The position numbers and the translations under genes were made by a program. Positions 1 to 35,632 of a stretch of 35,632 bases of DNA are shown here, one piece after another (position 1 is the stretch's first letter; every line of letters begins with the position of its first letter). The notes under the pieces are model-generated. The model worked only from the letters and a program-made list of their open reading frames with translations, had not been told where the DNA came from and did not search any database. The DNA comes from Licmophora abbreviata (taxonomy: Eukaryota), in contig OLMU01004772.1 in NCBI GenBank assembly GCA_900291995.1, positions 1 to 35,632 of the forward strand, written 5' to 3'.

Positions 1-3000
1 CCCTTGTCACTCAAACCACCATCTTTTCGAGCCAAGGATCGAGGTGCCACAATAATGTTGGGGTACAGCCCGGCGCAAAGCACGGCCTTTACGAGAGCGG
101 TATTGGTGGAGTTCACATTCGCGTTGACGTCGATCGGCATGCCGACATCTTGACCATTCCTTCCTCGACTGCCTTTGGGTAGGCGAAACCCACGAGGAAG
201 AAACCCAATATCCACTAGCAGATCTGCAAACTGTCGACGGAGGTCCTCCATTTGAAAAAGCGTCAACCGGCTGAGGAAGTTCTCCCTCAAGAATGTTTGT
301 GATGCCCGCTCTCCCTTTGTCTTGCGCATTCGTTTCCATTCGTCAAATGCTTTGAGGGTCGTCAAGTGATCGCTCCCATCTGTAGCAAACTCCTTGCGCG
401 CCGCGTCAGCCGCATCGCGTTTGTCAAATGGGCTCACAAACGGCGACCTAGCCGACATGGATGCTGCAATAGTTAGAGCTGGATCGACGCACTCAAAAAG
501 TGCGCCATATATCATCATTTTACCGACACGTGGGTCGACGGGTAACGTTGCCAGATGGAATCCAAGGGCCGTAAGTCCGCTTTCGGCACGCAGTGCATTG
601 CAGGAGGGCGAGTTGTCACTTTCTCTGCCGGGAAAAGACGATGGACCCGACCCAATACGTCGCATCTGATCATCTCCGCCCCATTGAATATCAACAGCTC
701 CTAAACCCTCCAGCAATTTCAGTGAGTTTCGCATGGCAAGAGCAGATGGCGGGTTGACCGCCTTAGCCAGGAAGGAAGTCGGTTCGCCAAGGTCTAGCAA
801 TAAGATCTGAAGAACAAGATCTTCGAGTCCAACACGAAGTATCTCTGGCAGCTGATACTCTTCCATCTCGTGCTCGAGAGTGTGACTGGCAAGCGGAATA
901 GAACATAAGAGGCGAAGGGCGTCTCGCACACGCAATCCTGTAGGCATGACAAGATGACATCACTCACCTTGAATACATGTGGTATGAAATCCCAGGACGG
1001 ACGCGCCCGGCACGTCCTCGTCTCTGCTTGGCGGAAGCTCTACTCACCCATGTCTCCACCAAGGTAGGCATTTCGTTAACTTCATCCTTTCTGTTCTCCT
1101 TGACACGCCCGGCGTCCACCACAAATACGACATCTAGTCGGAGACAAGTCGGAGACAATGTGAGCCGAGCAAAAAACATGCGTGCGCATGCCATGTCTCC
1201 TTAACACACAACCATGCCGCAAAAGTCCGTACCTTCGATGGTGATCGACGTCTCTGCAATATTTGTGGCCACCACAATTTTGCGAACCCCCGCAGGAGGC
1301 ACCTCAAAAACCGCTTTTTGCTCGGCAGTCGATAATGAGGAGTGCAAAGGATAGACAACCACCTTGGACGACTGAAAGATCTCTTTCTTATACAGTTCTT
1401 CGACTGCCTTGGTGATCTCCATCATGCCTGGCATGAAGACAAGAATTGCTCCCTCCTCATTATTCAGCGAGATATGCTCCAGTAGCAACGCGAGAAGTTC
1501 ATAATTTATGACCGTTTCATCGACGATGGCGAGAGAATTGATGGCGGAGGAGCTGTACTTTGGATAGTACATCTTACGAAGGGCCGACTTGGAGAACCGA
1601 ACCGGCCGAGAGCTCTTCTTTTTCAAGGCGTAGTCAGAATCCTCCTGAACTTCATATCCTGTTAGCTGAAAGATGTCTTCGAGACGATTCTCGGTCACCG
1701 GGTGTGCACGCCCCGGAATCGACACTGTTGGGCACCCTCCAAAGTACGCAGAAAACGTTTCCGCGTTCAACGTGGCGGACATGAGAATCAGTTTGAGCGA
1801 TTTCCTTCGTGCTAGTAGATCCTTGAGGATAATCAGAAGAAAATCTGTGTTCAAGTCTCGTTCGTGGACTTCGTCCACAAAAATATGAGATACGGAGGCC
1901 AAATCTGGGTCACACTGGAGTCGTCTGAGCATAATTCCAGTGGTACAGAGCAGCAACCTCGTCTTGGATGAACGTCGGTTCTCTAGACGGATGGAGTAGC
2001 CGGCCGTCTCTCCAACACGCTCGCACCGCTCTGCTGCGATTCGTTCCGATACACCAATAGCCGAAATGCGTCGAGGCTGGGTGACAATCATATTCGCTTC
2101 GGCCCCATTGCCCTGTATGATCATATCATCGAGAACGAGCTGCGGAACTTGCGTGGTCTTACCGCAACCAGTCTCGCCGGAAATGACTGCGTAACGCAGC
2201 ACATAGAGCATGAGATGAAGGTGGATCCAAATAATCCCAGCTAGAGGCAACTCGAGACGCTCACCTGTGATTTGGTTTGTTGCAATGGTTCGAACTATTT
2301 CATCTCGCATTTCGTATGCTGGAAGTCTGTACGAGTCCGATGAATAAATGTGTAAGAGGGTGGTGCTCTTAAAGAATTGGGGAGCCACGAGCGCCGACTC
2401 ACCTCTGTCGCTGACTTCTCATGGAGTGGAAACGCTGAGCGATGGATCCTCCATTACCACCCGCCTGGCTCGGATTGGCTTTGCCCCACTCTTCGGCAGA
2501 TCTGACTTTCCGCTGTAGATCAATCTGAAGCGTGTGGCTTACTTTCTTCCTACGATGATTTTCTTCGCGAGACAACGGCCCGCAGTCAGAAGAATTCATT
2601 GGAACTCGTGCTTCGGGGGCTACTAGCCATGGTTGCTCAGCTTGATAGCGAACAACGTCGGTCATGACCTCCGCTAAGTCTCCTGTGGGAACAGGCACAG
2701 GTCTGGGGACATGAGTTGGAGGATGAGTATTTCCGTTTCGCTCATCTTCCAGTTTCTCCGGCGCCGCTCGGGGCTCGACGAAATGATATTGCGTCACCTC
2801 GGCATTCCCATGCTTTCCTGCATTTCGTGTGGCCACTTCATTCTCTACAGTTTCGCCTTTGGTTTTCGCTTCTGCGGCATCATAGTAGTACTTGCGAAGC
2901 CTATCCATGAATGCTTGAGTCGTCGGTGTTGCTTTGTGAATCGCTTCGCTCTTCCTGTCTTCATTGAGCGATCTATCTTCATGACAATCGTCAGACAAAA

Positions 3001-5041
3001 CCTTTGTCACGTCATCAATGTTGAGTTTGTCAAAATCCTCATCTTCGACACCTTCATCCTCGGACGAAGAGACATTCTCTCCATGCTCTCGCAAGCGTTG
3101 TCGTTTCGCCTGACGTGCCGCTGCCCGAGCCGCCTCCACATTCTCGCCGCGGTTAAAGGCATCACTCATTGCCCCCCTTGCCGCGCGCTCCACGTCCTCC
3201 TCAATTACCTGTCTCGCTCGCTCCTCCACAGCTCGCTCTGCAAAAGTCTGGCGAATGAATTTCTCCTGATCCTTGATTGACTCCAAACGCTCCTCCTGCC
3301 GCCTTCGTCGTTCGTCGTCGGCTTGCTGAACTTGAGAAGCGCGATCGTAGGATTTTTCTGCAGCGCGAAGCCTTGCTTTCTGTCGCCTACCAATTTTCCC
3401 TTCGTTCTCATACTGTGCCTCGATTACAGCTTCAATGTCATGACCCGCTTCCCGTCGCAATTTCAGCTGTTCAGCCTCCATTTCTTTCGCACGCTGCTCC
3501 CTGACAAAATCGACCTGCATACCAGGAACAGCGTTTGATAGAAAGTCGACTAGCATAAAGGTGGTCGGCTCACCAACCTGCTCATGCGCCTTGAGAACCA
3601 ATTCTTCGTTAATTCGTCGAAGGAGGGACGGGGGCAACGTCGGATTCGAGAAGAGAAGCATAGGGGACGACAGAACTGGGTAGGTAGACCGAAGGAAAAG
3701 GTGGAGCTTGCACTCATCCGAGTGAGCTGGAGGCCGCAGGTCATCATTGGGAGTCACCTTTACAATGTATCGTCCCGTCCCACTATCACAGTCACCTCTC
3801 ACTTCGAACTGTGAATCGTAAATTGCCTCTAAGGCCTGCACCTCTTGTTGCCGTTCCGACTTGGCAAACTCGAGATCAGCAGCGTTGGCCTCCTCCTCCG
3901 AGCACTGCTTATTCCCGAGCACGTCCTTCTCCAGCAGCGACAGCATGACTCTTAGTCCCTCGTCGTCTTCTTCCGCGCTCAACTTCTCGCTCACGTGCAT
4001 GGTTGCATCGCATGCCTTTTCTGCTTCCATGTTGTGAAACCCCAAACGCAAGAAACCAACTTTGCGTGACTGCCGTTTCAGAGTATCTCGCCACTCCTGA
4101 TCCGTTGTAATCGGACGAGCAAGTGATATTGACGAGTGAGGAATCGGCTTAGTTCGACCAGTTCCTACCAGGAGCATCCCTTTGGCGGCGAGCGTCGAGG
4201 ACGACCGCTTCATACTCGACAGATTTGATCGAAAGCCTGCCTTGAGGGCATCGTCCGTCAAATGTAGACAGAGCCAGTCCATCGCAAGCGATAGTTGATC
4301 ACTGTCTAACAAGCCACCATTTTCTGTCTTTTCGGGTATATCCCAGTTTTCGATCCCCATGCATGCGCGCTGGGCGTCATTCGGGGAGAAAGAAAGCTGC
4401 TCGGTCAAATGCAAAAAGATGGGTGTGTTTCGAGCCTCCTCCTCAACCTTCTCATCACTGAGCGCATCCATGGTTTCGTGGACAGAAGTATCGGCATACA
4501 TCTCTCCACCCTTCAATCGCAAGCGCTCGAAGTACTCTTCCTCATCCGCAGATACGTCGTCGTCGTACTCAGAATAACCTCCAGCTTGCTGTTGGGAATG
4601 TCGAAGCATGTCGGACTTCTCCAAATGATCGTCCATAACCTCAACTAGATTGCGGGTTTCTTCGTTTTGCTCCTGTTGATTATCTTCCATGACATTTAAG
4701 TCCCGCAAGAGTCTTCCCAACAGCTGAATGGATTCGTCGGACAAGGTCACTTCGTCTAGTTTCGAAATGTCGACTCCATCCAAAGGGTGCTTCTTCTTGG
4801 TCCCAGTATTTACAGGATTACCCACACGTCGAGCTTTGTCTTTTACACGCTTCGAAATCTCGTCAATGACACGCGTTGCAGAAGGATTATTTGTCGATGA
4901 CCCTCGTCCACCATCACCACGGCCAGCACGTTTCTTGGTATTAGTTTTCCGAGGAGGAGGCCTGGAGAACCGGGCTCGCGATGGCGTATTCCGCGAAGCT
5001 TGTGCCGCCTGTTGAACTCTTCGATTGTTACAACGGCCCAT
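1..5041 (-). CDS. DEAH-box RNA helicase, DHX57/DHX29/DHX36 group, with N-terminal UBA-like and RWD domains; 3' end runs off the window
   Basis: Exons 5041-2403, 2326-2265, 2186-1233, 1133-968 and 885-<1 join in frame through GT-AG introns. Motifs: GETGCGKTTQ (I), VTQPRRISA (Ia), DEVH (II), MSAT (III), TNIAETSITI (V), QRRGRAGR (VI), then YQLPEILRVGLEDL and HA2-like VDPRVGKMMIYG. RWD-like ERQQEVQALEAIY...YPVLSSP; UBA-like AMDWLCLHL. Confidence 0.93.
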
Positions 5042-5439
5042 GTTTCTTATTTTTTTCTGGGCGACGATGGATAGGTGATGGTGCGCCGATTGTGGGACAC
5101 ACAATGCTTGCGGCTGATGTGACGGTGTGTGGGAGGGTGTGGGAAAAAAAATGGAGGGAAGAGAAAACAAAAACAAAGACTTTGGCGAAGTACGGACGGC
5201 ATACAGAAGCTATAAGCGAGCCTACCTTGAACTTCAAGCTGATCCGGTACTCAGTCACTTAAACACACTCGTACATTTCAAAATGACTATGATCTAAACT
5301 GTACCCAAGATTCATGAGATTCGATTCGATTCACCGCGTCGCGACGAGACACGCGCAGCATGCGTTCGTCTCAACGATGACGCGAACGCGATAGTGACAA
5401 AGCAGAGGATCTTTGCGCCGGTGAGAACTTACGTCGACC

Positions 5440-6732
5440 ATGGCGCTCTCTCACCGTCTCTTGCTCCTATTGGGACTTCTAGCTCACGTGGATCGCACTT
5501 CGGGAACGTTGTATCGATTCTTTTGTCACCTTGAAGACGAAAAAGTCGTCAACGCCTACAAGGACGGCGAGAGTTTCTACGTTCCCGTGGCGGCAGAAGA
5601 CCCGAAAAATGAAACGAATGTTCGCCGACATGCAACGGAGGAGTGGACTTCTTGGAACGCGCTGCGAGGAAATAGCAATGAAATCGAATACAAGTCGAGC
5701 AGCAGCGCCATCATGGCGATGGAGCGGTTTGTCCAAGATACTACTGCAGACGCATCCGAGGCCGTGCCCGTCAGGCGTTGTCACTGTGCTTTTGGGAAGC
5801 AATATGAGGGCAGCGAGTACTATTGTGTCCTTCCGTACACTCATTGTGCGATTCCCTCATGTGAGTTCGAGCGCGGCTAGACTGCTCGCCTTTGAAGTAT
5901 ATGACGCTTGATATTTCGTGTCGTATCGTGCCATGCTCACCATTGCGCTGTGTTGGTCCTCGTGTTTTACATAGCAAACTGGAACGCCGATCTGACTCCA
6001 GGATGTCTGAATGCAACTAGATCCAACAAGACTGCCAAGTCGATGTGGTATCCCATCTTGGTCATGTATGCCATGCTGCTGTGCTGCATGTTCTGCACGG
6101 TTTCTGGGCGAAACGCTCCTCATTTCGTCGCCAGCAAGTTTATTCCAGGATGGAATCGACGGCTGGCAGACAGAGTTCTTGAAGGTGACCGCAAACGTAC
6201 GAGTATTCTGATTCGAAGATACTGTCAGCGTCGTCGGAGAGAAATGGAACGACTGACACGACGGGAAGCACGGGAGAATACTACTGGTGCTGGAAGTAGC
6301 GACCCTGATGCGAGGGGCGAAGCCAATGGGTTTCAAGATTTGGAAGAAATTGCCGAGCCACAAGTCCCTCCGACTTCGTTGGCCCTCAAGACTCGGATTT
6401 ACGATGCCTCGAAAGAAACGAAAGTCGCGGAGCATGTTTCGGACCATGAGTCGGATCTGGGTGATGAGGCGACCTGTAGCATCTGCTTCGGGCCGCTTGT
6501 GGATGGTTGTCGTGTGGGAGCACTTCCCTGTGAACACGTGTTCCATGTGGAGTGCCTCAAGACATGGTTAAAGAGGCGCAACGTGTGTCCGCTTTGTCAG
6601 GCTGCTAACGTCGCCACTCCCAGATACGAGGATAAACCGGTTGTTGAAGACTCGTCAAACAGCGGCACGGAGGAAGAGGGAGGATCCGAGAGAAGAGATG
6701 CAACGTCTCTACTCAGTGAAAGTGCTGCCTAG
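5440..6732 (+). CDS. Signal peptide + Cys-rich luminal domain + TM + RING-H2 E3 ubiquitin ligase
   Basis: Exons 5440-5860 and 5975-6732 (intron GTGAGT...CATAG) join in frame. Signal MALSHRLLLLLGLLAHV; TM segment WYPILVMYAMLLCCMFC; RING-H2 CSIC...PCEHVFHVECLKTW...CPLC. Confidence 0.88.
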
Positions 6733-7302
6733 AGCGCTCGCTCCCAACATGCCGAAGAACCTGAGGGGAACGGAGATGCTCCTGCATCCACCGAGACATC
6801 ATGGCTAGGTGGTGGAGCTCGAGAGGAGACAAATGTCACCGGTCGACTTGAACCGCATGAACACGGCGAGTGACGCGTCGGTATCCTATACCCACGCAGC
6901 AAACTGGGACTGTACAGACCATGAAGTTATTATTAATTACCATTTTTTTCTACCGTGCTTGCATACGTAACTCTGCCTGTGGTGATACGAGCAGCAGGGG
7001 AGTTCATCGACAACCATCCGCGGTGGCGACAAAAATCCACCAAAAACTAATGGCGCGCCACATTCGTTATTGAAACCCTCATGAATGAATTGTTACATTT
7101 CTTCCAATCACGAGTGAATCACGAACTCATAAACAAAAGGTCATCCGAAATTTGAGAATCGTGACCGCGATGTGGATTGGATGAGAGCCGATGGGCTTTC
7201 ATTCATTTGCCGTACGCTTTATCGTCTTTCTTGCTCTGTATCTCTCCATCTGCAGTTCCATCGTAAGCATCATCAGCAGCATCAGGGGTCCCTTTGTACA
7301 CC

Positions 7303-8550
7303 ATGCAGATACGCCGAAAAAATCAGTCAGGAACTGGTGTATGCCGCTGCTTTCGCTCGAACCTCTGCGCCAACTTGCTATGTCTGAGCGTACCTGTAGT
7401 AATCATCATTGCCTTTATGGTGGTGATGCAACAGTTCACGGACAGCTACATGCTCAAGCTGAAAAAGTCAACTGACCGCAGCAGCACTGCTAGTGGTGGA
7501 GCATCTGAACTCCATCGAAAGACTCTCTTGAGAAAAACAGCATCGAACGCAGTCCCTTCCATTATTCGTCAGGGATCACTAAATTGCCAGGACGTCAAGG
7601 CCAAGGTTCAGTCGGGAGACTGGGTCGACCCCAACAAGGGCCAGGTCTTTTCTCGAGAGACCATCACTCACCCACAGTTTCATATTTCATTGCACAATCA
7701 AAAGTATGATGAAGTTCGTTGGAAGATCATGGAGGAGGGCAAATACTATGAAGACGAAGTGCACGAGCGGTTCGTGGACATTCTTGAGAAGCACCCGAAA
7801 TCGTACGTACTCGATGTCGGAGCCAACATTGGGTACTATACTCTGCTGAGTGCGGCGCTGGGACACAATGTGGTCTCGTTTGAGCCGAATCCTGGGAACA
7901 TTATGCGACTTTGTGACTCGCTGCGATTGAACCACTGGAATCACAACGATGTTAGCATCTTCCAGAACGCCGTGGCAGATGTGCACGGTGAAGAAATGAT
8001 GCTGTTTGCTCCAAGAAATCCAGGGCAGGGTTTCTTGAAACCTCTCGAGGACGGTGGTGATGTAAGGACCGACGAACATCAAGCGAAAACAACACTCATT
8101 AGTCTCGACAAGTTTGCTGAAGAGCAGGGGTGGTTCGGCCGAAGTGACTTTGAGATTACCTTGCTCAAAATAGACGTTGAAGTAAGTCGATGGTGCAAAT
8201 ATCTGACGCATGCACTGCTTGGTTTCGATAGATTTTCCAGACTAACGATCAATCATCCTCTGCCTTCTCTCCAACAGGGCAAAGAGCCGCAAGTCATCAT
8301 GGGAGCACCTCGTCTACTAGCTTCGGGGCTGGTCAAGAACGTGCTCACAGAAGGCCGTCGCTTTGGCCGGAAAAATCTCTTTGAATCCTTGGTTGTTCTA
8401 TTTGAGACAGGTTTCACTCTGAAAGATCCGGCTATTCCTCCAAAAGGGACGACTGCAAAGGAACATGCCGAGGGAGTCGTCGAATACTACAAAAAGAAGC
8501 TCGGACCAGACAGCATGAGAACTCAGGATCTATGGTGGGCGAAAGAGTAG
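7303..8550 (+). CDS. FkbM-family SAM-dependent methyltransferase with N-terminal type II membrane anchor
   Basis: Motifs VLDVGANIGYY, VSFEPNP and LLKIDVE|G. Removing intron 8182-8277 (GTAAGT...CAACAG) restores KIDVEG. N-terminal hydrophobic segment LLCLSVPVVIIIAFMVVM. Confidence 0.88.
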   Translation: MQIRRKNQSGTGVCRCFRSNLCANLLCLSVPVVIIIAFMVVMQQFTDSYMLKLKKSTDRSSTASGGASELHRKTLLRKTASNAVPSIIRQGSLNCQDVKAKVQSGDWVDPNKGQVFSRETITHPQFHISLHNQKYDEVRWKIMEEGKYYEDEVHERFVDILEKHPKSYVLDVGANIGYYTLLSAALGHNVVSFEPNPGNIMRLCDSLRLNHWNHNDVSIFQNAVADVHGEEMMLFAPRNPGQGFLKPLEDGGDVRTDEHQAKTTLISLDKFAEEQGWFGRSDFEITLLKIDVEVSRWCKYLTHALLGFDRFSRLTINHPLPSLQQGKEPQVIMGAPRLLASGLVKNVLTEGRRFGRKNLFESLVVLFETGFTLKDPAIPPKGTTAKEHAEGVVEYYKKKLGPDSMRTQDLWWAKE

Positions 8551-8819
8551 CGTGTTAGAATCTTTATATGAGTTAAGAAGTCGTACTCAACTTGCTTTCT
8601 AGAGGAGAATACATGCATTCTCAACGATGGGCCTGGTAGACATACGCACCCCGATCTGTGACTAAATCTGCAGATTCGAGTTCCCGCGCGCCCGCGTAAT
8701 GTGTACGGAGTAGTACTTGTGTGCTTGTACGAGGCGGCGGCGCGTACAAATTCAAAGCAGACAAAATGAATGGAATCACGGCGCCCTGTTGAAGCAAATC
8801 CGTGGAAGAAAGGTATACC

Positions 8820-9230
8820 ATGGCGCCCTCAAAGCTTACCCTCGCCGTTGTCTTCTGGCTGACGATAGTCTCTGTGGCGTATAGCTTCACAGTGACACCC
8901 AAAAATTCGGTCGCACGAGTACAGTTGACATCGTCATGCTCGTTTCCTCTGTCGATGTCCGGCGAGGACGCTGACACGACGACGACTGCTGCTGCTGCTG
9001 AGGACGCAGAGAAACCAGCCGTCAAATGCCCCGATTGTGACTTGTGTGATGGGAGTGGACGTATTCTAGGAGGTATTGCAGTGGTTCTTCCATGGTGGCC
9101 CATCAAGGCATACCGACCTTGTCCCAATTTCATCAAGGCTGGTGGACAGTACGTACGAAGTGGGCAGCCTCTGGATGAGATTGCTTTCGGGCGAGACTCC
9201 AGCTTCAATCCGAGTTCCAATAGAGATTAA
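8820..9230 (+). CDS. Small, probably plastid-targeted protein with CxxC motifs (DnaJ-zinc-finger-like)
   Basis: Signal peptide MAPSKLTLAVVFWLTIVSVAYS followed by F (ASAFAP-like junction) and a Ser/Thr-rich transit-like stretch. C-terminal region CPDCDLCDGSGRILGG...YRPCP. Confidence 0.75.
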   Translation: MAPSKLTLAVVFWLTIVSVAYSFTVTPKNSVARVQLTSSCSFPLSMSGEDADTTTTAAAAEDAEKPAVKCPDCDLCDGSGRILGGIAVVLPWWPIKAYRPCPNFIKAGGQYVRSGQPLDEIAFGRDSSFNPSSNRD

Positions 9231-9337
9231 ACCTAGAAGCTCATCATAAAGGCTACACGAACACCCGACGATGCACCATTCGATCCTTTTCGTAACTATA
9301 CATTCACTAGTGTTAATTGTGCATGCGCTGGCATCGT

Positions 9338-10910
9338 TCAGGCTCCACGAACCATTACCAAGGCATCCGTGATTTCCTGCTGCGTCAGCAAATTTTGTTT
9401 GGCAGACGCCTTGCCTTTCTTGACAAACGTTTCTTCAACCTTCTTTCGCTTGCTATTCTTGGGAGGAACAGTCGCTTCTTTTCCGGCCTTCAACTCCAAA
9501 TACTTTTGCTCGATAATGTCAAATTCTGTCTCGCCCTTGGCCAGCCTTGTCACAATCTCGTCCGGGGGAATACCCAGTATGCCAGCATCCAAGTAGAGAC
9601 TGACACGTCGATCCATGTCGTCAAGCTCGAGGGGCGCTGCGCCAACTGTCGTGCATTGAGCCACAACCTCGGCAAAGTCCAAACGATGCATTCGAGCATT
9701 GGGCTTCTCGGTGTGATAAAGGTCTCCAGGCGGGACGTCTGATGGGTAGGGGTAGCCACCAGGCGGCAAGCCTCGCATGCCAAGACCAAGACCGTGACCA
9801 GGCATTGAAGGCATTGGGCCTCCTTCGGGACCAAACCGACTATAAGGACTGCCCATGCCCGTTTCCATGAGCATTTGACCCTAGAGAGATAAAGAAAATA
9901 GTACAAAACATGGTTGGCGAGACAACGCAAGAGCGGAACTTCCAATCAGTTCGCTGATTGAATCAACTTACATGCATGGCCGGACCTAGCCCCGGAGATC
10001 CAAACGGCATGCGCTGTTCAGGATTCGGTGTCGGCCCTCCAGCGCCTCTGGACCACGTTCGATTAGGATAGGTGAACGATCCTTTCTGGAAGAGCGCTCT
10101 CGGCGGAGGTGGCGGAACGGTGGGAGGAGCGTGCAGAATTGACTTTACGGACGATCGACCGCGCTTGCCATTAGACGATTTTGCCGTCGGGATGAAGAAA
10201 GGATTGACACTAACGGCATGAACCATAGCATCATGGACACTACTGTCGTTGCTGTTCATCTGATTGCGAATGTCTGGCGCACCCTCACGCAAGGCTTGAC
10301 TCGTCTTTTCCCGCGCTTTCACGTCGCCAATGTCGTAGTAGAATCCCGTGCCTTCGTCCTTTTGCAAGAAGCGTCCCGGAGGGTCCTGCGCTCGTACCGC
10401 TCGCACTACCCCGCGACTGACAAAGGGTTTGTCTCGTTTGGAAGAGTGCAAGTACAATACTTTCTGCGAGTTGACCAAGACGCGGAACTTTTCGTTCCCC
10501 AGATGATTGTTGGTCCCTCCACCGCGTCCGCAAAGGACGTCATTGTCGTTTGGTTCGAGGATTTCTGTCAACTGCATATCTTCCATGGATGGCATATGCA
10601 TCCCCGGAGGAGGAATACGAAGAGGAGAGTACACACGGGGGTCCTCTTCTTCCTCCGCCTCGTCCTGCCCCTCCGCCATACCTGCTGCCTTGGCCACGGC
10701 ATGCGACGCCCCGGCAGTTTTTAAAGGTTGTCCCGCAGGGAGAATCGACTGGTGTCCTGAAAGGAGGGTGGGATCTAGCTGTGAGATGGTGTTTGTCGGT
10801 GTGCCAGCATAGCCGCCGCCATTGGGAACTGATGCCGTAGCTCCTGGATAGGCAGCAGCGGCAGGAATGCCTGTCAGAGACGACGCATTGCTTTCCGTGT
10901 CCTCGCTCAT
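9338..10910 (-). CDS. DUF6824-type protein (family expanded in diatoms) with Pro/Gly/Met-rich flanks
   Basis: Exons 10910-9972 and 9880-9338 (intron GTAAGT...TAG) join in frame. Signature PNDNDVLCGRGGGTNNHLGNEKFR...GRFL...AREKTSQALRE. Basic NLS-like KNSKRKK near the C-terminus. Confidence 0.85.
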
Positions 10911-11361
10911 TCTGATCTCAAGAAAAAAGAAATGACGGACTCTAACTGAAACACAAGTGATGGAATTGGTCTACCGTCGATGGAAAGAAGGAGCCGCTGC
11001 TGGAACGGTCTTGTGGTATACGCATGGACTGACTTGACTCGCGTTTTTGGCGGCTGTGGGTCTTGAAAGATGAATGGATTCGAAATTCTGTCTTGTTGCG
11101 GTTCGTGTGGAAACAACTTCCTGACCTTGGGACGTGAGGACATGTATACTCCTGTTGGCTTGTTTCATGTTTAGGAGCAATGATCATGTGAACCTATGCA
11201 AATGAATACCTGTATCAATGCAACTCCGATACCGGCGATAGATCCGGGTTATCAGAAAGCTACGCGCGCAAAATTTCAAATTTCACAAGATGGCAAACTT
11301 CTCGCACACAAAACTTCAAAACTCGAAACAGAGCACAAAAGACACACAAAACGACAACAGC

Positions 11362-13133
11362 ATGGGAAAAGCTCGGGTCGGTGTTCGTTTGAAGGAAGCC
11401 ATTGGCGGGGGCAAGTCCCTGAACCGGTCGTCGGATCTCGTGTCCCTCACAGAGAAGTACAATGTGCTTCGCAAGAAGATTCATGCTTTGATTGGTGCCT
11501 GCAAGAACCACCATGCGGCGTTAGTGCAATTGAGTCAAACTCGTTTGGAGGTACGTAGACCCTACGGGAACTCAGTACTGAAAATGACTTGACGCGCGAT
11601 GTGAATGTGTCCTCGTGACCCAGTCACGAGAGGGAAATACGCGGCGTGGAAAGCGGAGTCTCGTTCGTGGTGTGTGCCTTGTCTGTCGACTGAGTGACTT
11701 CCGGTTCAGTCTCTCTGGTGACAAGTTAGATCGCCGGTGTCTTCTCTCTGTTATCGTTGCTCGTGTCGTCGTTGTCGACCTTGCTCACACAGTGCTCGCC
11801 TGGTTTTCTGTCTTGTACATAGATCGCCAACCGCGTGACCAGTATCTCAAAAGACTCTCCTTTGTTTGAAAGCGCCGGTCAGCTGCCAGAAGAAGGGCAA
11901 GCACGAAACGAGGTGTGCTCGTACTCGTCTGTTCTGCACAGCATGGCGCCCAAGACCAAGGGGTATACAGACAAGTATGCTCAGTTTGTCGTGAACTATG
12001 CCATCGAGTGGGACACTGTCGTGACGAAACGTGTCTCAGTGGGTCTGGCGGAAGCGGAAAAGCTGCGACGGGATCTAGATCACTATCAAAAGAAGGTCGA
12101 ATCGATTCGAGTGACTGTCAACAAGGTCTTGGCGTCGGGCAAGTCTGTCGATTCCAAGCAACAGGAGAGGCTGAGTCGGAACGAAGAAAAGTTACAGACG
12201 GCCAAGGAGTCCTACGATAAGATTGCTACCAATATGTGTATCTTGATTGAGGAAGTGACGGACCGGTCGTGGAGGGACTTGCATCCGATGTTGGTCAAGA
12301 TGGCACAGTTCGATTCGACTTTGAGTAACGATGAAACCAAAGGACTGGCAGAGATGAGTCAAGTTCTGCACAAGCTCAAGACGCTTGCCGACAAACATGA
12401 TCTCAAGCCGCAGGCGCGATTGAAGGATATTGAAACGCTGCAGCCGAGCATGTTGTCGACAAGGAAGGAACCGTATGGGTTGGCGCTTGAGGCTGACCCG
12501 GCGAGTCTCTCAGCGTCGGGTGCGTTTGGTGGTATGTCGCACATGGGCATGGCCTTGCCTGCAGGCAGTGTTGCGCCCCAGGGCTCGGGCGGCTTTCCTG
12601 TACCGGTTCTGTCTCCGTCGGGAGGATCGGCCTTGAGTCGCGATTCGTCCTTTAACTCCTCCTTCGCATCGGCGCCGAACTCGGGCAATCTGTCCACGTC
12701 CGAGATGATGGCGATCTCGGCAAACGCGGCGCCTCCTCCCACCATGGATCAGGTGACGGAAGCTACGCGCAACAGCTTTACGATATCAGGTTCCTCCTAC
12801 CCGCCACCGCTCCACCCGTCCTCCTACAATCGCTCATCGAGCAACCTCAGCATTGACAGTTCCCTTTCGGGGGGATTGGGTCCAGCCTATCCTGCTCCTG
12901 CGGCACCGCCTCCTCCTCCGCCCCCAGCGACGGCTAGTTTGTCCATGTACACGCCATCAGCGCCCTATCCCGGTGGTGCAGCACCCTATGCAGGTGCGCC
13001 TCCTCCTCCAACGTCGCCTTATGGTGCACCCGGGCCGTCTCACCCGTGGTCGACCGGAGCGCCAGCACCGCAACAGTCTCCGTATGCTTCAGCCTATGCT
13101 GGCTCCGCCGCTAACCCGTTTGCCGAGTTTTAG
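11362..13133 (+). CDS. BAR-domain (amphiphysin/endophilin-like) protein with Pro-rich tail and terminal NPF motif
   Basis: Exons 11362-11550 and 11823-13133 (272-nt intron GTACGT...CATAG) join in frame. Helical region with RRDLDHYQKKV...RNEEKLQTAKESY resembles BAR domains. Long P/S/A/Y-rich tail ending NPFAEF. Confidence 0.75.
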
Positions 13134-13271
13134 AACACACAGAGATTTTGAAACTTGCCCTACGGTGAACACGGAGTATAATAGATACGAATGTGCAACC
13201 CAGCAATGCGCAAGAGGTAGTGCATAATTCCAAACTGATCATTGTATCTAGTACTAACTAGCATCCTTATT

Positions 13272-14762
13272 CTACGGAAACCTCTGAACGGCCATGGTCG
13301 CCCCGTACTCTTCGTATTCACCACGGCTAAGCCACAGCTGCTGGAAACTCCCAAGGCTCGTTAGAACACTCGCCCCGATCCACGCCGCGCATGCCCGTTC
13401 GGTGCTATTTCGACTTGCCAATACCTTGCACTTGTAGGAACTCGGCACAACCGTGGTCAGTTCGTACGAGAGCCGCTGTTCCATGTGAGGAAGCAATGAC
13501 GAACCGCCAGTCAAGACAATATTGCCACACAGTTCCTTGCGAGCATCGGCATCTCCCACTGCGCTAAGCGACGAGTGTACCAACTTGTGAAGTGGCAGCT
13601 CCTGTAGGGATTCGTGTTGTGAAAGAACAGAAGACTGTGTACTGGAGGATGTTCCATCCAAAAAAGGAAGGTTGTCGCTAAAGAGTAGCTCGGGCACACG
13701 ACACAGGTCCTTGCCGACTCGTGTTGTCAAATCCACCTTGGTGCCGTCTGGAAGTTCGTAGGAAGTCCCACCATCGACCTGCATCGAGTCTTCATCTTCC
13801 CGGCGATTCGAATATAGGAAAGGCGTTGTATGATCAAGACGCCACTTGGCCATGGACACGTGTTCGGAAGTACGAAACTCGTACATTAGATCGTGCATGG
13901 CCCACCGATGAAGGATACCATTGTCCTTCTCTTCCGTGCTATTACTAGACGCCCGCAACTGATAGCGCGGCTGCAGTGCAACCTTTTCATTCAACAATGC
14001 CTGCCACTGCACATTGCCCAACCAATCCCCTCCTCGTCCATTGCGTCGCTGCGCATGCCGCAGAGGCAGACCATCCACAATGGGCGTGACGCGACATCCC
14101 CCCGCCGCCACGTCCACAGAGACGCACGTCTGCCGACCATGACTGAAGGCTGCCAGCATGGGGGTCGGAGCGACAAAGAGAGCAGAGGCGTCGAACTTTT
14201 CCATCATGAGCTCGGTCAAGTGAATCCGCTGATTGCGCAAAACGGCCTCATCGTACTGCGTGTTTGCAATGTGCGTCGCGCCAGAGTCGACCACCATGAG
14301 GGGGTGCAGAATCTTGCCTTCACCGTACTTGTTGGAACGAATCGTGGAACTCTCAAGCCCAGTAGCTGTTTTCGTCGGCAGCGGAGTTTCTTCCGTCAAA
14401 TTGCCTCCCCCCGTTGTGTGCTTCAAAGTATCTCGCACCCGGAGCACATCGAAACTTCTTTGCCAGACGTGTTCGTACGCATCCCAGTCCTCAATCACAT
14501 CTGCCTGCTGCAAGTACGCCGTAGGGTCGACTTGTGGTTGCATGTAGTCTTCGACTTGCGCCATGCGATATATGGGTTTTATCAAGGAAGGCCGCCCCGA
14601 GTAACACGACGTCGGAATGCTGCTGCTAGTTTTGCCAGCACCGTCTGTCGAAACGTACGACGGGACGACATGTTTGGGAGAGTCTTCTCCGCCGTATCCG
14701 AATCGACTCGTGTGTGATCCGATGTCCCCAATGAACGCACCTGTCTCGTCCCCACAGTACAT
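13272..14762 (-). CDS. ARP4: Actin-related protein 4-like (nuclear ARP, BAF53/ACTL6 group)
   Basis: Starts MYCGDETGAFIGDIGSHTSRFGYGGEDSPK, resembling the ARP4 start MYGGDEV...GYAGEDxPK. Also YELPDG, NIVLTGGSSL and AWIGASVLTSLGSFQQLWLSRGEYEEYG. Intronless. Confidence 0.88.
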   Translation of the reverse strand: MYCGDETGAFIGDIGSHTSRFGYGGEDSPKHVVPSYVSTDGAGKTSSSIPTSCYSGRPSLIKPIYRMAQVEDYMQPQVDPTAYLQQADVIEDWDAYEHVWQRSFDVLRVRDTLKHTTGGGNLTEETPLPTKTATGLESSTIRSNKYGEGKILHPLMVVDSGATHIANTQYDEAVLRNQRIHLTELMMEKFDASALFVAPTPMLAAFSHGRQTCVSVDVAAGGCRVTPIVDGLPLRHAQRRNGRGGDWLGNVQWQALLNEKVALQPRYQLRASSNSTEEKDNGILHRWAMHDLMYEFRTSEHVSMAKWRLDHTTPFLYSNRREDEDSMQVDGGTSYELPDGTKVDLTTRVGKDLCRVPELLFSDNLPFLDGTSSSTQSSVLSQHESLQELPLHKLVHSSLSAVGDADARKELCGNIVLTGGSSLLPHMEQRLSYELTTVVPSSYKCKVLASRNSTERACAAWIGASVLTSLGSFQQLWLSRGEYEEYGATMAVQRFP

Positions 14763-15258
14763 GGTGGAAGGAACGACAGTGAAAAAGTAGGAAAGGAAAC
14801 GCGCACAGCAGTAGCACACAGCAGTTTTGCTATGATATGATATCGTACCAGCATGGAGCGCGGCGCAGCTTTCGTCCTGGCGCCGCCGTCGAGCACATTG
14901 GCTTCGCGCGCTTTTCGCGCTCCGTTTGGCGTTGCGAGGAAGAGAGCTCGCGGAACGAGCAGACTGGCCGAAAATATCAAAAACGTCAATACCGTTTATC
15001 ATTGAAATCATTTTTAAATACGAATATAAATAGCTAATTTCTGCATAGAAATAATATGCAAGCATCTCACGTTGGGAGCCGGCCGATACTGTGGTCCAGG
15101 CCACAACAGTTTGAAGCTTCGTGACGTCCGCGCTGTGCGCCACACACGTCTTTTTCTCCCGCTGCCGCCAAATGAGAACAAAAGCGCTCTCTCGCAGTTC
15201 CCGCATAGTTCGTCTGCTGTCTCTAGTTTTCACAGAGACATCCACATCTGGGATAAGG

Positions 15259-17559
15259 ATGCTGCAGGTTCTCACTGCATCAATAATGGCTGCGGTGTGG
15301 CTGTCGCTGCTGCCCCTGCTAGCCCACGGCGTTCCTGCCGGCTTTGTGGACGAAGAAGTGGCGCAGCTTGTCGTGCCGGGACGCGCCGTCGGGTTTAGCT
15401 TTGTTCCCAAATCAAATAACCAGAGCGAAAGCGGACACGCTATGCTCGTAGCAGCCAAGAGTGGAGAGCTGTATGTATTGCGAGATCCGGATAGGTCTCC
15501 TGACAGTGAACTGATCTTGAATCTGTCGGATCGCATGTGCACGGACTTTGCAAGAGGATTTCAGTCTGTCCTTCCTGACCCCGCCTTTTCCCAAAATGGG
15601 TGGGTTTATCTATTTTATTCTCTCAACAAGTTTGGGAATTGCGACGAGGACGACGTCACTGGTCCGGTGAACCGAATCTCTCGCTTCGTCATGGACAAGG
15701 AAACCTACGAAATTGACACGGAGACGGAAATGGTCCTCCTCGAGACGCCGAGTTTGTTGAAGGGTGTACATCACGGTGGAGACTTAGCGATTGGCAAGGA
15801 CGGCAACCTATACGCTACAATTGGTGACGGTGGAGATCGACGAGGGGCTGTCAGTCAAAATGTGAGCAATCTCTTTGGCTCGGTCTTGCGGCTTACCACG
15901 AGTGGAGCGATTCCGGCCGACAATCCCTTTACTGCGGCGAACGGGTATAAGAGTGCCCGATGCCACATGGATGGGGTCGTGCCCAATGATTTAACGAATG
16001 AATCCTTCTACAGTAACGACCCCGTGTATTGCGAAGAGATTTATTCGTACGGTCTGCGCAATCCCTTCCGCTTTGCATTCGACCCCAACACACCGGACGG
16101 TACCGTTCGTGCTTTGATCAACGATGTCGGGTCGAGCGAGTGGGAAGAAACAAACGAGCTTGTCAGAGGCGCAAACTACGGCTGGCCAGAACGCGAGGGG
16201 CCGTGCGCACTGGGAAGTACGACAAAGTGTGGGGAACACGATTTCACTGACCCAGTCTACTTTTATCAGCACAACGACGAGGGTGGAGCGGCAGTGGGGC
16301 TTGCCTTTGTCCCGAACGGACTGTGGCCTGAAGAGTACGACAACTCAGTTCTCTTTGCAGAGTATGTATTTGGCCAAATCTATCAGCTTGAGGAAGATGC
16401 TGATCACTCGTGCAGTACATGCAGTCCGCCGACGCCTCTCTGGAAGAATACAACATTTCATGAGTTCCAGCGGGTTGTACATTTGGCCTTTGGTCCTTAT
16501 CAAGACACACAGGCTCTCTACTACCTTGCGCGCGGGGGCGGTGGGACGAGTCATATTCGAAGAATACGCTACTTGGGTGGAGAAAACATGGCGCCTGTCG
16601 CAGTCTTGTCTGCTAGTCGGACGGAGGGTTTGGAGGGCGTCGAGGTCGAGTTTGATGGCTCAGGCAGCAGTGATCCCAACGGAGACGAGATAACGTTTGT
16701 CTGGGACTTTGGCGATGGATCAGATACTTTGGAAGGGCCATCGTCGGTGATCTATGAGTATTCCTCGCCTGGTGGCTTTACGGCCTCTTTGACGGTCACG
16801 GATGCGCTCGGGTTCTCGGATACGGCAGAGGTGGACATTACGGTCGGAGTCCCTCCGGTGGTGACGATCGACAGTCCACCGGAAGGAACTGAATTCGCCG
16901 TCGGCGACGTTCTTACGCTCAGTGGCACCGCAATTGACGATAGAGGGAGGAGCATGACTGGAGAATCGCTGTCATGGGAGGTCCGACTGCACCACAACAC
17001 GCACTATCACCCGTTCCTGGACGCTGCTCCAGGGAATGAAATTGCCCTTCAAGCTGCTCCCGGCCCCGAAGACTTCCTGGCATCGACGAACAGCCACCTC
17101 GAAATCATTTTTACGGCGACGGACACGAATGGCGTTCGCGCCTCTGCCAGCCGCATCGTGATGCCCAAGAAGGTAACATTGGAGTTCGACTCAGAGCCGT
17201 CCGGGATAAGCCTGGTGCTGGATGGCTTTACCGTCTCAACTCCCATCGAGGTTGTATCGTGGGAAAATCATCGTCTGCAGGTGGACGCTCCCGATCAAGA
17301 CCCATGGTATTGGTTGTCTTGGTCTCACAACGAACCTCAAACTCATTTTCTTGACGTGCCCGCGGCTGTGGATCGGCAAATACCGAGATTTTTGGCTACC
17401 TTCAAAATGTCTCCCACCGCATCGCCGACACAGCGGGAGGATACTCTGTACACACCGACCAAGCCTGAAATCAGCGCTGGAACAAAAGGCATGAGCTTCA
17501 TCTCCACGGTCACAACTGCGATCTTCTTTCTTGTCGGACTTCATGCTGTGCTGAGCTAG
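15259..17559 (+). CDS. Secreted, probably GPI-anchored glucose/sorbosone dehydrogenase (GSDH) beta-propeller + PKD protein, paralog 1 (766 aa, intronless)
   Basis: Signal peptide ending ...LLPLLAHG|VPAGF. GSDH motifs HHGGDLAIGKDG, ATIGDGG, IPADNPF, YGLRNPFR, NDVG...WEE and GANYGWP. PKD segment FDGSGSSDPNGD...WDFGDG. C-terminal S/T/P linker and hydrophobic tail. Confidence 0.88.
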   Translation: MLQVLTASIMAAVWLSLLPLLAHGVPAGFVDEEVAQLVVPGRAVGFSFVPKSNNQSESGHAMLVAAKSGELYVLRDPDRSPDSELILNLSDRMCTDFARGFQSVLPDPAFSQNGWVYLFYSLNKFGNCDEDDVTGPVNRISRFVMDKETYEIDTETEMVLLETPSLLKGVHHGGDLAIGKDGNLYATIGDGGDRRGAVSQNVSNLFGSVLRLTTSGAIPADNPFTAANGYKSARCHMDGVVPNDLTNESFYSNDPVYCEEIYSYGLRNPFRFAFDPNTPDGTVRALINDVGSSEWEETNELVRGANYGWPEREGPCALGSTTKCGEHDFTDPVYFYQHNDEGGAAVGLAFVPNGLWPEEYDNSVLFAEYVFGQIYQLEEDADHSCSTCSPPTPLWKNTTFHEFQRVVHLAFGPYQDTQALYYLARGGGGTSHIRRIRYLGGENMAPVAVLSASRTEGLEGVEVEFDGSGSSDPNGDEITFVWDFGDGSDTLEGPSSVIYEYSSPGGFTASLTVTDALGFSDTAEVDITVGVPPVVTIDSPPEGTEFAVGDVLTLSGTAIDDRGRSMTGESLSWEVRLHHNTHYHPFLDAAPGNEIALQAAPGPEDFLASTNSHLEIIFTATDTNGVRASASRIVMPKKVTLEFDSEPSGISLVLDGFTVSTPIEVVSWENHRLQVDAPDQDPWYWLSWSHNEPQTHFLDVPAAVDRQIPRFLATFKMSPTASPTQREDTLYTPTKPEISAGTKGMSFISTVTTAIFFLVGLHAVLS

Positions 17560-18112
17560 CCTGCGGCTGACAAGAATACCTGGCATGTCTGTGCTTTTAG
17601 TATACGTTGTAGAATTGGGTATCGTACGATGGGTATTCTTAGCTTTTGATAGAACATATGTTGATTCTACTTTTTATCTAGTGTTGCGTTAGGCTTCCCC
17701 AGATCCAATCTAATCATCTTTTCGAGTCCGTGCTTCGTACCGTGACGGCTTGATGGTAGTCTTATCCCGGATGACGAGACAACACGAATGAATCGGAGGA
17801 TGGGAACGAATCGAATCAATCAAGCGGTGCGGTGCATTGGCTTTCGACGCTTTTTTTGTGGGATCGATTCTCATTCAGATTCCCACAGATTCGATTCGCG
17901 GCCATCAGGCTCGGACTTTCTCTCAACGCAGGGCTTCTCATCGCTCCACACGTTTCGAATCATTAAACGGCCTTACAGGACTGAACATATAATAATTTGC
18001 TCTCTCACGAAAGAGGCAATAGTAATATGACGTCATATTCACACAGAAATCAATTTTTGGTCTCCGGCAGGCCGTGGAAAGGTGATTCGATTCTATTCCT
18101 GCCTTCCCGCGC

Positions 18113-18120
18113 TATAAAAA
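18113..18120 (+). promoter_or_regulatory. TATA-like element upstream of GSDH-PKD paralog 2
   Basis: TATAAAAA about 80 nt before the ATG at 18197. Supported by position only. Confidence 0.3.
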
Positions 18121-18196
18121 ATCAAATGCCGTATTAAAAGGTTTGGCATCATCGTGCACGTTGGAGATTCATTTTATTTTATAGGAAGTCAGGAGC

Positions 18197-20863
18197 ATGA
18201 GAAAGCTCTATGTCAGTGCCATCGCCGCCCTGGCGGCGATCTGCAGTGTCGCGCCTCGGGCCAAGGCGATTCCGGATGGATTCGTCGAAGAAGAAGTCGC
18301 CCGGATCGATTCGGCCGGTGGAGGAACCGGTTTCAATTTTGCCCCGAAGCCCGGTGGAGGACACATGCTTCTGGTCTGCGCCAAGAACGGACTTCTCTAC
18401 GTCGTTACCGATCCAGACACTTCCGATGACCGAAAACTCATTCTCGACATTTCCGACATCATGTGCAGGTATGTTTGATGGTCTGCTTCTGTACGGACGC
18501 ACCTCCTCTCTCTAGCGTTGACACGGGAAAACTTCGAGTACTACTTTCGCCGTCGCATCGTGCATTGGCTCACCCCCACGACGTTCTCCTTTCATTCCAC
18601 AGCAACAAGGCGAGAGGATTGCAATCTGTGGTAGTCAGTCCTGACTTTCTGAACGACCGATACGTGTATGGTGAGCGAAAGTGGACAATGGATCTGCCTT
18701 TCATGCGGGTCGTCATTGTCTGACCGTGCCTCGTTTGTTTGCTTTAGTTTTCTACACCCTCAACAAGTTCAACAACTGTGGAGACAGTCCCGTGGATGGC
18801 CCCGTCAATCGTCTTTCGAGATTCATCATGGAGGATGACTTGACGCTCGACCGCGAGTCTGAGAGTGTCTTGTTGGAGACTTCGAGTTTGCTTATTGGAA
18901 CCAGAAACGGAGGTGATCTTGCGTTCGGCAAAGATGGGTACCTCTATGCAAGTATCGGTATGTTATAACGAAGAGACCATGGCCGAGAAGAAAGTTGCTC
19001 TTGTCTTGTCTCATACTTGACCTCTTGGTTTGTTTCGCTCGTTGCACAGGGGACGGGGGCGACCGCATTGGAGGTGGAAGTCAAGATCTCGGCAAGCTCT
19101 TGGGCTCTATTGTACGCCTCGATAAGGACGGTGGCATTCCAGCCGACAATCCATTCACGTCCAAGTTTGGATATGAGAGTGCACGCTGTCATGTAGATGG
19201 TCTTGCTCCCAATGGAAAGGTGTGCGAAGAAATCTGGGCCTACGGCTTTCGCCAGCCCTTTCGCTTTGCCTTCGACCCGAATACTCCCAATGGCGTTGTC
19301 CGTGCCTTTGTGAACGACGTCGGTGGGTCTGTTTGGGAAGAGATGAGCGAGTTGAAGGCTGGGGGTAACTTTGGCTGGCCGGAGCGTGAGGGCCCCTGTG
19401 TCTTTGGTAGTACTACCAAGTGTGACGCTCCGAGCGACGAGTTTATTGACCCGACGCACTTCTACGTGCATACCGAAGAGGGTGGAGCTGCCGTTGGACT
19501 AGCATTTGTCCCCAATGGACTCTGGCCAGAGGAGTACGACGATTCCCTCATTTTTGCAGACTATGCTTTCAACAAGATGTTTCACCTGGTCAAGGAAGAA
19601 TCCAACCTATGTCGAAGTTGTAACCCACCGAGGTCGGGCTGGAAGAACTCGACGTTTCACAACTACGAACGCATTGTGCAGCTGACATTTGGTCCTTTCA
19701 GATCTACGCAGGCTCTTTACTTTACTGCACGCGAAGGAGGCAACACCAATCATGTCCGCCGCATCTATTTCGACGGTGGCGAGAACAGGTCGCCCAGCGC
19801 TGTCCTCTCCGCTGACATGGAAGAGGGACCGGCTGGAGTAATGGTTCAGTTTGATGGGAGCTCGAGTAGTGATCCGGATGCTGATATTTTAACCTTCGAG
19901 TGGGACTTTGGAGATGGAAATTCTACATTTGTTGGTCCTGCCGTGGTCACACACCAGTACACTCAACCCGGTGACTACCTTGTCGCGCTGACCGTCAGAG
20001 ATCCTGACGGGCTGTTTGACAGGGCTCGCACCACCATTTCCGTTGGGAGTCGACCTGTTGCGACGATGGTTTCGCCTCCGGAAGGAACCACATTTGCTGT
20101 TGGAGACGTATTCACGTTAGTTGGATCTGCCGTGGACGGCTTCGGAAACCCGATGCCAGACAGTGCCCTGGCATGGGAGGTACGCCAACATCACAACACG
20201 CACTTTCACCCTTTCCTGGATAAGTCCCCAGGAAATAACATTGTGCTGAATGGAGCACCGGCGCCGGAAGACTTCGAGGCGACTCTCAACAGCTATCTTG
20301 AAATCATACTTACCGCGACCGATGCGAACGGCGTGTACACTTCCATCAGTCGTTTGATTCAACCAAAATTGACGCTGCTGAACTTTGATACTGTCCCATC
20401 GGGGTTGGAATTAATTCTCGATGACTTTATTGTTCGCACGCCGGTTCAAGTCACATCATGGGAAAACCACCAGCTTCGCTTCGAGGCCCCGCACCAATCG
20501 CCTTGGTTTTGGACGCATTGGTCCAACAATCTTGGACAGCGTCAGACATACGATACCCCCGCCGCTGTGACAGGAGTCGTTCCAATATTCGTTGCCACGT
20601 TCGTCATGGCCAAGGACGCCCCGAGTGAAAATCCAAGTGCGGCACCGTCGGGAGTGGGCGAAACAGACGCACCTGTTGGTCCACTCAGAACAAGCCGCCC
20701 TTCTTCTCCAGCTGCAGGGAATCCCTCGCCTCCCACTCCAACAGTAGAATCATTGGTTCCGCCGACAGAACCGCTAGCTACAAGCGGCTCACCTGGTATT
20801 GCCAGGAGCGCGACCGCAGCCATGTTCGTTGTTCCGGGGGTCGCTTTGCATGTTTTATTTTAG
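18197..20863 (+). CDS. Secreted, probably GPI-anchored GSDH + PKD protein, paralog 2 (787 aa, three introns)
   Basis: Exons 18197-18468, 18603-18670, 18748-18957 and 19050-20863 give one continuous frame collinear with paralog 1 (IPDGFVEEEVA, ARGLQSV, GPVNRLSRF, IPADNPF, NFGWPEREGPC, WDFGDG, HHNTHFHPFLD). Signal peptide, P/S/T stalk and hydrophobic C-terminus. Confidence 0.88.
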
Positions 20864-20933
20864 AGTCAGCAGCGCGACCGCAGACAAGGTTGGTGCTGCG
20901 GGGTCGCTTTGTATGTTTTATTTTCGGGTCAGC
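20807..20933 (+). repeat. Imperfect tandem duplication (64 + 63 nt) spanning the stop codon of GSDH-PKD paralog 2
   Basis: 20807-20870 AGCGCGACCGCAGCCATG...GTCGCTTTGCATGTTTTATTTTAGAGTCAGC versus 20871-20933 AGCGCGACCGCAGACAAG...GTCGCTTTGTATGTTTTATTTTCGGGTCAGC. Confidence 0.85.
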
Positions 20934-21294
20934 AAGAAGAAAGTCTCTTCGTTTAAGATTTGAAAGGAGAATAGGTTTCCTGTTTCCATGTTTTACTGAG
21001 TCTTTTGTTGTGCCGCGTTATCCTCGCCGTCTCTCGTTCGCATGTGCATCTTACAGCACTTGTAGCTACGCCGGGTAGAATTCAGTGCCATGTGAAGTGA
21101 CATGCCTTCGAGCGAGCGAGTGAGTCGAGTCTGAGTCCCCCACTGAGCTTGCCGCAACTCAATGCTATCCGACGTTCGATATTCGCCGACGACTGTCATA
21201 CCGGTGGTGGTGCCATTCTAAACCGGTATTTCTCTACCGTGGTACAGTTCACCATATTATTGACACAGCTATAGAAAAGTAAGCTTAGAATGGG

Positions 21295-24200
21295 TTACAA
21301 ATTGATACGCTCGCTTTCCATCCTTGCTTGCCTATCTTCCGACAACCACTGCCTTAGAGACGACGCAATAGCGGTTGTATCCTTATGGTCGGCACCGAAA
21401 AGCACCGTGTACATTTCGAGAGCCTCGCGCAAGTGTGAGATTGACTTGATGCGTGATTCTTTCGTGTCGTCCTGTCGATGAATCGTTGCACACTTGATAT
21501 GTGCCTTGGCCTTCTCGACACGAGATGTGGCTGGGCTATCTTCCTTCACCTCCTGAAGCAATGTAGTGTAGGCTTCCAGAGCACCTTCAAAGTCACCCAT
21601 TTTCAGTTTCAGTGAGCCGACTCTTCCAAGCGCAGCCACCAGATGCTTGTGCTGCGAGGTACTCTTGACCGCTTCACCAGCATGGCCAGCTTTTCGTAGC
21701 AGTCCCTGCTCGTCAGCGTGCTCACGAAGTCCTTTGACTCCTTCCTCGTACGAGGCGATTGCTCCCTTCAAGTCGCCTTTCTTCGAGCAGATAGACGCGA
21801 TGTTAAGATTGATAAGAGTGACGTCGTAGTTGCATTTCATCTCGAACTCAGGGTCACGGATCAGAGGAGGAGCTAACGTTCTGTAAATTGACATTGCGCG
21901 TTGGTAGTGTACAAGAGCCTTCTCCATGCGACCATACTTGGCAAGCAAGATGGCGTAGCTATTGATTGCCTTCGCGACCGGTACACTATTCGCTCCATAT
22001 ACAGTCTTCTTTGCAGAGAACACTTCCTCAAACTTCGCGTCAGCACTGCTCCAGTCACCGACGTCGACCAACAAACTAGCGTAATTTTGAGCGTTGGCGA
22101 TGGCATCATGCTGCAAATTAGCATTGCACACGTCATAGATCCGAGTCGCTTCAGCGAACTTGAGAAGTGCCATTCGAGCCTCCCCGAGTTTCGTGAGCGC
22201 GCGAGCAACTGCATTCAGAGATCTCGCAACATCGATTGATCTGTTCGTGCTTCCAAGTATGCCGCGGTAGATGCCAAGCGCTTCCTCCAATCGAAGCATC
22301 GCGTCACGTTGCTGCTTGCCTTTCAGAAGTCCGTCGCCAACGAGCGACAGACAAAGCGCCCTGTCGAGAGCGTCGTGATCGTGCCTGAACACCTCTTCGA
22401 TGATGAGGAGACAACCGTCTCGAAGAGCAGCGTTGCCATCGACATTTTCTCCACCTTGGTCGTCTGATGCCACGCGTCGCAGCCCTGTCGATGTAGCCTC
22501 ACCCTCGTTCGATCCAACGCCGTTTGGCTTTGAAACAGACTTCTTGGAGGACGGAGGACCATGGCTGCACTCTCGACGGAGATCAAGCAGATCAGATACA
22601 TGTCGTCGGGTAGATTCGACAACGCCAAGTGCCCTAACACGGCGCCGGACGAATTCTTCATCAACCAAAAACTCGGCAGCAACCGGGTGTGATTCCGCTC
22701 GAATAAGATGAGTTGGCATGAAGGTGACGAGATACTCTTCCAGTTTGTCGCCCCCTTTGGTCCCCGCTACAATCCCCTCTGTGTCGTGAAAAGCCTGAAG
22801 GATAGGTCTACTCGCAACTCGTGCATCAAGCAGCGAGCCGACGACCAGATCGTGAACCTCACTGTCGTTGAGGCGTTCGCCTTTGCCATTGTTGTGGGAC
22901 AGCTGATCGGCGATGCGACGAAATGGAGCAGCCCAGAGTGGTCCTTGGCCGCCTCGTTTCTGAACGAAGACTGCTTCTGCGTCAGTTTCGTCAGCGAACG
23001 ACGTGTAGTCATCCAGAGTAGGTAGAAATGCTGGAGAAGCACGCTCTGAAATTCGCTCGGCCACTGCTTTGACCTGTTGGAGAGAGACAACGAGAGCACA
23101 AACAACTTGTGAATAAGGACTTCGACTGAGCAAAAATCTAATGAATTTCGATCCCTTACCGCGTCAGAAATAAGAAAAGAGGTGTTGTCAAATGAATCAA
23201 TGGAAGACAGATGTGAAGTCAAGGCATCACCCAGCGACTCGTCGTCATGTGCCTCTCCCTCGCCACCCGATTCAATTTGATCGGAAGCGTAGTCTGACTT
23301 AGGGGAGTGACATCCATGTCGAGCCCGCTGTAAGAGATGGACAGCCTCGAGACCCTCAAGAACAAGTTCCGCAGGAGGCTGACAAGCTTCGTCCAATCCG
23401 GCAGCAATAGTGGACGAGAAAAGCTTCAGAATTACACACTGCGGTATGCCCCGTCCCACCAAGACCCATTCATGCTCGCCAAACGCGGCCGCAAAAGTCA
23501 CGAGGCATCGACGCATACAGCAACGGACCGCAAGGTCTTCCACACTCAAGAAGCTGAGGTCAACAATCCGCGAAACAGAGTGAGCAAAGCTTCGCAGCCG
23601 TGAAGCTTCTTCCAGACTCATTCTGCATTGTCCGAGAAGAACTTTCCAGATTGCAGAAGAAAGGTTCCAATTGCGATTGTTGTGGCGCAGCATACCCCCA
23701 GCGATTCGGACCGCAAGTGGCGCGTTTCCACAGCCCTTCACGATCCCACGAGCTTGATTGAACACCGCAGAATTCTTTCCCCCATAGGGTCGCCGACCGG
23801 CAGATGAAAGCAGTAGCTTGACGGCCTCGTGTTCAGAGAAAATACGGACAAACACTTCTTGAACCACGCCAGCGCCAAGCAAGGAAGGTGTCCGAGTAGT
23901 GACCAGAATTCTACAGAGGTTGGAATCTGGCGACTCGACCGACTTCTTCACAAGCTGATCGAAGACGAACCACTTCGCGTCCTCAACTCGCCAAACATCG
24001 TCGAGGCAGATCAGAATCTTCCGCTGTGCTATGAGTTGCCCTAACTCCTCCTTGATAGATTCCAAGTCGCCTCCTTGGAATCTTCGCCTCGTGCTGGCTA
24101 TCTGCATCGAAATGTCATGCTCAGTATCAGACTTTCCACCCTTGTCGTCGAGACTCCCAAAACTGGAGCCTCCTCGCGACGCAGTATCCGCCTTGTCGTC

Positions 24201-26872
24201 AGAGGATCCTTGGACAGAGTTGCCATCGTGGACAGAGTCACGGTCAAAAAGTTGACGATACAGCTCGTCATAAAGACGGCGAATATCCTTCTCGTCCAGA
24301 GGGTTGCGCCCAAGATGCACCCATCCTATTCCATCCGGAAATCGTTCTCGCACTTCCACAGTCTGAATTGACGCGACTGCCAGGGTAGTTTTTCCATTGC
24401 CTGCTTTGTCCCCATGCCGAGATGTAATCGATGTAATGAATGAAGCTGCTGGAGTCTCTTCGTCCGTGTCTCGCGGACCAGCTCCACTATTGTCGCACAA
24501 GCAGTTGACAACCTGCTTCATCAGACGATGACGGTGAATGTACTCAAAAGGGAGGTTCGGTACTGCCGACGGAATGTCTGCTTTAGGCATCCAATCCGGC
24601 TTTAAGTTGGCCAGCTCACTGCCGATTGAAAAGAAGCGCCATTCTTTGGTAAGATTATTTCTTTCCTAATCATGTGTGGATAAAACAAAAGGCAACGTAC
24701 CTATCACTCGTCGAAGCGAGACGATTCTTCATTTTCTCTTCTCGTAGACCTCGGATAACATCAACAAGCTCATCCTTCGGCTTGACAGGTTTCGCTGCAG
24801 AGAGCTGCTGCTTTGGGGGCTTCGACCGCATAACGTTCCTCGCCGAGTCGCTGACACTAAGAGAACGCTGCAGCATGGCGAGGTTACCGCTCGTCACAGG
24901 CGTCGTAACGGCGGAGAAGCCATCATCAGCTGCTACTGCGCCGGCAGAGGCTCCAGACTTCTCTCGATGCTGCCGCAGTCGTGGTGTTGGCGTCGCTCGT
25001 CGCGCCCGTACGCGGCCTGCCGTGGGGAGTAGTTGTCGGCCACGGGTAAACATGCTCTTACGCCCACTGGCGCTGGATGTATCGGTCGATTTGGAAGAGC
25101 CGCTGACAGTGTCACTCGCGGTATCGGAGTCGTCGTCCGCTACCGAGCGCGTATCTGCCACTGCCCCAACCGCCTTTTCAACCCTTGAGTTCCAGGAGCG
25201 GATAGACTCGATGTCTCCTTTTTCATGAGGCTGCACCAAGCGAAAGAAAAGCGTGTACTTCCTCTCCCGCCGCACCAACATCCCCTCAAGAATTTTGTTA
25301 CACTTCTTGATCACATCACGGAGGCACTTGAAAGTCGTGTCGTCTTTCAGCGCCCCACGTGTGGCAGTATCAACCGCGACTTCGTCGACTAGGGCAAGGA
25401 GCTACGAACAAGAAATGCAGAAGAAGACTGGGTAAGGCATACTACGCTTCGAGGAGCCAGAACACGATCTGTTTCGAGTCCATTGAACTTACAAAGTCCA
25501 AGTTTCCTACAAACTCCCAGAGGACCGTTCTCGCCGAGATCTCCTCCGGACTCATAGTGGTTCCTTTCTCTTCTTCCTCCGGAACGGGCTTCTCCGGCGT
25601 TGCCCCCAAAGCAGCGTACGCGTCCTTGACACCCACGGCGAGCTCATGAAAGAGCTTCAGATTACTGGGTGCTTTACGAGGAAGCTTCGACGTCGATCCG
25701 GGCGCCTTCTGATTATAGTACGCGTCACTCTTACACGAAGTAACCGCTACCAGCATCGCCTTGTGCTCCGATTCTGCGTCGTGTTGCGTCTTTCTACTAC
25801 TAGATCGCGATCGAGACACCGACCGGATTCTTTCCAATACACCACGGCGACCAGATCGATTCGACTGGATCGGCGTGGTTTCCGTTGTTGCACTTCCTGT
25901 CGACAACAGAGACGCATTCTCAGAATCGTCATAACGCAAGGATGACCGACTGCTTCGACCACGCTCCACGGCTGGCACCTTCTCTTCTCCAGATTGCTTC
26001 TGACTGCTGGATACAGAAGAGTCTGACTCCTCGTCGCGGTGCTCAGGCTTCTTCTTCGATGCAAAACTGAGCCTCTTGCGAAATGATTTCTGTTTGTTGG
26101 TTTTGGGAGGCATACTATTCTTCGATGCAGTTGTCACTGTCGTGGCCATTTTTGGTTTCTGCAAACTAAGATTCACTCGCTTCCGACGAGGCGGCTTCAA
26201 AAGTTCGATGGGAATAAGACTTCTACTGAGAGCAGTAACGTCCTCCAATCTAGCCAAGGGAAAATCGTCAACTTCGTCGACACGCACCAACAGCTTAGGT
26301 CTGGCAAGTGGAGTCTCGAGCGTGGAGCGAAGAGGGCAAGATGCGCTTGGGCTTGTTTCTTTCGTAGCCTGCTGCTGTGATTCTCTGTCTGCAACTCGTT
26401 GTGCCCAAACTACTTGAGCTGTCTTGTCGATGTGTTCGCCGGAGTCGTCAAGATCGAACGAGTCGCTAGCTCTTCGTTTCTTCTGGCGTGGGCGGCACGG
26501 AGGTTTGTCGAATGCTTTAGGAGGAGGATCCCGATGAGCGACTTCAGAAGTTCTAACCGTCGGTTCGTCGTCTCTTCCAGTCCCAGTTTCTGATCCTCGC
26601 TGGTGATGTGGACCCTGATGACTCCGACTCGTCCTGCACTTGTTTGCACGATTTGAAGTGAGCTTTTCCTTGTCGCTATCTCTTCCAGATTTCAGACTTT
26701 CGTCCCCTTTTCCTTTTTCTTCCACAATAGGTTGCTTCCGAGCCCTTAGCGGCGAGACAAGAGAAGGATCCAAAAGTTGAGTTTTTGCAGAAAATGCCGT
26801 CGGCCTGTCATCCTCATGGCCCAGACCGGCGCTACGAGACTTTGCACCGGCGACGTAGCGGCTGGTAGACAT
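21295..26872 (-). CDS. NLR-like STAND NTPase: disordered N-terminus, helical bundle, NB-ARC, TPR repeats (~1772 aa)
   Basis: Exons 26872-25493, 25401-24701, 24618-23160 and 23073-21295 join in frame (5319 nt). Motifs: VPNLP...IHR (pre-P-loop), AGNGKTTLA (Walker A), ILICLDDVW (Walker B), RILVTTR (RNBS-B), CGNAPLAVRIAG (GLPL). Kinesin-light-chain-type TPRs (VARSLNAVA, VYGANSVPVAKAINSYA, LFGADHKDTTAI). Start codon uncertain; alternative ATG at 26149. Confidence 0.88.
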
Positions 26873-27675
26873 CCTACGAATCGTGCGGCGCGTCCGTTGC
26901 GCACGCTGGCCAATCCACACGAAAGCGCTCCGGGAATATAAATGCTGACGTCAATACTTAGAAGGGAAGACAGACACTGTGAAGAGTTGTGACACACGGA
27001 GCAGGCTTTTGAATCAAATATATTCCTCAGCCTTGTGGACTTGTATATGTTTCGTCTGCCCGACGTCCGCCAAGACACTGACAAAGAGACGACGACGACA
27101 CTGGCGAGGAGCAGTGCAAGAAATGTGGTCCGTATCACGATGGTCTCGTTGCTAAATTCGCCCCGGAAAGTCTAAATAGAGCAACCGGTTCTCAAGGTAT
27201 CGAGTGATATTTCAGAGGTCAAAATCTGATCCTCCTGTGGCAACCGTGTGAGGTTTTCCAAATTGACTCGAAAAACTTGCGGTCGTCGACGAAAAAAGTA
27301 CAAACGGCGATGGGTCTCAAGGGAACATTTTGAAGGAGTCTTCCACGATACGAAAGACACGATGAACGCGACGTGATGCTCACCTACTGTGCGTCTCGGC
27401 TCTCAATACCGTGGCAAAACAGCGTGGACGGGGACCACCAGCTTTGTTGTGGTTGAAAGTGTGATGACGACGCAAGAGTACTTTGGAATTTGTCGGTCTC
27501 GCCGGACAGTCGGAGTAGTCATAACAATGCTATACATACTCCAGCATTGAATAGAGGATATCATTTTCTACTATACGTGTTCGTAGAAACCCTATATTTC
27601 AACAGAAAGTCTGACATTTTTCTGCGACGACGATGGCAAAATCCATCAGAGAGATCAGAGCGGAACGGCGACATC

Positions 27676-28719
27676 ATGCCTCCCAGCGTAGAAGATCCGG
27701 CGTTGTTGGCCTCGGTTTCCTTTTTGGTGTCGGAGGGTGCATCCTGGGCAACACCGAAGGAAGGAGAAAGTGAATCGCCCGTTCATGTGCTTTCGAACGT
27801 CCGCTACGCCGACGACTCGCCTCTGCAGTCGCTGGATCTCTATTTTCCCGACGATCTACTCAGGTCATCATCGCCGATCAAGAAGCTTCCAGTCTACATT
27901 CACATACATGGAGGCGGATGGTCGCGTGGGTCGAAGGATAACTCCTTTTACGGTGGACCAGCCATGTCTCACAACGCAGCAGCCACAGGCTGTATCGCTG
28001 TCGCACCCGGATATCGACTAGGACAGTACCCCGAGTTCATGCTGGACGCCGCCACTGCGATTCGTTGGGTACGCGAACATATCACGGACCTGGGCGGTGA
28101 TCTATCCAAGGTTTTTCTCTCGGGACATTCCGCTGGAAGTCACATTGCGTCCCTGCTCGTGGTGCGGCATTCTACCTTTCTCGCGCCTGCAGGAATTCCT
28201 TTGGACTTCTTCACGGGACTGATACTGGCCTCGGGAGTCTATGACTTGTTCCAACCGCTACGCAAGGCCCCTCTCGATGCTAAGAACAAATGGTTCTATC
28301 TCGCCTATGTCCTACCGGCTTTTGGTAAAGACGAAACGCTGCGACGCGAAGCGTCCCCGCTGTTGCTCCTGGAACCAGACAAGGAGACGAGCTGGCTTGG
28401 GACTGTTGCCACGGCGATTCGAAGTTCTTGGACTGCTGCTGGTGACAACAACGACGAGTCAGCGGATGAAATCACGCGGGATGCATCGCCGTCACCATCA
28501 TTGGAAATCAACACGACGCATCTCCCTAGTACGCTCATCCTGAATGCTGCGTTCGACATGGGCCTCGAAGAGAATGGGGAACTGATGGCGGCAGCAATGT
28601 CCAAACACACGAAAGTCAAGTATGTTAGAGTGCCAGGGACGGACCATGCATCGATTTGTTGGAATGAAACGTCGACAACAGAGATGAGGGACTTTATCCG
28701 ATCTCATTGCCAGGAGTGA
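27676..28719 (+). CDS. Alpha/beta hydrolase, HSL family (kynurenine formamidase / isoprenylcysteine methylesterase-like)
   Basis: LDLYFP, oxyanion motif HIHGGGW, nucleophile elbow GHSAG, SGVYDL, candidate catalytic Asp (AAFD) and His (TDHAS). Intronless. Confidence 0.88.
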   Translation: MPPSVEDPALLASVSFLVSEGASWATPKEGESESPVHVLSNVRYADDSPLQSLDLYFPDDLLRSSSPIKKLPVYIHIHGGGWSRGSKDNSFYGGPAMSHNAAATGCIAVAPGYRLGQYPEFMLDAATAIRWVREHITDLGGDLSKVFLSGHSAGSHIASLLVVRHSTFLAPAGIPLDFFTGLILASGVYDLFQPLRKAPLDAKNKWFYLAYVLPAFGKDETLRREASPLLLLEPDKETSWLGTVATAIRSSWTAAGDNNDESADEITRDASPSPSLEINTTHLPSTLILNAAFDMGLEENGELMAAAMSKHTKVKYVRVPGTDHASICWNETSTTEMRDFIRSHCQE

Positions 28720-28906
28720 GTCCTCGGTTGTCACCGATGAGGACTCGAACGTGGAAGAGATCGCGGGCTACCGGTATATTGCTTCGATACAGCAATCTAG
28801 TCCAGTCATTCCTTTTTTAAAAGTAAGGCAGAACTATGAGCCTAGCCATATCTTAAATTCGTACTTTTAAAATGCAATCTAGCCCATCATCGTCTCCACT
28901 TGTATA

Positions 28907-30246
28907 TTACTGCGTATGCTTTGCCTTCTTAGACTTGCTAGAGGCCTTGTCCTGCAGCTCAGAGAGAATGCCACTACTTGCTAGACAGATTCCAGACCAC
29001 CCCGTGAGGGAGAGCGAGTGTCCCTTCAAAAAGATCGAAAGCAAGACGGAAAAGATCTTGCGCGTCGTCGTGATAGTCGACAAGACGAGAGGATCAAAGT
29101 TGGCAATCGTGTAAAAGATAAAGGACTGGCCCACGGCAGAGCAGACGGCAAACTTGCAAATTTTCGCAAAGATTTCAGGATGATCCGAGCAAAAGGCCAT
29201 TCCCGAGGCGACTTCTCCCAGACCACCCGCAATCACCAAGGCTGTAAGGCACATGAAGAGGTTCGTCCAAAACATGAAATCGTATGGTTTGGGCTTGACA
29301 CCGACCTTGGCCGTTTCCTTCTTGAGACGCTTCTGGAAACCGGCAGTTACACCGTCCAAGAGGAGAGAAGCGACAATGTAAACGACCCCCATGGTGGAAG
29401 AAGTCGATCCCGCCCCCTTCTTTTTGTTCATGGAGACAATCGCTGTACCTCCAATTATGGCCGCCACCTGCAAGTACTCCCGCACCGAGTACGACGCTCC
29501 ACCGAGAAGCAACGATCCCGCCATGACGGGAGCCATCTTGCCACTCTTGGCAAGCGTGGCAACCGGAAAACTCAAACCGTTCGCCAGTGCCAAGCTGGTA
29601 CAGGCCTTGGCGGTGACTTGGGAGGCCCCCGAGACTGCGAAAAAGGGCAGCGGGATGCCCTTGGTCGGCCCGGTGACGGCCATGCCAATCAAGCCAAAGA
29701 CCACATTCGCAAAGGCTTCCAGCACCTGAAGGAACCAAGCTTGCTTGAAAGCCGACCCATCTTCGGCCTTGAAGCGGAAGACATCTTCCTGCAAGGACCC
29801 ATAGTACAAGAACGCGGTGTAAATGCCAGCGGCACCGATCAAGAGTTTGACGGCGTCTGGAAGGCCGGCAGAGGGAGCAGCATCCGTGCCTCCAGTCATG
29901 CTTAGTACGTTTGGACTGCAACGAATGAATTCGATACGAGATACGAACGTGAGTAAGCTTGCCGATATCGTCACTCTTTCGCCGTCAGCAGTCATACTTC
30001 CATAGCTCACCTTTTCTTTAGACTAGCGCCGACAGCAATGACAGAAGTCTTACTAGCTTGTTGGCTCACGGCCGTAAGAGAACCTTTAGTCGAGAGGGGT
30101 GAGTAGTTCGACGTGGGAATCGATGCGGAAGATCGAGCGTTGGGATGAGTATCGCCACCGGAAGCAAGGGCTGGCGTACTGATGCAGTAGGACACGAAGA
30201 TAACCAGCAATGCAATCAGGAACGACGACGAGCTGCGACGATTCAT
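28907..30246 (-). CDS. Nucleotide-sugar transporter of the UAA family (SLC35B1/UTr1-like) with N-terminal presequence
   Basis: Core motifs YGSLQE, FPVATLAKSGKMAPVM, LLLDGVT, GQSFIF and TTTRKIFSVLLS. Upstream exon 30246-30011 splices in frame (GTGAGC...TGCAG, intron 30010-29916) to exon 29915-28907, giving 414 aa. The core (29899-28907) is secure; exon 1 is less certain. Confidence 0.85.
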
Positions 30247-30781
30247 AAAGACTCTCCAACGACAAGAGAGCGATGACCAGGTGCTTTGAGGATGTTGACG
30301 CAGTAAAACAAGCGATCGAAAGAGGTCACAAAGAGCTAATGATGATAATGCCAACGAACAGCAACGACGCGCCGATCTTTGAGGGTCTTCGAGCCATCAC
30401 ATCATCGCCGCCGCGCGTCGTTCGTCTCGCGCATTCATTCGTTCGGTCTACGCGCTTCCACGTGTACGGTCGTAGAGGTCGCCGCCGTCCTCTCAGGAGC
30501 AACTTTGTGATGACCCGGATATACTCGTACTTTTGGCGCGCCAACGGAGGATGATGCGATGGATTCCTTCGGCGACGCTGAGTGAGCTGAGGATCGAGGA
30601 TGCAGCAGCGCTCGTGATCATTGCTCATTCATATTACCGTTCCTTCGCCTTTTGCTGTCGTAAGGTTCATTTCTAGGTTCTAGAGCTGTCGAGAGGCTTG
30701 CTAAAAAATCGTGACTTGAAAATCAGGAGAGAAAAAATTGAAACGGAGCACTGTATCATACGATACTTGCGCAGGAGAAGC

Positions 30782-31159
30782 ATGGGTTCCAATCAGAGTG
30801 TGGAAAGTCAAAATGACAAAAATGCGGCATTGCCTAATGATCCCTCTACCATCAGTCAGGAAGCAGGAGGAGCATCGAAGACTTCCAAAAGTAATCGTAG
30901 CAAGAAGAACAATCTCTCTGGCTTTCCCCTAATCCAACACAAGTGTCGACGGAAAAAGGCCGCGTACGACAAGTGTCATACTCAATGGTATCAAGGACTG
31001 TTCATCACTGGGAAAGATATCGATCGAGATGAAGATTGTGATGATTTATTTGACGACTACCGGGAGTGTATATTGCGAGGCATGAAGAAGGATCGGGAGA
31101 AGCGTGGACTCCAAGCTGCGGCCGAAGGCAGCATACTCGCCGAAGTCGATGACGAATGA
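30782..31159 (+). CDS. Mdm35/TRIAP1-like twin CX9C protein
   Basis: CRRKKAAYDKCHTQWY...F..G...CDDLFDDYREC matches the Mdm35/TRIAP1 pattern (C..K..YD.CF..W...F..G...C..LF..Y..C). N-terminal extension begins MGSNQS. Confidence 0.75.
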   Translation: MGSNQSVESQNDKNAALPNDPSTISQEAGGASKTSKSNRSKKNNLSGFPLIQHKCRRKKAAYDKCHTQWYQGLFITGKDIDRDEDCDDLFDDYRECILRGMKKDREKRGLQAAAEGSILAEVDDE

Positions 31160-31824
31160 GATGCCGACGAGGGTTGTACACATGATGAGTCATCCAACCT
31201 AGAGACAATTGTGGGTTTTGCAGCTGTCTGGTTCCGATGCTAGAGGGATGTTCCCGTTGTGCTGATGACTTTGTTCGGAAACTAGAGTGCAGCGTGCTCG
31301 GTGCACGTGCGACCAGCAAAGAAACGCGGCGCTGTTTCGCCTACATCCACGGTGTGATAATAGAAACAGCTAACTTTCTATGCAGCGCGAAGTATAAAGT
31401 GTTTCTATTCGTCTATAGGCGCTATGATTTACCGTCTACAATATGATCGAATACACCGCCTCTTCTGCGATTCAGTCGTGATCCCGATCGAGAAAGCGGG
31501 ATGGATGAGTCGTCTGCCGCGCGTTGTTACAGCCAAACAGAGCTAGCACGACTTTGGCGGGACTCAACTTCTGCATATCCAATGAATAACAATTCCAGAG
31601 TGATGAAATAATTAGCTTCATCCCCGTAGGATAATATAAACTCCGAGCACTCTGCACCTCTAAATTTTGGAAAGCGGGAAACACGCAAATTTCAAAGTTG
31701 CAACGGACCATGTGCTCATCGAGTTCGTTTGCACTTGTGAATAGCCTGTCTTGAGCCGTTGCTTGCCTTTGATCGTGTGCATCGGTGATATTTGTACTGA
31801 AGGTTGTTGGCTTTGAGGTGAATC

Positions 31825-33692
31825 ATGGTGCCACCGCCCAGCAAAACACCGCCGCGACCTGCAGCAGGTCCAGTCATGAGAATACGTCCTTTGCCACTGC
31901 CCTCTCCTTCACGTCGAGGAGTCGGTTCAACTGCTGTTGTGCCTCGAAAGACTGGATCGTTTGACATGGACAATTCATCGGCAAGCTCCTCTCGCTCCCC
32001 GACAGCAACAGATGTCTCGGACGGCAGTATTTTGAAGGGAGCGGAGCTCATTCGACGTCAAATTGTCGAGCGGAATCGTTTGGCAAATCTCGACAGCGAC
32101 GAAGATCGACTCGTGGTGTATGAAGAGAGCGAGATAACAGAAGGCGATGAAATCCTTCGATTGATTCAGCAGCAGGAGCAATTGGAAGCATATGTCGAGG
32201 AACAGCAAGAAGAGCGTCTCAGTCGAAGTTCGATTGAGCGAATGGAAGATGATCGGCTCGACGGTCTGATTCGGCGCGTGTCTTCTGTGAAAGAGGATGC
32301 CAAGCATGTTCTTGGATTTGAAACTGTTAAACAACCACCCAAAGCCGTTTCAGATGACGACTGGAGCGACCCCTTTCGCTCGCGGAGTCCGTTGACTGCT
32401 GCTGATCAGACTCTGGTCGCTCCCAGCGAGTTCTCTAGATGGTCGTCCGATGGCGATGCTACCGTGTCGCGCCCCAGCGATGAGAGCTCTAACGGACAGG
32501 ACAAGCCAGCGAGACGGCGATTTAGTGAACCGAATGGTGAAATCTTGTCGACTCCTCGTGCCGTTTATTCTGAATATGCACCCGAAGAAGAAGTAGAATC
32601 CTTGGACGTAGCCCTAGCGGTTGTACCTCCGCCTGTACCTCCGCCTGCAGACGACACGCCGGTAACTCTCATGGGACGCGGAAAGAGCTTACGACTCAAG
32701 ATTCACACGTATCATGTTCAGCGTACTGATGAAATGGGAGACAGTGACTCCTATGGTGAAGAGTCGGTGGAAGACATGCCTACCGACCCAAACCCTCTAC
32801 ATGAAATACTCGATGCTGTGGACCAAGCAGAGGAAGGTCCAGGAGCGTCGTATATTCCAAAACAGTGGCAAATGGCAGGAAGCCTTTCTCTACCAGCAAC
32901 ACTATACTCCCCTACGCGTGCAACACAGTCGACGCTGTCACGGGATCCTGCCTATCAACATGCACAGCGCGCTGGTCTACTCTGGCAGACATTGGTGGGC
33001 CAGCATGTTCGCTTTCCATCGAGCTGGTGGAATGGTTCCCGGTCGCCCCCGATGGGTATGGTAGACGATGCAGCTTTGAATGGGCGGGGGTATTGTGAAT
33101 GGGATTATGTGTCACGTCATCGCCAGTATTCGAACTCACTGTTGACGAGATTGGTGCGTAACCGTGGATCCGCAGGACAGTTGTTGTTGCATATTGTCGT
33201 ACGAGATCTAGTGACATGGTTGCCGGTACAAGACATTGCGATTGGAGTCTACCATCCGAACGCAAGGGGAATTCGACAAATGGAAAAGGCTGACATGAAA
33301 GAAGAAGACTGCCGTGTTGTATGGATGGCAGTTCGAAAACGAACCGAAGAGGACTCCGTGTCAGTGGTTGATCCCTTGTTGACAAGCGAAAGGAGACTAG
33401 AAGACGTCGCGAGTGGGACACCTTTGAGGGAAAGAGGGCGTGTGACAAATGCCAATATGCGAGCTGTTTATGGAGATAAGCCGCCTTTGAGGACGGTGTT
33501 TATTTTGGAGAGCGAGCTATACGAACGTATGACCATGGCCAGGGAAGAGAAGCAAGGCAACCTACCAACACTTGTTTTACTCCGGGAGTTCTTGCCAGTA
33601 CGTACAATTGTGGGATATAACACACTTAATGTATGGTCTTTCGATTCATCTTACCTCCCTTTCTTCCTTTCTCGTTCCCACAGGATTCATAG
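31825..33692 (+). CDS. Hypothetical protein with a disordered N-terminal half and a globular Trp-rich C-terminal domain
   Basis: Long ORF 31825-33597, intron 33598-33683 (GTACGT...CACAG), and a short last exon GAT TCA TAG. The C-terminal region (HAQRAGLLWQTLVGQHVRFPSSWW...DIAIGVYHPNARGIR) looks folded. No family recognised. Confidence 0.75.
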
Positions 33693-33798
33693 AAAGGGCA
33701 GTGTTCGCTTGTTCGACAATCTAGTGCAATCGAACCTTTAGGACGCCTAACATATAACTCGTTCGCATTGTTTGCGTGGCTGTCGGTGATGTTCTACT

Positions 33799-35632
33799 AT
33801 GATGTTGAAGGCGGTGAGCCGCCGCATCGTCAGCAACAGTAGAGTAGACTGCTGCTTTCCTGCAGAGGGAGAAATAGATGAGAGTCTTCTTTCCAGTCTC
33901 CAGCTAGTGTTTCGACCCTCTCACTCACTCTCTCGTGACTGAGTCATCTGGCACGACTCACGTAGAAGTGCGTTCAGAACGGAAACGAACCCGAAGCAAA
34001 CCGGAACTGGCGAGAGATCCAGATCTCTCACAAAAAGAGAGAGCACACGAATGATGAACACCATTTCGAAGTCGAAGCCAAGTTGCAGCCCCCTGTGGAC
34101 ATTTCGGCCTGGATTGCCAATGCCATAGCCGACACGGGGTGTCGTGTCGTGTACGGTGGACATGGAGGGGCGCTCGTTCCCCTAGTCAACGCCGTATGCC
34201 GGCACCCTGATCTCACATGGGTCTGTGCCCGAAACGAACATGATGCAGCAACCATGGCAGCGGCGCATGCCAAAATGACGGGAGAGCTAGGCGTCGTGAT
34301 TGCGACCAGTGGTCCGGGAGCGTCAAATCTAACCACGGGGCTGATGGAGGCTGTGATGGATCGAGTTTCGTTGTTGGCCATTACAGGATTGAAACCCCGC
34401 GCGCAGATGGGATATGCCGAGTTCCAAGATATCAACCAGTCTCGACTGTTTGCTGCTGCGGGAGTCGAATGGTCTAAGGATGCGACATCGCGAAATGCAG
34501 TAAGTTCATTGCTCCCTGTTGTAGAAATGAGCTTGGATGAAAAAAAAACAGAACTTTTGCTTCGCTAATTGCACACGATTGAACTTTCGTTTCAACACAG
34601 GTCATTCCACTGCTGCGAGATGCTGTCGCCACTGCACTTACTTTTCACACCTGTGCCCATCTTGCCATTCCGGTTGACATTCAAGCGGCACCGTCGCCTC
34701 TTCCACTGAAACACTTCTGCGCGTCGCATGCCAATTTGCGCCTCCACACCCCGGCACTGAACCCTCAACTGCTGGATGCGACGGCCGAAACATTGGTCGG
34801 GTCCCCCGACAAGCGTCGACCACGGAACATTATTGCTGTGGGTCTAAGGGCGACATACTACTCGAAAACGCATGTCGCAAGCCATTCTAGACTTGGCAGA
34901 AGCCTTGAATGCTCCGGTCCTGACGCGCCTGCATGCCAAGGGTGTCGTGGATGAGTCGCATCCATTGTCGTTGGGGGTGATTGGGGTCCATGGAAAGCCT
35001 GGTTTGGAGTCAGCTGCTGCGGTGGTTTCGTCGTCCGACTTGGTTTTAAGCATTGGGGTGCTCGATGAAACACTCCTCGTCTGTAATCTTGCTGGACTGC
35101 AAATTCGCAAGGTCATCGACATCGATTCAGATCCCATGTCACTCAATACGAGGTTTCAAGCGGAGCATACCGTCGTTGGTAACATCGAAGAAACATGTCG
35201 GGAGTTGACGAAGAGAGTTGAAGTGCTGATGGCCAAGATGAACAAGAAGCGAGCCATCAAGGCGGCCTTGATGAGCGACGAAGAGCAAATTGAACGCGTT
35301 GGTGGGGCCTTAGACAAGTTCTCCTACATGATGCACAACAATCCAGATGTCATTGAAGTTGTCAACAACGACCATGGAAAGCGAATGTCACTTGGTCGCA
35401 TTGAGAAAGAAGGAATCAATAGCATCCTGGATGAATCCGATGCGTTATGGGACACCCTTCACAACGGAGACGTAAGTACTGCCTTGTACTCATCGTGCTT
35501 AATGTTCTCGACGTCTCGTGACTGTGACTTACGTGTGTGGTCTATTACAATTGTTTACTCCTTTTGTCAAGTGGCGCAAGCTTCTGGAAATCTCCAGATC
35601 TGTACGCTACCAGTTCCGGTGCGACCCGAACG
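33799..35632 (+). CDS. Thiamine-diphosphate-dependent enzyme (acetolactate synthase / pyruvate oxidase superfamily); apparent frameshift near 34848-34872; 3' end outside the window
   Basis: Exons ~33799-33813 (tentative), 33966-34499, 34601-35471 and 35572->end. Motifs ARNEHDAATMAAAHAKMTG (catalytic Glu), TSGPGASN, HLAIPVDIQ, and after the frame change LAEALNAPVLTRLHAKGVVDESHPLSLGVIG and SDLVLSIG. Confidence 0.82.

Follow-up and report, generated by a model that had tools for sequence, protein, structure and literature searches.

An undescribed helical domain of about 175 residues as the putative output module of a conserved diatom STAND ATPase with NB-ARC and TPR

In the STAND proteins characterised so far, the position N-terminal of the NOD is usually taken by an effector or adaptor domain. 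MLKL-NTD, fungal HeLo-like and RPW8 domains are four-helix bundles that form membrane pores; ZAR1-type resistosomes insert their first helix, at the free N-terminus, into the membrane, and MLKL and NRG1 bind lipids through basic patches. We take MLKL_NTD, HeLo, HeLo-like N, RPW8 and Rx_N to be the Pfam families of such four-helix executioner heads. Diatoms contribute a large part of marine primary production, and their blooms end by virus- or stress-triggered cell death, the molecular executioners of which are poorly known. Fungal NB-ARC-TPR NLRs are reported to bear helical, death-related heads of the HeLo or HeLo-like type (PMC4986451). In Ectocarpus, a brown alga and thus another stramenopile, NB-ARC is likewise followed by TPR (PMC3341825); there the LRR/TPR and NB-ARC proteins are presented as candidates for pathogen receptors that evolve fast and shuffle their exons very dynamically. 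For diatoms, the nearest literature that our full-text search found is a passing mention, in a proteomics paper (PMC5599023), of a Thalassiosira pseudonana TPR protein containing NB-ARC; none of the papers searched describes the head domain whose boundaries, conservation, predicted fold and architecture are reported here.

The window, that is, the whole stretch of 35,632 nucleotides of Licmophora abbreviata DNA that was analysed, carries on its minus strand a four-exon gene of 1786 codons (21295-26872), modelled from open reading frames and their translations with splice sites read from the sequence and checked for an open frame. The encoded protein runs from a variable, disordered N-terminus through the helical domain and a linker to NB-ARC and TPR, and five of five full-length homologs give four collinear tblastn blocks over the gene when compared with the window. 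The features of the locus are:

21295 to 26872, minus strand: whole gene; exon 1 26872-25493, exon 2 25401-24701, exon 3 24660-23160, exon 4 23073-21295 including the stop codon.
25757 to 26872, minus strand: N-terminal extension (aa 1-372), low complexity, variable, rich in Ser/Arg/Lys.
26063 to 26266, minus strand: island within the extension (aa ~203-270), moderately conserved by blastp and tblastn.
25493 to 25756, minus strand: first half of the domain (aa 373-460), with beta1 (374-378), a conserved loop, alpha1 (403-422), a variable acidic loop and the start of alpha2.
25402 to 25492, minus strand: intron 1, 91 nt, GT..AG, phase 0, interrupting alpha2 at a position common to other diatoms.
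25147 to 25401, minus strand: second half of the domain (aa 461-545), with the remainder of alpha2, the conserved DTATRGALKDD turn and alpha3 (482-501).
Within 25147 to 25401, minus strand: beta-hairpin (502-506 and 510-514; LVRRERKYTLFFR) and alpha4 (521-542) of the second half.
24701 to 25146, minus strand: linker (aa 546-694), for the most part of low complexity, with some conserved motifs.
24973 to 25044, minus strand: basic linker motif RGRQLLPTAGRVRARRATPTPRLR, with columns at least 90% conserved among 51 homologs.
24742 to 24777, minus strand: motif KDELVDVIRGLR at the linker end, conserved in homolog alignments.
24661 to 24700, minus strand: tentative intron 2, 40 nt, GTACGT..AG, phase 2, by reading the sole GT..AG pair that links both conserved frames.
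23160 to 24660, minus strand: exon 3, NB-ARC switch (Pfam NB-ARC), with the P-loop GNGKTT at 24384-24401.
23074 to 23159, minus strand: intron 3, 86 nt, GT..AG, one of two frame-keeping GT..AG pairs in the scanned ranges.
21295 to 23073, minus strand: exon 4, coding for a helical middle part and, C-terminally, the TPR array (Pfam TPR families).

For intron 3, the pair given makes exon 4 start at 23073, where the tblastn matches of the homologs resume. The original prediction had assumed a splice inside the helical segment, and correctly so: reading through intron 1 (GTAAGT...TAG) without splicing leads to a stop codon, and the tblastn matches of all five full-length homologs to the window are interrupted there. 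At this junction 29 of 51 aligned homologs are contiguous and eight carry an in-frame unspliced insert beginning exactly after '...DF', the remaining 14 being outside the search pattern used. The peptide itself is present as predicted, since 25496-26872 on the minus strand translates to '...SNLKLFHELAVGVKDAYAALGATPEKPVPEEEEKGTTMSPEEISARTVLWEFVGNLD' and 24697-25401 to 'LLALVDEVAVDTATRGALKDDTTFKCLRDVIKKCNKILEGMLVRRERKYTLFFRLVQPHEKGDIESIRSWNSRVEKAVGAV...'. Three short contigs (22495-22743, 24491-24645 and 26542-26942) match the gene without joints, in a run of uncertain kind with a small word share, and bear on neither the introns nor the start. That there might be no domain at all, only an amphipathic pattern picked out visually in sequence that is mis-spliced or does not code, is refuted by domain matches reaching E 6.5e-94 at best, by the conserved intron position and by confident predicted folds; we found no argument in favour of this explanation, which retains next to no probability.

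The helical segment that had been singled out is the core of a larger unit. It had been put at about 135 aa, but the conserved domain comprises about 175 aa (aa 373-545; window 25756-25147, minus strand, containing the 91-nt GT-AG intron at 25402-25492) and starts about 30 aa further upstream, near aa 373 (window 25756); a beta-strand and a loop, both conserved (LVAVTSC.SDAYYNQKAPGSTSKLPRKAP), lie there ahead of the helix first proposed to open it. Residues 1-100 of exon 2 match 188 proteins at E<=0.01, the best 120 of them with E from 1.6e-38 to 3.9e-28 and 60-84% identity, and diatoms account for 12 of the 12 organism-named matches among the 120 listed. Of 174 domain positions, 70 are invariant across 17 sequences that represent both centric and pennate diatoms. 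Taken over 22 of 22 full-length homologs, mean identity to the window protein is highest in the domain (72%), followed by NB-ARC (58%), TPR (57%), the linker (48%) and the middle part (32%); judged by sequence identity, the head domain is the best-conserved region of the protein. Invariant polar residues are counted at 6/10 in alpha1, 6/12 in alpha3, 4/6 in the DTATRGALKD turn and 5/5 in the hairpin strands, and invariant Lys and Arg concentrate on alpha3 and the hairpin. A catalytic Cys-His pair (C380/H409), invariant in the domain alignment, was considered and discarded: among the homologs, His is replaced by Ile in P0210 and by Tyr in P0129, and Cys by Asn in P0229.

The domain had been described as lying behind a long disordered stretch rather than at the N-terminus, and this holds beyond the window: 372 aa precede it in the gene model, and the 122 proteins that contain the domain start have 0-536 residues ahead of it (at most 4 in 11 proteins, 15-536 in the other 111). 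The extension is more than half covered in only three of 22 full-length homologs, at 19-37% identity, and its island at aa ~203-270 is matched in blastp by 17 of 248 collected proteins with 31-59% identity and reached by the tblastn matches of homologs P0004 and P0008. We asked whether translation might generally start internally, at a conserved Met373, and dropped the idea, since the homologs have I, T or M at this position; nine collected proteins begin with Met four residues ahead of the VTSC motif.

NB-ARC and TPR follow the domain in the same set of reading frames, and the homologs are collinear over the four exons. The Pfam NB-ARC profile (PF00931) matches with E 1.3e-18 and 67.6 bits (cut-off 23.5), and the P-loop is intact (GNGKTT at 24384-24401; G87, N88, G89 and K90 invariant in 19 sequences). 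A profile built from the NB-ARC homologs matches Roq1 (1.2e-6), Apaf-1 (5.4e-4) and NRC4 (6.6e-4) in the PDB; the NB-ARC exon as a single sequence gave 0 matches against PDB sequences. The C-terminal repeats match TPR_12 (1.7e-22), with TPR_1, TPR_10, TPR_7 and TPR_2 also above their Pfam cut-offs. With a profile above the gathering score, a P-loop and a repeat array, the protein belongs to the NB-ARC (AP-ATPase) class of STAND proteins with a TPR sensor. The tract between domain and switch, originally read as disordered, is indeed mostly of low complexity but holds strongly conserved motifs; in a second homolog alignment, the residues R, G, R ... R, R, A, T, P, T, P of the basic motif are nearly invariant. 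An HTH_31 match in the basic linker (E 0.0067) was under cut-off and is taken as compositional noise.

This architecture is the only one seen. A profile search of 1.84 billion representative proteins, run exhaustively, gave 141 matches at E<=0.001 and no other domain architecture among them: the full-length matches are NB-ARC(-TPR) proteins, and the rest are short pieces of single-exon size (profile 1-88 or 88-173), apart from a single spurious repeat protein. A Pfam scan of ten divergent matches found NB-ARC in six (two also with TPR, one of these also with APAF1_C at 4e-8), three short proteins without a domain and the spurious repeat protein. A differently built carrier, that is, a stand-alone or differently fused copy of the domain, is possible because many of the 141 matches, P0126 and P0210 included, are fragments without known context. 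A search with P0210 returned only P0210 itself, on a contig of 1643 bases. No second protein bearing the same domain, i.e. a homotypic partner, was found among the 141 matches, many of them fragments, and PADLOC gave no match on homologs P0001, P0003, P0009 and P0096.

Two AlphaFold2 models agree on the topology strand, helix, helix, helix, hairpin, helix. Model 1 (pLDDT 83.0, pTM 0.81; long helices 32-51, 69-97, 109-128 and 148-169) comes from a relative with 75-86% identity, from which the secondary structure of the domain was mapped by alignment; model 2 (pLDDT 83.1, pTM 0.77; long helices 35-53, 72-107, 120-137 and 159-181) starts from a member that shares 28-39% identity with the remaining rows of the alignment. 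The two are not fully independent because their alignments are shallow (17 and 14 rows) and have 11 rows in common. Besides the four long helices, the models contain a three-stranded sheet made of the N-terminal strand and the alpha3-alpha4 hairpin. The four-helix core anticipated from the amphipathic pattern is thus predicted in both models, within a discrete folded domain directly upstream of NB-ARC (Pfam 1.3e-18). In the models it forms an up-down four-helix bundle of the kind found in the MLKL_NTD/HeLo/RPW8/Rx_N families (roughly 110-150 residues), with a sheet that is atypical of them. A structure prediction for self-association of four heads gave no verdict (score 0.00) and is evidence neither way, the partner fold being uncertain and the alignment unused.

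The structural comparison bears on the reading in which the domain would be an analogue or remote homologue of the CC/CC-R/MLKL/HeLo executioners that, once oligomerised, forms a membrane pore or cation channel and kills the cell, possibly after its N-terminal extension has been removed by proteolysis before membrane insertion. In Foldseek searches with model 1, the NRG1.1 CC-R (7l7v_F) ranks first (E 0.15, prob 0.99, TM 0.55 on target), and with model 2 the MLKL NTD (2msv) ranks fifth (E 0.56); both models place MLA13 CC, ZAR1 CC, MLKL and the N-terminal domain of Sw-5b among the first 50 of 48,161 chains. These matches extend over the entire target domain (e.g. chain residues 2-118) and over the four helices of the model. 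The predicted bundle N-terminal of NB-ARC, the grouping of invariant Lys/Arg on alpha3 and the hairpin, reminiscent of lipid-binding patches, and the lack of a second carrier protein among the matches, contrary to what a homotypic adaptor would call for, argue in the same direction. However, NRG1 is missing from the listed rows of both structural searches with model 2, and unrelated bundles (gamma-tubulin complex proteins, dynein linker, Cbl TKB) equal or exceed these structural scores. In sequence, none of 17 domain sequences matches MLKL_NTD, HeLo, HeLo-like N, RPW8 or Rx_N (hmmscan, Pfam-A, E<=10, where the HMMER filters discard most matches above E ~0.1), nor do the exon 1 and exon 2 translations; the scan of the domain sequences returned noise only, for example Herpes_U34 in 4/17 with a best E of 0.0073, and the domain profile has 0 matches among PDB sequences at E<=10. 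Helix 1 is also not free at the N-terminus, being preceded both by the 372 aa and by about 30 conserved residues including a strand that belongs to the fold, and the 59-78% identity across diatoms, with many invariant polar residues, contrasts with CC and MLKL bundles, which are variable. The MLKL/HeLo/RPW8 likeness put forward in the original prediction is therefore supported as a four-helix core with recurring structural matches, but neither by a sequence match nor by scores that stand clearly above unrelated bundles; the likeness to known pore-forming death domains is weak, and we consider an executioner of this type unlikely.

We lean instead towards the view that the flagged segment is the core of an undescribed domain of about 175 aa serving as the output module, effector or adaptor, of a diatom-conserved NB-ARC-TPR STAND ATPase. 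By analogy, the head is probably the part of this NLR-like protein that delivers the signal, and output would presumably proceed by induced proximity. The TPR array would sense a ligand, after which NB-ARC would swap its nucleotide and oligomerise, gathering the heads together; each head would be an up-down bundle of four long helices clasped by a small sheet, composed of the N-terminal edge strand and the basic, aromatic hairpin that joins helices 3 and 4, and the clustered heads would bind a conserved target. Because many polar surface positions are invariant and no other carrier of the domain was found among the matches, we think that this target is a heterologous conserved partner, either a protein or a lipid head-group; we do not think that it is a homotypic death-fold partner, nor that the head is a simple amphipathic pore former. 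Such a pore former is a poor fit to the many invariant polar residues, to the added beta-sheet and to the 372 aa ahead of the domain. The conservation of polar residues could instead stem from intramolecular docking on NB-ARC, and the recurring structural matches to NLR CC/MLKL together with the basic alpha3/hairpin cluster suit a pore or membrane reading equally well.

Docking of this kind, holding NB-ARC in its off state, or tethering of the protein to some cellular structure, would be the whole function if the domain were a regulatory or localisation module with no output role in a STAND switch that does housekeeping and is no death or immune device. The apparent single family, strongly conserved over diatoms, unlike fast-evolving, expanded NLR repertoires, would agree with this, as would conserved linker motifs suggestive of regulation such as a basophilic RRxT site. 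On the other hand, the N-terminal domain of STAND proteins is usually an effector or adaptor, the head is conserved beyond the ATPase itself, in excess of what a tether needs, and the named structural matches fall short of significance; we regard a purely regulatory head as very unlikely. A bolder form of the output reading, quite unlikely in our estimate, is that diatoms have one conserved resistosome- or apoptosome-like machine with a latched four-helix head that is freed to attack the membrane. The clasp would be the N-terminal strand with the basic hairpin, and the trigger either cleavage by an Arg/Lys-specific protease in the basic loop, exposed and invariant, that leads into helix 1 (…KLPRKAP…) or phosphorylation of the invariant linker site RRATPTP.

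An NLR/Apaf-1-type switch is conserved in centric and pennate diatoms with an uncharacterised head as its most conserved part, and is therefore a concrete, testable candidate component of a central pathway of signalling or death. Model diatoms that are open to gene editing possess the gene. The head represents a new N-terminal domain family for NLRs in stramenopiles, under strong constraint, contrary to the usual immune receptors. If it is a CC/MLKL-like membrane module, that mechanism extends to a further eukaryotic supergroup; if not, it points to a new STAND output logic. Should the latched head be real, it would place a CC/MLKL-type executioner beyond plants, animals and fungi, and could be the executioner, long sought, by which diatoms undergo programmed cell death when blooms collapse or viruses infect them.

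Among known systems, the NRG1.1 CC-R (RPW8-like; PDB 7L7V, 7L7W) belongs to a plant helper NLR in which LRR follows, whereas TPR follows in the diatom protein, and the diatom domain differs from it by the extra three-stranded sheet, a long acidic loop, the long N-terminal extension and the lack of a Pfam match. The CC domains of MLA13 and ZAR1 and the MLKL bundle (PDB 9FYC, 6J5T, 4BTF, 2MSV, 6UX8) score no higher than unrelated bundles; compared with them, the diatom domain has no free N-terminal helix 1 and far higher sequence conservation, and MLKL is driven by a pseudokinase in place of a NOD. Unlike the Ectocarpus proteins, the diatom protein is strongly conserved, with a head seen in diatom-named proteins only. 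In comparison with Apaf-1 (CARD-NB-ARC-HD2-WD40), the diatom head has no death fold, a partner with the same domain was not found (many matches being fragments) and the sensor is TPR; nevertheless, the two are alike in being strongly conserved, apparently single-family STAND proteins in which NB-ARC lies between an output domain on the N-terminal side and a sensor of repeats on the C-terminal side. The NB-ARC profile matches Apaf-1 (5.4e-4), and one homolog matches Pfam APAF1_C (4e-8).

The finding of a domain at 25160..25665, proposed in the original prediction to be an MLKL/HeLo/RPW8-like four-helix executioner domain, is real and is better defined than could be seen at that stage. The stretch is enclosed by a four-exon minus-strand gene whose spliced model comprises 1786 codons with 0 internal stops:

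26872-25493, minus strand: exon 1, ATG at 26872
25402-25492, minus strand: intron 1, 91 nt, GT..AG
25401-24701, minus strand: exon 2, translated frame
24661-24700, minus strand: intron 2, tentative, 40 nt, the sole GT..AG pair found by reading that links the exon 2 and exon 3 frames
24660-23160, minus strand: exon 3, NB-ARC
between exons 3 and 4, minus strand: intron 3, 86 nt
23073-21295, minus strand: exon 4, TPR array

This model is in agreement with tblastn of full-length homologs on the window, which gave four collinear blocks with breaks at the exon junctions in 5/5 cases; the splice assumed earlier was correct, and the peptide quoted with it is the exact translation product of exons 1 and 2. 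The intron 2 candidate is very short and is not confirmable by homology because the residues on both sides are not conserved among homologs. Three short read contigs map to the gene, and none spans a splice junction. Across the intron 1 junction, 29 of 51 aligned homologs are contiguous and 8 carry an in-frame unspliced insert directly after '...NLDF', the remaining 14 falling outside the search pattern used for this count; the inserts show that the intron position is common to several species. In the database models concerned (P0018, P0006, P0023, P0035, P0027, P0017, P0066, and P0056), reading through intron 1 in frame inserts 22-39 spurious residues midway through helix 2, and many further entries are single-exon fragments beginning at the exon 2 boundary.

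Exons 1 and 2 have no Pfam match, exon 3 matches NB-ARC (E 1.3e-18, 67.6 bits vs a cut-off of 23.5), and exon 4 matches a TPR array (TPR_12 at 1.7e-22 and other TPR families). A P-loop, GNGKTT, lies at 24384-24401 (minus strand), the NB-ARC-region profile weakly reaches Roq1 (1.2e-6), Apaf-1 (5.4e-4), and NRC4 (6.6e-4), and APAF1_C, the Apaf-1 helical domain, is matched at 4e-8 in one homolog. Together, the two domains, the P-loop, and the weak plant NLR/Apaf-1 profile matches assign the protein, as judged from sequence, to the STAND ATPases of the NB-ARC-TPR kind. The neighboring genes are ordinary:

27457-28719, plus strand: Abhydrolase_3 (alpha/beta hydrolase)
28907-30022, minus strand: UAA-type transporter
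30677-31159, plus strand: UPF0203 protein
31822-33741, plus strand: 639-codon open frame, no Pfam match at E<=0.001

Upstream of NB-ARC, conservation sets in sharply at aa ~373 and ends at aa ~545, delimiting a domain, hereafter the head, whose sole break is a variable acidic loop. No region of the protein is better conserved than the head when 22 full-length homologs are compared: it has a mean identity to the window protein of 72%, compared with 58% for NB-ARC, 57% for TPR, 48% for the linker (aa 546-694), and 32% for the middle part; 70 of its 174 positions are invariant in 17 head sequences. Its polar positions are unusually fixed (6/10 in alpha1, 6/12 in alpha3, 4/6 in the DTATRGALKD turn, and 5/5 in the hairpin strands). 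The head is charge-neutral (25 K+R vs 24 D+E), and none of its helices is hydrophobic enough for a transmembrane segment.

An AlphaFold2 model based on a 17-row alignment, the first row of which is a relative 63-86% identical to the others (model 1; mean pLDDT 83.0, pTM 0.81), places a strand at 3-7, a short helix at 12-15, helix 32-51, a short helix at 60-66, helices 69-97, 99-107, and 109-128, a hairpin at 129-133 and 137-141, and helix 148-169. Model 2, with the divergent homolog P0210 as target and 11 alignment rows in common with model 1, has pLDDT 83.1 and pTM 0.77. Because the order of elements is identical in both, the head is predicted to combine four long helices with a small sheet, formed by an N-terminal-edge strand and a basic, aromatic hairpin, LVRRERKYTLFFR. 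The four helices originally proposed are supported by AlphaFold2; what had been overlooked is the sheet, together with the first 30 residues.

Elements of the head mapped from the model onto the window protein (minus strand)
aa 374-378: beta1
aa 403-422: alpha1
aa 442-470: alpha2, split by intron 1
aa 482-501: alpha3
aa 502-514: hairpin
aa 521-542: alpha4

As originally noted, the domain is preceded by a long disordered stretch, here 372 low-complexity, poorly conserved residues, so that helix 1 does not stand at a free terminus in the window protein; at most 4 residues precede the head in 11 of the 122 stored proteins containing the domain start. Among the 248 stored proteins, 17 match a moderately conserved island at aa ~203-270 within this extension, which is thereby shown to be protein-coding, at least among the closer relatives. 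The downstream tract had also been described as disordered, a description at odds with the conserved motifs of the linker, where (D/E)DG(F/Y) follows the basic motif ~20 residues on:

26063-26266, minus strand: island of the extension, KLLVRVDEVDDFPLARLEDV...
24973-25044, minus strand: near-invariant basic motif RGRQLLPTAGRVRARRATPTPRLR, in otherwise low-complexity linker
24742-24777, minus strand: conserved motif KDELVDVIRGLR, exon 2 end, immediately ahead of the NB-ARC exon

The basic motif contains an RRxT site of the basophilic-kinase type followed by TP and could be a putative nuclear localization signal or docking site, and KDELVDVIRGLR may form a helix packing against either the ATPase or the head.

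The proposed MLKL/HeLo/RPW8 relationship found no counterpart in sequence, with 0 of 17 head members matching these Pfam families and 0 matches of the head profile to PDB sequences, both at E<=10. In structure, the likeness was suggestive and below significance: the NRG1.1 CC-R domain ranked first in Foldseek for model 1 (E 0.15, prob 0.99) and the MLKL N-terminal domain fifth for model 2 (E 0.56), and neither model had a PDB match at E<=0.001.

Structural comparison of both models against 48,161 chains, top 50 per model considered
MLA13 CC: 6.2 (model 1), 5.9 (model 2)
ZAR1: 5.9 (model 1), 5.8 (model 2)
MLKL (4btf): 5.5 (model 1), 5.4 (model 2)
MLKL (6ux8): not among matches listed (model 1), 4.9 (model 2)
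NRG1.1: 5.5 (model 1), not among matches listed (model 2)
Sw-5b N-terminal domain: 5.3 (model 1), 4.5 (model 2)
gamma-tubulin complex proteins: up to 6.9 (model 1), up to 7.3 (model 2)
dynein linker: up to 6.5 (model 1), up to 6.7 (model 2)
Cbl TKB bundle: 6.2 (model 1), 6.3 (model 2)

For both models, which share 11 alignment rows, NLR heads and MLKL recur among the 50 best of the 48,161 chains; this is notable and does not establish homology. In fold class and in position, the head resembles the CC, CC-R (RPW8-like), and MLKL heads, but differs from them in showing no sequence membership and no free first helix, for which reasons it is not filed as a member of the executioner families; that it is an executioner domain of MLKL/HeLo/RPW8 type appears unlikely.

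With exon 2 residues 1-100 as query, 188 proteins were found at E<=0.01. The 120 matches listed are 60-84% identical to the query, most with NB-ARC, many also with TPR, and a few short ones without a recorded Pfam domain; the organism-named entries among them are diatoms in 12/12 cases:

pennate genera: Nitzschia (two species), Seminavis, Mayamaea, Pseudo-nitzschia (JGI label Psemu1), Cylindrotheca, Fistulifera
centric genera: Thalassiosira, Conticribra, Discostella, Skeletonema
other genus: Attheya

Against all 1.84 billion cluster representatives, the head profile matched 141 proteins at E<=0.001 (130 at E<=1e-10), comprising full-length NB-ARC(-TPR) proteins, short pieces covering profile positions 1-88 or 88-173, i.e. 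one exon each, and one spurious repeat protein, P0245. A Pfam scan of 10 more divergent matches found NB-ARC in 6 (2 of them with TPR too), no domain in 3 short ones, and an unrelated repeat in P0245; no further head-carrying architecture was seen in this search and scan. The most divergent true members (P0210, P0229, and P0129) are incomplete records, 28-39% identical to the main group. A thiol enzyme with an invariant Cys-His pair was also considered and is unlikely, the pair being lost in divergent members. P0125 and P0126 (208 and 202 aa) contain the entire head in diverged form and little else, P0125 having several otherwise invariant residues changed and unrelated sequence beyond helix 4; each may be a fragment, a pseudogene, or a truncated paralog.

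The head is a new domain family, restricted to diatoms and predicted to fold as four helices plus a clasp; it occupies the effector position in a protein of NLR/Apaf-1-like kind, and a full-text literature search found no description of it in the papers covered. We propose that it would serve a conserved STAND switch of diatoms as its output module and, by analogy with the STAND family, would act by induced proximity. Since its polar surfaces are fixed and no second head carrier was found, its target is probably a conserved heterologous one rather than a homotypic adaptor, and rather than the head being a bare pore former; a purely regulatory or tethering role seems quite improbable. From a comparative point of view, a Thalassiosira pseudonana proteomics study places an NB-ARC-containing TPR protein, possibly the ortholog, among 'PCD-related proteins' (PMC5599023). 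In brown algae, NB-ARC-TPR genes have been put forward as candidate pathogen receptors that evolve fast and undergo highly dynamic exon shuffling (PMC3341825), whereas the diatom protein is under constraint.
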